A stretch of DNA of 64,000 nt, taken from Bacteroidales bacterium. GTDB lineage: Bacteria > Bacteroidota > Bacteroidia > Bacteroidales > JAIOZK01. The notes beneath the pieces are model-generated. The model was not told the DNA's origin and did not search any database. It saw only the letters and a list, made by a program, of their open reading frames with translations. Shown in pieces: positions 1-64,000 of this stretch. Numbering within the stretch: the stretch's first letter is position 1; every line of letters starts with the position of its first letter. The stretch is taken from contig JAIOZK010000002.1 of NCBI GenBank assembly GCA_021740625.1, positions 169,942-233,941 on the forward strand, read 5' to 3'. A program made the translations under genes and the position numbers.

Positions 1-2516
1 ATGATCAGCAAAGGTGTATTGATATCCGGGGCCATAAACAAGGGTGAATTCTGTATATAATGCCATGGTTTTTCCCAGAGTGTTCCTCCGATCCTGCTCT
101 GACTATCTTCATACTGGAACATCCGGCTCATACCTGATCCCCAGCGGATGCCGCCATAAGCACTGGTCATATTACTCACCGGGGCTCCTGCCTCAGCGGC
201 TGCAAAGAGATCCGTTTGTGTGACGAGGTATGCCACCTGATATCCGCCCCAGCTCTGGCCCTGAATGCCAAGTTTGTCTTCGTTTACCCAGGGTTCTTCC
301 AGGAGTTTCATCGTTCCGCTCATGATGGCGTCGTAAGCGCTCTGCCCTGGATACCCAGTGGTGTATTTGATATCCGGAATAAAGATCAGATAATCATTGC
401 TTACATAATAGGAAAAGTTGATGACCGAACGACTGGGTTTTGGCTCGTAATGCCTGTGCAGCCGGTCGGAGTATGTTTCATAAAAATAAACGATCATGGG
501 GTATTTTTTCCCCGGGTCAAAATCTTCCGGTTTGTAGAGGATGCCCTCCAGTGGTCTGCCATCCAGGGATGTCCATTCAATCAATTCTGCCGTTCCCCAT
601 TTGTAATGCTTTTGTTGCGGATTGGCATGGGTGATCTGTTTTGTGTTTCTAAAGTTGAGATCGCTGATCCAGAGATCCGGGAATTTTTCAAAGCTTTCTT
701 TGGCGTAAACAAAAGTATTGGCATCTTTCGCTTTCTTGAGTCCGGTAAAACGATAGTCCTGAAGGATTTGCTTTTCAAGTTCTTTGTTTTCAGGATAGAA
801 GTAATAATACCCGGAGGCTTTTGTTTTTTCATTAAAAGCTGAGAGCAGTAAGCTGTCATCCATTTTGATGAAGCGGGCTTCGGGATCCGTTTTCACATAA
901 CGGAAACGCATTTCATTTGCTCTCCCATTTGTGAGCTTTTGTGCTTGCTCCTTACCATCGGGATCGAATTTCCAGATATCGTAACGGTCATAAATCAATA
1001 CATATTCATCATTCTCTGTCCAGCCCGCTATTCCATAAGAGTTGGGTTCATAGGCCAGGTCGAATTCTTCATCATAGAAATTAGTTTCCATCCCGCAACT
1101 CAGGCAGTGAAAGTTGTCTTTGGTAATATCATATACATTCCACGAGCTGTCAGTTGCCGCGTACCATAAAATATAGTTTTCGCCCGGAGAAAATATGGAG
1201 CGCGACTGAACCTTTTTAAGCACTTTTTTCTTTTCTCCTGATGCTTGATCAATGACATAAACATCATGGTAATTGGCTGCATTCCATGAGATTTGTTTCA
1301 GGTAAGGAACCTTTGTTTTTCCCATGGCATATTCACCCTTTGATTTGAGGTGCACATTCACATTTCGAACCAGTGTGTCTTCAAGCATAATCACTCTGTC
1401 ATTTTTCAGGTGGTACACTGAAAGGTAATTCCGTTCTCTCTCCCTTTTCAGCCTTTTCAGTTGATGCGATTGCAGCAAAGGATCTTTCCAATTCCAGATA
1501 TCGATGCTGACTTTTTCCTCCTTGGTGAGTGTGTCTTCAGGCTCAGGTTCGGGACTGGGGGCAATACCGAAGTACATGCGCCTGTTGTCTTCAGAAAATG
1601 AGATGTTTCCATGTTCACTCACCGACCAGTTAGGCGGAAGAAAGGAATGATCGCTGGGGATCAGTTTTTCCACTTCATCATCTTCCCAATGGTATAGATC
1701 ATAAATTTTAACATCTCCTGTATCAGCCGAAAAGATAAACCCGAGCATATCACCGCTATCATTTAGTCTTGCCTTTTTGGCTTTACCGATTCCGGAAAAA
1801 ACATTCCTGGTTTTCATGGATGTCGTTTCAAAAAGGATGACGGCCGTAGAATCTATTGAATCATTTAGCGACCTGATAAAGACCAGGCTTTCACCGTTCT
1901 TCGAAAAGCTATATTCTTCCGTACTCTCAAAGGTGAATGATTCACCCCCGGCCGGATGAAGGATATGCAGGTCGTATTGCTTTTGATTGGCTTTCTTTTT
2001 CGCTTTAACCTTTGTTGAATCATTTGATTCGGTGGAATCTGCTTTTGCTTCCCGGTGTTTCTGCAGAAAAGCAAGCCAGTCATTTTTCTCCCGGGGCATT
2101 TTAAAGGATTTTACATCGGGAAAGCTTAGCAGGCTGTCATTTGCCAGGAACCATATCCCGAGGCTGTCCTTGGGCATTTTTTCTTTCTTGACCTTTTTCA
2201 GCTTCATTTGCCGTATGGTATCGAACTGAGGCTTGATCTTGAAGACCAGGATGTTTGAACCCGGTGAGAATTTAGCATCAAAGCCTCTTGCAATGCTATC
2301 TGTGTTTCCTGTATGGGTATTGTAAAGCATCAATTGGCCATCTCCCTTCTGGGGATTCAGTTCATAGGATATCCAATGTGCATCCTTTGATATCCTGACA
2401 TTTTCAATGTTTTTCCAGGAGTCGTAAACACTGTGGTTGAGTGGTTTTTTCTTTGATGGCTGAGCATTTGTGAAAAGAAAAATAACACAACTGAGGGATA
2501 AAAACAAATAACGCAT
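1..2516 (-). CDS. S9 family serine peptidase (prolyl oligopeptidase / dipeptidyl-peptidase-like); 3' end cut by window edge
   Basis: It is absent from the ORF track because it runs off the window. Manual minus-strand translation from the ATG at 2514-2516 gives the signal peptide MRYLFLSLSCVIFLFTNAQ and a long propeller-like N-terminal part. The catalytic region has the nucleophile elbow GQSWGGY (nt 240-260), followed by SAYGGIRWGSGMSRMFQYE...NSPLFMAPDINTPLLI. Confidence 0.8.
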   Translation of the reverse strand, partial: MRYLFLSLSCVIFLFTNAQPSKKKPLNHSVYDSWKNIENVRISKDAHWISYELNPQKGDGQLMLYNTHTGNTDSIARGFDAKFSPGSNILVFKIKPQFDTIRQMKLKKVKKEKMPKDSLGIWFLANDSLLSFPDVKSFKMPREKNDWLAFLQKHREAKADSTESNDSTKVKAKKKANQKQYDLHILHPAGGESFTFESTEEYSFSKNGESLVFIRSLNDSIDSTAVILFETTSMKTRNVFSGIGKAKKARLNDSGDMLGFIFSADTGDVKIYDLYHWEDDEVEKLIPSDHSFLPPNWSVSEHGNISFSEDNRRMYFGIAPSPEPEPEDTLTKEEKVSIDIWNWKDPLLQSHQLKRLKRERERNYLSVYHLKNDRVIMLEDTLVRNVNVHLKSKGEYAMGKTKVPYLKQISWNAANYHDVYVIDQASGEKKKVLKKVQSRSIFSPGENYILWYAATDSSWNVYDITKDNFHCLSCGMETNFYDEEFDLAYEPNSYGIAGWTENDEYVLIYDRYDIWKFDPDGKEQAQKLTNGRANEMRFRYVKTDPEARFIKMDDSLLLSAFNEKTKASGYYYFYPENKELEKQILQDYRFTGLKKAKDANTFVYAKESFEKFPDLWISDLNFRNTKQITHANPQQKHYKWGTAELIEWTSLDGRPLEGILYKPEDFDPGKKYPMIVYFYETYSDRLHRHYEPKPSRSVINFSYYVSNDYLIFIPDIKYTTGYPGQSAYDAIMSGTMKLLEEPWVNEDKLGIQGQSWGGYQVAYLVTQTDLFAAAEAGAPVSNMTSAYGGIRWGSGMSRMFQYEDSQSRIGGTLWEKPWHYIQNSPLFMAPDINTPLLI

Positions 2517-2561
2517 ATTAGATGTATTAAGCAAAAAAATATAAATTAATTACTGAATTGA

Positions 2562-2591
2562 ATTTCAAAGGTACCTATTCTTCTTTGAAAT
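2562..2591 (-). terminator. Candidate terminator hairpin downstream of the R-M gene pair
   Basis: Perfect 9-bp inverted repeat ATTTCAAAG (2562-2570) / CTTTGAAAT (2583-2591) with a 12-nt loop, 33 nt past the methyltransferase stop. A T-run on the minus strand appears only about 20 nt further on, so this is weak. Confidence 0.3.
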
Positions 2592-2623
2592 ATTTGAGCT
2601 GGTGTGACTTTATCAATTTAATA

Positions 2624-3319
2624 TTATTCTGTAATATCGGATTTTTTGATTTCAAATTCATTGATATCAAACAGGTATCTAACCATCTCCTTTTTCCTTT
2701 GCAAGGATTTACTATTGTGAGCATAGGTATCCCAAGAAGGTTCGTAATCATTGGACTGATTGCCCCAAACTTCCCATCCTTTTTTTGCCCCACGTGCAAA
2801 CATTTCAAGAAATGGCGCAGGACTGCATCTTTCAATTATATCATATTGTTCGTCTGGTTTTCTTGAATGTTCTTGTTTTCGGCTTTTAATAATGTTCACT
2901 TGACTGCGTGCCGGTCCAAGAGTCCTGAGTTTACCTCTGATTCCGAACAATATAATCTCAGTTGTATTCCTGAAATAAAAACCTACACCTCTTCCATCAG
3001 GACCACCATCTTTGCGTACCTTGTGCCAGATTATATTGGTTTTATATTCAAATCCCCAGCATTCCATAACCTCAAGGCCTTCCTTTAACAAAGCATTGGG
3101 AACCCATAAATAAAGATGACTTTGTTCCTTCATTGCTTCTTCCACAGGTATTTCCTTTATTTCATCAAGGCTCAGCGTTGGGTACCTTTGCAAACGTTTA
3201 TGCTCCGGAGCAACCTTTCCGGTTCTGTTTGTGAACTGCCATGGTGGATCGGCTAAAACCGTTCCGTAAAAATTCTTCCTTACTTTTTTGCGAAAATTAT
3301 CTTTTGCAGTTTCTTTCAT
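2624..3319 (-). CDS. MT-A70 family DNA methyltransferase (N6-adenine type), modification subunit of a type II R-M pair
   Basis: 231-aa ORF with the catalytic motif VLADPPWQF (DPPW) near the N-terminus, typical of the MT-A70 family. Its start abuts the stop of the upstream nuclease gene with zero gap. Confidence 0.8.
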   Translation of the reverse strand: MKETAKDNFRKKVRKNFYGTVLADPPWQFTNRTGKVAPEHKRLQRYPTLSLDEIKEIPVEEAMKEQSHLYLWVPNALLKEGLEVMECWGFEYKTNIIWHKVRKDGGPDGRGVGFYFRNTTEIILFGIRGKLRTLGPARSQVNIIKSRKQEHSRKPDEQYDIIERCSPAPFLEMFARGAKKGWEVWGNQSNDYEPSWDTYAHNSKSLQRKKEMVRYLFDINEFEIKKSDITE

Positions 3320-3910
3320 TTAGCAATCCTCGTTGTATAAGTTTTTTGTTATTCCGATAACCAGAATCGGACAACCTGCTCCACCGCCACCTTCAATTCT
3401 GGGTAAAAGCTTCGACATATGGGTTGTTGATGCTCCATATGATTTCCCTCTACCAAGATCTTCGAAAATTTGTTGTAATTCATCACATCTTGTAATGATC
3501 ACGCCCACACTTATTGCCCTCAAATCAAAAAGCAAACGAAAATTATTTAAATCTCTGTCGTAAAATGGATCTTTATTATTCCACTCAATTTCCAGTGCAA
3601 TCCTGTTTTTAAAGCAATCGACTTTATGTGTTGGAGAATTCATAAGATATTCATCAACTTGTACTGAAGTATCAAATTCTTTCTCCACCCATCCTCGTGA
3701 TTCAAGGAATCCATCAATGAAGTTAGCAACTTTAGATTTTTGTCCACCTCCAACTTCTATCCAGCTTTTACAAAGTGAAAAATTATTTAGTACATCAATG
3801 ATATCCTTGAATTCATTGGGAAAATCATTATATAAAATTGCCAGCGAGTGTTTCCACTCATGTATTTCATAGTTTCTCCGAATGTTTTCCTTCAGTATTT
3901 CTATACCCAT
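3320..3910 (-). CDS. Type II restriction endonuclease, BglII/BamHI-like fold (candidate)
   Basis: 196-aa ORF immediately upstream of the methyltransferase. The segment HKVDCFKNRIALEIEWNNKD has a D-(9 residues)-E-x-E spacing. As I recall it, this matches the BglII active-site arrangement D84/E93/Q95 (DIDFGKRDTLVEVQFSN). Confidence 0.6.
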   Translation of the reverse strand: MGIEILKENIRRNYEIHEWKHSLAILYNDFPNEFKDIIDVLNNFSLCKSWIEVGGGQKSKVANFIDGFLESRGWVEKEFDTSVQVDEYLMNSPTHKVDCFKNRIALEIEWNNKDPFYDRDLNNFRLLFDLRAISVGVIITRCDELQQIFEDLGRGKSYGASTTHMSKLLPRIEGGGGAGCPILVIGITKNLYNEDC

Positions 3911-4144
3911 TATCCAATGCGGACTTTTATGTCAAAGTTGATATAAATGATCTTAAAAACAAAGATATTTTATTTCATTTTTTAAAGAACATATTAACAA
4001 AGAAAGAATGCTTTTATCTTTAATTCCTTTTTAAGGATGATTGTCACATAAATTTTAATTATTTTTTAAAATTTCGCATACATTAAATGCAAATTAATTT
4101 TTTGTTATTTAATCATTTATATAGAACGGGTTTAAATTATTGAG

Positions 4145-4152
4145 TAAATTTG
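4145..4152 (+). promoter_or_regulatory. Candidate Bacteroidota -7 promoter box (TAnnTTTG) for the alpha-glucan operon
   Basis: Exact match TAAATTTG, 46 nt upstream of the ATG at 4198, in an AT-rich 287-bp intergenic region. No clear -33 TTTG at ideal spacing. Confidence 0.3.
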
Positions 4153-4197
4153 CAAATTCAAATACCGGATTTTCAAAATCAATATAAATACTTATAA

Positions 4198-6156
4198 ATG
4201 AGCTATATTAAGTTCGATAAATCAAAGCTGATCAACCTGGAATATTCGCTTTCGAAAGAGCTGGTGAGAACCAGTCGTTCTGGCGCATACGCTTCTACAA
4301 CACTGGTAGGATGCAATACGCGTAAATATCACGGTTTGCTGGTTGCGCCTCAGCCAGGAATAGATCATGATTTGCACGTGTTGTTGTCGAATCTGGATGT
4401 AACTGTGATGCAGCGGGAGGCCGAATTTAACCTCGGGCTTCACAAATTTCCCGGAAATGTTTATAATCCCAGGGGGCATAAATACGTCAGGGACTTTGAG
4501 GCAGATCCTATCCCCAGAATAACCTACCGTTTGGGTGGAGTTGTGTTGAGCATGGAGCGCCTTTTCCATACCCATGATGAAAGGATCATGATCAAATATA
4601 CACTGCTTGAGGCACATTCTCCCACAAAATTGCGTTTTAAGCCGTTTCTGGCATTCCGCAACATTCATGCATTGACCCGTGAAAACGTTTATTTTAATAA
4701 TAAGTATCATCAGGTTAAGAATGGTATTCAGGTAGAAATGTATGAGGGTTATACACCTCTGTTTATGCAGTTTTCAAAAGGAACGGAATATACGCATGTT
4801 CCCGACTGGTACTATAATATTGAGTATTTCCGCGAGCAGGAAAGAGGTTACGATTACCAGGAAGACCTTTACGTACCGGGTTTTTTTGAAACATCCATTA
4901 AAAAAGGTGAAAGCATAGTTTTTTCTGCTGGTCTCAGGCAGGCGCATGCACCATCCCTGAAAAGAATATTTGATGCTGAAATAGCCAAACGGGTACCCAG
5001 AAGCAATTTTGAAAATTGTCTGATCAATTCTGCTCAGCAATTGCTTATCAAGCAGGGAAGCGAAAGCAGTGTAATTGCTGGTCTTCCCTGGCATGGAATG
5101 CATGGAAGGGATACATTTGTTGCCCTGCCAGGGCTAACCCTGGTAAAGCGCGATTATAAAATGTTCCGCGCTGTTGTGAAAAGCATGAGCGAAATGATGA
5201 ACGGACCACTATTCCCCAGCCATCGAGAAGGCAGGGAGTTAAAATATCATTCCATCGATGCCTCCCTCTGGTTTATCTGGGCTTTACAACAATATTATAT
5301 CATTTCGGGTAATAGAGCAAAGATCTGGAAAGATTACGGCAAGCTGATCAAAAAGATCCTGAACGGATATAGGAAAGGAACTGACTTTGGCTTTGGCATG
5401 GACAAGGATTCTTTGATCAGTTCTTATTCGGATTTATACGGCCTGACATGGATGAACGCACGGGTCAATGATAAACCCGTTACTCCCAGAAATGGCAAAG
5501 CAGTCGAAATCAATGCACTTTGGTACAATGCCGTTTGTTTTGCACTGGAACTGGCTGAGAAGGAGAAAGACCAGGCATTTGCAAAGCAGTGGAAAACGAC
5601 ACCGGAAAAGATAAGGAATTCATTCATCGGGCTGTTCTGGGATCAGGATAAGGCTTTTCTGGCCGATTTTGCAGATGGGGCCAGGAAGTCATGGGATGTA
5701 CGCCCCAATCAGATCATCGCTGTTTCGCTCCGGTATTCTCCCCTGAGCGATCTGATGAAAAGAAATGTCCTCTATGTAGTCGAAAAAGAATTGCTGACAC
5801 CTCGGGGACTCCGTTCATTATCACCTAAGAATAAAGCATATAAAGGTAACTGTGAAGGCAATGAAAACGAACGGTCTGCAAGGCTCCACCAGGGAACGGC
5901 CTGGCCATGGCTGCTTGGACACTATGCCGAAGCAAAGTTTAACCTGGATGGTAATAAGGCCCTTCAGGAAATTCAAAAAATTTATTCCGGCTTTGAAGCA
6001 GAAATGCCGGAAGACGGAATCGGCAGCATATCGGAATATTATGCCGGTGATCCGCCATACAAGGCCGGTGGTGCTATTTCACAGGCATGGAATGTTGCTG
6101 AATTGCTGAGAATGCAATGGTTGATCAATCAAAATAAAAATAAGAAGGAGGAATAG
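4198..6156 (+). CDS. Glycogen debranching enzyme (amylo-alpha-1,6-glucosidase family, archaeal/bacterial GDE type)
   Basis: 652 aa. The N-terminus RTSRSGAYASTTLVGCNTRKYHGLLVAP is typical of the GDE N-terminal domain. The C-terminal (alpha/alpha)6-like region contains GLTWMNA...GKAVEINALWYNA...HQGTAWPWLLG. It is the first gene of the glucan operon. Confidence 0.85.
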   Translation: MSYIKFDKSKLINLEYSLSKELVRTSRSGAYASTTLVGCNTRKYHGLLVAPQPGIDHDLHVLLSNLDVTVMQREAEFNLGLHKFPGNVYNPRGHKYVRDFEADPIPRITYRLGGVVLSMERLFHTHDERIMIKYTLLEAHSPTKLRFKPFLAFRNIHALTRENVYFNNKYHQVKNGIQVEMYEGYTPLFMQFSKGTEYTHVPDWYYNIEYFREQERGYDYQEDLYVPGFFETSIKKGESIVFSAGLRQAHAPSLKRIFDAEIAKRVPRSNFENCLINSAQQLLIKQGSESSVIAGLPWHGMHGRDTFVALPGLTLVKRDYKMFRAVVKSMSEMMNGPLFPSHREGRELKYHSIDASLWFIWALQQYYIISGNRAKIWKDYGKLIKKILNGYRKGTDFGFGMDKDSLISSYSDLYGLTWMNARVNDKPVTPRNGKAVEINALWYNAVCFALELAEKEKDQAFAKQWKTTPEKIRNSFIGLFWDQDKAFLADFADGARKSWDVRPNQIIAVSLRYSPLSDLMKRNVLYVVEKELLTPRGLRSLSPKNKAYKGNCEGNENERSARLHQGTAWPWLLGHYAEAKFNLDGNKALQEIQKIYSGFEAEMPEDGIGSISEYYAGDPPYKAGGAISQAWNVAELLRMQWLINQNKNKKEE

Positions 6157-6159
6157 CAG

Positions 6160-7443
6160 ATGAAGGTTTTGATGTTTGGTTGGGAATTTCCACCCCATAT
6201 TACTGGGGGACTTGGAACTGCCTGTTTTGGATTGACAAAGGGATTGGCAAAACACAATGTGGATGTACAGTTTGTTGTGCCCAAAGCTTATGGTGATGAA
6301 AACCAGGAAGCTGTTCGCCTGCTTAGTGCCAGTGATGTTGAGATCGATGTGGAGGACCAGGAATACAAAGATTACTGGAATAGGATCTCCTACATGGAAA
6401 TTGGATCGAATATTATTCCTTATGTGGGGCCGGAAGAATTTAAAAAGCTGGTCGAAGAAAGTGAATTGAAAAAGGAACTGGCAGGCAGCAGTGTATTTAC
6501 ACGGAAATATAATTTCAGTGGTAAATACGGAAAGGACTTGCTGGAGGAAGTTTCCAGGTATGCCCTTATCGGTTCGGCCATCGCGGGAAAAAGCCATTTT
6601 GATGTTATTCACGCCCACGACTGGTTGACTTATCCTGCCGGGATCGCTGCAAAATACATCAGCGGAAAACCCCTCGTCGTTCATATGCATGCCACAGAAT
6701 ACGATCGCAGTGGTGAGAATATTAACCAGAGTGTTTTTGAGATCGAGAAAAAGGGAATGATGGAAGCTGACCGGGTTATTACCGTCAGCAATCTGACCCG
6801 GAAAACCGTTATCGAGAAATACGGCATCGATCCGAACAAGATCATAACAATTTACAATGCAGTTGAACCATCAGATAAAAGCCATCTTGCAGAGATCAGC
6901 AAAGCTGTGCCCGAAAAGATCGTGACTTTTCTTGGCAGGATTACCTTCCAGAAAGGCCCTGATTATTTTGTAGAGGCCGCTCACAAGGTGATCAAAAAGG
7001 ATCCCAATGTACGATTTGTCATGGCAGGAACCGGTGATATGATGAACAGGATGGTGAAACGCGTTGCGGAATTGCGCATAGGAACAAAATTCCACTTTAC
7101 AGGTTTTTTGAAAGGTCCCGATGTTGACAGGATGCTGGCGCAAAGCGATGTATTCGTTATGCCATCGGTTTCTGAACCCTTCGGGATTGTGCCCCTGGAG
7201 GCCATGCGATCGAATGTTCCGGTAGTCATCTCAAGGCAGTCGGGCGTTGCTGAAATTCTGAAACATGCCCTGAAAGTTGATTTCTGGGATGTGGACGCCA
7301 TGGCCGACTGTATTTACGGACTCATCAATTATGATGGTTTGTCGAAAATGTTTCGCCGTTACGGCAAAGATGAAGTGGATAGCCTGAAATGGGAAAATGC
7401 AGCCTATCATACGAAAAATGTATATTCTAGTTTATTAAATTAA
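6160..7443 (+). CDS. GT4-family glycosyltransferase, glycogen-synthase-like
   Basis: 427 aa. N-terminus MKVLMFGWEFPPHITGGLGTAC and C-terminal motif SEPFGIVPLEAMRSNVPVV (the E-x7-E region of retaining GT-B enzymes). Only 3 nt separate it from the debranching-enzyme gene. Confidence 0.8.
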   Translation: MKVLMFGWEFPPHITGGLGTACFGLTKGLAKHNVDVQFVVPKAYGDENQEAVRLLSASDVEIDVEDQEYKDYWNRISYMEIGSNIIPYVGPEEFKKLVEESELKKELAGSSVFTRKYNFSGKYGKDLLEEVSRYALIGSAIAGKSHFDVIHAHDWLTYPAGIAAKYISGKPLVVHMHATEYDRSGENINQSVFEIEKKGMMEADRVITVSNLTRKTVIEKYGIDPNKIITIYNAVEPSDKSHLAEISKAVPEKIVTFLGRITFQKGPDYFVEAAHKVIKKDPNVRFVMAGTGDMMNRMVKRVAELRIGTKFHFTGFLKGPDVDRMLAQSDVFVMPSVSEPFGIVPLEAMRSNVPVVISRQSGVAEILKHALKVDFWDVDAMADCIYGLINYDGLSKMFRRYGKDEVDSLKWENAAYHTKNVYSSLLN

Positions 7444-7458
7444 AATCCTGAGGAATCA

Positions 7459-9036
7459 ATGAGATCTATTTGCTTTTATTTTCAAGTACATCAGCCTTAT
7501 CGTTTGAGAACCTATCGCTTTTTCGACATTGGCGAAAGGCATGATTATTTTGATGAGATCAACAATGCGCTTATATTAAAAAGGGTTGCCGAAAAATGTT
7601 ACCTTCCAGCAAATGAAACCATTTACAACCTGATCAAAAAGTTCGGTGGCAGGTTCAAGGCCAGCTACTCCATTTCAGGAACAGCAATGGATCAGTTTGA
7701 AAAATTTGCTCCTGAGGTGCTGGATAGTTTTAAAAAACTGGCTTCTACCGGTCATGTGGAGTTTCTGGCAGAAACATACTCCCACAGCCTCTCCTCCCTG
7801 AAAAGCAAAGATGAGTTTTTTAAACAGGTCGATCTGCAGAAAAAACAAATAAAGAAATTTTTTGGCCAGGAGCCCAAAACATTCCGCAACACGGAGTTGA
7901 TCTATTCCGACGGGATTGGTGAAATGGTGGCTGAAATGGGTTTTGATACCATGCTGACGGAAGGAGCAAAACATGTGCTCGGCTGGAAAAGCCCGAATTT
8001 TTTGTATTGCAATGCGATCAATCCGAAACTAAAAATGTTGTTAAAAAATTTCAGCCTGAGTGACGATATTGCCTTCCGCTTTTCTCAGAGAAGCTGGCAG
8101 GACTGGCCCCTCACTGCGGAAAAATTCGCAGGATGGCTGAATCAGATCGACAGCAAACAGGAGATCATAAACCTGTTCATGGATTATGAAACATTCGGAG
8201 AACATCAATGGCCTGAAACGGGAATATTTGATTTCCTGAAAGCCATGCCCGAAAAGGTATTTGAGATGACAGATTTTGGTTTTACAACACCCTCCGAAGC
8301 ATCGGAAAAACTGCAGGTGGTTTCAGCCATTCATGTGCCCTACCCAATATCCTGGGCTGATGAAGAACGAGACCTGACCGCCTGGCTGGGCAATGAACTT
8401 CAGGATGAAGCCTTTGATAAATTGTACCAGATCGAAGAAAAAGTTAAATATTGCTCCGATCCACAGATTCAAAAAGACTGGCATTACCTGCAAACCAGCG
8501 ATCACTTTTATTATATGTGCACCAAATGGTTCTCGGATGGTGATGTGCATAAATATTTTAATCCCTATGGCACGCCCTACGAAGCTTTTATCAATTATAT
8601 GAATGTTTTGAGTGATTTTATCATCCGGGTAGATAAATGTTATGATCCTGTAAAAGCACGGGTAGGAGCATTGAAAGAGCAGGGAACACAGATTGCATCC
8701 AGGGTGAAATCTTCGGCGAAGAAACACACCGACCAATCCCTGAAAAGGATGCGTTCAAAACTGGAAGAACTTAAAGAGGGAGAAGCCGGATTTGAAGAGA
8801 TTGCAAAACTCTCCAATACGCGTTTGAAGGAAGCCCTCAGGAAAATCAATACCAGAGATCTTGTGATCGCCCTGAAAAACTCAAGCAAGGAGCTCAGGGA
8901 AAAGGTATACGGCAATCTTGGTAAGCGGGCCCAGAAAAACTTTGATGAGTTTGAGCGTAAATTCAGGGATGTCAAAAAAACGGATGTTAAAAAACAGCGA
9001 GAAAAGATCATGCGTCAAATTCGAAAGATCTTTTAG
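7459..9036 (+). CDS. Glycoside hydrolase family 57 (alpha-amylase / glucanotransferase type) with C-terminal FliG-C-like domain
   Basis: 525 aa. The N-terminus ICFYFQVHQPYRL...ETYSHS...MDYETFGEHQW is characteristic of GH57. Residues from about 445 to 525 match the FliG C-terminal signature (see finding). Confidence 0.85.
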   Translation: MRSICFYFQVHQPYRLRTYRFFDIGERHDYFDEINNALILKRVAEKCYLPANETIYNLIKKFGGRFKASYSISGTAMDQFEKFAPEVLDSFKKLASTGHVEFLAETYSHSLSSLKSKDEFFKQVDLQKKQIKKFFGQEPKTFRNTELIYSDGIGEMVAEMGFDTMLTEGAKHVLGWKSPNFLYCNAINPKLKMLLKNFSLSDDIAFRFSQRSWQDWPLTAEKFAGWLNQIDSKQEIINLFMDYETFGEHQWPETGIFDFLKAMPEKVFEMTDFGFTTPSEASEKLQVVSAIHVPYPISWADEERDLTAWLGNELQDEAFDKLYQIEEKVKYCSDPQIQKDWHYLQTSDHFYYMCTKWFSDGDVHKYFNPYGTPYEAFINYMNVLSDFIIRVDKCYDPVKARVGALKEQGTQIASRVKSSAKKHTDQSLKRMRSKLEELKEGEAGFEEIAKLSNTRLKEALRKINTRDLVIALKNSSKELREKVYGNLGKRAQKNFDEFERKFRDVKKTDVKKQREKIMRQIRKIF

Positions 9037-9120
9037 TTTTCCCAATTTATTTTTTATTGTAATTACAGTTTCACCTGCAGGGTGAATTATGCTATATGTT
9101 AATGACTAAAAATAATAACG

Positions 9121-11682
9121 ATGATAGATTATCAACCGACAAATAATACTTATCCAGACTGGAAGAAAGTGCTGGTAAAGCCCATTATTCCCGAGAAATT
9201 GAAGGGATTGTTCATCCTTTCTAAAAATTTGTGGTGGTCCTGGAACCCTGATGTAAAAGAGGTTTTCCGGTCGATTAATCCGGAACTGTGGAAAGAATCG
9301 GAGCAAAATCCAGTGTCCATGCTTGAAAAATTAAATCTTGACCAGTTAAAGGACCTTGAAAATGATGCCGGTCTGATGGAACGCATCGAGAGAATATACC
9401 AGGCCTTTGAAGATTACATGGGCAAGGTTTATGAAAAACCCAGCGAACAGATTGCTTATTTCAGCATGGAATTTGGTTTGCACGAGAGTTTGAGAACATA
9501 CAGCGGAGGACTGGGTATCCTGGCAGGTGATTATTTAAAAGAAGCCAGCGACCAGAACAGGAATATGGTGGGAGTTGGCTTGTTGTATCGTTATGGTTAT
9601 TTTCAACAATCCCTTTCTGCATATGGCGAGCAAATCGCTTCTTATATTCCGCAACGTTTCAACCATCTACCATTGAATCCTGTACGGGATGAAAACGGCA
9701 CCTGGATCAAAGTTGATGTGGAACTCCCTGGCAGAACAATCTATGCCAAGGTCTGGCGGGTAGATGTTGGCCGTACTCCCCTTTTCCTGATGGATACGGA
9801 TATTCCCGATAATTCGGAAGAAGACAGGGCCATTACCCATAAACTGTATGGAGGAGATTCTGAGCATCGGCTCAAGCAGGAAATTTTGCTGGGCATCGGT
9901 GGAATCAAAATGCTGGATGAATTGAAACTGAAACCTGTGTTATTTCACAGCAATGAGGGGCATTCTGCATTTATTGGGGTTGAAAGATTGAGAAAACTGA
10001 TCAATGAAGAAAATTATTCTTTTGAAGATGCTGTTGAGTTTGTAAGATCTTCCACCTTGTTCACCACGCATACTCCTGTCCCCGCAGGTCATGACTATTT
10101 CTCGCACGACCTGGTAAAAACATATCTGGGTGATTATATTCAAAACCTGAAGATCAGCTTTGAGGAATTCATCGAACTGGGAAGACTGGCCGGTTCTCAT
10201 TTCGAAAACAGTTTTTCCATGTCGGTGCTGGCACTTAAATTATCCCAGGAAATCAACGGCGTGAGCAAGATCCATGGTAGGGTATCCAGGCAAATGTTTT
10301 CGACACTGTACCCGGAATACTTTGATGAAGAGCTGAACATCGGTTATGTGACCAATGGAGTGCACTTCGAAAGCTGGGCAGCCAGTGAAAGCGCAGCTTT
10401 GTATAAGAAGATGCTGGGAAGCATGGATCAGTTGCGTAACCCGAAAATGAAGCAATGGAGTGCGATGCAGAACCTTGATAACAAAGATATATGGGAGCTT
10501 CGCAGGCGTTTGAAATCAAGGCTCTTTACCTTTTTAAGGGAATCCATAGAAAGGGATATGATGCACAGGCAGGAAAATCCCAAAATTATTTTTAAAACAT
10601 TGGAGAATTTGCATGAGGGGGCACTGACAATAGGTTTTGCCCGCAGGTTTGCCACATATAAAAGAGCCGGTTTGTTGTTTTCAAATCTCGAACGACTGGC
10701 ACAGATCATCAATGACGAGGACCAGCCGGTAATCTTTATCTTTTCCGGGAAAGCGCATCCGAATGATGAAGCAGGCCAGGCCCTGATCAGAAGGATCATT
10801 GAAATATCCAAAAAACCTGAATTCATCGGCAGAATCATTTTTATTGAAAATTATAATATCGCAGTTGCAAGAAAACTGGTTCAGGGTGTTGATCTTTGGC
10901 TAAACACACCTACAAGGCCCATGGAAGCTTCCGGGACGAGTGGTCAAAAGGCTGCTCTGAATGGTGTGCTGAACCTAAGTGTGCTTGATGGATGGTGGGC
11001 CGAAGGTTATAAACCAGGCGCCGGCTGGATGATCAAAGAGGAAAAAACCTACGAAGATCAGCATTTCCAGGATGAACTGGATGCCGAAAGCATTTACAAC
11101 ATCCTCGAAAATGAAATCATCCCCACTTATTTTGAAAGGGATGATAACAGCATTCCCAATCCTTGGGTGGATACGATCAAGAACAACATGGAATGGATCA
11201 GTCCACAATTTACCATGACACGGATGATGAATGATTATTTTGAGCAGTATTATCATCCCCTGATGGAGCGACATCGTTTCCTGTTACAGAACAATCGTAT
11301 TGCCAGCTTTACTTCCTGGAAAAGAAAAATAAAAAGAAACTGGAGCCGGATTGCCCTTGAGGAAGCCAGGATCCCCGATCCCACAAAGGAACCACTGAAC
11401 CTGGGTGAGAATTTCAGAGCGGACCTTCAAATCAAAGCTCCCGGACTGAGTGAGAAGGACCTTGGCGTAGAAGTCATTTTCGGACAAAAGGAAAATGATC
11501 AAATCGAAAAGATCGTTATCAGGCATGAATTGTCCTTTGTTGAAAAAAAGGAAGGCAATTATTTATTCCGTTGTGAATTTCCCCTGATCAATACCGGGGT
11601 TTGGGACTATGCTTTCAGAATTTATCCCCAAAATGAATTGATGCATCACAGGCTCGACCTGCCATTGATAAAATATTTTTAA
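9121..11682 (+). CDS. glgP: Alpha-glucan phosphorylase (GT35, maltodextrin/glycogen phosphorylase)
   Basis: 853 aa. It has NLWWSWNPD near the N-terminus, GGLGILAGDYLKEASD, and the PLP-lysine region PMEASGTSGQKAALNG. Confidence 0.9.
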   Translation: MIDYQPTNNTYPDWKKVLVKPIIPEKLKGLFILSKNLWWSWNPDVKEVFRSINPELWKESEQNPVSMLEKLNLDQLKDLENDAGLMERIERIYQAFEDYMGKVYEKPSEQIAYFSMEFGLHESLRTYSGGLGILAGDYLKEASDQNRNMVGVGLLYRYGYFQQSLSAYGEQIASYIPQRFNHLPLNPVRDENGTWIKVDVELPGRTIYAKVWRVDVGRTPLFLMDTDIPDNSEEDRAITHKLYGGDSEHRLKQEILLGIGGIKMLDELKLKPVLFHSNEGHSAFIGVERLRKLINEENYSFEDAVEFVRSSTLFTTHTPVPAGHDYFSHDLVKTYLGDYIQNLKISFEEFIELGRLAGSHFENSFSMSVLALKLSQEINGVSKIHGRVSRQMFSTLYPEYFDEELNIGYVTNGVHFESWAASESAALYKKMLGSMDQLRNPKMKQWSAMQNLDNKDIWELRRRLKSRLFTFLRESIERDMMHRQENPKIIFKTLENLHEGALTIGFARRFATYKRAGLLFSNLERLAQIINDEDQPVIFIFSGKAHPNDEAGQALIRRIIEISKKPEFIGRIIFIENYNIAVARKLVQGVDLWLNTPTRPMEASGTSGQKAALNGVLNLSVLDGWWAEGYKPGAGWMIKEEKTYEDQHFQDELDAESIYNILENEIIPTYFERDDNSIPNPWVDTIKNNMEWISPQFTMTRMMNDYFEQYYHPLMERHRFLLQNNRIASFTSWKRKIKRNWSRIALEEARIPDPTKEPLNLGENFRADLQIKAPGLSEKDLGVEVIFGQKENDQIEKIVIRHELSFVEKKEGNYLFRCEFPLINTGVWDYAFRIYPQNELMHHRLDLPLIKYF

Positions 11683-11754
11683 CAGCTCATTTTTGCTGTA
11701 ATTTATCAGGGAGTCAGCATAATTACTTATTTTTGACTTTATTGAATCATTATA

Positions 11755-14580
11755 TTGAAAATGGTCAGATCATTTGTCATCGGGCTTATTATCCTTGCAG
11801 CAATTCACTTTCAGCCGGTTTGTGCCGACCAGTTGAACATCCCTGAAATGCCTGATGAACATGATAGCCTGAGCCTTTTAACCATTGAATTTCTGAACCA
11901 GCTTGATACCAACAGGATTTTCAAAGAGCGGCCACTTGAGATCATTGATCTTGTTGACCGGATTGTTGAAAAAATAAACCGAAAAGAAGATTTTGATACC
12001 ATCATACCTGCAATCAATGAATTTGGCGTGCGTATGCGCAACAAGGGTATCTACATTCCCGCCCTTGAAATTCAGAACAAAGCTGCTGAATTGTCGCAAA
12101 GTGCGGGAGAACCTGGCAACCTTGCCATATCTTACAACAACATAGGTGTGATTTACCGAAGAATGGATGATTATCACAATGCAACCCTGTATCACCTGAA
12201 AGCATTGAGAATTTCGGACAGTCTTGACAACAAGCATGGGAAAGCTGTTGCGCTCAACAGTATTGGAAATATCGAATTTTCGATGGGCAATTATAATTCA
12301 GCACGACGTAATTTCCTGCATGCACTTCAGTTGGAAGAAGAAGTAAAAGTAAAAAGAGGTGTTGCGATCAATCTGAATAACATAGGCAATGTTTACATGA
12401 AACAGCATGATTATGCCACAGCCCTGGGTTATTATATGCGATCTCTGGAGGTTAATGAAAGCATCAACGAGAAAAGAGGAATTGCCATTTGTTATGACGA
12501 TATAGGAAATGTCTATTTAACCCTTGGAAACAACATCAAGAGCCTTGAATATTTTTTGAAGGCGCTGGAGATCAATCAGAAAATTGGTGATAAGCGTTTT
12601 ACTGCCAATAGTTTTATGAATGTAGGCAAGGCTTTCAAGGAACTCAAAGAATATAATCAAGCTTTGATATACAGCAATAAGGGATTGAAACTAGCACTTG
12701 AGATCAATGCAAGATCAAAGATCAGGGACTCATATGCGCTCATCTCAACGATTTTTACGCATATTGATCAGTATGATTCTGCTCTTTATGCCTACCGCAT
12801 GTCGGTAAATTATAAGGACAGTATACTCAATGAGACCAACCGCAGAAACATTGCGTGGCTGAAAACCGAATTTGAAACCGAGCGAAAGGAAAATGAAATC
12901 AACAACCTGCAAAACCAGGCACGCATCAACAGGGCCATTTCCATGCTGGCCAGTATTGGTGCCTCGGTTTTTCTGGTCATAGCTGCAGTGATCCTTTGGC
13001 TTTATTCTATCAACAGAAAGAAAACCCGGCTGCTCGGTGAAAAAAATGAAGAGATCAATAAGAAACAAGAGGAACTGAAAGAATATGCGGATAAATTATT
13101 GCTTGCCAAGGAACAGGCGGAAAAAGCCAATCAGACCAAAAGTAAATTTCTTGCCAATATCAGTCATGAGATCCGAACTCCCCTGAATTCGGTGATCGGT
13201 TTTACAGACATCCTGGAAAGTCAGATCAATCATGAATTGCACCGGGATTATCTTGAATCCATAAAATCCAGCGGGAAAAGCCTTCTCTCACTGATCAATG
13301 ATATTTTAGACCTGTCCAAAATTGAAGCCGATAAACTGGAAATTGATTTTGGTCCGGTAAAACTCGATAGCCTGCTCAAAGAACTCAGGAATATTTTCAT
13401 TCTGAAGGCAGAAGAAAAAGGACTGGAGTTCAGGATTACAATTGATCCGGAATTGCCTGAGCAACTTATCCTGAGTGAAGCCAGGCTCAGACAGATCCTT
13501 TTTAACCTGGTCGGGAATTCACTTAAATTTACAGAAAAAGGATTTATTGATTTGAGGGCTCAGAAAATAAAATGTAAGAATGAAAAATTCATCGGATTAA
13601 GACTTTCGGTTGTTGATACCGGCATTGGAATAGCTCCTGGTGACCAGGAACGTATTTTTGAACCGTTCAGTTACGACCATAGCTCTGAAGAAATCAAGGC
13701 TGAAAGCACAGGTTTGGGACTCAGCATCTCCAAAAGGCTGGTTGAAATGATGGGGGGTGAGATAAAGCTTGAAAGTGAGCCCGGGAAAGGAAGTACGTTT
13801 TCGGTAATTTTTCCTTCTGTAAGAATAATTCAGCCTCGACAGGATCATGAAAGCATGCCGGGTAAGGATTTTAGAAATATTCAATTCAGGAATGCCAGGG
13901 TTCTGGTGGTGGATGATATAAAAACAAACCGCCGCCTGCTGGCAGATATGCTATCCGGCAGAAATATCACCATCGTTGAAGCTCAGAATGGTTATGATGC
14001 GGTAAAGAAAATCATATCTGATCCACCAGATTTGATCTTAATGGACATTCGCATGCCAGTGTTGAATGGAATTGATGCTTTTCGGAAAGTCAGGCAGTAT
14101 AAAGAAATACGGCATATTCCAATTATTGCTATCACGGCCTATGCTTTGAAAGAAGAAAAGAAAGCATTTCTTGAAATGGGATTTGATGGCTATCTGCCCA
14201 AACCCATTAAAATCGAGGATTTGATCAAAGAGCTCAAAAAGCATCTTCCACATGAGGAAAGGCCGGATCGACAGGAAAAGAGCTTGTCAAAAGAACCGTT
14301 GTCCGACAGAATCGACCAGGAAGATCTTGGCAAACTGGAACCGAAAGATTTTGAAGACTTTATTACCAAATGGCATGATGTAAGAAAAAAACAATCTATC
14401 AGTGAAATCATTGAATTCGGAGAAGAAATTATGTTGGAAGGGCAAAAGCAAAAAAATCATGTATTGATCCGTTATGGTGAGCTTCTGTTGAGAAAAGCCC
14501 GTTCATTTAATGTGGAGAAAATGAATGAAACATTAATGGATTTTGTAAAACTCTTCCCGGAAGATGTTTCTCTTCAATAG
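11755..14580 (+). CDS. Hybrid sensor histidine kinase: signal peptide, TPR repeats, TM helix, HisKA, HATPase, receiver, C-terminal helical (HPt-like, no obvious His) tail
   Basis: 941 aa. The track start is a TTG at 11755 and an ATG follows at 11761. It has repeated TPR-like units ([16 protein letters not shown] and others), the H-box [14 protein letters not shown], the G-boxes VVDTGIGI / GLGLSI, and the receiver motif VLVVDD...LILMDIRMP. Confidence 0.85.
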
Positions 14581-14606
14581 ATCAATGCATAATATAGGGG
14601 GTTCAT

Positions 14607-15761
14607 ATGTTTGAGATGAAAAATGAGCAGCAAAGTATACTGATCGTCGATGATATGCCAAAAAATATTCAGATCCTCGGGAATATACTTTACAGGGAAG
14701 GTTTTAAATTATCTTATGCACAGAGTGGGGAAGAAGCACTTGAACTTATTCAGATGAATCCCTATGATTTGATTTTGCTTGATATCATGATGCCGCAGAT
14801 GAATGGTTACGATGTTTGTGAGCGGATCAGGGGAAAAGAATCCACGCGCGAGATTCCCATCATTTTCTTAACGGCCAAAACGGATAAGGAAAGCATCGTG
14901 AAGGGGCTTTGCCTGGGAGCCCAGGATTATATTACGAAGCCTTTCAGCTCAGAGGAATTGATCCAACGTGTAAAGACCCACCTCCTGATTCGTTCTCAGA
15001 AAGAGCAATTAAAAAATGTGAACAAAACCCTGGAGAAAAAAGTAGAAGAGAGAACCAATCAGCTCAGGATTGCAAATGAGCAGCTCAAAAGCCTGGAAAA
15101 GGCCAAAAGTGAGTTTCTCAGCATCATCAGCCATGAATTGAGAACACCATTGAATGGGATCATGGGACTTACGGACCTTTTGAAGAATTCAATACAATCA
15201 AAGGAAAACCGGGAATACATCAATTATCTTAAAGAAGCTTCGGAAAGACTGGCGCGCTTTAGCGAGACCGCCATTTTAATCACAACCCTTAAATCGGAAC
15301 AGTATAAGTTTAATTTTACTTCCCAGAAAATAAAATACCTTATAGAGAATATTTTCGAAAGTTATGAGGAACGTTTCAGAGAAAAGAATATAACCCTAGA
15401 AATTGGAGCGTATGAGGATGATCTCCAGATCAACATTGATTTTGACCTGATCAAAACCTGTCTTGAGAATTTGCTTAACAATGCTTTGAAATTCTCACCG
15501 AAAGGCAGCAGGGTTCGTATTGACATTGATCAGAAGAAAGAATTTACAAACATTGGGATCAGTGATGAAGGACCTGGCTTCAACAGACAGGCCATGAACA
15601 ATATGTTTGAATATTTTTCCAATGCCGAAACTTCTCATTTTGAAGGAATCGGTCTTTCGCTGGCTGCCACAAAACTGATCATGGACGCTCATCAGGGTAA
15701 AATCCATATTGAGAACAATGAAAGTGCAGGTGCAAGGGTATGTCTGAGGTTCCCAAATTAA
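14607..15761 (+). CDS. Response-regulator receiver fused to histidine kinase (REC-HisKA-HATPase)
   Basis: 384 aa. N-terminal receiver ILIVDDMPKN...LILLDIMMPQMNG, H-box FLSIISHELRTPLN, and an ATPase with ISDEGPGF and GIGLSL. Confidence 0.85.
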   Translation: MFEMKNEQQSILIVDDMPKNIQILGNILYREGFKLSYAQSGEEALELIQMNPYDLILLDIMMPQMNGYDVCERIRGKESTREIPIIFLTAKTDKESIVKGLCLGAQDYITKPFSSEELIQRVKTHLLIRSQKEQLKNVNKTLEKKVEERTNQLRIANEQLKSLEKAKSEFLSIISHELRTPLNGIMGLTDLLKNSIQSKENREYINYLKEASERLARFSETAILITTLKSEQYKFNFTSQKIKYLIENIFESYEERFREKNITLEIGAYEDDLQINIDFDLIKTCLENLLNNALKFSPKGSRVRIDIDQKKEFTNIGISDEGPGFNRQAMNNMFEYFSNAETSHFEGIGLSLAATKLIMDAHQGKIHIENNESAGARVCLRFPN

Positions 15762-15843
15762 AATTTTTCAGACATTGGAACGTTTCTAAACTTTCAGAAG
15801 CCATCGTTATTGTTTATCTTTGGACAAAATAAAAATAACAGCT

Positions 15844-16590
15844 ATGAAATTGTTGGAAAACAAAACCGCATTAATAACTGGTGCTGCCAGGGGGATCGGT
15901 CGTGCCATCGCGCTGAAATTTGCTAAAATGGGTGCCGACGTCGCATTTACAGACCTCAATATTGATGATAATGTAAAAAGCCTTGAAGCTGAAATTAAAG
16001 AGATGGGGAAAAAGGCCAAGGGTTATGCCTCTGATGCCAGTTCTTTTGAGCAGGCAGAAAAGCTTATTTCCACTGTGATCAGTGACTTTGAAAAAATTGA
16101 TATTCTTGTCAACAATGCCGGTATCACACGCGACAATCTTTTGATGCGGATGACGGAGCAGGACTGGGATTTGGTGATCAAGGTGAACCTCAAGTCCATT
16201 TTTAACATGACCAAAGCCATTCAACGTACTATGTTGAAACAAAGATTCGGCTCCATTATCAACATGAGTTCTGTTGTCGGCATCAGTGGTAATGGGGGGC
16301 AGTCAAATTATTCAGCCTCCAAAGCCGGCCTGATCGGTTTTACCAAATCCATTGCAAAGGAGATCGGATCGAGAAATATCCGTGTGAATGCCATTGCACC
16401 CGGATTCATTGAAACGGAAATGACACAGAGGATTCCAGAAGAAGCCCGTAAAGCCTGGCTGGAAGATATTCCTCTGAAAAGGGCCGGGACAACTGATGAT
16501 GTAGCCAACATAGCCGTATTTCTAGGCAGCGATCTGAGTTCTTATGTAACAGGACAGGTGATCAACGTATGCGGTGGAATGGAAACTTAA
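15844..16590 (+). CDS. fabG: 3-oxoacyl-[acyl-carrier-protein] reductase (SDR)
   Basis: TGAARGIGRAIA cofactor motif, NNAG, and YSASKAG catalytic motif. The track ORF starts at a TTG (15820). I prefer the ATG at 15844 (MKLLENKTALITG), which gives the usual 248-aa length. Confidence 0.85.
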   Translation: MKLLENKTALITGAARGIGRAIALKFAKMGADVAFTDLNIDDNVKSLEAEIKEMGKKAKGYASDASSFEQAEKLISTVISDFEKIDILVNNAGITRDNLLMRMTEQDWDLVIKVNLKSIFNMTKAIQRTMLKQRFGSIINMSSVVGISGNGGQSNYSASKAGLIGFTKSIAKEIGSRNIRVNAIAPGFIETEMTQRIPEEARKAWLEDIPLKRAGTTDDVANIAVFLGSDLSSYVTGQVINVCGGMET

Positions 16591-16614
16591 GAACCTATAA
16601 ACCTTGTTTTTAAA

Positions 16615-18696
16615 TTGAATATCATAACTGATTTCCCACACTGGTTTATTATTTTTTGTCTCCTGCTGGGGGCATTGTTTGCATTTTTGCTTTATTACAA
16701 AGATAAGAGGTCGGAAATACCGCTATGGCTGAAAAGTATGCTGGCTCCGATCAGGTTTCTGGTAATCAGCCTGATTGCCTTTTTACTACTTTCACCGCTG
16801 ATCAAATCCAGAACCCGCGTAGAAGAGAAACCAAAAGTGATCTTTTTTCAGGATAATTCAAGGTCGATCATTGCCAGCAGTGATTCCTCTTATTACCAGA
16901 ATCAATACCCTGATTTGCTTTCTTCTTTTCTGCAGAAACTGGAAAACAATGCTAGTGTCAAAAAGTATCTCTTCGATGAAAATGTTGAAGAGATGAGCGG
17001 GCTTTCTTTTGACGGACTCAGAACTGATTTTTCAAAAATTCCCGATCTCATCGAGAACAATTACACCAACCGGAATGTTGCGGCAGTGATCCTTGCCAGC
17101 GACGGGATTTACAATACAGGTGCCGATCCCCTGTACGCTATGCGCAGTATCAATTACCCGGTTTATACCCTGGGGCTTGGAGATACCGGTCTCAAACCCG
17201 ATGTGGTTGTCCGCGATATTGACCATAATAAAATTGCTTTCTCAGGCAATGAATTTCCGGTGGAAGTTAACATTCAGGCTGATAGGTGCGAAGGCAGGAA
17301 ATTATCTGTCAGCATTGAGTACCAGGGCCGGAATCTGCGTCAAAAACAATTATTCATCGGCAAGCAGGAATTTAATCAAAACCTGCGATTCATGCTGGAG
17401 GCAGGCAGTCCGGGCATGCGTAAATATACGGTCGTGCTCGATGATCTGGAGAATGAAACGAATTTCAAGAATAACCGGAAGAATTTTTTTATAGAGGTAA
17501 TTGATAATAAAAGTAAAATATTGATCCTTTACAATGGTCCCCATCCTGATATTGCAGCCATAAATTCTGCTCTGATCGATAAAGATAATTACGAAATTGA
17601 AATGCAATCCCTGTCAGAATTCAAGGGAGATCTTGGAAACTACGCCCTTGCCATATTGCACCAGATTCCTTCGAATACCCGTTATGCAGCTAATTTGCAT
17701 GAACAATTGAAGCAGAATAAAACATCGTTACTCTTTATTTTGGGGCCGCAAAGCAACCTGAATTTTTTCAATAACCTCAACAGTGGATTAAAGATCAGCA
17801 GCAACAGCAATGCTTTTGAAGATGCTTTTCCTGCCATTAACCCGGAATTTGTTTCCTTTTCGATTGATGAGGCAAGCCGGAATCAAATCAGGGAGTTTCC
17901 ACCTCTGCAGGTTTTTTTCGGCAATTACATACAGAGCAATGCCATCCAAAAGCTTTTAAACCAGAGGATCGGAAGTGTTGTTACAGATAAAGCACTTATT
18001 GCCTTTAATACAGCCGTGAAAAACAAAACAGGTTTCATTTGCGGAACGGGTATCTGGAGATGGAGGATAGAGGATAATAAACTTACGGGCAATCAGCATG
18101 CTTTTAATGCCTTGATCGGGAAGATTGTGCAATATCTGGTCATAAAGGAGGATAAGCGTAAATTCAGGGTAGATACAAAGAAGCAGATCACTGAAAATGA
18201 AAATGTGATTTTCGAGGCTGAATTATACAACGATAACTTTGAGCTGGTCAATGATCCAGAAGTAAGGATTATGCTGCAGGATCTGAAGAATAATAAATAT
18301 CCCTATACATTCAGCAAAAGGGGAAATGCTTATTATCTGAATGCCGGAAAACTGCAAACCGGTGAATACAATTACAGGGCAGAAACACAACTGGGTATTA
18401 AGAACTATGTGGAAGAAGGTGTTTTCATTGTTTCCGGTTTAAACATTGAACAAAGCAGGTTGAGGGCCGATCATAATCTTCTTTTTCGTTTAGCGGATGA
18501 ACATGGTGGCAGATTGCTCTACACCGGTGAACTGGAAGACTTTGCGGATGAACTAAGCGCCCGGGATAATTTTAAAACCGTACTTTCCTATTCCAAATCT
18601 TATGCGGAATTAATCAACCTGTCCTGGTTGCTCGGACTGATCATTTTGTTGTTGAGCATTGAATGGTTCCTGCGAAAATGGAGTGGAACATATTAG
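16615..18696 (+). CDS. Large membrane-anchored protein of unknown function (vWA/BatA-like N-terminal double TM, C-terminal TM)
   Basis: 693 aa with a TTG start. Two N-terminal TM helices are followed by VAAVILASDGIYNTGADP (vWA-like). The C-terminal hydrophobic helix ends LSIEWFLRKWSG, as in Bat-like proteins. The function is not recognisable. Confidence 0.5.
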   Translation: MNIITDFPHWFIIFCLLLGALFAFLLYYKDKRSEIPLWLKSMLAPIRFLVISLIAFLLLSPLIKSRTRVEEKPKVIFFQDNSRSIIASSDSSYYQNQYPDLLSSFLQKLENNASVKKYLFDENVEEMSGLSFDGLRTDFSKIPDLIENNYTNRNVAAVILASDGIYNTGADPLYAMRSINYPVYTLGLGDTGLKPDVVVRDIDHNKIAFSGNEFPVEVNIQADRCEGRKLSVSIEYQGRNLRQKQLFIGKQEFNQNLRFMLEAGSPGMRKYTVVLDDLENETNFKNNRKNFFIEVIDNKSKILILYNGPHPDIAAINSALIDKDNYEIEMQSLSEFKGDLGNYALAILHQIPSNTRYAANLHEQLKQNKTSLLFILGPQSNLNFFNNLNSGLKISSNSNAFEDAFPAINPEFVSFSIDEASRNQIREFPPLQVFFGNYIQSNAIQKLLNQRIGSVVTDKALIAFNTAVKNKTGFICGTGIWRWRIEDNKLTGNQHAFNALIGKIVQYLVIKEDKRKFRVDTKKQITENENVIFEAELYNDNFELVNDPEVRIMLQDLKNNKYPYTFSKRGNAYYLNAGKLQTGEYNYRAETQLGIKNYVEEGVFIVSGLNIEQSRLRADHNLLFRLADEHGGRLLYTGELEDFADELSARDNFKTVLSYSKSYAELINLSWLLGLIILLLSIEWFLRKWSGTY

Positions 18697-18697
18697 T

Positions 18698-18861
18698 TAG
18701 AGTCTGTCCATAAACTCGCCCTCCTTCGCAAACCCCTCTAACTCTCCGCCTGAGGCGGAGAGAACCATCCAACCCCTTGGTTGTGTGGGGGATTTCCCCT
18801 TCCGGGGACTAAGGGGGTGCGGAGGGTGGTGGTAAAATTGAAACTTTATGGCCAGACTCTA
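18698..18861. repeat. 164-bp GC-rich nested palindromic element (REP/MITE-like)
   Basis: The terminal inverted repeats are TAGAGTCTGTCCATAAA (18698-18714) and TTTATGGCCAGACTCTA (18845-18861), with 16 of 17 positions complementary. A second imperfect arm pair is CTCGCCCTCCTTCGCAAACCCC / GGGGGTGCGGAGGGTGGTGG. Internal small hairpins include TCTCCGCC-TGA-GGCGGAGA. Confidence 0.7.
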
Positions 18862-18864
18862 GTC

Positions 18865-19027
18865 AGCCATGTATGCACGAATTGGGTATATTTGTGAAGA
18901 GGTATATTGGTTTATTAGTATATTGGTTTTTTTGTTAATTGGTTGATTGGTGTAATTGATGAGACAGCTTGACTTTTGGTTCAAGATATTCTGGGGAAAT
19001 TTAAGTTTAATTCATGCATTCGTGGCT
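18865..19027. repeat. Inverted-repeat-flanked AT-rich segment carrying an ATTGG motif array and a TAnnTTTG box, upstream of the YdcF-like gene
   Basis: The inverted repeat is AGCCATGTATGCACGAATT (18865-18883) versus the reverse complement of 19009-19027 (AGCCACGAATGCATGAATT), with 16/19 matching. Inside, the 12-mer GTATATTGGTTT occurs twice (18902-18913 and 18918-18929). ATTGG occurs at 18881, 18906, 18922, 18938 and 18946. TATATTTG lies at 18887-18894. Confidence 0.5.
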
Positions 19028-19044
19028 ATTTAAAATAATTTGAT

Positions 19045-19812
19045 TTGTTTTTCTTCATCTCCAAAATACTATCCTATTTCCTCAATCCTTTCACATGGAT
19101 ATTAATCCTGTTTTTGGTTGCACTGATCCGTTTCAACAAGAGAATTGCCAGGAAGCTTTTCATATGGTCATTTGTATTGATGCTTGTTTTCTCTAACTCA
19201 TTTATCATTAGCAATTTTATGAATTGGTGGGAAGTGCCCTTCACCAGACTGGAATCTTTGAAAAAGAATTATGAAATAGGAATCGTACTGGGTGGTAATA
19301 TGCTCACATATGATGCAGAAAATGACCGGAAAACTTATCGCAATAATATCGACCGCCTGTTGCAATCGGTGGAATTGTATAAAGAAGGTAAGATAGAAAA
19401 GATCATGATTTCGGGAGGAGCGGGCAATATCATTTACCGGGATATGCTGGAATCTGTTTTTCTCAGGGATTTTTTGCTACAGATCGGCATCGACAGCAAT
19501 GATGTGATTATTGACTCTCTTTCAGATAATACACATCAGAATGCTTTGTATTCAGCAAGGATATTGAATGAAAAATATCCTGATCAGCGATATTTATTGA
19601 TTACTTCTGCTTTGCATATGCGAAGGGCAATAGGATGTTTTGAAAAAGCCGGCCTGCAGGTTGATCCGTACAGTACGAACAAATATGCCGTGTCGCGAGG
19701 CAATAACTTCGAATTCCTTTTCGTCCCCGATCCGATCAACTTTGTACTCTGGGATCTTTTTGTCCATGAAGTGCTGGGTTATGTGGTGTATGATGTGATG
19801 GGTTATCTTTAG
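19045..19812 (+). CDS. YdcF/ElyC-like protein (DUF218 family), membrane anchored
   Basis: 255 aa with a TTG start. It has N-terminal TM helices and then a region typical of DUF218 (IVLGG...SGG...TSALHMRRA). Confidence 0.7.
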   Translation: MFFFISKILSYFLNPFTWILILFLVALIRFNKRIARKLFIWSFVLMLVFSNSFIISNFMNWWEVPFTRLESLKKNYEIGIVLGGNMLTYDAENDRKTYRNNIDRLLQSVELYKEGKIEKIMISGGAGNIIYRDMLESVFLRDFLLQIGIDSNDVIIDSLSDNTHQNALYSARILNEKYPDQRYLLITSALHMRRAIGCFEKAGLQVDPYSTNKYAVSRGNNFEFLFVPDPINFVLWDLFVHEVLGYVVYDVMGYL

Positions 19813-20043
19813 TTATTGGCTGATACTTCATATGTTGGAAGTTAACTGATTGGTCATTCAATCGTCATTCGATGCTCGTTCAGTTGACAATTAGTAGTCA
19901 ATTACTTGCCAATCAGTTGTTATTCCTTGGTATTCTATGTTAGGAAATAAGCCTAAATGTATTTCTTTTATTTGAAACTTTGCAACTTCTCTAATAATTA
20001 ACATTCGTCCATTCGCGGCTATTATATTTCTTATTTTTGCCCC

Positions 20044-21291
20044 ATGCAACCCAATACACTTTTCACGATCATCATTGTCATTATTGTCGCAGACTACCTT
20101 TGGGAGCGAATACTTGATTATCTCAACAGTACCCGATGGAGTGATAAATTGCCTGATGAACTGAAGGGAATATACGATGAAGAAAAATACCGCAAATCCC
20201 AGCAATATGACAAAGAGAAACAGCGCTTTTCATTTATAACCGATACTTTCTCCTTTATATTGATCCTATTGATGCTTTTCCTGGGCGGATTTGCTTTTAT
20301 CGATCAGATTGTCAGAGATATTACAGAGAATCCTATATGGATGGCGATACTGTTTTTTGGCATCATTGGGCTGGCAGCGGATATCCTGGCATTGCCATTC
20401 AGCATTTACGGAACTTTTGTAATTGAACAGAAATACGGCTTCAACAAGACCACACCCAAAACCTTTGTATTTGATAAACTCAAAGGTTGGCTCCTGGGCG
20501 GGATCCTGGGAGGTGGTATCCTGGCCCTGATCGTATGGATTTACACTTCCACTGGTGAATGGTTCTGGCTGATCACCTGGATCGCACTGGGTGGTTTTAT
20601 GGTTTTTATGAGCATGTTCTATTCCAATTTGATCGTTCCCCTGTTTAATAAACAAACACCCCTGGAAGAGGGTGATCTGCGGAATGCCATTGAGGATTTT
20701 GCATCGAAAGTCGGTTTTAAGCTGAAGAACATATACGTGATGGATGGTTCGAAAAGATCAACCAAGGCAAATGCTTATTTTACCGGATTGGGTCCAAAAA
20801 AGCGCATCGTCCTTTTTGACACCCTGATCGATAAGCACAGCAATGATGAACTTGTGGCGGTGCTGGCCCATGAGATCGGACATTATAAACTGAAGCATAC
20901 CACCCTGGGCGTTCTTCTTTCGCTGGTACAAACCGGGATCATGTTGTACATATTATCCCTCTTTATCGGCAATCCGGTCTTGTCGCAGGCATTGGGTGCA
21001 GAGGAAGGTAGTTTCCATATGGGATTGCTGGCTTTCGGATTGCTTTACAGTCCGATCAGCCTGTTGCTGGGGTGGTTGATGAACATGGTTTCCAGGAAAA
21101 ACGAATATGCTGCCGATCATTTTGCTGGCAATAAATACAAAGCAGAAGCACTCATCATTGCCCTGAAGAAGTTATCTGTTGACAACCTCAGCAATCTTCG
21201 GCCCCATCCGCTTTATGTAGCATTTTACTATTCACATCCGCCACTGTTAAAAAGAATTGGAGCATTAAAAAGAATTGAGCAGGACACCTGA
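20044..21291 (+). CDS. M48 family zinc metalloprotease (Ste24/CAAX-protease-like)
   Basis: 415 aa and polytopic. It has the HEIGHYKLKH (HExxH) motif, a downstream NEYAADHF glutamate motif, and a Ste24-like N-terminal region. Confidence 0.85.
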   Translation: MQPNTLFTIIIVIIVADYLWERILDYLNSTRWSDKLPDELKGIYDEEKYRKSQQYDKEKQRFSFITDTFSFILILLMLFLGGFAFIDQIVRDITENPIWMAILFFGIIGLAADILALPFSIYGTFVIEQKYGFNKTTPKTFVFDKLKGWLLGGILGGGILALIVWIYTSTGEWFWLITWIALGGFMVFMSMFYSNLIVPLFNKQTPLEEGDLRNAIEDFASKVGFKLKNIYVMDGSKRSTKANAYFTGLGPKKRIVLFDTLIDKHSNDELVAVLAHEIGHYKLKHTTLGVLLSLVQTGIMLYILSLFIGNPVLSQALGAEEGSFHMGLLAFGLLYSPISLLLGWLMNMVSRKNEYAADHFAGNKYKAEALIIALKKLSVDNLSNLRPHPLYVAFYYSHPPLLKRIGALKRIEQDT

Positions 21292-21328
21292 TCAAGTATC
21301 CAGCATCAAGTATCCAGTACCCAGTATC
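21291..21328. repeat. Tandem direct repeat filling the convergent M48/rpoD intergenic gap
   Basis: ATCAAGTATCCAGC (21291-21304), then ATCAAGTATCCAGT (21305-21318), then the partial copy ACCCAGTATC. No hairpin terminator is visible between the two convergent stops (21291 and 21331). Confidence 0.8.
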
Positions 21329-21330
21329 TC

Positions 21331-22191
21331 TCAAAGATACACTTTCAGATTCCTGCAACGCCCGGTCGTCTTTAGCTTCCTGATTGCTTTTTCCTTGATT
21401 TGTCTTACTCTTTCTCTGGAAAGCCCGTATTTCTCACCGATTTCTTCAAGTGTCATGGGGTGATTTCCGTTCAGCCCGTAATTGCAGCGGATTACCTCGG
21501 CTTCGCGCGGAGCGAGTGTCGTGAGGGCTCTTTCGATTTCTAACCTGAGGGATTCGAGAAGAAGTTCGTCTTCTGGTTTTGGACCTTCTTCGGGTTGCAT
21601 AACATCGTACATGGTGCTGTCCTCTTCCTGGTTGATGGGAGCATCCATGCTCAGGTGACGTCCGTTGTTCTTGAGAGCGATCTTGACTTCATCATCTGTA
21701 ATGCCCAGTTCCCTGGCAATCTCCGCCACACTGGGTTCCCTTTCCAGTTTCTGTTCAAGTTTTGTATAAGTCTTATTGATCTTGTTAAGCGATCCGATCT
21801 TGTTCAGGGGAAGTCTCACAATTCTGGATTGCTCGGCCAGGGCCTGCAAAATCGATTGACGGATCCACCAAACAGCATAGGAAATGAACTTGAATCCCCG
21901 GGTTTCGTCAAAACGCTGGGCTGCTTTGATCAAACCCAGATTGCCCTCGTTGATCAGGTCGGGAAGGCTCAGTCCCTGGTTCTGGTATTGTTTGGAAACG
22001 GATACAACAAAACGCAGGTTGGATTTTGTTAGTTTTTCCAGTGCTTCCTGGTCTCCCAATTTGATGCGCTGGGCGAGGCTTACTTCTTCATCAGCACTGA
22101 TCAGCTCAACCTTTCCGATCTCTTGCAGGTACTTGTCTATGGATGCTGTTTCCCTGTTGGTGACTTGTTTCGTAATTTTTAGTTGCCTCAT
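21331..22191 (-). CDS. rpoD: Primary RNA polymerase sigma factor (short Bacteroidota SigA/RpoD type)
   Basis: 286 aa. Region 2 is [37 protein letters not shown]. Region 4 is [27 protein letters not shown]. Confidence 0.9.
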
Positions 22192-22320
22192 GTGACTTCA
22201 GATGTCTTGTTTAGCTTACACGGATTCGATGGGAATTGTACGGATAATCACGTGAATGGTTTCAAGTGTTTTTGGAAAATGTTTTCAAATATTTTGGAAG
22301 CGAAATTTTTATAATTTTAC

Positions 22321-22348
22321 AAAAAAGCCCTGCCAATTTTGGCAGGGC
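22321..22348 (-). terminator. Rho-independent terminator downstream of pnp
   Basis: Stem GCCCTGCC (22327-22334) / GGCAGGGC (22341-22348) with a 6-nt loop. On the minus strand it is followed by TTTTTT (22321-22326). It lies 25 nt after the pnp stop. Confidence 0.7.
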
Positions 22349-22372
22349 TTTCAGTTGTATTAAAATGAACAT

Positions 22373-24508
22373 TTAATTCTTTTGTTCGGGTTTTTCCAGC
22401 AATACTTTTCTGGATAGTTTCAGTTTTCCGGTTTTCTGATCGATCCCGATCAGTTTAACCTCGACATTGTCGCCGACTTTCAGGTAATCTTCGGCATTTT
22501 TTACATGTTTCCAGGCAATTTCTGAAATATGTAGCAGGCCGTCTTTACCTGGCAGGATCTCGATGAAAGCTCCGAACGGAACGATGCTTTTTACCTTACC
22601 ATTGTATATTTCACCAACTTCCGGAACAGCCACGATGCCTTTGATCATTGCTTTGGCCCTATCGATGCTTTCTTTATTTTTTGAGAAAATATCAATCACA
22701 CCCACATCACCTTCTTCTTCGATAATGATGGTGGTATCGGTTTCTTTTTGAAGTTCCTGAATGGTCTTTCCACCGGGGCCGATGATGGCACCGATGAATT
22801 CTTTGTCCACGAACATCTTTTCGATCCTGGGAACCTGCGGTTTGTAATCTTCCCTGGGCTCGGTGATGGTTTTTGCCATTTCGCCGAGGATGTGCAGTCT
22901 TCCTTTTCTGGCTTGCTCCAGTGCTTCTTTCAGCACCTCGAAAGAAAGGCCGTCTACCTTGATATCCATCTGACAGGCAGTGATGCCGTCTTCGGTTCCT
23001 GTAACTTTGAAGTCCATATCACCCAGGTGATCTTCGTCACCGAGTATGTCGGATAGGATGGCATACTTTCCACTATCAGCATCTGATATCATTCCCATGG
23101 CGATGCCGGAAACGGGTTTTGTGATTTTAACGCCAGCATCCATCAGGGAGAGGGTCCCGCCACAAACAGTGGCCATGGACGAAGATCCGTTTGATTCAAG
23201 TATATCCGATACCACGCGAATGGTATAGGGATTTTCGGTCTCATCCGGGATGACATTTTTTAATGCGCGTAAGGCAAGGTTACCATGTCCTACTTCACGA
23301 CGGCTGGTTCCCCGCATCATTTTCGCCTCACCTGTTGAAAAAGGTGGGAAATTATAATGCAACATGAACGTGCTGGTTCCTTCGATCACGGCGCCGTCGA
23401 TGGTTTGTTCATCCAGCTTGGTGCCAAGTGTTGTGGTGACCAGCGACTGTGTTTCACCGCGGGTGAAAATGGCCGAACCATGTGCCGAAGGCAGGTAATC
23501 GATCTCGCACCAGATTTCCCGGATCTCATCCAGTTTTCTTCCGTCGAGCCTGACCTTTTCATCCAGGATCATGCTACGCACGGCTTTTTTGTGGATTTCA
23601 CCAAAATATTTATGTATGAGCTCTTCTTTTTCTTCAAGCTCCTCTTCGCTGAATTTTTCCTTGTATTCTTCCCTGATGTTCTTGAAAGTTTCGGAACGCT
23701 CGTGTTTGTTTTGGATGAAGGATTTTGCTACCTGGTATACCTTATCATAGGTTGCTTGGGTAATATCCTTTTTCAATTCCTCATCATCCTCCATTGCTTC
23801 GAACTCTCTTTTTTCTTTTACATTGGCCCTCTCGGCAAGTTCCAGTTGTGCCTGGCACTGAACTTTGATGGCTTCGTGTGCTTTTTCAATAGCTTGCAGC
23901 ATCACATCTTCCGATACTTCTTTCATTTCACCTTCCACCATCATGATGTTGTCCATGCTGGCAGCCACGATGAGGTCAAGGTCGGCCTCTTCCTGTTCTT
24001 CAATGCCCGGATTGATCTTAAATTCACCATTGATCCTTGCCACTCTCACTTCCGAAATAGGTCCGTTAAACGGAATATCTGATAAAGTAAGTGCTGTGCT
24101 GGCTGCCAGGGCTGCCAGGGCATCGGGTGCCGTATCTTTTTCTCCTGAGATGAGTGTGATCAAAACCTGTGTTTCGTTCATGTAATCATCCGGGAAAAGC
24201 GGACGTAGGGCTCGATCGACGAGCCTTGCAATGAGGATCTCATATTCTGATGGCCGGGCTTCTCTTTTGAAGAAACCACCCGGGAATTTCCCGGTTGCGG
24301 CGTATTTTTCTTTATAGTCTACGGACAAAGGAAAAAAGTCCTGTCCTTCCTTGGGTTCTTTGGCTGAAACGACTGTTGCGATGAGCATGGTATCGCCCAT
24401 TTTAACGACAACGGATCCGTCAGCTTGTTTGGCCAGGCGGCCGGTTTCAAGGGTTATAGTCCTTCCGTCTTCTAACTGGAAGGTTTTCGTAATTGCACTA
24501 ATTGACAT
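22373..24508 (-). CDS. pnp: Polyribonucleotide nucleotidyltransferase (PNPase)
   Basis: 711 aa. It has two RNase PH domains, a KH domain ([15 protein letters not shown]) and an S1 domain ([32 protein letters not shown]). Confidence 0.95.
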
Positions 24509-24553
24509 GTTTTAAAGTATTAAGTTAAATAGATGTAAGCGTGTAAAGTTAAC

Positions 24554-24586
24554 ACAAAAAAAGGCAATTGAATGAATTGCCTTTTG
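24554..24586 (-). terminator. Intercistronic hairpin / terminator-attenuator between rpsO and pnp
   Basis: On the minus strand the sequence reads CAAAAGGCAATT-CATTC-AATTGCCTTTT followed by TTTTGTG. The stem is 9-11 bp with a T-tract and sits 14 nt after the rpsO stop, 46 nt before the pnp ATG. Confidence 0.65.
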
Positions 24587-24599
24587 AAGAGTTTGATTT

Positions 24600-24869
24600 T
24601 TACTTCCTAATCTTCAGTTTGCTAATAATTTCTCTGTATCTTTCGATATCTTTTTCTTTCAGGTAGTCCAGCAATCTTCTTCTTTTACCAACCAAACGAA
24701 CCAGGGCACGGCGCGTGCTCAAATCTTTTTTGTTTTGTTTTAGATGCTCTGTAAGATGTTTGATACGAAATGTAAATAAAGCTACCTGTCCTTCGGTGGA
24801 ACCGGAATCAAATTCTGATTTTCCGTATTTCTTAAACAATTCTTTCTTAACTTCCTGGGTCAAATACAT
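24600..24869 (-). CDS. rpsO: 30S ribosomal protein S15
   Basis: 89 aa. The sequence MYLTQEVKKELFKKYG...GSTEGQVALFTFRIKHLTEHLKQNKKD is canonical S15. Confidence 0.95.
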   Translation of the reverse strand: MYLTQEVKKELFKKYGKSEFDSGSTEGQVALFTFRIKHLTEHLKQNKKDLSTRRALVRLVGKRRRLLDYLKEKDIERYREIISKLKIRK

Positions 24870-24900
24870 ATTCTTTTTCTTCTTCGTTTATTTTGGCCTG

Positions 24901-24908
24901 CAAAATTA
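24901..24908 (-). promoter_or_regulatory. Candidate -7 promoter box (TAnnTTTG) for rpsO
   Basis: The reverse complement of 24901-24908 is TAATTTTG, 32 nt upstream of the rpsO ATG. The upstream -33 element is only approximate. Confidence 0.35.
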
Positions 24909-25158
24909 CACTAATCTTTTAAATTATACAACTTATGGAGGTGGTAATTTTTTGTGGGGTGTTATTACTAAACCTGACAGATTTCACACACCTGTCAGGT
25001 TTGATAGCAATACTACAGTGAAAAAGGTTTGAAATAGCACAGAGAGACTTCTTCTCAATATTTACAATTATGCTCACATGCTTCATCAAATGATACAAAA
25101 TAGAAAAAATTGTAATTAAATGCTTCTGTCCTTTTAGGAAAGGAGTTCCAAACTGCCT

Positions 25159-25340
25159 GGAGATCCCTCCTCATCATTCTCACTATCGTTCGAATGAATC
25201 GTCGGGATGACAGACGCTTTTTATTAGGGGGGAGGGTTTGAGGGCGCGCGACGCGCGCCCTCAAACCCCATTTTTTTAACAAATCACGGTGTCATCCCGA
25301 GCGCCAGCGAGGGATCTCCTGGCGGTATGGCAGCCCTTTA
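25159..25340. repeat. Structured repeat, copy A (nested inverted repeats around a 35-nt perfect GC palindrome)
   Basis: The outer inverted repeat is GGAGATCCCTC (25159-25169) / GAGGGATCTCC (25309-25319). The inner one is TCGGGATGAC / GTCATCCCGA. The central palindrome GGGTTTGAGGGCGCGCG-A-CGCGCGCCCTCAAACCC spans 25234-25268. A 51-nt block (25160-25210) is identical to copy B. Confidence 0.85.
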
Positions 25341-25364
25341 GTAAAGATTATATATCTTTGAGCT

Positions 25365-25667
25365 ATGCCACGCAACCACGATTACTTTGTATACATTATG
25401 ACCAACAAATACAAAAGTGTATTGTATGTTGGTGTTACCAATTCATTGGGAAGAAGGATCCATGAACATGAAAATGGAATAATAAAAGGTTTTACGCAGA
25501 AGTATAATTGTCATTATCTGGTTTATTACGAACAATTTGATCATATTGCTCTGGCAATTCATAGAGAGAAACAGATCAAGGGGTACAGGAAGGAAAAGAA
25601 ATGGGCTCTCATTGCCAGCATGAATCCTGATTTTTCTTTTTTGAATGAAAAAGTTAGGAGATGGTGA
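25365..25667 (+). CDS. GIY-YIG nuclease family protein (UPF0213-like)
   Basis: 100 aa. It has the motif FVYIMTNKYKSVLYVGVTNSLGRRIHEH (GIY...YVG) and the conserved ...REKQIKGYRKEKK tail. Confidence 0.85.
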   Translation: MPRNHDYFVYIMTNKYKSVLYVGVTNSLGRRIHEHENGIIKGFTQKYNCHYLVYYEQFDHIALAIHREKQIKGYRKEKKWALIASMNPDFSFLNEKVRRW

Positions 25668-25702
25668 GGTTGAATATAAGCAAGGGGCTGCCAAACATCA
25701 AT

Positions 25703-25950
25703 GAGATCCCTCCTCATCATTCTCACTATCGTTCGAATGAATCGTCGGGATGATAGTCGCTTTTAGTAAGGAGAGGGTCTTGAGGGCGCGCGACGCGCGC
25801 CCTCAAGACCCCTCATTTTCTCAACAAAACGCGTTGTCATCCCGAGCGCCAGTGAGGGATCTCCTTGCGATATGAAACCCTATTGCAAAGCAATGGCCCC
25901 ATTTAATGTCATCCCGAAGTGAGGAATCCCCTGGCGATTTGGCAAGCCTT
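25703..25950. repeat. Structured repeat, copy B, plus a third partial right-arm copy
   Basis: 25703-25753 is identical to 25160-25210. The central palindrome GGGTCTTGAGGGCGCGCG-A-CGCGCGCCCTCAAGACCC spans 25775-25811. The right arm is GTCATCCCGAGCGCCAGTGAGGGATCTCC. An extra right-arm-like copy, GTCATCCCGAAGTGAGGAATCCCCTGGCGATTTGGCAAGCCTTTA, lies at about 25908-25950. Confidence 0.85.
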
Positions 25951-25970
25951 TAATAAGGTTCCAGCCCCCC

Positions 25971-27161
25971 TCAAAAACTCCACTTCAACCGCATATAAGC
26001 CAGCGTTCCATAATCCCCGAATTCGCTTCCTTTGTCTCCGGTAAATACTTGTGCTGTAAGCAGGAAGGATAGGTTGGGTTTCAATGAAATATCGACTGAT
26101 GGACCGATAAATCCGGATCTGTCATTGGGATTATAAATGCCCGAAACATCCGCATTGATCAAAGGCGTGATGGGGTAGGCGACCTGTGCGAAAAGGGAAT
26201 ATCTTGCCAGTGTCAACGTTTTCGGGGAAATGTCGAGGTTCATGGCAAACATGTTACCGCGGCCTGCTTTGCCCGTGGTGCCTTCGCTGTTGTATAAACC
26301 GCTGAGTTGGAAATACAAGCCGCTTCTGAAAGTATAATTTGCTCCGATGGAGGCCACCAATTGTCCCGTAGTATCAGAATAATTGTCGGCATCATGAAAA
26401 TAGGTGGCTTCACCATTAAAGCCGGCTTTTTCGATCTGCCCCGACCAGCCCAGGCCCAGCACATAATCATCCGTCATTTTGCCGCCCAGAAACTGGAAGT
26501 CATAATTCCATTTGTTGAATTTGTACATAGCGGCTGCCGTAATATTTTCATTATGATCAATTTTAAAAGCAGTTTGCAGAGAGGATGTCATTCCGGTATA
26601 GTATTGCAGATGCACTGCATCACAGCCCGGTCGTTCCACATAGTCAAAATTAAAGTAGTTAAATGTGTTGAAGATATCATTGGGATTCCATACCAGATTA
26701 ATCCCCCAATTGATGCGCTGCCGGCCAACAGTTGCTTCGAAGTTACCTGTGGTCCATCGACCGTAAAGCCTGTCGATATTTGAATATAAAGTATATGAAT
26801 TTCCACTCGACCAGGCTTCTGTTAAATCAAAATAACCCTCATCTTTCGAAACAAATTTACTGTAATCTTCCTGACCGGGAATCACTTTAGCCCAGTTGTT
26901 TACCGTTGTCACGATTTGACCATAATCCAGCAGGTTGCGGGCACCCAGGTGAAAAGTGAGGGACCTGGTCGGATACCAGCGAAAATCCAGACGATTGTAT
27001 ATGGTACTCATAGTTTGCCAGGCACTATCAACCTTACCTTGTACCCAGGCCATCTCCAGTGTTTCAAGGTGTCCGCTGACATCAAACTTTTTCTGTGCAT
27101 GTCCTGACAATAAAGTGGTAAAGAGCAATAGGAAAATAAATAAAAACTTGTAAATCCGCAT
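25971..27161 (-). CDS. Outer-membrane beta-barrel protein (porin-like), last gene of the ABC/LolA-like operon
   Basis: The signal peptide is MRIYKFLFIFLLLFTTLLSGHAQ. I prefer the ATG at 27159-27161 to the track's TTG at 27170. The sequence has an alternating aromatic/polar beta-strand pattern and ends YMRLKWSF with a terminal Phe. Confidence 0.6.
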   Translation of the reverse strand: MRIYKFLFIFLLLFTTLLSGHAQKKFDVSGHLETLEMAWVQGKVDSAWQTMSTIYNRLDFRWYPTRSLTFHLGARNLLDYGQIVTTVNNWAKVIPGQEDYSKFVSKDEGYFDLTEAWSSGNSYTLYSNIDRLYGRWTTGNFEATVGRQRINWGINLVWNPNDIFNTFNYFNFDYVERPGCDAVHLQYYTGMTSSLQTAFKIDHNENITAAAMYKFNKWNYDFQFLGGKMTDDYVLGLGWSGQIEKAGFNGEATYFHDADNYSDTTGQLVASIGANYTFRSGLYFQLSGLYNSEGTTGKAGRGNMFAMNLDISPKTLTLARYSLFAQVAYPITPLINADVSGIYNPNDRSGFIGPSVDISLKPNLSFLLTAQVFTGDKGSEFGDYGTLAYMRLKWSF

Positions 27162-27166
27162 TTCTA

Positions 27167-27859
27167 TCAATTATTTATTCCATTCTTATCGCTTGAAATT
27201 TTCCCGTCTTCAATGGTTACGATTCTCCTTGCCCTGTCCATCACCCGTTGATCGTGCGTGGAAAAGATGAATGTGATTTTCGACTCCTTGTTCATCTCTG
27301 CCATCATGTCGAGCAGGTCAGCGGTTGACTTGCTGTCGAGGTTGGCCGTGGGTTCGTCTGCCAAAATGAATTTGGGCTTTGATGCCAGTGCCCGGGCCAC
27401 GGAAACCCTTTGCTGTTGTCCACCCGAAAGATCTCCAGGGCGGTAATTGCCTTTATCGCCAATGCCGGTGCTTTTCAAAAGCTCCATCGCTCTTTTGTTG
27501 CGATCTTTCTTTGGGACTTTCTGCAGTTCCATGATAAAAGCCACATTCTCTTTTGCCGTTAAAACCGGTATAAGGTTGTAGGCCTGGAAAACAAAGCCGA
27601 TGTTCTGCAGCCTGAAATCGATCAGGTTCTTTGATTTCAGTTCGTGTATTTTTGTTCCGTTGATGATCACTTCCCCTTTCGTAGGTTGATCGAGTCCACC
27701 CAGCATGTTCAGGAAGGTCGTCTTACCCGAACCTGAGGGACCAACGATAGCTGTAAACTCACCTTCTTCAATTTTCAGATCGATCCCATTCACGGCATGA
27801 ACCGGAACACTGGTTTCATCATAAACCTTATGCAAATTCTTGACTTCAATGATTGCCAT
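27167..27859 (-). CDS. ABC transporter ATP-binding protein (MacB/LolD-like)
   Basis: 230 aa. Walker A is GPSGSGKTT, the signature is LSGGQQQRV, Walker B is ILADEPT, and the H-loop is THD. Confidence 0.9.
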   Translation of the reverse strand: MAIIEVKNLHKVYDETSVPVHAVNGIDLKIEEGEFTAIVGPSGSGKTTFLNMLGGLDQPTKGEVIINGTKIHELKSKNLIDFRLQNIGFVFQAYNLIPVLTAKENVAFIMELQKVPKKDRNKRAMELLKSTGIGDKGNYRPGDLSGGQQQRVSVARALASKPKFILADEPTANLDSKSTADLLDMMAEMNKESKITFIFSTHDQRVMDRARRIVTIEDGKISSDKNGINN

Positions 27860-27880
27860 TTTTATATTTTTTAATTTAAC

Positions 27881-27903
27881 TCAAAATTCAAAATTCAAAA
27901 CTC
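27881..27903. repeat. Heptamer microsatellite TCAAAAT-TCAAAAT-TCAAAAC-TC between the ABC ATPase and permease genes
   Basis: Read directly. It fills most of the 44-nt gap between the permease stop (27904) and the ATPase start (27859). Confidence 0.85.
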
Positions 27904-29130
27904 TTATGCTTCCTCCCGCACCGCCTCAGCCGGTTTCAGCTTCAAAGCTTTCCTTGCCGGATAAATGGAAGCGATGACCGCTGTGAGGATGACCATGGCA
28001 CTCACAATAAAGTAATAGGAATTATCTACACTGGGATAGGCAGTACTTGCATATCCAACAGCCTGTAATCCCTCTGCTACAACCGACAGGTCGATACCGC
28101 TTTCTCCGAAATATTCCACGAGCCCAAAACCTCCCAGAATTCCAATGATCCCTCCGGTGATGGAAAGGAAAATGGTTTCCAGCATGATCATGCTGAAGAT
28201 CCTTCTTTTGTTCATCCCCACGGCCATCAGCATGCCGATTTCCTTAACTCTTTCCATTACCGCCATCAACATGGCATTGACAATTCCGAATGCCAGTCCG
28301 AAAAGGATCAGCAGCAGAAAGAGATATAGCATCTGTTGTGTCATGGAATTGAAAAGCTCAAATTCCGGCCTGATCTGCATCCAGGTCTGTACTTTCAGGC
28401 CCTGGAGTTCTTTTGAGAGTTTCTGCGCCACCTCTTCCGTTTGTTTGTTCTCATCCAGGCGGATCATGATTTCGGTAGCACTCTCCGGATTGAAATTAAT
28501 CAGTTCAGCCAAATCCTTTTTTAGTACGAAAAGGTTGGTTTTATCAAAGTTGGAATTGTGGGTTTCAAATATTCCCACGATCCTGAATGCACCATAGGTG
28601 ATTACATTTTCTAAATTCTGTATGGTGATGACGACCTTATTGCCAATGCCGGCACTGAGCTTATGCGCCAGGTCTTTGCCCACAAGGATGGGCTTACTTC
28701 TGCTCAGGGAATCACCAAAATAGCTTCCCTCAATCAGGTGCTCATGAATGGTGGTAACCTTTTTTTCTTTCCCAGGGTCAATCCCGATGATCATTACGCC
28801 GGTGCCTGTTGCCGCCGTGCTGGCCATGGCCTGCGCCTTGATGTGCGAACTTATGGCACTTACTTCTTTGTTTTGTTTAATGCTTGAAATCACGGAAGAA
28901 ACATCCCCGATATCGTATTTGACCTCATTGTTGGTCAGGTAATCTGGATTGTGCACCTGGATGTTGGAAAGTTGTGTTTGTATGGATGATGTGATCATTT
29001 GCTCCATCATACCATTCATCAGGGCGACCGAGAAGATGCCCCCCACCAATCCAAATATCACAGCCAGCATGATCACCAGGCTTCTTAGCTTGTTTCTCCA
29101 GACATTTCTCCATGCGATTGAAAATATCAT
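27904..29130 (-). CDS. ABC transporter permease, FtsX/MacB-type
   Basis: 408 aa. The N-terminus FSIAWRNVWRNKLRS and its TM helix are followed by a large periplasmic domain. The C-terminal FtsX 3-TM bundle contains MERVKEIGMLMAVGM. Confidence 0.85.
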   Translation of the reverse strand: MIFSIAWRNVWRNKLRSLVIMLAVIFGLVGGIFSVALMNGMMEQMITSSIQTQLSNIQVHNPDYLTNNEVKYDIGDVSSVISSIKQNKEVSAISSHIKAQAMASTAATGTGVMIIGIDPGKEKKVTTIHEHLIEGSYFGDSLSRSKPILVGKDLAHKLSAGIGNKVVITIQNLENVITYGAFRIVGIFETHNSNFDKTNLFVLKKDLAELINFNPESATEIMIRLDENKQTEEVAQKLSKELQGLKVQTWMQIRPEFELFNSMTQQMLYLFLLLILFGLAFGIVNAMLMAVMERVKEIGMLMAVGMNKRRIFSMIMLETIFLSITGGIIGILGGFGLVEYFGESGIDLSVVAEGLQAVGYASTAYPSVDNSYYFIVSAMVILTAVIASIYPARKALKLKPAEAVREEA

Positions 29131-29142
29131 GATCTTGGTTTT

Positions 29143-30363
29143 TTAATTCCTCATTCCTTTAATTACATTGAACCTGATAATGAATATCAATGGGAACAAA
29201 AATGCCAGCAGGGTCATGACCAAAACCACGATCCCCTGGTTGTAAAAGTATTGCGGATCCATTGAGAAGGGGAGGATGGGTTCCACATTGAATTGTTCTA
29301 TTGCTTTTGCTGCTTTTCCGCCCAACCGTATCGGGTTGAAATGAAAATACAGGTTGATGGGAAATCCCCCAACTACACCGCTGATCACTCCCATCAGTCC
29401 GATGATGATGGTTTCGAAGAAAAGCATCAGGATGAGTTTTCCTTTTCTCATGCCCACGGCAATCATCACGGCAAATTCTTTCTTTCTTTCCATCGACATC
29501 ATCATTACGGTTCCCAGGATGCCAAAGAAAATGATCACATAGAGAATCCCCAGCATAAAAATACCGCCGGCATTATCTGCCTGAATTTCCTGCAAGAGGT
29601 CGGGCATCATTTCTTTCCAGTCCATCACTTCATACTTTTTACCCAGTTTCTTTTTTAGGTCCTGCACTTTCACCTGGAGCTTATCCGGGTCATGGATCAT
29701 GATGGCCAGGGAAGTTAGCATATTCGGGGCACCGTAATAATACTGTGCTTCTTTCAGTCCCATGTAAATGGTTTGTTTGTTCATTTCCGGGTTGGGGAAA
29801 TCCAGTATTCCACGCACCGGGTATTCACCCGCTGCCGTAATCCCATGATATCCCTGACCGAAAAGAACGAGGGAATCACCTACATCCACTTTTAGATATT
29901 CGGCCAGTTTACTCGCTACGAGCAGTCCATCATCGCCGGGTTTGAGGTAATCTCCGTAGATTACGAATTTGTCCAAGTTTGTAAACCTGGCTTCTTTTTC
30001 AGGATCGGTTCCAATGATGGCCGACCCTTTGGTGTAGTTTCCCGAAGAAGCCAGGGCAAAGGATTCCAGCCTTGGCGTTACAGAGGTAATGCCCGGCTCT
30101 GATTTAATCTCGTCTTCCACATATTGGGTAAATTCAAAGGTTTCGTTGATGGATTTGTCTTCCCAGTAGCCCGCCTTGTGCACCTGTATGTAACCGGTAT
30201 AAAAGCTGACCGCGTTTTTTACCATGTTGTCGTAGCTTCCCAGTTGCATGGAACGCATCACCAGGGCCAGGAGTACAGCAAAGAAAACACTTGCCGTTGT
30301 GATTAACGTTCTCCTTTTGTTCCTCCACAGATTGCGCCAGGCTATTTTAATAATTGTCCACAT
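29143..30363 (-). CDS. ABC transporter permease, FtsX/MacB-type (second copy)
   Basis: 406 aa with the same architecture: IKIAWRNLWRNKRRT ... MERKKEFAVMIAVGM. Confidence 0.85.
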   Translation of the reverse strand: MWTIIKIAWRNLWRNKRRTLITTASVFFAVLLALVMRSMQLGSYDNMVKNAVSFYTGYIQVHKAGYWEDKSINETFEFTQYVEDEIKSEPGITSVTPRLESFALASSGNYTKGSAIIGTDPEKEARFTNLDKFVIYGDYLKPGDDGLLVASKLAEYLKVDVGDSLVLFGQGYHGITAAGEYPVRGILDFPNPEMNKQTIYMGLKEAQYYYGAPNMLTSLAIMIHDPDKLQVKVQDLKKKLGKKYEVMDWKEMMPDLLQEIQADNAGGIFMLGILYVIIFFGILGTVMMMSMERKKEFAVMIAVGMRKGKLILMLFFETIIIGLMGVISGVVGGFPINLYFHFNPIRLGGKAAKAIEQFNVEPILPFSMDPQYFYNQGIVVLVMTLLAFLFPLIFIIRFNVIKGMRN

Positions 30364-30378
30364 AGGCTTAATTTTTTA

Positions 30379-31140
30379 TCATCTGACTCTTTTCATGTTC
30401 TGGATGGAGAAGAAATCCTCGCCGATATCCACATTAAATTCCATATCCACAAAATCCATTACGGTCTTATGGCCTTCCTTGTCGACGGGTATCATTTCCA
30501 TGTGACTGGGAAGTTTGCGGTCGCCCATTTGCTCGACATCGCTCATGAACTCTTTGTTCACAAGTTTTCCGCTTTCATCATAATACAATGCTTTCAGCTC
30601 GTAAAGCTCTACTTTGCTGATCCACATTTCTATTTTTCCCCATACCACTGCCGCATTAGGTTTTGGGGTAAATTCGATGATCCAGCATTCAAAGCCTTCT
30701 ATGGTGTCCTGTCCGGTGATTTTATGGGTATAGTCCTCAACCATGGAAGATACTTTTACCAGGTCATTATTGGTAAAGTCTGATCCCATCCAGCTTTGCA
30801 TCATCATCGAAGGGGGGATCTTGATCATGCGGTTGATGTTGGGCATGTAGTTCCACATGTCCTGGTCGCGTTTCAGGAATACCTGTCCTTCTTCTCTTGC
30901 AGGAGCGGTAATGTAGATCATGTAGTACTCCGTTCCCAGCGACCAGACTTTCATCTCAATTTCCCGGGTCCAGGAAGGCCGTATGATCTTCATGCTCATC
31001 TTTCCTTTGCTTGACTCACCGTTGAGCTTGTCGGTGGCTTTCTTAACAATGTCCTTTGCATCGGGCTGCTGTCCCAGGATGGAATTTCCCGTTAACAGCA
31101 GCAATGCCAGTATCCAAGTGATAATTGCTTTACTTTTCAT
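30379..31140 (-). CDS. LolA-like outer-membrane lipoprotein-sorting protein family (periplasmic)
   Basis: 253 aa with the signal peptide MKSKAIITWILALLLLTGNSILGQ. The beta-rich body resembles the LolA-like proteins that commonly accompany FtsX/ABC pairs. This is recognition from memory only. Confidence 0.6.
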   Translation of the reverse strand: MKSKAIITWILALLLLTGNSILGQQPDAKDIVKKATDKLNGESSKGKMSMKIIRPSWTREIEMKVWSLGTEYYMIYITAPAREEGQVFLKRDQDMWNYMPNINRMIKIPPSMMMQSWMGSDFTNNDLVKVSSMVEDYTHKITGQDTIEGFECWIIEFTPKPNAAVVWGKIEMWISKVELYELKALYYDESGKLVNKEFMSDVEQMGDRKLPSHMEMIPVDKEGHKTVMDFVDMEFNVDIGEDFFSIQNMKRVR

Positions 31141-31735
31141 GTTTGTTAAGGTTTAGAAAATTATTGATGATGATCTTTTTTGTTTCCTTGAGGTTAAAAC
31201 TTGCAGAATCCATTATATAATTAATACCAATGCCATCCAGCAAAGAACCGAATATCAGGGCCTGCATCCTGGGATTTTTATTTCCTTTTTTCCTGAAATA
31301 CGCTTCCATCATATTGAGTGTGGTTTCCAGGATTGACCTGTACTGATCCTTGATCAGGACAAGTACAGCAGGTTGTAATATGACGGAAAAATACAGGCGC
31401 CAGTAATCCCTTTTTGCTTTCAGGGTTTTGAACATCAAATCGATAAAATGTATAAATTCCTCGTCTGTAATAACGCCGTCTTTGTCAAGATCGAGTTCAT
31501 CGGTAAATTCTCGCAGTCCTGATGACAAGATCTCAATCAGCAGTTTTTCTTTGCTTTTAAAATAATTGTAAAGCAATCCTTTGGAAATCCCAGCCTTTTG
31601 TGCAATGATGCTGATTGAAGTTGCGTGATAACCATTGTTTGCAAACAGTTCCAGTGCTGTATCCATGATCAGGTTCTTCCTGCTTTCACGAATGCTGTCG
31701 TATTGTTCTTTTGTTCTCGGACTCATTGCCTGCAA
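31130..31735 (-). CDS. TetR/AcrR family transcriptional regulator
   Basis: 201 aa with the N-terminal HTH region ALELFANNGYHATSISIIAQKAGISKGLLYNYFKSKE. It overlaps the next gene by 11 nt. Confidence 0.85.
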   Translation of the reverse strand: MQAMSPRTKEQYDSIRESRKNLIMDTALELFANNGYHATSISIIAQKAGISKGLLYNYFKSKEKLLIEILSSGLREFTDELDLDKDGVITDEEFIHFIDLMFKTLKAKRDYWRLYFSVILQPAVLVLIKDQYRSILETTLNMMEAYFRKKGNKNPRMQALIFGSLLDGIGINYIMDSASFNLKETKKIIINNFLNLNKHEK

Positions 31736-31747
31736 TATTTTAATTAA

Positions 31748-31814
31748 TTGACCGGTTAGTCATAAAATCTGTTTATAAAAACCGTTCAAAACTATTGATT
31801 GAACGGTCGGTCAA
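31748..31814. promoter_or_regulatory. Candidate TetR operator palindromes upstream of the operon
   Basis: TTGACCGGTTAGTCA lies at 31748-31762. The perfect 9-bp inverted repeat ACCGTTCAA (31781-31789) / TTGAACGGT (31799-31807) extends to TTGAACGGTCGGTCAA (31799-31814). All sites lie 13-80 nt upstream of the TetR start. Confidence 0.35.
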
Positions 31815-31886
31815 AAGTATAATAATCAAAATGAATTGTCAAGTCATTTTGCGAAATTTTTTTTCAAATGTATAAATGTATATGAT

Positions 31887-32399
31887 TCAGAGTTTGTTGG
31901 GTTTGAACATTTTCTCCATTGCTTCTTTCATTTTCTCAGGATTCTGGGTCCCGATCAGCAGTTTTTTGCCTGATTTCAACTCCAGTTGCAGGCCATTCCT
32001 GCTGCTTAGGTTGATGGCTTTACCTTTTCCTCTTTGTAATGCGAAACGCATGCCCCAGCCTCCAAACTCCCTGACAGGATTATATTGTCTGATATGCCAG
32101 TTTTTAACTTCTTCAGGCCTGATCTTTTTGTAAGTTGTGAGCGGATACATTTTATACCAGATTCCGTCACGCCTGATTTGGCTGATCATTTTTATCCTGA
32201 ATATGATCACAATGGGCGCCAGTACGATGATACCGATCAATACCAGCCCCAGGTCGGAAATGGGATTGTTCCCGAATGGGATCTCGAAAACAATTTGCTG
32301 GATAATACCCCACAACCAGATGCACAGTACGATCAGCAAAATGACCAGGATCCACCATTGCCGGAATTTCTGGGTTTCTTTGAAATAGATCTTTGACAT
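31887..32399 (-). CDS. Hypothetical membrane protein (2 TM helices plus small soluble C-terminal domain)
   Basis: 170-aa ORF with two clear hydrophobic helices and then a basic soluble tail. No motif was recognised. Confidence 0.45.
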   Translation of the reverse strand: MSKIYFKETQKFRQWWILVILLIVLCIWLWGIIQQIVFEIPFGNNPISDLGLVLIGIIVLAPIVIIFRIKMISQIRRDGIWYKMYPLTTYKKIRPEEVKNWHIRQYNPVREFGGWGMRFALQRGKGKAINLSSRNGLQLELKSGKKLLIGTQNPEKMKEAMEKMFKPNKL

Positions 32400-32433
32400 A
32401 TAAATCAGGTTTTCATTATTTTAAATCGTTATT

Positions 32434-33045
32434 TTAAATCGTTCCAAGATATTGAATATAACTGCCAAGCCCGTCAAATATCATTTGCAGCCCAATGGTG
32501 GCAACGATCAAACCGGTGATTCTGATCAGGGCATTCATGAAGTTATGTCTGATAAGCACACTTCCAATCCTTGGGGCCGCAAGCATGAGCAGGTAATTGA
32601 TTAACAGCGCCAGAAAAATACTGAGGATGGTATTCACCCTGCCATAATTGGCCGTGAAGGTAACGGCAGCCGTTATGGTGGCCGGACCCGCTATCATAGG
32701 CAGGGCGATGGGTACGGCAGTCAGATCATCAATGCGCATTTTTCCGTCTATCTGCAGGAAGTTCCCTTTTTGCAGCCCCAGCAATCCGTTTATCATTAGC
32801 ACAATACCACAGGTGATTTTGAAAGCATACAATTGTATGTGGAACACATAGTGAAAAATCAACTCGCCCAGGAATAAAAAGAAAATCAAAATGACCAGGG
32901 CTGTTAAGGATGATTTCAGGGAGATATAATTCAGTTCCTTTCGGTTGAAGTTCTGTTTCAGGGTGCTGACCAGCAGGATCTTCTGAATGGGATTGACCAG
33001 AGCAAAAAATGCCACAAAACTGCTGAGGAGTAGACTTGCGTTCAT
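32434..33045 (-). CDS. MarC family (UPF0056) integral membrane protein
   Basis: 203 aa and polytopic. The N-terminus FVAFFALVNPIQK is typical of the MarC/NAAT family. Confidence 0.75.
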   Translation of the reverse strand: MNASLLLSSFVAFFALVNPIQKILLVSTLKQNFNRKELNYISLKSSLTALVILIFFLFLGELIFHYVFHIQLYAFKITCGIVLMINGLLGLQKGNFLQIDGKMRIDDLTAVPIALPMIAGPATITAAVTFTANYGRVNTILSIFLALLINYLLMLAAPRIGSVLIRHNFMNALIRITGLIVATIGLQMIFDGLGSYIQYLGTI

Positions 33046-33172
33046 GCCTGAATGATTGTCATCAATTGAATCTCTTATTACTCAAAACACCAACGATCGT
33101 GAATTATTTTGCAGAGGCCTAAACATTTTAAACAACAGCTTTGTTATCTGAAGTGATTCCAAATAATAAAAT

Positions 33173-34675
33173 ATGAAAAATGTAATTATCATCGGTGCAG
33201 GTTTTTCGGGATTGGCAACAGCAGCCTCTCTGGCCAAAAAGGGTTTTAAAGTTAAAGTCCTTGAAAAACACAAAATGGCCGGAGGCCGGGCCCGTAAATT
33301 CGAAACGGAAGGATTTACTTTCGATATGGGTCCAAGCTGGTATTGGATGCCGGATGTGTTTGATAATTATTTTGCCTCTTTTGGTAAGAAGACATCTGAT
33401 TATTATGATCTGATGCGTCTCGACCCCTCTTACAAAGTTTTCTGGTCGAGAGAAGAAATTACAGATATTCCTGCCAGTGAAAAAGATTTGTTCTCATTAT
33501 TTGAATCACTGGAAAGCGGAGCAGGTGAAAAGTTAAGGGCTTTTCTGAAAGATGCAAAGTTTAAATATGATATAGGTATGAACGACCTGGTGCACAAACC
33601 AAGTTATTCAGCCCTGGAATTTGCTGAGTTCAGCATCCTGGCCAATGCGATGAAATTGCAGATATTCAGGTCTTTCGAAAAGCATATAAAAAAATATTTC
33701 AAAGACCCCAAAATTCTGCAACTACTGGAATTCCCGATTCTTTTTCTGGGTGGGACTGCTAAAAATACCCCGGCGCTCTATAGTCTGATGAATTATGCTG
33801 ATATGAGACTGGGTACCTGGTATCCCATGGGCGGCATGCATAAAGTTGTGGCGGGTATGCAAAAACTGGCTGAAGAACTGGGAGCAGAGTTTGTTTTTGA
33901 TCAGAATGTTGAGCGAATTGTTGTTGAAAACAGGAAAGTGAGCCGGGTGGAAACCCAGGACGGAATCTATGATGCCGATTACATTGTAAGTAGCGCCGAC
34001 TACAATCACACCGAGCAGGCCCTTTTGGGAAAGGATTATCAGAATTATTCAGAGAAGTACTGGGACAGTAAAGTGATGTCGCCTTCATCCCTGATTTTTT
34101 ATCTGGGAATCAACAAAAAAGTGAAAGGAATTTCGCATCATACATTATTCTTTGATGAAGATTTTTCCGCACATGCAGATGATATTTACAAAGACCCCAG
34201 GTGGCCTGAGAAACCATCTTTTTATATTTCCTGTCCTTCGAAAACCGACACAACAGTTGCACCGGAAGGATACGAAAATATGTTCATGTTGATGCCGGTT
34301 GCTTCGGGACTGGAAGATAATGAGGAAACCCGGGAAAAATATTTCGAGATGTTTCTGGATCGCTTTGAAAAGTTAAGCGGCGAATCAATCAGAAATAACA
34401 TTGTATTTAAAAGATCTTATGCGCACCGTGATTTTGTAAAGGATTACAATGCTTTTAAAGGCAATGCTTACGGCCTTGCCAACACACTCATGCAAACGGC
34501 TTTTATGAAGCCTGGCCTGAAAAACAAGAAAGTGAGCAATCTATTTTATACCGGTCAACTCACTGTTCCGGGACCTGGTGTTCCGCCAGCGCTGATTTCC
34601 GGTCAAATCGTAGCCGGTGAAATCGCCAAATTGGCTGGAGTTGAGAAAGAAGTCAAAGAAATGGTGAGTATTTAA
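33173..34675 (+). CDS. crtI: Phytoene desaturase
   Basis: 500 aa. The FAD motif is VIIIGAGFSGLATA, followed by GGRARKFETEGFTFDMGPSWYWMPDVF. The C-terminus YTGQLTVPGPGVPPALISG is typical of CrtI. Confidence 0.9.
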   Translation: MKNVIIIGAGFSGLATAASLAKKGFKVKVLEKHKMAGGRARKFETEGFTFDMGPSWYWMPDVFDNYFASFGKKTSDYYDLMRLDPSYKVFWSREEITDIPASEKDLFSLFESLESGAGEKLRAFLKDAKFKYDIGMNDLVHKPSYSALEFAEFSILANAMKLQIFRSFEKHIKKYFKDPKILQLLEFPILFLGGTAKNTPALYSLMNYADMRLGTWYPMGGMHKVVAGMQKLAEELGAEFVFDQNVERIVVENRKVSRVETQDGIYDADYIVSSADYNHTEQALLGKDYQNYSEKYWDSKVMSPSSLIFYLGINKKVKGISHHTLFFDEDFSAHADDIYKDPRWPEKPSFYISCPSKTDTTVAPEGYENMFMLMPVASGLEDNEETREKYFEMFLDRFEKLSGESIRNNIVFKRSYAHRDFVKDYNAFKGNAYGLANTLMQTAFMKPGLKNKKVSNLFYTGQLTVPGPGVPPALISGQIVAGEIAKLAGVEKEVKEMVSI

Positions 34676-34698
34676 ATCCACTGTTCATTAACCAATGC

Positions 34699-35544
34699 AT
34701 GAATTTTATGAAAAAGACTTTCGACAACATATCCCTCAGGACGAGCAAAATAACTACCAGAGCTTACAGTACATCCTTTTCTATGGGTATAAGGTTCTTT
34801 AACAAAAAATACCACGATCCTGTTTATGCAATATATGGCTTCGTACGTTTTGCAGATGAAATTGTAGATACTTTCCATGATTATGATAAAAAACGCCTGC
34901 TTGATGATTTTAAAATGGATACCTATGCCGCCATTCGGGATGGCATCAGCCTGAATCCCATTTTGAATAGCTTCCAGCAGGTGGTGAATGCTTACAATAT
35001 AGATCATGAGTTAATTGACCAGTTTCTTTATAGCATGGAGATGGATTTGCATCACCATGAATACGATCGTGGAAAATTTGAAGAATATATTCTTGGATCG
35101 GCTGAAGTTGTTGGTTTGATGTGTTTGAAAGTTTTTGTGGAAGGCGATAAAAAAAAGTATGAGATGCTGAAACCTGCTGCAATGAAACTGGGAGCGGCTT
35201 TCCAGAAAATAAACTTTTTACGTGATCTGAAAGCCGATCACCAGAAACTGGGTCGTTCTTATTTTCCGAATGTAGACCTGAGTAATTTTACGCAAGAAGA
35301 TAAAGAGCGAATCGAAAGGGAAATCGAAGCCGATTTCAGGGACGGATTGAAGGGGATCAGGAAATTGCCGAAGGGCGCAAGGCTGGGGGTTTATATTGCC
35401 TATGTCTATTTCTTCCAGTTGTTTAAAAAGATCAGGGAAACACATCCCAAAAGACTAATGAAGGAAAGGATCAGGGTGCCGAATTCCGCTAAGTATTCTC
35501 TATTGCTGTCATCATACTTCAGGCACAGGATGAATCTGCTGTGA
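34699..35544 (+). CDS. crtB: Phytoene synthase
   Basis: 281 aa. It has SKITTRAYSTSFSMG...YGFVRFADEIVD (Asp-rich motif 1) and a second motif region SAEVVGLMCL...AFQKINFLRDL. Confidence 0.9.
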   Translation: MNFMKKTFDNISLRTSKITTRAYSTSFSMGIRFFNKKYHDPVYAIYGFVRFADEIVDTFHDYDKKRLLDDFKMDTYAAIRDGISLNPILNSFQQVVNAYNIDHELIDQFLYSMEMDLHHHEYDRGKFEEYILGSAEVVGLMCLKVFVEGDKKKYEMLKPAAMKLGAAFQKINFLRDLKADHQKLGRSYFPNVDLSNFTQEDKERIEREIEADFRDGLKGIRKLPKGARLGVYIAYVYFFQLFKKIRETHPKRLMKERIRVPNSAKYSLLLSSYFRHRMNLL

Positions 35545-35600
35545 TTCATCCACCTGGTCCTTGTTTAAAAAACCAAATAACAATTCTCAAATAACAAATA

Positions 35601-36191
35601 ATGACCAAATTACAAATACAAATGACCAAATCTTCCGGCAGCGAACAATTTGTAAGATCGTTGATCAATTTAAAAATGATCTTAGTTATTCTTTTGTTTA
35701 GTTTTTCACATGCTTCTTATTCCCAGGATATACATTCCATCCGCTCTTCCTATTTTTTATTAAATGAAAAGGAATGTGAATGGATGGATTTTGTGGAAAG
35801 TACGGAAGGAAATAATACCGCTGTTGCGATGGCATACAGGGGCTCGGCATTGGCTGCTTCGGCACAATGTGCCAAAGGCCCTTTCAATAAGCTAAGGCAG
35901 TTCAACAAAGGGAGGAAAAATCTGGAAAAAGCCGTAACTTTGGAACCCGATAATGTGGAGATCAGGTTTCTGCGTTATCAGGTGAAGCTCGAATCGCCCG
36001 GAATCCTGAATTATAAAGATATTGGAGAGGATGAATCCATGGTGATGCAGGCAGCAATGGACCTGGAAAGTAAAATGGATACGTTCCTACTGAACAAAAT
36101 TCGGAATTATTTGTTGAAAAAGGGAGATTTAAGCTATGCGGAGAAAATGAAGATCAAAGGCTTGAATCAAGATAGCAATAGAGATGGCTGA
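35601..36191 (+). CDS. Hypothetical secreted protein embedded in the carotenoid cluster
   Basis: 196-aa track ORF. The real start is probably Met26 (nt 35676), giving the signal peptide MILVILLFSFSHASYSQ. It overlaps idi by 8 nt. No domain was recognised. Confidence 0.45.
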   Translation: MTKLQIQMTKSSGSEQFVRSLINLKMILVILLFSFSHASYSQDIHSIRSSYFLLNEKECEWMDFVESTEGNNTAVAMAYRGSALAASAQCAKGPFNKLRQFNKGRKNLEKAVTLEPDNVEIRFLRYQVKLESPGILNYKDIGEDESMVMQAAMDLESKMDTFLLNKIRNYLLKKGDLSYAEKMKIKGLNQDSNRDG

Positions 36192-36711
36192 AGAAAAAGT
36201 AATACTGGTTGACAGGCTGGACAATGCAGTTGGTTTGATGGACAAAATGGAAGCGCATGAGAAAGCGGTTTTGCACCGGGCATTTTCGGTTTTCATTTTC
36301 AACAGCAGAGGCGAACTGATGTTACAACAAAGAGCCTTTGGCAAATACCATTCACCCGGCCTGTGGACGAATACATGCTGCAGCCATCCCCGCGAAGGCG
36401 AAACATACATGGAAGCTGCACACAGACGACTGCAGGAAGAAATGGGTTTCGATTGTGACTTTAAAAAAGCTTTTGATTTTATTTACAAAGCAGGTGTTGG
36501 CAAAGGCCTGACTGAACATGAATTCGATCATGTGCTGGTGGGTGAAAGCGATAAGTTACCGGAAATCAATCCGGAGGAAGTGGAAACCTGGAAGTACATG
36601 AATCCGGAAAAAATCCTAAAAGATATCCGGGAGAATCCTGATCAATATACGGTTTGGTTCAAGATAGCCTTTGAAGAATTGCAGAAGTTCAAAAAGATTG
36701 ATAATGCCTGA
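36184..36711 (+). CDS. idi: Isopentenyl-diphosphate delta-isomerase, type 1 (Nudix)
   Basis: 175 aa. It has HRAFSVFIFNSRGELMLQQRA..KYHSPGLWTNTCCSHPREGE...RRLQEEMG, including the catalytic Cys and Glu context. Confidence 0.85.
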   Translation: MAEEKVILVDRLDNAVGLMDKMEAHEKAVLHRAFSVFIFNSRGELMLQQRAFGKYHSPGLWTNTCCSHPREGETYMEAAHRRLQEEMGFDCDFKKAFDFIYKAGVGKGLTEHEFDHVLVGESDKLPEINPEEVETWKYMNPEKILKDIRENPDQYTVWFKIAFEELQKFKKIDNA

Positions 36712-36840
36712 GGCTTGCATATGTGGCTTTGAGTCTTAAAACATTTTTACCACCAGGGCAGAAAGACACAAGGCAAATAAGATTTGATTTTTGATTTTTC
36801 CGGATAGCTTGTTTGGTTTACAATTTAAAATTTACTGATT

Positions 36841-37326
36841 ATGAGTTGGTATTTCATAGTATTGATCGTTTTGGCCGCTTTCTTATTTATGGAATTCATG
36901 GCCTGGTTCACCCATAAATATGTCATGCATGGTTTTTTGTGGAACCTGCACAAAGATCATCACATTCGCGATGGAAGATTGTTCGAGTGGAATGACCTGT
37001 TTGCCGTCTTCTTTGCGGCTGTGAGCATTATTATGTTGTATTTCGGTGTTATGGCCGCTTATAACTTTAAGTTCTGGATTGGTGTGGGCATATTCCTTTA
37101 TGGAGTGGCTTATTTCCTGTTTCATGATGTTTACGTGCATCAGCGGGTGAAAATGTTCAGGAATTTTTCGAACCGGTATCTGCGTGCTACAGTGAAAGCC
37201 CACAAAGAGCATCACACGCCTCATACACACGAAAATTACGGCTTCCTTATCGCACCCATAAAATATTACAAAGAAGAATTTTTCGCTAAAACTCAAAACT
37301 CAAAACTCAAAACCCAAAACCCTTAA
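36841..37326 (+). CDS. crtZ: Beta-carotene 3-hydroxylase
   Basis: 161 aa. It has the four histidine boxes of the fatty-acid-hydroxylase fold: HKYVMH, HKDHH, HDVYVHQR and HKEHH. The C-terminal residues AKTQNSKLKTQNP are encoded by the heptamer repeat. Confidence 0.85.
   Translation: MSWYFIVLIVLAAFLFMEFMAWFTHKYVMHGFLWNLHKDHHIRDGRLFEWNDLFAVFFAAVSIIMLYFGVMAAYNFKFWIGVGIFLYGVAYFLFHDVYVHQRVKMFRNFSNRYLRATVKAHKEHHTPHTHENYGFLIAPIKYYKEEFFAKTQNSKLKTQNP
37288..37322. repeat. Heptamer microsatellite (AAAACTC)x3 (AAAACCC)x2 at the crtZ / cyclase junction
   Basis: Read directly. It encodes the last 12 codons of crtZ and ends 4 nt before the GTG start of the next gene. Confidence 0.9.
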
Positions 37327-38007
37327 GTGTCAACCTACCTTACCATAAACCTGCTTTCTATTAGCATCCCTTTTCTCGCGGGATTTGATCGTCGCCTGAA
37401 GTTTTACAGGCAGTGGAAGTATCTTTTTCCGGCCATGTTGCTGACGATGATGCTTTTTATCCCCTGGGATGTGATTTTTACTGAAAGGGAAATCTGGGGG
37501 TTTACCCCTAAATACCTCAGTGGGATCGACATCATCAACCTGCCCATCGAAGAGTGGCTATTTTTTATTGCCATTCCATATGCCTGTGTTTTTACCTATG
37601 AATCACTCAAGTATCTGGTTAAAAAAGATTACCTGCAGCGATATGTCAGCCATATCAACTATTCATTGATCATAGTGTTGGGCGTTCTTGCTGTGATCTA
37701 TCATGATCATGCATACACCTTTGTTACCTTCAGTTTGACTGTAATTTTTTTGCTTATGCAGCAGTTTGTGATCAGGGGAAAATACCTGGGCAGGTTTTAT
37801 TTTTCTTTCCTTTTCGTGCTGGTCCCCTTTTTCATAGTCAATGGGATTCTTACCGGTTCATTCATTGAAGACCAGGTCGTATGGTACAACGATGCTGAAA
37901 ATATGGGCATCAGGATGTTTACCATTCCCGTGGAAGACAGTGTTTATGCATTGCTGATGCTGATGATGAATGTAAGCATTTATGAGTTTCTGAAAAGCAA
38001 GTATTAA
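37327..38007 (+). CDS. Lycopene cyclase domain protein (fused CrtYc/CrtYd type)
   Basis: 226 aa with a GTG start and about 7 TM helices. The N-terminus YLTINLLSISIPFLAGFDRR and the second-half motif are typical of lycopene_cycl-domain proteins. Confidence 0.75.
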   Translation: MSTYLTINLLSISIPFLAGFDRRLKFYRQWKYLFPAMLLTMMLFIPWDVIFTEREIWGFTPKYLSGIDIINLPIEEWLFFIAIPYACVFTYESLKYLVKKDYLQRYVSHINYSLIIVLGVLAVIYHDHAYTFVTFSLTVIFLLMQQFVIRGKYLGRFYFSFLFVLVPFFIVNGILTGSFIEDQVVWYNDAENMGIRMFTIPVEDSVYALLMLMMNVSIYEFLKSKY

Positions 38008-38025
38008 CAAGGGATCACCAATTTG

Positions 38026-38766
38026 CTACCGCACAATAACATTCAGTCTGGGCATTGCCGAAATCGAATAAGGCAGCTCAATCGAACTGTCGATGTACAG
38101 GTATTCCAGGTTTCGCAAGTTCGAAATGGAATATGGCAATTCCAGCATGGGGCCGCTGTCTATGATATTCAATTCGGACAAGCTTGTGAGCCTGCCGATA
38201 GACCCGGGCAATTGTCCGCTCAGATTGTTCTTGCCAATGATCAGTATATTCAGGGATTGTAGCTTGCCGATGCTTTCAGGTATGTTGCTCAACTGGTTGT
38301 GGTCCAGGTTCAGGTACTCCAGCTCAGATAGGTCACCAATTTCATCCGGCAGGCTTTTAAGCTGATTATAGTTCAATTCCAATGTTTCCAGGCTTTCCAA
38401 TTCACCGATCTCACCCGGGAGTGATGACAAATCATTGAATTCAAGTGATAACTTTTGTAAATTACCAAGTTCACCAATTTCTTCCGGTAGTGTCTTCAGT
38501 TGATTTCTTCCGAGTGAAAGGACCTCCAGCTTTTTCAGGTTTTTTATTCCGGATGGAATCTCTGTGATGCTGTTGTTAAATAAAACAAGTTTTTGCAGAT
38601 TGGTCATTCGGGTGATTTCTTCCGGGAATTCACCCAGGCCCTGATTGCTCAAAACGAGTTTTTCAACGGAGAGCGGGTCCTGCCTGGCTCTTTCCAGGCT
38701 TGTAACTGCACCGCATGATGTCAGGAATAACAATATCAGTAGCAAGTAAAAATTATTTTTCGACAT
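38026..38766 (-). CDS. Leucine-rich repeat lipoprotein
   Basis: 246 aa with the lipobox LFLTSCGA. It has about 8 tandem 23-residue LRRs (LxxLxLxxNxLxxLPxxIGxLxx). Confidence 0.8.
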   Translation of the reverse strand: MSKNNFYLLLILLFLTSCGAVTSLERARQDPLSVEKLVLSNQGLGEFPEEITRMTNLQKLVLFNNSITEIPSGIKNLKKLEVLSLGRNQLKTLPEEIGELGNLQKLSLEFNDLSSLPGEIGELESLETLELNYNQLKSLPDEIGDLSELEYLNLDHNQLSNIPESIGKLQSLNILIIGKNNLSGQLPGSIGRLTSLSELNIIDSGPMLELPYSISNLRNLEYLYIDSSIELPYSISAMPRLNVIVR

Positions 38767-38849
38767 AACAATTTTTTTTAATATAAAGATAGGAAATGTT
38801 GCAACATTTCGGTCGTAAGCATGGAAAATAATAATGTTGATGAATCTTG

Positions 38850-39128
38850 TTAATGAGTTGTCTCAACTTCACTTTTATGCAGATCGTAAGCAGGATCGTA
38901 ATCATTGATTATGATGCCCTTTTCTCCGATTTTGTATCCCTTGGAGTTTCTTCCTGTTTTAACGATCCTCTTGCCTTCACAGGCACTAATGCCTGTCCAC
39001 TTGCAATTTTTGCAATGTAGTGTTCCGTTGATTTGTACTCCCCAGCATTCATCCATCGAAAGAAATGATGTATCAATCTGACGCATACCAAGAATTTTTA
39101 TTAATTCAATCTTTGATTTGTGAATCAT
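38850..39128 (-). CDS. Hypothetical small Cys-rich protein
   Basis: 92-aa ORF in an AT-rich gap, with the C/H pattern CWGVQINGTLHCKNCKWTGISACEG. No family was recognised. The start may be Met15. Confidence 0.3.
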   Translation of the reverse strand: MIHKSKIELIKILGMRQIDTSFLSMDECWGVQINGTLHCKNCKWTGISACEGKRIVKTGRNSKGYKIGEKGIIINDYDPAYDLHKSEVETTH

Positions 39129-39241
39129 TCAAAAGTATGAATTCACTACCGAATAAAATTATTATTTTCTGTGATAAATGCTACATTTTTTTCAATGAAT
39201 TTATGAAGCATTCGAATGAAATTGTTGAGAATGCTTTTAAA

Positions 39242-39811
39242 TCATTGATTATCTATATATTCATGACCAAATTCCTGCATCATGTTTTCAAATGCCCTGA
39301 TCTTTTCGGGACCGTATTTTTGCATTTTTTTTAAAATTTTTTCCGAGGACTTTATCCTGTGCAATTTCTCGGGATTCTTGGAGTAGAATTTATCTGCATA
39401 ACATATGATCTTTTCTTCAGTACTGATGGGCAACATATCCCTTTTTGGAAGGGGCAGCTTGTTCTTTAGAATGTCATCAATGCTTAATCCCACTCCTATA
39501 TGCCTTTCACAGATGGTTGCAATTTCATGCAGCCCTTCTTTTTCAAGAATTTCTCTTCCAAGATATGTATGCGCTATGTATGGATATTTGCCGTAACAAC
39601 CAATCTCGGGTGCATCAGTTTTAAATATTCCGATGTCGTGCAGCATCCCGGCTGTTTTGATATAATCAAAATCCGGCTTGAGGTGTTTGTTATGTTCGGC
39701 AATTCTGAGGGCCAGCCTTGTTACATTTAATGAATGAGCATGCAGGATCTTATAAGCATAACTCTTAACTGGATAGTATTTTTCAATGATACGCTCGGCT
39801 GTTTCAGTCAT
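39242..39811 (-). CDS. HD-domain (HDIG) phosphohydrolase
   Basis: It has H...HD motifs (LHAHSLNV and GMLHDIGIF). The track ORF begins at 39883, inside the MscS gene. I prefer Met25 (top coordinate 39811), which leaves an 8-nt overlap. Confidence 0.75.
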   Translation of the reverse strand: MTETAERIIEKYYPVKSYAYKILHAHSLNVTRLALRIAEHNKHLKPDFDYIKTAGMLHDIGIFKTDAPEIGCYGKYPYIAHTYLGREILEKEGLHEIATICERHIGVGLSIDDILKNKLPLPKRDMLPISTEEKIICYADKFYSKNPEKLHRIKSSEKILKKMQKYGPEKIRAFENMMQEFGHEYIDNQ

Positions 39812-41087
39812 TCCCGGCTTTTTTTGTGGATGCAAGTGCTTTAAAATCGCTTCCTGTTGGGCTCTGGAATACCCTGAGATCAAAGTGCGGGATCACGGCC
39901 AGGATGTGATCAAAAATATCAGATTGTACATCTTCATATTTGGCCCATTGCTGTATCCGGCTGAAAACATAAACCTGCACGGGGATCCCGTTTTCAGTGG
40001 GTTGCAGTTGTCTGACCAGGAAAGTCATATTTTCGTCTACCTCTGGTTTGTTTCGCAGGTATTCTTTCAGATATGCCCTGAAAATGCCCAGGTTGGTCTG
40101 TCTCCGGCCATTGACCAGAACGGAATTGTCTATATTGAATTTTTTATTATAGGCTTCGATCTCATCATTTCTTTTCTCAACATACTTGGAAACAAACTGA
40201 ACCTTTTTAAATTTCTCCAGCATTTCAGGGGTGCAGAATCTTACACTTGTCATATCGATGTTGATGGAGCGCATAATCCGCCTGCCACCTGATTCTTCCA
40301 TGCCTCTCCAGTTCTGGAAATAATCATTGACCAGGGCATAAGTAGGAATGGTTGTGATGGTTTTGTCCCAGTTCTGCACTTTGACGGTAGTCAGGGTGAT
40401 GTCGATCACATTGCCGTCGGCACCGTATTTGGGCATGGAAATCCAGTCGCCGATGCGAACCATGTTGTTGGCTGTAAGTTGTATACCGCCAACAAAACCA
40501 AGTATTGGATCTTTAAATACCAGCATAAGCACGGCAGATAAGGTGCCGAGTCCGAGCAGGAGTGCTGCCGGGCTTTCATTTCGCAGGATTGAGATCACAA
40601 ATATGATTCCCAGGATGATAAATATGATCTGGAGTACCTGGATAAATCCCTTAATAGGCCGGGTCCTGGAGATCTCATAGGTTTGATAAATATCATTTAC
40701 CCCGTTTAACAGGGAAAGCATGATACCGATAAATACAACGGTAATGTAAATATTTACCATACCCTGTATGATACTGACTGTGGTTTCAAGATCCGGAATC
40801 ACCAGAGGCGTCATCTTATAGATCAGCAGGGCCGGGGCCAGGTAAGCAATCCTTTTGAATACTTTTCGCTCGGCCAGTATATCGTCCCAGTTAGTTTTCG
40901 ATCTTTTTACCAGAATGTGCACAAAACGTGTTATCAGAAGTTTTGCAGCAAAGTAGGAAAGCCAGGCAAGTATGAATACGAGCAGTATTTCAATGATTTC
41001 GAGCAGGGCAGATGCCGTGCCTTCCGAGAATCCGAGCCTGATAAACCAGTCCGAAATTTGTATGCCCAGTCTTTTGAACATGTTCAT
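39804..41087 (-). CDS. Mechanosensitive ion channel family protein (MscS-like)
   Basis: 427 aa with N-terminal TM helices. The MscS beta-domain has IGDWISMPKYGADGNVIDITLTTVKVQNWDKTITTIPT, followed by a C-terminal alpha/beta domain. Confidence 0.85.
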   Translation of the reverse strand: MNMFKRLGIQISDWFIRLGFSEGTASALLEIIEILLVFILAWLSYFAAKLLITRFVHILVKRSKTNWDDILAERKVFKRIAYLAPALLIYKMTPLVIPDLETTVSIIQGMVNIYITVVFIGIMLSLLNGVNDIYQTYEISRTRPIKGFIQVLQIIFIILGIIFVISILRNESPAALLLGLGTLSAVLMLVFKDPILGFVGGIQLTANNMVRIGDWISMPKYGADGNVIDITLTTVKVQNWDKTITTIPTYALVNDYFQNWRGMEESGGRRIMRSINIDMTSVRFCTPEMLEKFKKVQFVSKYVEKRNDEIEAYNKKFNIDNSVLVNGRRQTNLGIFRAYLKEYLRNKPEVDENMTFLVRQLQPTENGIPVQVYVFSRIQQWAKYEDVQSDIFDHILAVIPHFDLRVFQSPTGSDFKALASTKKAGND

Positions 41088-41120
41088 TCAGAATTATGAT
41101 GATTGCGCAAAATTACAGAA

Positions 41121-41837
41121 TTATTCCTGTGCTTTGATAAGCTTGTCTATTTCCTTTGTGTATTTTTCATGAAGGAACAGGCATTGTCCGAGGCAGACAT
41201 TCGTGTCGTAAATCCTGATCACGTCTACCAGTCCTGTTTTGCGGTAAAGTATGCCCAGGGCGGCATCCCATTTATTTTCCTTGATATTTCTTTTGATATC
41301 CAGTGTGATCTGTTCGAACTGGTCAAAAGTAAGTTCGACAGGAATTTCAAAGTAACCCATCTCTGGAGTCTCCCGGTCAAGGTAAATGCCGTTATCCAGT
41401 TCATCCAGCAGGAAGTATTTCTTTATTTTGATCAGTCCTTCATAGGGTTTTATTGTTTTCCCTTTTGCGAGTTCGATGCCAGCCTGGTGATATGCTTTCA
41501 GCACTTCAGGGATCAGCTTATAGTTTGTAAGTCCTTTTATCCTGATGCATGAGCTTCGGCTGTTAAACAGATCCACTTCACCGGGCGAACCATCAAAGAA
41601 CACCGGGCATAGTTTTTTGGCTTTGGATGTTGCCCGGATGATCTCTTCTTCCGTGTAGTTCTTTTTGGTGATTAAAAATGCAGATTTAGGATCTGTATTG
41701 TCAGGTACAGTTGTACCATGATATCCTGGGTAGGGGTGAAGCGACTCCAGCACCATTTCATCATACCCCAGAGAAACGAGGGTTTCTTTCTTCTCAATGG
41801 TGCCAATGATCTCCAGTATGGTTTTTTCGGTATTCAT
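41121..41837 (-). CDS. Hypothetical cytoplasmic protein, no recognisable family
   Basis: 238-aa ORF with normal codon and amino-acid composition, and no signal peptide or TM helix. There is a weak suggestion of an internal duplication. Confidence 0.5.
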   Translation of the reverse strand: MNTEKTILEIIGTIEKKETLVSLGYDEMVLESLHPYPGYHGTTVPDNTDPKSAFLITKKNYTEEEIIRATSKAKKLCPVFFDGSPGEVDLFNSRSSCIRIKGLTNYKLIPEVLKAYHQAGIELAKGKTIKPYEGLIKIKKYFLLDELDNGIYLDRETPEMGYFEIPVELTFDQFEQITLDIKRNIKENKWDAALGILYRKTGLVDVIRIYDTNVCLGQCLFLHEKYTKEIDKLIKAQE

Positions 41838-41970
41838 ATCCTTTAATAATCTGATATTTTATATATGATAAATCCTGAATGTTTTAGCGAATATAATCAT
41901 TTTTTAAAATTGCTGCGGAAAAAAGTTTCTCCTGGCCTGCTTGGAAGGCTCGTAAATAAATTGCTTGCTT

Positions 41971-43362
41971 CTATTGTTCCGGTGCAAACATGGGGTCCCA
42001 AGGAGGCAGTTTGACCGCTTCTGTTTCCAATATCTGCAAGGTTTCATCATCAATGTACTTTTTATGGATGATGATGCGGAACATGTATTCATCGAACCAG
42101 TTATCTGTCATGGTCAGATAACCTTTGTTGCCTGCTTCCTCTCCCCAGGAGTTTTCAAGCAGCCATTTGTCGATTGCTCCCTCGCCGTTGATGTTAACAC
42201 CTATAAGTGCCATGCCATGCGTGGAGGCGCTCTCAAAGGTCTTGATGCGTCCTGCCTTGTCAATGCCGAACTGTACCCCCATCAGGTCATGATAATCGTA
42301 ATTGTTGGGATCCAGCAGACCGGCATCTTTCTCTAGCTGTTTACCAACATCGCAGGAAAAATACATGCCCTGGTTATTCATGATGGATTTTTTTGCAAAT
42401 TCTTTGATCCGGTCGTTTTCGAGATTGATGTATTTCCAGTTATATCCTTCCAGCATGTTGCGGTCGTATTCAATTTCATAAAGTTTTTCGTATTCTCTGG
42501 AGGGATCATTCATAAACATTACAAATTCAGATAGATCCCATCCGATGGCTTGCTTATAGAATTCTTTCGGGGTAAAAGTGAGTTCCTCGCTGATATTGCC
42601 ATCCTTGTCCTTGTATTGCCAGGTAAACTCCTGTGGCGGATGGCCCAGGGAAAGTGCAAGGATTCTGTAAATTTCGGCCAGCATGTCCACTTTCTCTTCC
42701 CTGATCTCTTCCAGTTTTTTCCCGTCTGCAGCCATATTCCTGATCTTCAAGGCATCTTCTCTCAGTTTCCTGGCGATGAGTCTGTGCATCATGGATGTTT
42801 TTTCCGACTGGTATGTTTCGGGCATGGCTGATTTTGGAACCAGGCCATACTTGGTAACAATATCCGAAAATGTGGTCCACTGTCCGCCATCACTCAGCGT
42901 GTGTTTGAAAAACCATTCAACACTTCTGTCATTTTCGGTTTTGTTTCTTGTTGCTATAATCCCTTCCAGGAAAAGATTGGATTTTTCCAGTTGATCGAAA
43001 AAGAAATTATAGGTTTGCGAGAATTCAAATTCCTTCAGATTGTATTTCTCCAGCACCAGCGGTTTCATGATATTTAGGCCGGTAAACAGCCAGCACCTCC
43101 CGGAGGATTTCTGATCGCTGATACCTGCTGTTTTCACTTTGTGTGAAAAGTAATGGTTTACCTTGCCTTCATTGGCACGGTTCAGGGCGAGTTTTTTGAT
43201 ATCATTGTGTGTGACGGCATTGATCAGCGCCCTGTCGTCTTCATCATCCCATACGGATTGTTTAAGCTTGTCCATTACTTCCGAAGTAATACTGCCTGCT
43301 TCCTGTGCAATAATGTTTGTGCTTAAAATGCCAATTGTTAAAAGGAGTAGTAATTTTTTCAT
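41971..43362 (-). CDS. pepC: Aminopeptidase C / bleomycin hydrolase (peptidase C1B), with signal peptide
   Basis: 463 aa. The catalytic Cys context is QKSSGRCWLFTGLN, and the C-terminal His/Asn region is HGMALIGV...WLLENSWG. Confidence 0.9.
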   Translation of the reverse strand: MKKLLLLLTIGILSTNIIAQEAGSITSEVMDKLKQSVWDDEDDRALINAVTHNDIKKLALNRANEGKVNHYFSHKVKTAGISDQKSSGRCWLFTGLNIMKPLVLEKYNLKEFEFSQTYNFFFDQLEKSNLFLEGIIATRNKTENDRSVEWFFKHTLSDGGQWTTFSDIVTKYGLVPKSAMPETYQSEKTSMMHRLIARKLREDALKIRNMAADGKKLEEIREEKVDMLAEIYRILALSLGHPPQEFTWQYKDKDGNISEELTFTPKEFYKQAIGWDLSEFVMFMNDPSREYEKLYEIEYDRNMLEGYNWKYINLENDRIKEFAKKSIMNNQGMYFSCDVGKQLEKDAGLLDPNNYDYHDLMGVQFGIDKAGRIKTFESASTHGMALIGVNINGEGAIDKWLLENSWGEEAGNKGYLTMTDNWFDEYMFRIIIHKKYIDDETLQILETEAVKLPPWDPMFAPEQ

Positions 43363-43380
43363 GCTTGCTTGTTTTTTTAA

Positions 43381-43725
43381 TTATCCGCCTGATTTCTTTG
43401 CTTTATAACCTGATTTGATCAGGAGTTCCAGGATTTTATCCCTGAAATCTCCCTGAATGATGATATCACCTTCTTTGACCGATCCGCCGACACCACATTT
43501 GGATTTCAGCATTTTTCCAAGTGCTTTCAGATCATCGTTCTTTCCGGCGAAACCGCTGATGAGCGTAACCTGTTTGCCTCCGCGGTTTTTACGATCCAGC
43601 ATAACGCGAAGATCTTGCTGCTGCGGGGGCAGGGTTTCTGATTCTGCTTCCTCATCCTCGAAATTATATTCAAAATCCGGATCGGTGCTGTAAACAATAC
43701 CTTTCTTTTTTTTCTTTTTTGACAT
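43381..43725 (-). CDS. Translation initiation factor SUI1/YciH family
   Basis: 114 aa. It has [15 protein letters not shown]...[26 protein letters not shown]. Confidence 0.9.
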
Positions 43726-43735
43726 ATGTTCTGAG

Positions 43736-44620
43736 TCAGGGAATAAGGATTTTCAAAGATAAGGGATTAATCTTAAAGTGCAGCTTTTTGCCCAGTTTTA
43801 CAGGTTCACCATCGAGGTTGATGTTGCGGTTCTTTTTTTGTTCTAAGAGTACCTCTTTTGCCCGGATGATTTCTACATGCCTGGATTTGTCGATCTGGTT
43901 CCAGTACAGCAAATGCGCCACAACCGGCAATTCGATCAAGGGAACCTTCTTCACAATGCAAACATCGATCAGGCCGTCGTCAAGCTTTGCCCCCGGTGCA
44001 ATCGTTGTGTGATAACCGAACTGATTGGAATTGGCAAAACTTATCAGCAGGGCCTTTCTTTTGTATGTTTTGCCATCAATGGTAAACGAGTATTTCTTTT
44101 CCTTATAAAAAGTATATTCCTGACTAACGATCCTGAAGTATGACAAAAATCCACGTTTGTCGCTTCTGGCAAATTTTCCTGCAACTTTAGCATCAAAGCC
44201 TATCCCGGCAATACTGACGTACATGGTATTGTTCACATTCACCGTATCAATCATTTTCTCCTTACCCTTGTTGATCAATTGAATGGCCGAAACGGGATTG
44301 TTCGGAATTTTCAGATGATGGGCCAGGCCGTTCCCCGAACCCAGCGGTATGACACCCAGTGTCGTTTTTGTCCCCGTAAGTGCCCGGGATACTTCATTGA
44401 TGGTGCCATCGCCTCCGGCCGCCACAACGATATCAAAGTTATCCCTTACGGCAGCTTCGGCCAGGGTTGTGGCATCTCCAGGTTTCTTCGTGTATTGAAT
44501 ATCAGGTTTGTACTGATCCTGATCCAGGTGATGCTGTATGTATTGCCCCAGCATATCCTTCCTCCTGACCCCCGACACAGGATTAATGATAAAACAGATA
44601 TTTCTTTTGGTTTTTTCCAT
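43736..44620 (-). CDS. Diacylglycerol/lipid kinase family protein (YegS/DgkB-like)
   Basis: 294 aa. It has [21 protein letters not shown] and [10 protein letters not shown] motifs. Confidence 0.85.
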
Positions 44621-44621
44621 T

Positions 44622-46550
44622 TTATTCTGCTGTCAGTTGATTGTTGATCAGCCTGTTGTTGTATTGCTGTATCATGGCTTTCAAAAATTCTTCCATGCTG
44701 TTGCAAGTTGCTTTTTCTTCGTTGATCCGGTTGTTTTTCAGGAGTATGTCTTTTTTATAATTGTAAAGTGCCTGCGGATGCTTTCCATCATATATCAATA
44801 AATGATCTTTTTCGATCAGTTGATACTGGTTTCCTGTATACTGGATTGCAAAACACCTGCTGGTGGAATCCATCAGGTTATTGCCAAAGGCAACGAATCT
44901 CCGGTTGAATTGTAGTTTGGCCAGTACAGTAGGCATGATATCACACTGCTGGGCTACTTTGTCAGACAGACCTGCGGTGTTTTGTCCCGGTGTGAAAAAA
45001 ATGATCGGGATCATGTAATTGCCGGCTCTGTTACTGTATTCGGGAAGGTAGGATTCTGATGTATGATCAGCCGTAATAACAAACAAAGTGTTTTTATACC
45101 ATGGCATTTGAGAAGCCGTTTCGAAAAATTGATTCAGGGAATAATCGGCATACATGATACTTTCCTGTATTTCAAGCGGACCCTTCCTGAATGTGCCTTC
45201 ATACTTTTTGGGTATGGTATAAGGATGGTGCGATGTTAGTGAGAAAAAACTGGCAAAAAACGGCTCTTCCATTGCATTCAGTTCCTGGGCGAAAAACTGG
45301 AAGAATGCTTCATCAAAAATACCCCATTTGCCGTCGAAATGCTTGTCATCATTGAATTCCCGGCGACCATAATATTTTTCAAATCCTGCCAGTCTGGCAA
45401 AAGCATCAAAATTCATGGTTCCGTTATTTCCACCGTGAAAAAAAGCCGTCTGATAAGCTTTTGTTTTCAGCAGGCTGGCCAGGCTGTTGATTTTGTTTCC
45501 TGCATAAGGGGATGTGAGATAATCTGTTTGCATGAGGCTCGGTAATCCGGCAAGAATGGCAGGTATGGCCTCGATCGATCGTTTGCCGTTGGCAAATCCT
45601 TTAAATGAAATGCTCTGTTTGATAAGAGAATCCAGGAATGGGGTGTATCCTTTGTAGTCAGGTAGTTCGGAATTGAATGCTGAGATATGCTCGGTACTGA
45701 AGCTTTCCATGATGATGATAACCACGTTTTTCCTCCGGAATTCCTGGGGCTCGAAATCATAATGATGCAGGGGAGAAAAAATCTCCTCAAGCTTCTCTTC
45801 TTCATAATAATCTTTTTCTTCAAGTGCTTTTTTATCAATGGTTTTGATCAATGTAAAAGGTGTGTTCAGCAGCAGGGGAATATTCCCCGGGCTTACATGT
45901 TTTGCAGCCGTTGAAAGCCCGATTGGTTTGAGCTGGAATCCCCCCCGGATGGCGAACACCGAAAGAAATGTAATGAAAATGAATACCAGAGAATTGGTGG
46001 CATAATACCGAAATGAGCTTTGTTTTCTATTTGCAGGAATTCGTTTAATTCTTTGTGATAGAAAAACCAGCAAACTGGAAAATACAATCCAGCTTAAAAA
46101 TTCCGGGAGAAACTTTCCGATAAATTGAGGCAACAATTGGAGGAATTGATCTTCTTCCTGAGAAATATACTGAAATACATCCGCTGTCATTCTTTTCAAC
46201 GTGAACCTGTAATACACTGTATCGATGAAGTTTGCTGCAAGTCCGACAATATTCGGAATGAAGTAAAATAGGATTGTAACAGTTTTATGATAATAAGATG
46301 AATTTCGAAAATGAAAAGGGATCAACATCAGGAACAAATACGGTATGTTGATCATGAAAACAGCAGACAGGTCGAACCGCATACCCCAGAATGCAAGTTT
46401 AAAAACTTCTGCCAGTCCCAGTTTAGAAAAATACTGGGTATTGAACAGGTAAAATGTCCATCTGCTGAGCCAGAATAAAACCAGTACAAGAAGCAATCTT
46501 AAAATTACTACTTTAAATATACTGCTGCATTGAACAATCCTGCTTTGCAT
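44622..46550 (-). CDS. LTA-synthase-family phosphoglycerol/sulfatase-type transferase (5 TM plus extracytoplasmic alkaline-phosphatase-fold domain)
   Basis: 642 aa with an N-terminal polytopic region. The sulfatase-fold domain has NVVIIIMESFSTEH (metal/nucleophile region) and ITADHTSE. Its stop lies 1 nt before the kinase start. Confidence 0.8.
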   Translation of the reverse strand: MQSRIVQCSSIFKVVILRLLLVLVLFWLSRWTFYLFNTQYFSKLGLAEVFKLAFWGMRFDLSAVFMINIPYLFLMLIPFHFRNSSYYHKTVTILFYFIPNIVGLAANFIDTVYYRFTLKRMTADVFQYISQEEDQFLQLLPQFIGKFLPEFLSWIVFSSLLVFLSQRIKRIPANRKQSSFRYYATNSLVFIFITFLSVFAIRGGFQLKPIGLSTAAKHVSPGNIPLLLNTPFTLIKTIDKKALEEKDYYEEEKLEEIFSPLHHYDFEPQEFRRKNVVIIIMESFSTEHISAFNSELPDYKGYTPFLDSLIKQSISFKGFANGKRSIEAIPAILAGLPSLMQTDYLTSPYAGNKINSLASLLKTKAYQTAFFHGGNNGTMNFDAFARLAGFEKYYGRREFNDDKHFDGKWGIFDEAFFQFFAQELNAMEEPFFASFFSLTSHHPYTIPKKYEGTFRKGPLEIQESIMYADYSLNQFFETASQMPWYKNTLFVITADHTSESYLPEYSNRAGNYMIPIIFFTPGQNTAGLSDKVAQQCDIMPTVLAKLQFNRRFVAFGNNLMDSTSRCFAIQYTGNQYQLIEKDHLLIYDGKHPQALYNYKKDILLKNNRINEEKATCNSMEEFLKAMIQQYNNRLINNQLTAE

Positions 46551-46663
46551 GGCTGCAAAAATATAAAATTACGAATTGTAAAATCGAGAAATAAAGCCAG
46601 TTTCTTTTTTGCTGAATTTTAATTACCTTTACTTTTTAGATTAGACAAGAGAACTAATTCTGG

Positions 46664-47956
46664 TTGGAATCCAGTGTTTCCTTTCAATGTGATGTTTGCA
46701 TGAATCATAGCAATAACAACCGGCAAAGAATAATTTTAGGTGAAGAAATCAGCAGGTTGAAAACCTATTTGAAAGATATTTCCAGCAAACATAAAGACGA
46801 AGAACCTGCATTCGATCTCAATCGGCTGGAGTCGGCGATCAATGAAATCATCAACAATGAAGAACAATACAAGAGTTTGTTCGAGAACAGTACAATCGGT
46901 ATGTACCGGACGACTCCTGATGGGAGAATATTGATGGTCAATCCGCATGCCCTTAAATTGCTGGGATATGAAAACTTCGAGGCCCTCAGCAAAAGAAATC
47001 TGGAAAAAGAGGGATTTGAACCGGACTATCCAAGGGGAAAATTTGTGAAAAAACTTTTAAAACATGGTAAAATTACGGGACTGGAGTCGGCCTGGAAAAC
47101 CAAGAATGGAGAAACCGTGTATGTTAGAGAAAGTGCAACTGTGGTAAATGATTCGGATGGCAATGTAAAATATTTCCAGGGTACCTTCGAAGACATAACC
47201 AAAAGGAAGCTGGCCGAAAAAGAATTGAGAAGGGCGAAAAGAAAGGCAGAAGAGTCGGATAAACTCAAATCTGTTTTCCTGGCCAATATGTCCCATGAGA
47301 TCAGGACGCCGATGAATTCGATTATCGGTTTTTCTGAGATCCTGGAGGATGGAGATTCTTTCTCTGCAGAGGAAAAACAAAAATTCCTGAAGATCATAAG
47401 GGATAATGGAAAACAATTGCTCGGCCTGATCAATGATATTATCGATATATCAAAAATCGAGGCAGGCCAACTGAAATTTTCAATTGATAAATTTGAAGTA
47501 AATGGGGTGCTAAAGGAGTTATTGCTAACGTTCAGGAACTATCTTTATAAATTAAAGCATGAACGGGTAAAACTAAACCTGCACATTGACAAAGCGGAAG
47601 GACTCTGGCTGGAAACGGATTCCATCAGGTTCAAGCAGGTTCTCAACAATTTATTGAGCAATGCCATTAAATTTACTGATGAAGGTAGCATTGAATTCGG
47701 TTATGTCTGTTTCCCTGGGAAACTGAGATTTTTTGTAAAAGACACAGGCATTGGAATACCTGCAGATAAAATGGAAGTGATTTTCGACCGCTTCGGACAA
47801 TTGGAATCAGAGAGCAATATGACCCAGGGCGGAACTGGGCTTGGGCTGTCCATCACCAAAAACCTGGTTGAAATGATGCAGGGTAAGATCTGGGTGGAAT
47901 CCACACCCTCAAAGGGTTCTGTGTTTTATTTCGAACTGCCCCGGCCCAGGGAGTGA
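46664..47956 (+). CDS. PAS-domain sensor histidine kinase (cytoplasmic)
   Basis: 430 aa. The track start is a TTG, and an ATG lies 12 codons in. It has a PAS region (YKSLFENSTIGMYRTTPDGRIL), the H-box FLANMSHEIRTPMN, and the G-boxes VKDTGIGI / GLGLSI. Confidence 0.85.
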   Translation: MESSVSFQCDVCMNHSNNNRQRIILGEEISRLKTYLKDISSKHKDEEPAFDLNRLESAINEIINNEEQYKSLFENSTIGMYRTTPDGRILMVNPHALKLLGYENFEALSKRNLEKEGFEPDYPRGKFVKKLLKHGKITGLESAWKTKNGETVYVRESATVVNDSDGNVKYFQGTFEDITKRKLAEKELRRAKRKAEESDKLKSVFLANMSHEIRTPMNSIIGFSEILEDGDSFSAEEKQKFLKIIRDNGKQLLGLINDIIDISKIEAGQLKFSIDKFEVNGVLKELLLTFRNYLYKLKHERVKLNLHIDKAEGLWLETDSIRFKQVLNNLLSNAIKFTDEGSIEFGYVCFPGKLRFFVKDTGIGIPADKMEVIFDRFGQLESESNMTQGGTGLGLSITKNLVEMMQGKIWVESTPSKGSVFYFELPRPRE

Positions 47957-47961
47957 TACGG

Positions 47962-48237
47962 TCAGATGGTTTTATAACTGAAAACATACTTGAAAGGATA
48001 CGTATCGCAGAAATCAACCATTTTCAGTTTCACTTTGTTTTCAATGATCTGATGCTCTATTTCACCCTGGTATTCATCAATGGAAACTTTTACCTCGCAC
48101 TCTTTTGTGCCGGGATCAATAAAAACATCACTTGCGGTCTGAAACACCCTTTTCAGGCAGGTTTCAACCTGTTTTTTTTCGAAGTCTATCATTTTTATTT
48201 TTTTGCTGTAAAGTAAATTCGGGATTGTGAAAAGCAT
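47962..48237 (-). CDS. Hypothetical small protein
   Basis: 91-aa ORF, more likely starting at Met16 (MIDFEKK). No motif was recognised. It is convergent with the PAS kinase. Confidence 0.3.
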   Translation of the reverse strand: MLFTIPNLLYSKKIKMIDFEKKQVETCLKRVFQTASDVFIDPGTKECEVKVSIDEYQGEIEHQIIENKVKLKMVDFCDTYPFKYVFSYKTI

Positions 48238-48328
48238 GTTAAATCAGGATTAATTATACTTTATATTTCATATTCAAACATAATTCAGTATGATTTCGTA
48301 AATTCGAAATGAAATAATATTAACATCA

Positions 48329-50248
48329 GTGCCTTATAAAAACCTTTTGATCAAATACTGGGGTTATTCATCTTTCCGTCCATTGCAGGAAGAGATTATT
48401 CAGTCGGTGATGGATGGACGGGATACCCTCGCGCTTATGCCTACCGGGGGAGGGAAGTCGATTTGTTTCCACATCCCCGGACTGGCCAAAGAAGGTGTTT
48501 GCCTGGTGGTAACTCCCCTGATTGCACTGATGAAAGACCAGGTTGAGAATCTCAAAAAGAAAGGCATCAAGGCTGCTGCCATTTACTCCGGCATGCATCC
48601 CCAAGAAATTGGGCTTGTCATTGACAATTGTATTTACGGTGATACAAAATTTCTATATGTTTCTCCGGAACGATTGTCGCTGAATGATTTCAGGGAAGCC
48701 CTCAGGGAAATGAAGATCAACTTGATCGCTGTGGATGAGGCGCATTGCATTTCGCAATGGGGCTATGATTTCAGGCCGCCTTATCTGAAAATCGCTGATA
48801 TACGCCCGTTTTTCCCCAAGGTGCCCATTCTTGCATTGACTGCCACAGCTACGCCGGAGGTAGTTGATGATATTCAGGATAAATTACATTTTTCCAGAAG
48901 GAACATCCTGAGCAAAAGTTTTGAAAGGAAAAACCTTTCTTATTCGGTTTTAAAGACTGAAGACAAGAATAGCAGGTTGCTGAGGATCCTGAGAAACATC
49001 AAGGGCAGCGGGATCATTTATGTAAGGAATCGAAGGAAAACAAAGGAAACCGGGGAATTCCTGCGGCATAACCAGATCAGTGCAGATCATTATCATGCCG
49101 GCTTGTCGAACGAGGAGCGAAACAGCAAACAAGTATCCTGGCTGAAAGGTACCAGCCGGGTGATGGTTTCTACAAATGCATTTGGTATGGGAATCGATAA
49201 ATCAAATGTACGTTTTGTGATTCACCTGGATATTCCCGACAGCATTGAAGCATATTTCCAGGAAGCCGGCCGGGCCGGAAGGGATGAAAATATGGCTTAT
49301 GCCGTGATGCTGTATTCGGATTCGGATGTGCTGAATCTGAAAAAGAACCTCCAAAATGCCTATCCTTCCATCGATACCATCAAAGCCATTTATCACGGGC
49401 TGGGAAATTATTTTCAACTTGCAGTAGGAAGTGGGAGGGAGCTTGTTTTTGAATTCGATATCAATCATTTCTGCAGTCAGTATGATTTTAAACCCGTGAT
49501 CGTTTACAATGCACTGAAATTCCTGGAAAAGGAATCCTACCTGAGCTTCCAGGAATCTTCCGATTCGGTTTCTCGTATTTATTTTCCTTCGGGCAAGGAA
49601 GAACTGTACCGTTTTCAGATCGAAAAACCCAAATACGACCGTTTTATCAAAACCCTCTTGCGTTCCTATTCGGGTTTGTTCAATGATTTTGTGAAGATCA
49701 ATGAAAAAGAACTGGGCAGGAGAATGAATATACCTGAAGAAAACGTGGTGAAAGCACTCAGGTTATTGAACAGGATGGGAATATTGGCCTACATAGAGGG
49801 AAGCAACAAGCCGACCATCACTTATCTGCAGGAGCGGATTGACAAGAAGAACCTGCATATTTCCAGGGAAACCTACCAGGACCGCAAAGAATCGGCCATG
49901 CGCCGGGTGCAGGCCGTAATCGATTTTGTGGTTAATGACAGGCATTGCCGCAGTCAACAACTCCTGGCTTATTTCGGTGAAAAAAATACCAAACGTTGCG
50001 GTATCTGTGATGTTTGTAAAGAACGCAACAAAATTGATGTGAATGATTTTGAGTTTAATGTCATTCTGGAACAGATCAAACCCCTGCTGCAAAAAAAACC
50101 ACACAGCCTGTTGCAATTGATCGAAAAACTGCCGAAGATCAATGAAGAGAAAATGATTATGGTCATCCGCTGGCTCCGGGACAATGACAAGATTGAAGAA
50201 GATGAAAACATGCTGAGCTGGAAAAAGCAGTTCAGGATAAATTTTTAG
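48329..50248 (+). CDS. recQ: ATP-dependent DNA helicase RecQ family
   Basis: 639 aa with a GTG start. It has FRPLQEEII, MPTGGGKS, VDEAHCISQWGYDFRP and the zinc-binding/RQC region. A C-terminal Cys cluster CGICDVC replaces a clear HRDC domain. Confidence 0.9.
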   Translation: MPYKNLLIKYWGYSSFRPLQEEIIQSVMDGRDTLALMPTGGGKSICFHIPGLAKEGVCLVVTPLIALMKDQVENLKKKGIKAAAIYSGMHPQEIGLVIDNCIYGDTKFLYVSPERLSLNDFREALREMKINLIAVDEAHCISQWGYDFRPPYLKIADIRPFFPKVPILALTATATPEVVDDIQDKLHFSRRNILSKSFERKNLSYSVLKTEDKNSRLLRILRNIKGSGIIYVRNRRKTKETGEFLRHNQISADHYHAGLSNEERNSKQVSWLKGTSRVMVSTNAFGMGIDKSNVRFVIHLDIPDSIEAYFQEAGRAGRDENMAYAVMLYSDSDVLNLKKNLQNAYPSIDTIKAIYHGLGNYFQLAVGSGRELVFEFDINHFCSQYDFKPVIVYNALKFLEKESYLSFQESSDSVSRIYFPSGKEELYRFQIEKPKYDRFIKTLLRSYSGLFNDFVKINEKELGRRMNIPEENVVKALRLLNRMGILAYIEGSNKPTITYLQERIDKKNLHISRETYQDRKESAMRRVQAVIDFVVNDRHCRSQQLLAYFGEKNTKRCGICDVCKERNKIDVNDFEFNVILEQIKPLLQKKPHSLLQLIEKLPKINEEKMIMVIRWLRDNDKIEEDENMLSWKKQFRINF

Positions 50249-50267
50249 TTTTGTCCAAAATTCTTCC

Positions 50268-50846
50268 ATGAAGCTTGAAAGATCCTTTTACCTGAATCCT
50301 GATGTAGTAGCTGTTGCCCGTTCATTGCTGGGCAAATACCTTTACACCAATTTTGAAGGGAAGTTTTGTGGAGGAATGATCACCGAAACAGAAGCATACC
50401 GAGGAGTGACAGACCGGGCCAGTCATGCTTATGGCAACCGCCGCACCCCCCGCACAGAAGTGATGTACCAGGAAGGAGGATTGGCATATGTTTATTTGTG
50501 TTATGGGATCCATTCCCTTTTCAATGTGGTTACGAATGGAAAAGATAGTCCGCATGCAGTCCTGGTAAGAGGGATGGTTCCTGAGTTCGGGCTGGATCAC
50601 ATGACTGAAAGATTAAACAAAAAAAGCATTACGGCAAAAAATACAAATGGTCCCGGCAAGCTTACCAAAGCTCTGGGCATTCACTTCAGCCATACTGGTT
50701 TGAACCTGCGGGGAGACAGGATTTGGATTGAAGACCGCGGGATATTGATCGAAGATGATAAAATCACAACAGGGTCCAGAATAGGCGTGGATTATGCAAA
50801 AGAAGATGCCAGCTTACCGTACAGGTTTGTTTTGCAAAGTTTTTAA
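50268..50846 (+). CDS. mpg: DNA-3-methyladenine glycosylase (Mpg/AAG family)
   Basis: 192 aa. It has ITETEAY...DRASHAY.GRRTPRTEVM...GGLAYVYLCYGIH. Confidence 0.85.
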   Translation: MKLERSFYLNPDVVAVARSLLGKYLYTNFEGKFCGGMITETEAYRGVTDRASHAYGNRRTPRTEVMYQEGGLAYVYLCYGIHSLFNVVTNGKDSPHAVLVRGMVPEFGLDHMTERLNKKSITAKNTNGPGKLTKALGIHFSHTGLNLRGDRIWIEDRGILIEDDKITTGSRIGVDYAKEDASLPYRFVLQSF

Positions 50847-50902
50847 TCGGGCCAGCGAGAGTATCATTCAAAGGGAGGCTCTCAACGAACAAAATAATAG
50901 CC

Positions 50903-50939
50903 AAAAAAAAAGCCCCCAAAAGGAGGCTTTTTATTTTTT
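50903..50939. terminator. Bidirectional terminator between mpg and the HU gene
   Basis: The hairpin AGCCCCC-AAAA-GGAGGCT (50911-50928, one mismatch) is flanked by an A8 run on the left and a T-rich run on the right. It therefore gives a U-tract on either strand. Confidence 0.6.
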
Positions 50940-50952
50940 CAGGCTTCAAAGC

Positions 50953-51225
50953 TTATTTAACTGTGCTTGACAGTTCGTTTCCTGGTTTGAATTTTACTAC
51001 TTTTTTAGCAGGAATCTTGATTTCTTTTCCTGACTGAGGATTTCTGCCTTTCCTGGCAGCCCTTTTGGCTACTGAGAATGAGCCAAATCCAACCAGTGCT
51101 ACGCGATCACCTTTTTTGAGTGCTTTTCCTGTTGCACCGATAAATGCGTCCAATGCCCTTTTGGCATCTGCTTTTGTCAGTTTTGCTTCTGAAGCCATTG
51201 CTTCAATTAATTCTGCTTTGTTCAT
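50953..51225 (-). CDS. hup: HU family DNA-binding protein
   Basis: 90 aa. The sequence MNKAELIEAMA...GFGSFSVAKRAARKGRNPQSGKEIKIPAKKVVKFKPG is canonical HU. Confidence 0.9.
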   Translation of the reverse strand: MNKAELIEAMASEAKLTKADAKRALDAFIGATGKALKKGDRVALVGFGSFSVAKRAARKGRNPQSGKEIKIPAKKVVKFKPGNELSSTVK

Positions 51226-51398
51226 TGTTTCTTCTTTTTTGATTAATAATTACTTGAAACATCGCAAATATAAGCGTTCTGAGAGAAAAGTCAAGAGAAA
51301 TGTCCCAAAACCCCCGAAAATGTTAATAAAACAGCAATATTGTTAATAAATGTGGCTGTTTTATGCGTTAATAAAGGCTTTTGGAACAAATGACTTTT

Positions 51399-52364
51399 TC
51401 AGGATAATTTCCAATTCCCGGAAAGTTGAAAGCCTTTCAGGAACTCTTTTACCGGGAGAGGCTTTTTGCCCGCAAGCTGAAGATGTGTAATCTCCAGGCA
51501 TCCCGGATTGCATCCAACTTTTATGAAAGACTTATTATTGGTGGCAATGTGGGCTGGTGCAAGACGACAGTCTTCAACAGGTTTACCATAAAGTATTTTT
51601 AAATGGTATTTCTTTCCTTCCGGAGAAACCAGGCTGGAAAAGGCCGCAGGGTAGGGGCTGAGTCCCCGGATGAAATTATATATGCTATTAACATCCTGTG
51701 CCCAGTCGATCTTCAGGTCTTCCCGCTGAAGTTTGGGTGCCGGTTTGAGATGATCCGGTTTTGAGACTAGTTGATCCTGTCTTTTTGTTTTTGCTGTATT
51801 CTGTTCGATAAGTTTTACGGTTTCGATGACGAGGGCTGCTCCCTGCTCCATCATGCGGTCGTGCAGGTCACCGGCTGTATCATGATCTCTGATTTGCACT
51901 TGTTCCTGCAAGATGATGTTCCCCGTATCGATCTTTTCATCTATGAAAAAAGTCGTGAGCCCGGTGTTTTTTTCACCATTGATGATCGCCCAGTTGATGG
52001 GGGCAGCTCCACGGTATCGCGGAAGCAAAGATGCGTGTAAATTGAAAGTTCCATATTCCGGAAACCTCCAGACTGCTTCGGGCAGCATTCTAAAAGCTAC
52101 TACCACAATGAGATTGATACCGAGCTTTTCGAGCTCACTTATAAAAACAGGATCTTTCAGGTTTTTTGGCTGAAGAATATTCAGTCTGTTTTTTAAAGCG
52201 TATTCTTTTACAGGAGAAGCTTTTATTTTTCTTCCCCTGCCGGCAGGCTTGTCAGGTGAGGTGACCACAACAGGTACTAAGTAATCATGATGCAGCAAAG
52301 CCTCCAGGGAAGGCACGGCAAATTCAGGTGTACCCATATATGCAATCCTTAAATCCCTTTTCAT
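51399..52364 (-). CDS. fmt: Methionyl-tRNA formyltransferase
   Basis: 321 aa. It has MGTPEFAVPSL and NLHASLLPRYRGAAPINWAIINGE. Confidence 0.9.
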   Translation of the reverse strand: MKRDLRIAYMGTPEFAVPSLEALLHHDYLVPVVVTSPDKPAGRGRKIKASPVKEYALKNRLNILQPKNLKDPVFISELEKLGINLIVVVAFRMLPEAVWRFPEYGTFNLHASLLPRYRGAAPINWAIINGEKNTGLTTFFIDEKIDTGNIILQEQVQIRDHDTAGDLHDRMMEQGAALVIETVKLIEQNTAKTKRQDQLVSKPDHLKPAPKLQREDLKIDWAQDVNSIYNFIRGLSPYPAAFSSLVSPEGKKYHLKILYGKPVEDCRLAPAHIATNNKSFIKVGCNPGCLEITHLQLAGKKPLPVKEFLKGFQLSGNWKLS

Positions 52365-52430
52365 GATCCTAAAATAAAAAAAATACCCGGACCTTCCGGA
52401 CCAGGTATCTTGTGTTGAATATCTTTATGC

Positions 52431-53117
52431 TTAGCTTGCCATTGCTTCAGCCCTTTCGATGTATCTTTCAATATCCCGGGCTTCGTTGCTGCGGTTGAAA
52501 TCTTTTTTAATCCTTTTGTATATGCGAAGGGCTTTGTCGTAATTTCCATTTTCCTCATAAGCCCAGCCTGCTTTCATCAGGAATATTGGAGTAACAAATT
52601 CATTGATATGCGTATTGGCTGCCTTTAAATAATAATTAACCGCTTTTTCGGGTTCACCCAGTTCGATATAAGCATCGCCCATGGCTCCGAGGGCCATGGG
52701 GCCAATAACCTGGTCTTCACTTTCAAAGTCCTGCAGATAATCTATGGCTGTTTCGAAATCACCCTGCTTGAGGTAAATGATCCCCGCGTAGTAATTTGCA
52801 AGATTGCCTGCCTTGGTACTTCCGTATTGATCGGCAATATCAATGAATCCGGGATAATTGCCATCGCCCAGCAACGCTTTATTTAAGGAGTCTTTCTGAA
52901 AGTAGAGTTCAGCCATGAACATTTCTGATTTGGCTTCTTTGTTCATGGGTGCCAGGTAAAACTTTTTGTAACCAAAATAGCCCAATACGATTACTACAAT
53001 AATCCCGACTACAATCGTGATGATTTTCTGGTTTTGCTCAATGAATTGTTCGGTGCTGCTCAGGGCGCCTTCTACAGCAACCAGTCTGTCGCCTGCTCTT
53101 TCGGACTTTTTCGCCAT
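52431..53117 (-). CDS. Membrane-anchored tetratricopeptide-repeat protein (YfgM-like architecture)
   Basis: 228 aa with a single TM helix (IITIVVGIIVVIVLGYFGY) followed by TPR-like repeats. Confidence 0.6.
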   Translation of the reverse strand: MAKKSERAGDRLVAVEGALSSTEQFIEQNQKIITIVVGIIVVIVLGYFGYKKFYLAPMNKEAKSEMFMAELYFQKDSLNKALLGDGNYPGFIDIADQYGSTKAGNLANYYAGIIYLKQGDFETAIDYLQDFESEDQVIGPMALGAMGDAYIELGEPEKAVNYYLKAANTHINEFVTPIFLMKAGWAYEENGNYDKALRIYKRIKKDFNRSNEARDIERYIERAEAMAS

Positions 53118-53232
53118 ATCAATTTAAAATTTGTCGTGCAAAAGTAATTTTTTTTATCCATATAATAAATTGTGCTTCCATTTTTTTTACTTTTGAGCTG
53201 AAAATCTGAAAATTAACCAAAACTTATTACCG

Positions 53233-53475
53233 ATGAAAAAAGCCATATGGATTGTGTTCTTCGTGCTGCTGATCATTGCATTCCTGTATTTCTTTTTTAC
53301 CAAAACGCTTGGGAGTGAAAACCTGATCATATTTTCAATCCTTTATGGAATTCAATTGATCCTTGGCTTGCTATTTCTGACTTTACTTGACAAATCCAGG
53401 AACCAGATATATCTTTTGAGTTATTTTATCGTCAGTGCTGTCGTTTTTCTTATACTCGTTTTCCGAATGATATAA
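53233..53475 (+). CDS. Hypothetical small membrane protein (3 TM)
   Basis: 80-aa hydrophobic ORF ending 1 nt before the trmH-like start. No motif was recognised. Confidence 0.35.
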   Translation: MKKAIWIVFFVLLIIAFLYFFFTKTLGSENLIIFSILYGIQLILGLLFLTLLDKSRNQIYLLSYFIVSAVVFLILVFRMI

Positions 53476-53476
53476 A

Positions 53477-54178
53477 ATGAGCATGGATGACAAGAAATGG
53501 AACAGGGAAATAAAGCAGGACCTTTATACTTTTCTTTCAGATTACATCACAGAAAATAAAAAATCAAAATTCGAAGAGGTTCTCAGGAACAGGACACGTC
53601 ATGTTACTGTCGTGCTCGAGGACCTTTACCAGTCGCACAATGCAAGTGCTGTCCTTCGGTCTTGTGATTGCTTTGGTGTGCAGGATGTTCACATCATCGA
53701 GAACCGGAATGAATTCCAACCCAGCAAAGATGTTGCTCTGGGTTCTTCCAAGTGGCTGAATCTTTATAAATACAAGCAAAAAGAACATAATACAAAGGCA
53801 TGTTTTGATGCCCTCAGGGCGAATGCTTATAAAATTTATGCAACCAGTCCTCATAAAGATGACATATTGCTGGATAATGTTCCCCTGGATGAAAAAATAG
53901 CTTTTGTATTCGGAACTGAACTGGAAGGTTTGTCGGGAACTGCCATGAAAGAAGCCGATCATTACGTTAAGATCCCCATGTATGGTTTTACGGAAAGTTT
54001 TAATATTTCGGTATCAGCCGCAATACTGCTGCACTCTGTTACTAACAGGCTCAGGAAATCACGCTTATCCTGGAAACTCCGCGACGATGAATTGCTGGAT
54101 ATCAAACTGGATTGGGCCAGGAAAGTGATTAGGAAATGTGAAGTTTTTGAAAAACAGTTTCTTAAACAACGCGGCTGA
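53477..54178 (+). CDS. trmH: SpoU/TrmH family tRNA/rRNA 2'-O-ribose methyltransferase
   Basis: 233 aa. It has the SpoU motifs VLEDLYQSHNASAVLRSCDCFG, FVFGTELEGLS and IPMYGFTESFNISVSAAILL. Confidence 0.8.
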   Translation: MSMDDKKWNREIKQDLYTFLSDYITENKKSKFEEVLRNRTRHVTVVLEDLYQSHNASAVLRSCDCFGVQDVHIIENRNEFQPSKDVALGSSKWLNLYKYKQKEHNTKACFDALRANAYKIYATSPHKDDILLDNVPLDEKIAFVFGTELEGLSGTAMKEADHYVKIPMYGFTESFNISVSAAILLHSVTNRLRKSRLSWKLRDDELLDIKLDWARKVIRKCEVFEKQFLKQRG

Positions 54179-54257
54179 TCGAATGCACTGCAACCAGGAA
54201 TCACTGGTAAATTTTATTAATTTTGTATGAAATAGTCATGAATTAAATATTAAAAAT

Positions 54258-54836
54258 ATGGGAAAAGGTGACAAAAAAACCAAAAGGGGTAAAATCATCA
54301 TGGGTTCTTATGGGGTAAGAAGACCCAGGAAGAAAAGAAAATATTTCAAAGCTGAATCCGAGGAGGAAGTTAACAAGAAAAAAAGCTCGAAGGTGAAGAA
54401 AGCTGAAAAACCAGCCGAGAAAGCCCCTGCGGAGAAGAAAGAGAAACAGGTGGAAAAGGAACCTCAGGCCAAAACTTCTCCAAAGCTTGAATCTAAAGAG
54501 GAAAAGCCCAAAGAAAGTAAGAAAACTGCCGCTGCAGCAAAGGATGAGAAAAAGGACGAGAAAAAAACAAGCGCTGGCGAGGATAAAAAAGCCGGGGAAG
54601 ACAAAGCAACGGCAAAGAAAGCGGAGAAGAAAGCAGTGGAGAAAGAAGTAAAAATCGAGGACAAAAAGGAAGATAAGAAAGAGGAAAAGAAAGCAGAAAA
54701 GAAGTTAGAAAAGAAGGAAGAAAAGAAAGAAGAAAAGAAAGAAGCGAAGAAGGAAAGTCCGGCAACATCTAAACAAGATGACAAATCAAAAACTACCAAA
54801 GAAAAAACCGAAGAAAAAGAGAAAAAGAAAGAATAG
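54258..54836 (+). CDS. 30S ribosomal protein bTHX homologue fused to a ~165-aa Lys/Glu/Ala-rich low-complexity tail
   Basis: The N-terminus MGKGDKKTKRGKIIMGSYGVRRPRKKRK closely parallels Thermus THX as I recall it ([26 protein letters not shown]). The ORF then continues without a stop through KEEKK/AEKK repeats to 54836. Confidence 0.7.
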   Translation: MGKGDKKTKRGKIIMGSYGVRRPRKKRKYFKAESEEEVNKKKSSKVKKAEKPAEKAPAEKKEKQVEKEPQAKTSPKLESKEEKPKESKKTAAAAKDEKKDEKKTSAGEDKKAGEDKATAKKAEKKAVEKEVKIEDKKEDKKEEKKAEKKLEKKEEKKEEKKEAKKESPATSKQDDKSKTTKEKTEEKEKKKE

Positions 54837-54871
54837 CTTAACCCGAACGAAAAAAGTGACAGTTGGCTGAG

Positions 54872-56248
54872 CTAGGATGATCGCTCAGCCTCTTTCATAA
54901 AATCCAGTCCCCTATCTTCAAAACTCTTGTAGCTGTCGTAGCTTGCTGCTGCCGGAGAAAGCAGGCAGGCAAATCCTTTCCTCGTATTTGATTTAGCGCA
55001 ACGAACGGCATCAATCATATTGCTGGCATCGAAAAACAATCTTCCGTCGATTTTATTTCCCAGAATAGAACGAATTCGTTTGCCCGCCGGCCCCATAAAT
55101 ATAAAGCTGGAAATACTGGTTCCTGCAAGAAATTCCGACAGTCCCTCATAATCCAGTCCCCGGTCGAAGCCACCCAGTAAGATGCTATCAACATTTGGTA
55201 TTGCCTTCAGCGCAGCCATTGTTGCTTCCGGGATGGTGGCTATGGAATCATTGTAAAAATGAATTCCTTCAAATTCACCGGCATATTCAAGTCGGTGCGG
55301 AAGGCCTTTGAAAGTATGCAGGGCACTTGAGATCATTTCTTTTTCAAGGCCGCATAAACTGCATGCAGCAACTGCCGCCATAAGATTATAAAGGTTATGT
55401 TGTCCCGGCAGATTTTTACCGGTTGCATTGGTCGGAAATGCTGTTGCTGTGTGTTTTGACGCCAAAACAATTTTTCCTTTCCTTGCATAACATCCTTTTT
55501 CAACTTTCATTTTTGCAGAGATCTCCAGCTTGGTGGAAAAGAAATGGATTTCTTTCAGGAATTGTTGTATTCTGTGGTCGTCCCTGTTCAGAATGGAAAA
55601 GTCATGCCTGTCCTGGTAATGGAAGATATTGAGTTTGGCCCGGAAATAATCTTCAGGACTATCGTAAAAGTCCAGGTGTTCATCGTAAAGATTGAGCAGT
55701 ATTGCAATATGGGGGGCGTGTTTTACATCCAGCAACTGATGCGATGATAGCTCGAAAACGAATGTTGATTTATTGCCGGCTTTTTCGATAAAATCAAAAG
55801 GGGGAACACCGATATTGCCGACCAGGAATACATCCCGGCCATTTTCCTTGAGAATATGGGCAATCAGGGAAGCGGTTGTGCTTTTGCCTTTTGTTCCGGT
55901 AACTCCGATACATTGTTTGTGATAGAAATTCAGGAAAAGATCTGTTTGCGAAGACAAATGCTTAATCCTTTGCATGTGCCGTCTGCTAAGCTTTACTCCG
56001 GGTGATTTTAACACCATGTCATAAGTGTGTATTTGCTCAAGATATCCTGGTCCTGTATGGAATTTTAAATTTTCGCCGGCTGAAAGATGGATGTTTTCAT
56101 TTTTGATGGATTCATTCCTGTCTGCAATCCCTATTTTTTTAAGCGGAAAATGTTTCCGCAAAAGCCTGTAGCTGGATTTTCCTTCCCGGCCAAAACCAAG
56201 CAGCAATATGCTGTTGTATGGTGCAAAGTATTTTATGAATTCTTCCAC
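54872..56248 (-). CDS. MurD-type Mur ligase (UDP-MurNAc-L-Ala:glutamate ligase family), located outside a dcw context
   Basis: 458 aa. It has an N-terminal Rossmann-like ILLLGFGREGKS, the P-loop GVTGTKGKSTT, and central and C-terminal Mur ligase domains (NLYDEHLD..., LPHRLE). Confidence 0.8.
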   Translation of the reverse strand: MEEFIKYFAPYNSILLLGFGREGKSSYRLLRKHFPLKKIGIADRNESIKNENIHLSAGENLKFHTGPGYLEQIHTYDMVLKSPGVKLSRRHMQRIKHLSSQTDLFLNFYHKQCIGVTGTKGKSTTASLIAHILKENGRDVFLVGNIGVPPFDFIEKAGNKSTFVFELSSHQLLDVKHAPHIAILLNLYDEHLDFYDSPEDYFRAKLNIFHYQDRHDFSILNRDDHRIQQFLKEIHFFSTKLEISAKMKVEKGCYARKGKIVLASKHTATAFPTNATGKNLPGQHNLYNLMAAVAACSLCGLEKEMISSALHTFKGLPHRLEYAGEFEGIHFYNDSIATIPEATMAALKAIPNVDSILLGGFDRGLDYEGLSEFLAGTSISSFIFMGPAGKRIRSILGNKIDGRLFFDASNMIDAVRCAKSNTRKGFACLLSPAAASYDSYKSFEDRGLDFMKEAERSS

Positions 56249-57654
56249 TGGATTTCTTGCATGATCATTTTTTCAAAAGCAGGCCTGAGAAAATTGTCAG
56301 GATCATATGCATCCATGAGATGATTAAAGACCTTTTCCACTGTTTTCTTCCCGCTTTTTCTATTGCTTTTGTATGTTTTCAGCAAAACTGGCAGATCATC
56401 CTTCCTTTCCAGGATGATCCGGTCCAATGCTGCATTCACTTCCTCAATGGTGCCAACGCATTCGAAGGGCTTCTCTTTCGAATCTCCGGTCAATTGCCAT
56501 AAAGTGTCCAGCAGTTCCTCATCACCGAACAAATCCTTACCAAATATCTTTTTCATTTTTTCTGCGGGGATGAATGTGGACAATATGATAAAGGTAAACA
56601 GGCATTTGGGACAGGAACAACACCATATGCCTTTTTTACTGCCGGTATTGCAGCTTCTGAAATCCAGATGAAAAGGCTTGAAGCTGGAAAACAGCTTTGC
56701 AATCTGAAGTTCATTCAAGGGTCTCAGCAGACTGAAATAATCAAGATCGGGACTGATAAAACGCCTGGTGTAATTCCTGAAATCGGATTCAAACTCAATT
56801 GATTTGGAATATTGATGATTGACACCGGTTTCGGGTATAGTGGGTTCATTGGCGCTGGATTCATTCGAAAGGGCGATAAACTTATTATTGCTCAACAAAG
56901 CACCCATGGAGGAAACAATAGCAACGATAGCAGAAAATGGTGTGTGGCCGTTCAGATATCCTTTTTGATTAAGCTGGAGCAGTTCCGGGGCTATGACCCT
57001 TTTTGCCACGATCCACTCTTCTTCGGGATATCCGGCTATACCCAGTATTTTATTATGCACCTGAGCAGGATTGATGATAAAGGGTCTGATCTCGAAATCA
57101 TGTTTGCGGAGTAATTCCATGCTCACAACAGAATCTTTTCCTCCTCCAACCGGCAGAATTACTTCTTTGTCAGAGAGCCCGGCAAAACTTTTAAATGTTT
57201 TATCCGATTCAACTTTGAAATTTAAAAAGCCATTGAATTCGGGAACGATGCCATTGGTATGAAAAAATTCTCCCAGGCCTTTGTAGAAAAGTTTTTTCCA
57301 CCAATTTTGCTGCCACTGGTCAAGATGCCCGGCCCTGATAACGATCTGAGGTGGACAGGCAGCTTTCCAGTAACTAATCATTTCAGTCAAGCCAAGGTTG
57401 AAAGCAAGAAGTTCAATGCTCTCATCGTCAATATTATTCAAGGAATAAAAATCCCTTATTGGGAAACTCACACGAGGATGAAAGTTGATGTTGGGTTCCA
57501 GTTTGAAGTAAAAATCAATTCGTAATTCTGCAGGCCCCTTTGTGATTTCAAAGTGCTCGTAAGTCAGGGATGGGTGTGCTTTCCCGAGACGATTGTATTT
57601 TTCCTGCCCGTGCCTGCTCAACATGAATAATGGTATTATTTTTGATTCATTCAA
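56233..57654 (-). CDS. Uncharacterised PP-loop-like ATP-utilising protein, candidate MurL-type partner of the MurD-like ligase
   Basis: 473 aa. LPVGGGKDSVV resembles the SGGxDS PP-loop, and there is a Cys cluster WCCSCPKC. It overlaps the downstream ligase gene by 16 nt. The functional call is an inference. Confidence 0.45.
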   Translation of the reverse strand: MNESKIIPLFMLSRHGQEKYNRLGKAHPSLTYEHFEITKGPAELRIDFYFKLEPNINFHPRVSFPIRDFYSLNNIDDESIELLAFNLGLTEMISYWKAACPPQIVIRAGHLDQWQQNWWKKLFYKGLGEFFHTNGIVPEFNGFLNFKVESDKTFKSFAGLSDKEVILPVGGGKDSVVSMELLRKHDFEIRPFIINPAQVHNKILGIAGYPEEEWIVAKRVIAPELLQLNQKGYLNGHTPFSAIVAIVSSMGALLSNNKFIALSNESSANEPTIPETGVNHQYSKSIEFESDFRNYTRRFISPDLDYFSLLRPLNELQIAKLFSSFKPFHLDFRSCNTGSKKGIWCCSCPKCLFTFIILSTFIPAEKMKKIFGKDLFGDEELLDTLWQLTGDSKEKPFECVGTIEEVNAALDRIILERKDDLPVLLKTYKSNRKSGKKTVEKVFNHLMDAYDPDNFLRPAFEKMIMQEIQWKNS

Positions 57655-57700
57655 GAAACAAATTTACGAATTCAGCATGACTTGCTAATTTTTTTTGACT

Positions 57701-58291
57701 ATGAGCGACATCAACGATATGATAACGATCAAAACCAACAACATTGCCCCCGAAAAGGGCAAATTACTAATTTCGGAACCCTTTCTGCTGGATTATTATT
57801 TTAAACGATCGGTTGTTTTACTGGCTGAACACAATGAAGAAGGTTCCTTCGGTATCATCATGAACAAACCGCTTGATACATCTTTTAACGAAGTTGTCAA
57901 GGATTTCCCTGAGTTTGATACGAACATCTTTCTTGGAGGACCCGTGAAAAACGACAGCCTGTTTTTTATTCATACCATGGGTGATAATATCGACAACAGT
58001 GCTGAGATCATGGATGGTTTGTACTGGGGCGGGGATATAGAGCAGGTGAAAGAAATGATTACATTGAAACTGATTAAACCCAGCGATATAAGATTCTACA
58101 TAGGCTATTCTGGCTGGGGTGCCAATCAGCTTGCCGGGGAATTGAAAAGAAATTCATGGGTAGTTTCCGGAATGCCGGCCAGGGAACTGTTAAATATCGA
58201 TCCGGTTGCATTGTGGAAGAAGTCCCTGAACAAACTGGGGGATACCTATGCATATTGGCCAAACTTTCCGGCTGATCCGGCTTCCAATTAA
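57701..58291 (+). CDS. YqgE/AlgH family protein (UPF0301)
   Basis: GKLLISEPFLLDYYFKRSVVLLAEHNEEGSFGIIMNKP is typical of the family. The track start is a TTG at 57695, and I prefer the ATG at 57701. Confidence 0.8.
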   Translation: MSDINDMITIKTNNIAPEKGKLLISEPFLLDYYFKRSVVLLAEHNEEGSFGIIMNKPLDTSFNEVVKDFPEFDTNIFLGGPVKNDSLFFIHTMGDNIDNSAEIMDGLYWGGDIEQVKEMITLKLIKPSDIRFYIGYSGWGANQLAGELKRNSWVVSGMPARELLNIDPVALWKKSLNKLGDTYAYWPNFPADPASN

Positions 58292-58296
58292 TGATA

Positions 58297-58902
58297 TTAA
58301 CCCGTTATTGAACGCCAGAACTGAATAAAAAATCCCGGGTTGATCACCAGAGTAAAAACAATTCCATACACTGCTCCCCAGAAGTGTGCAGAATGCCCCA
58401 CATTGTCTTCTCCCCGCTTAGCCATGTAATAAGAATACACAAGATAGAGAATTCCGAATACGAAGGATGGAATGGGGATGGGCAGCAATAAAAACATGAT
58501 GGTTCCTGTGGGATTGATGATGATACTGGAAAAAACCACTGCCGATACAGCTCCCGAAGCACCCACTGCATTGTAATAAATATTTTCTTTTTGTTTACCG
58601 TAATCAAAGATTACAGAAAACAATATACCTCCCACATACAACAGGAAATAATACAGCAGACCCCGCGTGCTGAAAAGCATTTTAAAAACAGATTCAACGA
58701 AATCCCCGAAAGAAAATAATACAAACATATTGATCAGCAAATGTCCCCATCCTGCGTGTATCAGACCATAGGTCAGGAAGCGCCAGGGTTCCCGACTGTG
58801 CTTTATCAAGTATGCGTTGAACTTAAGTTTATCGAATAAAGCCGGGTTGTTGAACGCCAACAATGAAACAACTACTGTAATGCTGATGATGAAATAGGTC
58901 AT
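58297..58902 (-). CDS. Rhomboid family intramembrane serine protease
   Basis: 201 aa with 6 TM helices. It has HAGWGHLLINM, the catalytic Ser in GASGAVSAV, and His in AHFWGAVYG. Confidence 0.85.
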   Translation of the reverse strand: MTYFIISITVVVSLLAFNNPALFDKLKFNAYLIKHSREPWRFLTYGLIHAGWGHLLINMFVLFSFGDFVESVFKMLFSTRGLLYYFLLYVGGILFSVIFDYGKQKENIYYNAVGASGAVSAVVFSSIIINPTGTIMFLLLPIPIPSFVFGILYLVYSYYMAKRGEDNVGHSAHFWGAVYGIVFTLVINPGFFIQFWRSITG

Positions 58903-58904
58903 GA

Positions 58905-59723
58905 TCAGGGCTGGTTATTTTCAATTGCTGTATAATCGAGTTCGGAACCCAGCACGCTATGTGGGATCAGGTAAACCGCGATCAGTGCGAGTGATGCAAT
59001 GATCGGCCAGCTGCGGTTTTCTTTATTTTTTCTCAGGACAAAAAAGGCAATTATCCAAAGAATGAAGGATACGAGTGTTTTATTATCGGTCAGGTCGTGT
59101 CCGAAAGGCCAACCTGTCCAGTAAGCATCAAAAGCATATTTCTGGACGATGGGCCCCAGGATCATGCCACCCAAAAGAAGCAGTAATGTTGTAATGATGG
59201 TATAGAGATATGTGTACTTGCCCTTCAGGAGCGCCTCAATGCCCGTTCTGATGGAAAAAACCATTGCCAGGAAAATAAAGAAAATATGCGGATACAATAC
59301 CTGATCAGGCACGGAGCCTTTGAACCTTATGATCACAGGTTCTTCGGTAATTCTTTTCACTGTGCCGTTTTTTTCAATATCCACCTTATACATTACTTTC
59401 CCGGCTGCAGGTTGCCTGGGGATGCTTGCGCGTAATTTGCCATCAACCCGCTCCATTGGTATTGTTGTCCATTTGTCATGGCTTTTGTATCTTCGGAAAT
59501 GAAAAGTGCCCTTGATATCAGGGTCTTTTGTTTCCACTTCCACCATTGCATCCTCATCGCTGTCCTGTGACCTGGGAAAATGGTAATCCAACGCTACTCC
59601 TTCTATTGTTGCCGAACTGTTTACCGGGTAAGTCGGCCCGGTCATTCTCTGGTAAATGGCAAACACAGCCATCAAAAGAAAGGATAATATCCAAAGCAGT
59701 ACTGATCTGATTTTCCTGTTCAT
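58905..59723 (-). CDS. Hypothetical membrane protein (N-terminal TM, ~110-aa extracytoplasmic beta-rich domain, 4-5 C-terminal TM)
   Basis: 272-aa ORF ending 2 nt before the rhomboid start. No family was recognised. Confidence 0.45.
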   Translation of the reverse strand: MNRKIRSVLLWILSFLLMAVFAIYQRMTGPTYPVNSSATIEGVALDYHFPRSQDSDEDAMVEVETKDPDIKGTFHFRRYKSHDKWTTIPMERVDGKLRASIPRQPAAGKVMYKVDIEKNGTVKRITEEPVIIRFKGSVPDQVLYPHIFFIFLAMVFSIRTGIEALLKGKYTYLYTIITTLLLLLGGMILGPIVQKYAFDAYWTGWPFGHDLTDNKTLVSFILWIIAFFVLRKNKENRSWPIIASLALIAVYLIPHSVLGSELDYTAIENNQP

Positions 59724-59736
59724 TTTTAGTTATTCG

Positions 59737-60651
59737 TTAAACATCTCCATTATGAATCATCTCCTTATCATGGCAGAAATCGTATTCCATCTGCAATGTG
59801 ACATGTGTGATGCCAAATCTCCGGTTCAGCATCTCCTTTACTTTCAGAAGTACCTTTTCGCTCTCACTGAGTCGTAGATCTTTTTTCAAATCAATGTGTG
59901 CCTCAAAGTGAATTTCCTTATCGCTTAAATTCCAGGCATGTACATGATGTATGCCACTGATCTCCTGTATTTTTTCAATTCTTCTTTGAATTTCTTTCAG
60001 ATTAATATTTTTGGGAGTTCCCTGCATGAGGATGTTGTATGTTTCCATCAAAACACTGATGGTTTCCTTGATAATATAAATACTAATGAGTACTGTAATG
60101 AGAGGGTCTACCCAGTAAACATCAAAGAAATAGATCAGGATACCACCCACAATAACCGCTACGGAGGAAAGTGTATCTCCGATGAGATGCAGGTAAGCAG
60201 CTTTGATGTTGATGTTTGATTTTGAGTGTCCCCTAAGCAGGAAGACTGCCACGAAGTTTGCGATCAGTCCGATTACAGCAACCACGAACATGGGTATGCT
60301 CTTTACGGGTTCGGGTTCCAAAAACCTCTGATAAGCCTCGTAAAGCAGGAATACACAAATACCGATCAGTACGACCGAATTGAAAAATGCCGCCAGTATT
60401 TGTATTCTTTTGTATCCAAATGTCTTTCGTTCTGTGGATTGCCTCTTGCTGACCCTGACGGCAATATAGGTAATCAATACAGCAACACCATCGCTGAAAT
60501 TATGCAATGCATCCGAGATCAGCGCAAGACTGTTGGAGAGGAGACCACCTATGATCTCTGCTACGGAAATAACCATGTTCAGGAGTACTGTGATAAACAG
60601 GTTCCTGCTTTCCTTCTTTTCGTTATTTCCAGCTTTCAGGTGTATATGCAT
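59737..60651 (-). CDS. Cation diffusion facilitator transporter (CzcD/ZitB-like)
   Basis: 304 aa. It has LISDALHNFSDG and HLIGDTLSS metal-site motifs and a C-terminal cytoplasmic domain. Confidence 0.9.
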   Translation of the reverse strand: MHIHLKAGNNEKKESRNLFITVLLNMVISVAEIIGGLLSNSLALISDALHNFSDGVAVLITYIAVRVSKRQSTERKTFGYKRIQILAAFFNSVVLIGICVFLLYEAYQRFLEPEPVKSIPMFVVAVIGLIANFVAVFLLRGHSKSNINIKAAYLHLIGDTLSSVAVIVGGILIYFFDVYWVDPLITVLISIYIIKETISVLMETYNILMQGTPKNINLKEIQRRIEKIQEISGIHHVHAWNLSDKEIHFEAHIDLKKDLRLSESEKVLLKVKEMLNRRFGITHVTLQMEYDFCHDKEMIHNGDV

Positions 60652-60655
60652 TTGC

Positions 60656-63622
60656 TTACTCTATATCAGAATCTTCAAGTTGTAAAGCATCGTAAATGGC
60701 CTGGTGAATATTGGTACGTATATTTTCTTCCATTATTGTTGCATTGGAAGCATCCGGATGGATCCGGTTGGACAAAAATATATAAATAAGTTCATTCCTG
60801 GGATCGGCCCACACATATGTTCCGGTAAATCCGGAGTGACCGAAGGATGCGGATGAGGCACTTTTGCAATTTGGTCCGTCTTCTTCGTAAATGAGTAATG
60901 GTTTGTCAAATCCAATTCCTCTTCTGTTCAGGTAGGCAGGGAACTGGCAGGTCGTAAATTCTTCGATGATCTCCGGTTCAATGTAAATCTGTCCACCATA
61001 ATGCCCGCCATGCAATAACATTTGCATCATGATGGCGAGGTCATTGGCATTTGAGAACAGACCGGCATGACCGGCAACTCCGCCCAGCATGGCAGCTCCC
61101 GGATCATGGACATCCCCGTGCAGCAATTGATTCCTGAAGTAGCGGTCTTCTTCCGTGGGTACGATATTTTCACGGTCAAATTTTCGCAGGGGCTTGAAAC
61201 CCATCGTACTTAAACCGAGGGGGAGGTAAAATTGATCTTGTACATAATCATCAAAAGACCGGTTGGTAACATTTTCGACCATGCTTGAAAGTAAATAAAA
61301 ACCCAGGTCGCTGTATTTATAATCATGATTCTCTCTTGGAAGAGAATACTTTATACTGTCGAATAAAATGTATTTATAATCGTCTCTGATGTAAAAATTC
61401 TCTGCTACGCGGATGGGGTATTCTTCTGAAATTTCGGTACTGTATATCTTGGGATCAGGCTGACCTTTTTCATCAAGTGTAAATAAGAAATAGGGTATCC
61501 ATGTTTGCAGGCCCGACTGGTGGGCCATCAGTTCTCGTATGACCAGGTTTCCCTTGTCAGTTCCCTGCAGGTAGGAAAGGTATCTCTTCAGGGGTGCATC
61601 AATGTCAATTTTTCCTTCCTGGTAAAGCTTCATGACTGAGAGGGTGGTGGCTGCAATTTTTGTGATTGATGCCAGGTCGTACAGATCGTCAGGGCCGACA
61701 GATTTCTTTTCATCATAGGTATGATAACCGAATGACTTGTTGTAAAAAACCTTTCCATTCTTTACAGCCATGATCTGGCAGCCCGGATATGCTTTTTTGT
61801 TAATTCCGGCTATTGCGATGGAATCGATCTTTCTCAGGCTGCTGTCGGCAATCTTGAATTCCTGCGGGCGGGTATATTCGAGTCGTATTTGTTTTGTTGA
61901 AATCCCGGTATTGAGCAGAAAATCAGAAGACGCACTCACAGGCAGCCTGCCCCTGGCCGCAATACCTCCCATCAAGACCTGGGCAGAAATATCCTGGCAT
62001 GTTGCATTGTCCTGGTACGAAATCAGGATGGCATCAATGTTTTTTGTGCTGTCGAAATAGGAAAGTGCGTAAGGACTCGCAAAAAGATCCAGCACGCTTG
62101 TTTTTCGGGAGGCAATTTCCTGGATGAGGTTTATGCTTCTTTGTGTAATTCCGAAATGATCCGATGCAAGAATATTTGTATTGTTGAGGCTGATGATTAC
62201 AAGGTTGTAATTTCCCAGCTTTTTAAACAAATCCTTTTTATCTCTTTCGGTAAAATACTTGCTTAGTTGATAGTGATCAAAGTTCCCGTAATAATCAAGC
62301 CTCTCCTGGAAAGTGTTTTTCTCCTTATCACCAATGCTGATGGATACAGCCTTTAGGGTATCAGGCCTGACAACTGGCAGGAGGTCCCTGTTGTTTTTAA
62401 CAAGGGTGATGGCGTTTGCATACAATTGCATGTTGAGCCATTGGTCGTAATTTCCGTTCAGACCCTGTGCCAGGTTTTTTCCCTGTGTTGTGTCAGGATG
62501 GTATAAAACATCATATTTAAAGGACAATACTTTCTTGCAGCTTTGATAAACATTTTTCACAGGGATGTTTCCCTTCAGGATCGCTTCTTTAATGGACATG
62601 ATGGCCTTTTCTGCATTTTGTGGCAATAACAGGATGTCGTTGCCTGCCTGCAATGCCTTTACTTCAATTTCACCCGGGGGGAAATACTTTGTAACACCCT
62701 TCATGTCGAGCGCGTCAGTGACAACCAAACCATTGAATTCGAGACTGTCTTTCAATAGCTTTGTCACCGTGTTATAAGATAATGTGGTGGCTGTATTTTC
62801 AGTGCTTTCAAACAGGGGGAAATATAAATGAGCGATCATTACTGCGTCAACTCCATTGTTTATTAATTTGCGGAATGGAACAAGTTCAACTTTGTTTATC
62901 CTTTCCCAGTCATGGTTAACCAGGGGAAGCGTCAGATGGGAGTCTGTTTCCGTATCGCCATGTCCGGGAAAATGCTTGGCGGTGGCTATGATGCCATGTT
63001 CCTGCAAGCCTTCCATATATGCTGTTCCTTTTCTTGCCACATTTTCCGGGTCTTCTCCGAATGAGCGCATATTGATCACCGGGTTATTTGGATTCACATT
63101 CACATCCACCACGGGGGCAAAGTTCATATGGACACCCATCATTTTACATTGTCTGGCAATGCGACTTGCCATTTGATAAATCAGTGAGTCATTTTGTATG
63201 GCTCCCAATGTCATCTGCAGCGGGAATTTGACCACACTGTCGAGCCGCATGCCCAACCCCCATTCTGCATCAATGGATACCAGCAGCGGAATCCTGGCTT
63301 TTTTTTGCCAGCGATTTGTCTGCATAAATTGCTCATGAGGCGTGGATCTGAAAAAGGTAATACCACCAATGTTGTACTTTTCAATCAGACGGTCAATCTC
63401 TTTCAGGTATTTTTTGCCGGGTTGGTTTGCTCTCACTGTGATTAGTTGAGCGATTTGCTCCTCCAGATTAAGGGTGTTAAACACCGAATCCACCCATAAA
63501 TCCCTGCCGGCCCTGTAGAGTGAATCCCTGTGAAAGTTCTGTGCAGGCAAAGGATGGGGGAAGGCAAGCAGTAATATCAGGACAATTAAAAATAATCTTT
63601 TGCCAATATCGTTTCTCAACAT
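60656..63622 (-). CDS. Fusion protein: GH3 beta-N-acetylhexosaminidase-like domain plus serine beta-lactamase/PBP-fold domain
   Basis: The N-terminal half has GH3 motifs (DAEWGLGMR, KHFPGHGDTETDSH). The C-terminal half has S-x-x-K (ASITK), YKYSD and HSGFTG motifs of the class C/PBP4* fold. I prefer Met14 (63620-63622, giving signal peptide MLRNDIGKRLFLIVLILLLAF) to the track's TTG at 63661. Confidence 0.85.
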   Translation of the reverse strand: MLRNDIGKRLFLIVLILLLAFPHPLPAQNFHRDSLYRAGRDLWVDSVFNTLNLEEQIAQLITVRANQPGKKYLKEIDRLIEKYNIGGITFFRSTPHEQFMQTNRWQKKARIPLLVSIDAEWGLGMRLDSVVKFPLQMTLGAIQNDSLIYQMASRIARQCKMMGVHMNFAPVVDVNVNPNNPVINMRSFGEDPENVARKGTAYMEGLQEHGIIATAKHFPGHGDTETDSHLTLPLVNHDWERINKVELVPFRKLINNGVDAVMIAHLYFPLFESTENTATTLSYNTVTKLLKDSLEFNGLVVTDALDMKGVTKYFPPGEIEVKALQAGNDILLLPQNAEKAIMSIKEAILKGNIPVKNVYQSCKKVLSFKYDVLYHPDTTQGKNLAQGLNGNYDQWLNMQLYANAITLVKNNRDLLPVVRPDTLKAVSISIGDKEKNTFQERLDYYGNFDHYQLSKYFTERDKKDLFKKLGNYNLVIISLNNTNILASDHFGITQRSINLIQEIASRKTSVLDLFASPYALSYFDSTKNIDAILISYQDNATCQDISAQVLMGGIAARGRLPVSASSDFLLNTGISTKQIRLEYTRPQEFKIADSSLRKIDSIAIAGINKKAYPGCQIMAVKNGKVFYNKSFGYHTYDEKKSVGPDDLYDLASITKIAATTLSVMKLYQEGKIDIDAPLKRYLSYLQGTDKGNLVIRELMAHQSGLQTWIPYFLFTLDEKGQPDPKIYSTEISEEYPIRVAENFYIRDDYKYILFDSIKYSLPRENHDYKYSDLGFYLLSSMVENVTNRSFDDYVQDQFYLPLGLSTMGFKPLRKFDRENIVPTEEDRYFRNQLLHGDVHDPGAAMLGGVAGHAGLFSNANDLAIMMQMLLHGGHYGGQIYIEPEIIEEFTTCQFPAYLNRRGIGFDKPLLIYEEDGPNCKSASSASFGHSGFTGTYVWADPRNELIYIFLSNRIHPDASNATIMEENIRTNIHQAIYDALQLEDSDIE

Positions 63623-63765
63623 TATCTTCCTCCGATAAAAATATGATGTGGCAGGTGGCAAAACTCAAAGCAAATATCTGATTTTTTACATTGATAAGAT
63701 CAAGTTTTCCATTTTTATTAACATTTGTTTTTTGAGGGAATGAAATAATATACATTTGAAAAAAA

Positions 63766-64000
63766 ATGAATATGCCCGACTTCAACTATCTTGAAAAACT
63801 AACATCACAGGTTAGGCGCGACATTATCAGAATGGTGCACGGAGCAAAATCCGGTCATCCGGGTGGCTCGCTGGGTTGTGCGGAATTTTTTGTTGCACTG
63901 TATTTTGAAATACTCAAACACGATCCTCATAACTTTTCAATGGATGGAATTGGAGAAGACATTTTTATTTTATCCAACGGGCATATAACTCCTGTTTTTT
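63766..64000 (+). CDS. Transketolase, N-terminal subunit (5' fragment, continues past the window)
   Basis: Manual translation gives MNMPDFNYLEKLTSQVRRDIIRMVHGAKSGHPGGSLGCAEFFVALYFEILKHDP...ILSNGH, which carries the TPP-binding SGHPGGSLG motif. Confidence 0.85.
   Translation, partial: MNMPDFNYLEKLTSQVRRDIIRMVHGAKSGHPGGSLGCAEFFVALYFEILKHDPHNFSMDGIGEDIFILSNGHITPVF

What the first reader, a model, noticed from the sequence alone, without database searches (positions are those of the whole stretch)
8791..9036. FliG C-terminal-like domain fused to a GH57 alpha-glucan enzyme
The last ~80 residues of the GH57 protein read FEEIAKLSNTRLKEALRKINTRDLVIALKNSSKELREKVYGNLGKRAQKNFDEFERKFRDVKKTDVKKQREKIMRQIRKI. 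Aligned without gaps to the E. coli FliG C-terminal domain as I recall it (FENLVDVDDRSIQRLLQEVDSESLLIALKGAEQPLREKFLRNMSQRAADILRDDL...), it shares the signature FE...L.IALK.....LREK...N...RA. It also shares the downstream V(R/K)....(E/R).K.I....R(R/K)(L/I). The domain is joined to the catalytic domain by a charged, probably coiled linker (residues ~395-444).

FliG_C-type helical modules (also present in the MgtE N-terminal domain) are protein-interaction or torque-transmission modules. I do not expect one on a glycogen-metabolising enzyme, and this lineage is generally non-flagellated. It could mediate oligomerisation, tethering to glycogen granules or the membrane, or regulation.
Basis: partly seen in the sequence, partly recalled or inferred. 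Interest (0 to 1): 0.6.

Follow-up and report, generated by a model that had tools for sequence, protein, structure and literature searches.

The report
Flagellar FliG domain on glycogen enzyme
A glycogen-metabolising GH57 enzyme from an uncultured Bacteroidota bacterium really does end in a copy of the small helical domain that normally contacts the stator in flagellar motors; the fusion is common in one group of relatives and already flagged by annotation pipelines, but its job is unknown and is most likely tethering or partner binding rather than anything to do with motility.

Summary
ORF 7459..9036 (+), 525 aa, is a GH57 enzyme whose last ~86 residues are a true homologue of the FliG C-terminal six-helix subdomain (FliG_CC): Pfam FliG_C 60 bits against a cutoff of 23.3; E 1e-11 to Thermotoga FliG; predicted fold TM 0.85-0.90, rmsd ~1 A. 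Only FliG_CC was captured. The 48-residue linker has no FliG homology, there are no FliG N/M/ARM_C parts, and it is not MgtE_N.

The gene lies in a conserved glycogen cluster (GH133 debrancher, GT4, GH57, phosphorylase). All 120 closest protein clusters carry the tail, and NCBI already names some "FliG C-terminal domain-containing protein". I found no paper on it.

Among 80 species-level orthologues with the same catalytic core, 16 have the FliG_CC tail, 37 have a non-FliG extension (usually Lys-rich, histone-H1-like, many with a coiled-coil-like stretch), and 27 have none. The extension is basic in 116 of 117 members (mean +9) on an acidic core (mean -16), whereas FliG C-domains are about neutral.

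Best reading (inferred): a flexibly tethered, non-catalytic, basic localisation or partner-binding module. It is a real, moderately interesting domain shuffle, not a motility component.

The parts
7459..9036 (+). Whole ORF (525 aa + stop): GH57 enzyme with a C-terminal FliG_CC domain
   Evidence: ORF list. 100% identical to database protein P0001; 120 homologues share the same architecture. Pfam GH57 + FliG_C.
7459..8631 (+). Conserved GH57 core (residues 1-391): (beta/alpha)7 catalytic domain plus helical region. The invariant residues include E146 and D242, which lie in GH57-type motifs.
   Evidence: PF03065 covers residues 6-293 at E 1e-76. Invariant columns run up to R390. Fold search finds GH57 structures (1k1x, 2b5d, 7e1y, 3p0b) at only 12-16% identity. 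The core is shared at 53-71% identity by 80 species-level orthologues.
8632..8775 (+). Variable basic linker (residues 392-439), net charge +8 for residues 393-439 as computed
   Evidence: Predicted helices 397-415 and 421-439 at pLDDT 54-72. Length 13-61 residues and poorly conserved across the family. No homology to FliG (hhalign probability 0.3%).
8776..9033 (+). FliG_CC-like six-helix domain (residues 440-525), net charge +11
   Evidence: PF01706 at 60 bits. PDB FliG hits at E 1e-11. Tail-only AlphaFold model pLDDT 89.9 with six helices. Foldseek TM 0.85-0.90 to FliG_C structures. hhalign 99.1% to FliG residues 233-318.
4198..6156 (+). [quoted passage not shown]
   Evidence: Pfam. Found upstream of GT4-GH57 in 73 of 81 loci (the 80 related loci plus the window), whatever the tail type.
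6160..7443 (+). GT4/GT5-like glycosyltransferase (glycogen-synthase-like), immediately upstream; its stop lies 15 bp before the GH57 start
   Evidence: Pfam. Adjacent to GH57 in 77 of 81 loci (the 80 related loci plus the window).
9121..11682 (+). Alpha-glucan phosphorylase (DUF3417 + GT35), immediately downstream. This is the short form, lacking the GT3 glycogen-synthase half seen in most related loci.
   Evidence: Pfam. Related loci have 1400-1470-aa GT3-DUF3417-GT35 fusions.
11755..14580 (+). TPR hybrid histidine kinase following the cluster (context; possibly regulatory)
   Evidence: Pfam. A TPR histidine kinase occupies the same position in Ca. Sulfidibacterium hydrothermale (L082).

Best explanation
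Shown: the gene encodes a cytoplasmic GH57 alpha-glucan enzyme of the conserved Bacteroidota glycogen cluster (GH133 debrancher, GT4, GH57, then a phosphorylase). In one group of Bacteroidales-like lineages this enzyme carries, after a flexible basic linker, a single FliG_CC six-helix bundle. That bundle was captured by domain shuffling exactly at FliG's natural hinge boundary.

Inferred: the tail is a non-catalytic accessory module that positions the enzyme. It does not transmit torque. It belongs to a set of alternative C-terminal appendages found on the same catalytic core: no extension, a Lys/Ala/Pro/Thr-rich histone-H1-like tail (in many cases after a coiled-coil-like stretch), or a linker plus FliG_CC. 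The property these appendages share is strong positive charge attached to an acidic enzyme body. The most likely mechanism is that the basic linker and tail dock the enzyme, and with it the glycogen particle it works on, to an acidic or polyanionic partner. That partner could be an acidic protein surface within the glycogen machinery, the nucleoid, polyphosphate or the membrane. The conserved exposed ridge that contacts the stator in FliG is the probable contact surface; here it has become more basic.
For: Identity of the domain.

Cluster context and conserved synteny across all tail types.

The tail is an accessory to a shared core. Of 80 species-level orthologues (core identity 53-71%), 16 have FliG_CC, 37 have another extension with no recognisable domain (usually Lys-rich), and 27 have none.

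Charge. The extension is net basic in 116 of 117 FliG_CC-bearing members (mean +9) while the core averages -16. In the window protein the core is -13, the linker +8 and the tail +11, and the last 133 residues carry +19 against 0.3 +/- 6.1 for 32 other window proteins. The Lys-rich sister tails carry roughly +15 to +33. FliG C-domains from the representative search average -0.6. Some fragments combine a Lys-rich low-complexity linker with FliG_CC (P0146, P0153, net about +20).

Constraint on the domain. Hydrophobic core and helix-cap positions are conserved at 25-45% pairwise identity. There are family-specific near-invariant residues (S452, K457, K493, K507, K512, E518), and the torque-ridge charges are partly retained: R281 equivalent 85% basic, D288 equivalent 88% acidic, R297 equivalent 78% basic.

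Flexible attachment: low-confidence, length-variable linker.

Precedent for basic tails tethering storage granules: the PhaM PAKKA lysines and the PhaF histone-like C-terminus attach PHA granules to the nucleoid (PMC9049629; PMC3556143).

FliG_C is a promiscuous module in other non-FliG proteins: ECF sigma factor, AraC, Wzy_C and MotA/ExbB fusions, and tandem arrays.
Against: No partner was identified. No gene in the window or in the 8-kb flanks of 80 loci co-varies with the tail type apart from the downstream phosphorylase, and that association is confounded by phylogeny. GT4, GDE and GP show no length or charge difference by tail type.

Functional equivalence of FliG_CC with the Lys-rich tails is inferred only from their occupying the same position on orthologous cores. 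The tree is unresolved at depth (bootstrap 15% or less), so replacement events cannot be demonstrated.

A folded, sequence-constrained domain is more than simple electrostatic tethering requires, which points towards a specific protein partner. Lys-richness is partly compositional (window GC 42%). No binding, localisation or activity data exist. AlphaFold coordinates and PAE were not available to test whether the tail docks back onto the core.
Confidence: 0.4

Rival explanations
1. Specific protein-protein adaptor within a glycogen multi-enzyme complex. The FliG_CC domain binds one defined partner of the cluster (the GT3-GT35 synthase/phosphorylase fusion, the GT4 or the debrancher), so that chain elongation, remodelling and breakdown are coordinated on one particle. 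The charge is incidental.
For: FliG_C is a known protein-interaction module (established knowledge of FliG). The fold and a set of surface residues are conserved well beyond bulk charge. The cluster partners are acidic, with GP net about -14 to -18 and GT4 about -6. Extended forms of either kind are more often followed directly by the phosphorylase gene (FliG_CC 10/17, Lys-rich 28/37) than tail-less forms (4/27).
Against: No partner feature co-varies with the tail. The GP association follows phylogeny, since the tail-less set is mostly one Cyclobacteriaceae clade. The same core works without any tail in many species. The window's own GP lacks the GT3 half yet the tail is retained.
Confidence: 0.25
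2. Stator-type docking. The tail retains FliG's charged ridge and binds the cytoplasmic face of a MotA-family proton channel (ExbB, TolQ, GldL or an orphan MotA). This would place glycogen mobilisation at a pmf-driven machine or regulate that machine.
For: The ridge residues equivalent to R281, D288 and R297 are 78-88% conserved in charge. The predicted fold matches FliG in the MotAB-bound structure 8ucs_H (TM 0.86). MotA_ExbB-FliG_C fusion proteins exist (P0195, P0238). One of them sits on a contig with T9SS Por_Secre_tail and Y_Y_Y two-component genes and no flagellar genes within 17 kb.
Against: K264 is only 56% conserved. The D289 equivalent is acidic in about 54%. The Gly-Pro loop and the C-terminal GEIVI segment of FliG are lost. 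The ridge has gained lysines (E284 to K493, L298 to K507), so its charge pattern differs from FliG. Nearly half of the tail residues are charged, so some charge conservation is expected anyway. No MotA-family gene lies near any of the 80 loci or in the window. Orthologues do without the tail or use low-complexity tails. The taxonomy of the P0238 contig is uncertain.
Confidence: 0.05
3. Autoregulatory or self-association element. The basic linker and tail fold back on, or bridge between, the acidic catalytic bodies. This would modulate access to the active site, or drive oligomerisation or condensate formation on glycogen.
For: Opposite charges: core about -16, extension about +9. Long flexible linker. 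Many sister orthologues have a coiled-coil-like segment at the same position.
Against: The cores of tail-less orthologues are just as acidic (mean -13.7), so the core charge is not a co-adaptation to the tail. FliG_CC alone is not the part of FliG that mediates FliG-FliG stacking (established knowledge). No structural evidence of docking was available.
Confidence: 0.12
4. Functionally neutral passenger. The tail is a shuffled domain retained as an inert spacer or solubility tag with no specific ligand.
For: The tail is dispensable in many orthologues. It evolves much faster than the core, with tail column identity about 52% against about 70% for the whole protein.
Against: It is present in 120 of 120 nearest clusters, with constant length, preserved fold-determining residues and several near-invariant surface residues. 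L034 still passes the Pfam cutoff despite strong divergence. Together these indicate purifying selection.
Confidence: 0.12
5. Chance or compositional similarity of a Lys/Glu-rich helical tail to FliG, with no true homology.
For: The region is highly charged and helical, and weak spurious hits to apolipoprotein and phasin models occur in the linker.
Against: Pfam E 2.7e-16 above the gathering cutoff; PDB E 1e-11; hhalign 99.1%; 38% identity and rmsd about 1 A to T. maritima FliG_C; hydrophobic core positions match column by column.
Confidence: 0.01

Closest known systems
FliG C-terminal subdomain (FliG_CC, helices C-alpha 1-6; Pfam PF01706), e.g. Thermotoga maritima FliG 1QC7/1LKV/4FHR and the MotAB-bound FliG 8UCS
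   Same: Homologous sequence (38% identity to T. maritima). Same six-helix fold (TM 0.85-0.90). Same N-terminal boundary at the hinge Phe. Conserved core residues and N277, A282 and K273 equivalents. Charge of the torque-ridge residues R281, D288 and R297 is largely retained.
   Different: It stands alone on a GH57 enzyme, with no FliG_N, FliG_M or ARM_C. It lacks FliG's Gly-Pro loop and the terminal GEIVI segment. It is net basic (+5 to +6 on average, +11 here) instead of about neutral. It has its own near-invariant residues S452, K457, K493, K507, K512 and E518. There is no flagellar gene context.
MgtE N-terminal domain (PF03448), the other well-known FliG-like helical module
   Same: Same Pfam clan and a helical repeat fold. 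It is also a non-flagellar use of a FliG-like module (established knowledge).
   Different: The tail scores only 14.1 bits against MgtE_N (cutoff 25.9) but 60 bits against FliG_C. It is a direct FliG_C relative, not an MgtE_N-type domain.
GH57 alpha-amylase-like enzymes of GT4-GH133-GH57 glycogen clusters (described for archaea such as Picrophilus torridus in Chem Rev 2024, PMC11046441); solved GH57 structures AmyC 2B5D and TLGT 1K1W
   Same: GH57 fold and motifs (HQP in region I; invariant E146 and D242). Same three-gene neighbourhood of GH133 debrancher, GT4 and GH57.
   Different: Only 12-16% identical to any solved GH57. Does not match the branching-enzyme fingerprints HxHLP and ELF(Y)GHW quoted in PMC11206854 (the window protein has HQPYR and ETFGEH). 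None of the characterised enzymes carries a FliG_C tail. Catalytic specificity is unknown.
Histone-H1-like lysine-rich tails of storage-granule proteins PhaM (PAKKA motifs) and PhaF
   Same: Functional analogy only: a basic C-terminal appendage on a protein of a carbon-storage granule, shown to attach granules to the nucleoid (PMC9049629, PMC3556143). Sister orthologues of this GH57 carry very similar AKKPA/KKTT-type tails.
   Different: The window protein has a folded FliG_CC domain, not a low-complexity tail. There is no homology. DNA or polyanion binding is untested for any of these GH57 tails.
Other non-FliG proteins carrying FliG_C (found here): MotA_ExbB-FliG_C, ECF sigma-FliG_C x3, AraC-FliG_C, Wzy_C-FliG_C, tandem FliG_C proteins
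   Same: They show FliG_C behaves as a mobile module, usually C-terminal and attached by a low-complexity linker.
   Different: Different partner domains. Their FliG_C copies are only 24-38% identical to the GH57 tail, and those inspected are acidic rather than basic. None is characterised.

Membership tests
FliG_C domain family (Pfam PF01706) | Profile match above the curated gathering score | tested here: met
   60.2 bits against a cutoff of 23.3, E 2.7e-16, residues 436-523. All 120 nearest homologues carry a precomputed PF01706 hit.
FliG_C domain family (Pfam PF01706) | Six-helix FliG_CC fold | tested here: met
   AlphaFold tail model at pLDDT 89.9 with six helices. Foldseek TM 0.85-0.90 and rmsd 0.8-1.4 A to 1qc7, 3ajc, 4fhr and 8ucs. 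This is a prediction, not an experimental structure.
FliG_C domain family (Pfam PF01706) | Charged 'torque helix' ridge (E. coli K264, R281, D288, D289, R297) | tested here: inconclusive
   Equivalents: K473 is 56% Lys; R490 is 85% basic; D496 is 88% acidic; E497 is about 54% acidic; K506 is 78% basic (with the 1-residue gap as in the HMMER alignment). E. coli numbering was taken from a sequence recalled from memory and checked against the known residue numbers. The domain is nearly half charged residues, so partial retention is weak evidence.
FliG, flagellar rotor/switch protein (TIGR00207 equivalog) | Full-length match with the N (FliF-binding) and M (FliM-binding) domains and ARM_C | tested here: not met
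   TIGR00207 scores 48 bits against a cutoff of 226.7, matching only model positions 198-320. There are no FliG_N or FliG_M hits. The linker has no FliG homology.
FliG, flagellar rotor/switch protein (TIGR00207 equivalog) | Flagellar gene neighbourhood or a flagellated host | tested here: not met
   The neighbours are glycogen enzymes and histidine kinases. No other FliG_C-like or MotA-like ORF occurs in the window or in 80 loci. Whole-genome absence of flagella could not be tested; it rests on general knowledge of Bacteroidota.
MgtE_N domain (PF03448) | Profile match above the gathering score | tested here: not met
   14.1 bits against a cutoff of 25.9, E 0.07.
Glycoside hydrolase family 57 | GH57 profile match and conserved catalytic Glu (region III) and Asp (region IV) | tested here: met
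   PF03065 at 258.6 bits. E146 and D242 are invariant within the motifs RNTE and MDYETFGEH in 47 sequences. Fold search returns GH57 structures. Assigning these residues as nucleophile and acid/base is by analogy with characterised GH57 enzymes (established knowledge), not tested.
GH57 glycogen branching enzymes | Fingerprints HxHLP (region I) and ELF(Y)GHW (region IV), as quoted in PMC11206854 | tested here: not met
   The window protein has VHQPYR and YETFGEHQW. The NCBIfam branching-enzyme model scores 17 bits against a cutoff of 920. This does not exclude branching activity, a question raised for such 'amylase-like' GH57s in PMC11046441.
Histone-H1-like / PAKKA-type basic tails (PhaM/PhaF-like) | Low-complexity Lys/Ala/Pro repeats that bind DNA | tested here: not met
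   The window tail is a folded helical domain. Such repeats occur only in sister orthologues, e.g. L078, L080, L036. DNA binding is not testable with these tools.

The most novel reading that the evidence does not exclude
The FliG_CC module on this glycogen enzyme keeps enough of FliG's stator-contacting ridge to dock onto a MotA-family proton channel (ExbB, TolQ, GldL or an orphan MotA-like protein) in a non-flagellated bacterium. That would physically couple glycogen mobilisation to a pmf-driven envelope machine. It would also show that the rotor-stator interface has been reused as a general adaptor outside flagella. The MotA_ExbB-FliG_C fusion proteins found in metagenomes hint at the same idea.
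Probability: 0.05. Interest if true: 0.85.

Novelty: new variant of a known kind. Interest (0 to 1): 0.4.

Why it matters
If the tail has a defined partner, it would be one of the first functional assignments for a FliG_C domain outside the flagellar motor. It would also reveal how some Bacteroidota organise or position their glycogen machinery, a process with no known localisation factors in bacteria.

The comparative pattern offers a ready-made natural experiment for what C-terminal appendages do to a storage-polymer enzyme: the same catalytic core with no tail, with a histone-H1-like tail, or with a basic FliG_CC domain. It parallels the nucleoid tethering of PHA granules by PhaM and PhaF.

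The catalytic core is itself an uncharacterised GH57 subfamily in the GH133-GT4-GH57 cluster, whose role, possibly the missing branching activity, is an open question in the alpha-glucan field (PMC11046441).

If the tail proves to be an inert or merely electrostatic appendage, the finding is a tidy example of domain shuffling and little more.

Tried and rejected
1. MgtE_N as the better assignment: rejected (14 bits, below cutoff).

2. The linker as a degenerate FliG ARM_C remnant. HMMER envelopes reaching FliG positions ~198-245 suggested this. It is rejected: the linker-only profile has no similarity to FliG, and the linker+tail profile aligns only from residue ~439.

3. A second FliG_C-like or MotA-like gene nearby as partner: none in the 64-kb window or in 80 loci with 8-kb flanks.

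4. Neighbourhood co-variation with tail type. The GDE-GT4-GH57 synteny is the same in all types. Only the downstream phosphorylase differs, and that follows phylogeny. There are no length or charge differences in GT4, GDE or GP.

5. One gain followed by repeated losses or replacements. The first NJ tree suggested this, but bootstrap support for all deep nodes is 15% or less, so the claim was dropped.

6. Literature. Searches for GH57+FliG, 'family 57'+FliG, FliG-like+non-flagellar and FliG_C/PF01706 found nothing relevant. The first search hit only 'GH5_7' and 'time-of-flight'. PMC8789113 used PF01706 only to fetch FliG.

7. Pontibacter PoGH57 as a characterised orthologue: rejected, because it is a DUF3536-type GH57.

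8. Canonical GH57 branching enzyme: the fingerprints are absent.

9. Exhaustive representative search with the tail. The GH57 fusion itself did not appear as a strong hit, apparently because its 50%-identity cluster representative lacks the tail. The search was useful only for finding other FliG_C architectures.

10. Cluster names for those architectures: almost none carry organism names.

11. AFDB fold search: the library was unavailable.
Full report
**Observation.** The quoted peptide is exactly what window 8791-9036 (+) encodes. It forms residues 445-525 of a 525-aa ORF at 7459..9036. The N-terminal part is a GH57 domain (PF03065, E 1e-76, residues 6-293). The C-terminus matches Pfam FliG_C (PF01706) at 60.2 bits against a gathering score of 23.3 (E 2.7e-16, residues 436-523). 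NCBIfam's full-length FliG model matches only its positions 198-320 and scores 48 bits against a cutoff of 226.7, so this is a domain and not a FliG protein. MgtE_N scores 14 bits, below its cutoff. Against PDB sequences the tail finds Thermotoga, Helicobacter and Aquifex FliG at E 1e-11 to 1e-9.

**Structure.**
- A full-length AlphaFold model built on 47 homologues (pLDDT 76.8) predicts six short helices in residues 445-524 at pLDDT about 85. They follow two long low-confidence helices, 397-415 and 421-439.
- A tail-only model has pLDDT 89.9.
- It superposes on FliG C-terminal domains (1qc7, 3ajc, 4fhr, 3usw, 8ucs) with TM 0.85-0.90 and rmsd 0.8-1.4 A over 80 residues, at 38% identity to T. 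maritima FliG.
- Profile-profile comparison shows that only residues ~439-524 align, to FliG 233-318 (99.1%, E 9.5e-19). The linker alone has no similarity.
- The captured unit is therefore FliG_CC, cut at the natural hinge. ARM_C and the N and M domains are absent.

**Comparison with FliG, column by column** (120 GH57 tails against 36 FliG representatives; E. coli numbering from a recalled sequence that reproduces the published positions).
- Retained: the hinge Phe, the hydrophobic core, and the K273, N277 and A282 equivalents.
- Largely retained in charge: the R281 (85% basic), D288 (88% acidic) and R297 (78% basic) equivalents.
- Weakly retained: K264 (56% Lys) and the D289 equivalent (about 54% acidic).
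- Lost: the Gly-Pro loop and the terminal GEIVI segment.
- New near-invariant residues: S452, K457, K493, K507, K512 and E518.
- The former stator-contacting ridge is therefore still a conserved surface, but it is more basic.

**Context.** The gene is the third of four co-directional glycogen genes:
- GDE_N/GDE_C debranching enzyme (4198..6156);
- a GT4/GT5-like glycosyltransferase (6160..7443);
- GH57-FliG_CC (7459..9036);
- a DUF3417-GT35 alpha-glucan phosphorylase (9121..11682).

TPR and response-regulator histidine kinases follow. The complete genome of Ca. Sulfidibacterium hydrothermale has the same order, including the TPR kinases. The GH133-GT4-GH57 trio is the cluster noted in archaea by a 2024 review, which asks whether this 'amylase-like' GH57 is a missing branching enzyme (PMC11046441). 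The catalytic core is only 12-16% identical to any solved GH57 and lacks the published branching-enzyme fingerprints. Its specificity is open.

**Distribution.**
- The 120 best database clusters (59-100% identity) all carry PF03065 plus PF01706. They come from Bacteroidota, Bacteroidales and Marinilabiliales MAGs and from Ca. Sulfidibacterium.
- NCBI names several of them 'FliG C-terminal domain-containing protein'.
- In a species-level genome scan, at least 595 loci encode relatives, and the best 80 are all Bacteroidota.
- Testing each full ORF with a tail HMM gave 16 with the FliG_CC tail, 27 with essentially no extension (396-418 aa; Algoriphagus, Cyclobacteriaceae, Anditalea and others) and 37 with a different extension of 37-140 residues.
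- That other extension is usually Lys/Thr/Ala/Pro-rich and histone-H1-like, in many cases preceded by a coiled-coil-like stretch, and contains no Pfam domain.
- GDE-GT4-GH57 synteny is the same in all three classes.
- A neighbour-joining tree of the core places the FliG_CC forms mostly together. Bootstrapping supports only shallow groups made up solely of FliG_CC sequences (86-100%) and no deep node (15% or less). The number of gains, losses or replacements cannot be stated.
- A single fusion event is the parsimonious reading, because all tails share the same boundaries and family-specific residues.

**Charge.**
- The tails are net basic: mean about +5 to +6, range -1 to +12, and +11 in the window.
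- FliG C-domains found by the same query average -0.6.
- Linker plus tail is basic in 116 of 117 members (mean +9), on a core averaging -16.
- The window protein's last 133 residues carry +19, against 0.3 +/- 6.1 for 32 other proteins in the window.
- The Lys-rich sister tails carry about +15 to +33.
- Fragments exist that combine a Lys-rich linker with FliG_CC.
- Cores of tail-less orthologues are equally acidic, and cluster partners do not differ by tail class.

**FliG_C elsewhere.** An exhaustive search with the tail found 297 proteins at E of 1e-3 or better. Besides FliG and fragments of the GH57 fusion, these include tandem FliG_C proteins and fusions to an ECF sigma factor, AraC, Wzy_C, FliM/FliN and MotA_ExbB. 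One MotA_ExbB-FliG_C gene lies among T9SS-tail and Y_Y_Y two-component genes, without flagellar neighbours. No such gene is near any GH57 locus, and no other FliG_C-like ORF occurs in the window or in the 80 loci.

**Interpretation.** What is shown: a genuine FliG_CC domain, under purifying selection on its fold, is flexibly attached to a probably active GH57 enzyme in a conserved glycogen cluster, in one part of a Bacteroidota orthologue family. Its other members have a Lys-rich tail or none. What is inferred: the tail is a non-catalytic positioning or partner-binding module whose selected property includes positive charge. It would be analogous in role to the Lys-rich tails, which resemble the PhaM and PhaF histone-like tails that tether PHA granules to the nucleoid (PMC9049629; PMC3556143). 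I give this about 0.4. The rivals are a specific partner within the glycogen machinery (0.25), an autoregulatory or self-association role (0.12), a neutral passenger (0.12), and docking to a MotA-family channel (0.05, the most novel reading). Chance similarity is excluded.

**Novelty and score.** The architecture is already visible in public annotation, and it is not rare within its clade. I found no paper describing or testing it. It is a new variant of known kinds: GH57 enzymes and FliG_C modules. A flagellar rotor domain on a glycogen enzyme in a phylum regarded as non-flagellated is a moderate surprise to a specialist. That close orthologues dispense with it or use low-complexity tails argues against an elaborate mechanism. 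Interest: 0.4.

Noticed in passing
window 9121..11682 (+); compare L002:9681-13994, L082:11855-16060: The phosphorylase downstream of GH57 is 853 aa here (DUF3417 + GT35). In most related loci the equivalent gene is a 1400-1470-aa fusion of a GT3 eukaryote-type glycogen synthase (PF05693) with DUF3417-GT35. The window copy lacks the synthase half, and only 84 bp separate it from the GH57 stop.
   Followed up: partly
window 2624..3910 (-): Adjacent BglII-family restriction endonuclease (3320..3910) and MT-A70 methyltransferase (2624..3319), a probable type II restriction-modification pair just upstream of the glycogen cluster.
   Followed up: no
window 16615..18696 (+): A 693-aa ORF with no Pfam match at E of 1e-3 or better. 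Homologues lie next to the same short-chain dehydrogenase downstream of the glycogen cluster in L001 and L034.
   Followed up: no
window 11755..15761 (+); L082:16998-21584: A TPR hybrid histidine kinase and a response-regulator/histidine-kinase follow the glycogen cluster. TPR histidine kinases occupy the same position in Ca. Sulfidibacterium hydrothermale, which suggests a conserved regulatory link.
   Followed up: partly
L011, L012, L014, L036, L038, L053, L057, L078, L080 and others (C-termini of the GH57 orthologues): Many orthologues end in histone-H1-like Lys/Ala/Pro/Thr-rich low-complexity tails (net +15 to +33), in many cases after a coiled-coil-like segment. This resembles the PhaM/PhaF/AlgP-type tails, here on a glycogen enzyme.
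   Followed up: partly
L081:8001-9512 (protein P0238); also P0195: MotA_ExbB-family four-TM proteins fused through a Pro/Glu-rich linker to an acidic FliG_C domain. P0238 sits among Y_Y_Y hybrid kinases and a Por_Secre_tail (T9SS) protein, with no flagellar genes within 17 kb. A stator-like and a rotor-like module in one polypeptide is unexplained.
   Followed up: partly
proteins P0131, P0174, P0193, P0123, P0128: FliG_C occurs in other unexpected architectures: ECF sigma factor with three FliG_C copies, Wzy_C O-antigen ligase + FliG_C, AraC HTH + FliG_C, and proteins made of two to four tandem FliG_C domains (one named from Treponemataceae).
   Followed up: partly
protein P0137 (220 aa, 951-bp contig): The sequence reads as a signal peptide and what I recognised by eye as a SusC-like N-terminal (CarboxypepD_reg-type) domain, not confirmed by a profile search, joined directly to a GH57-type FliG_CC tail. 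On so short a contig this is probably an assembly chimera or a fragment.
   Followed up: no
window 7963..8085 (residues 169-209 of the GH57): This stretch is among the most conserved of the protein, with many invariant residues (E168, G169, H172, W176, S201-D203, R207...). Yet it is the worst-predicted part of the AlphaFold model (pLDDT below 50). It may be a substrate-binding loop or lid that needs a ligand or partner to order.
   Followed up: no
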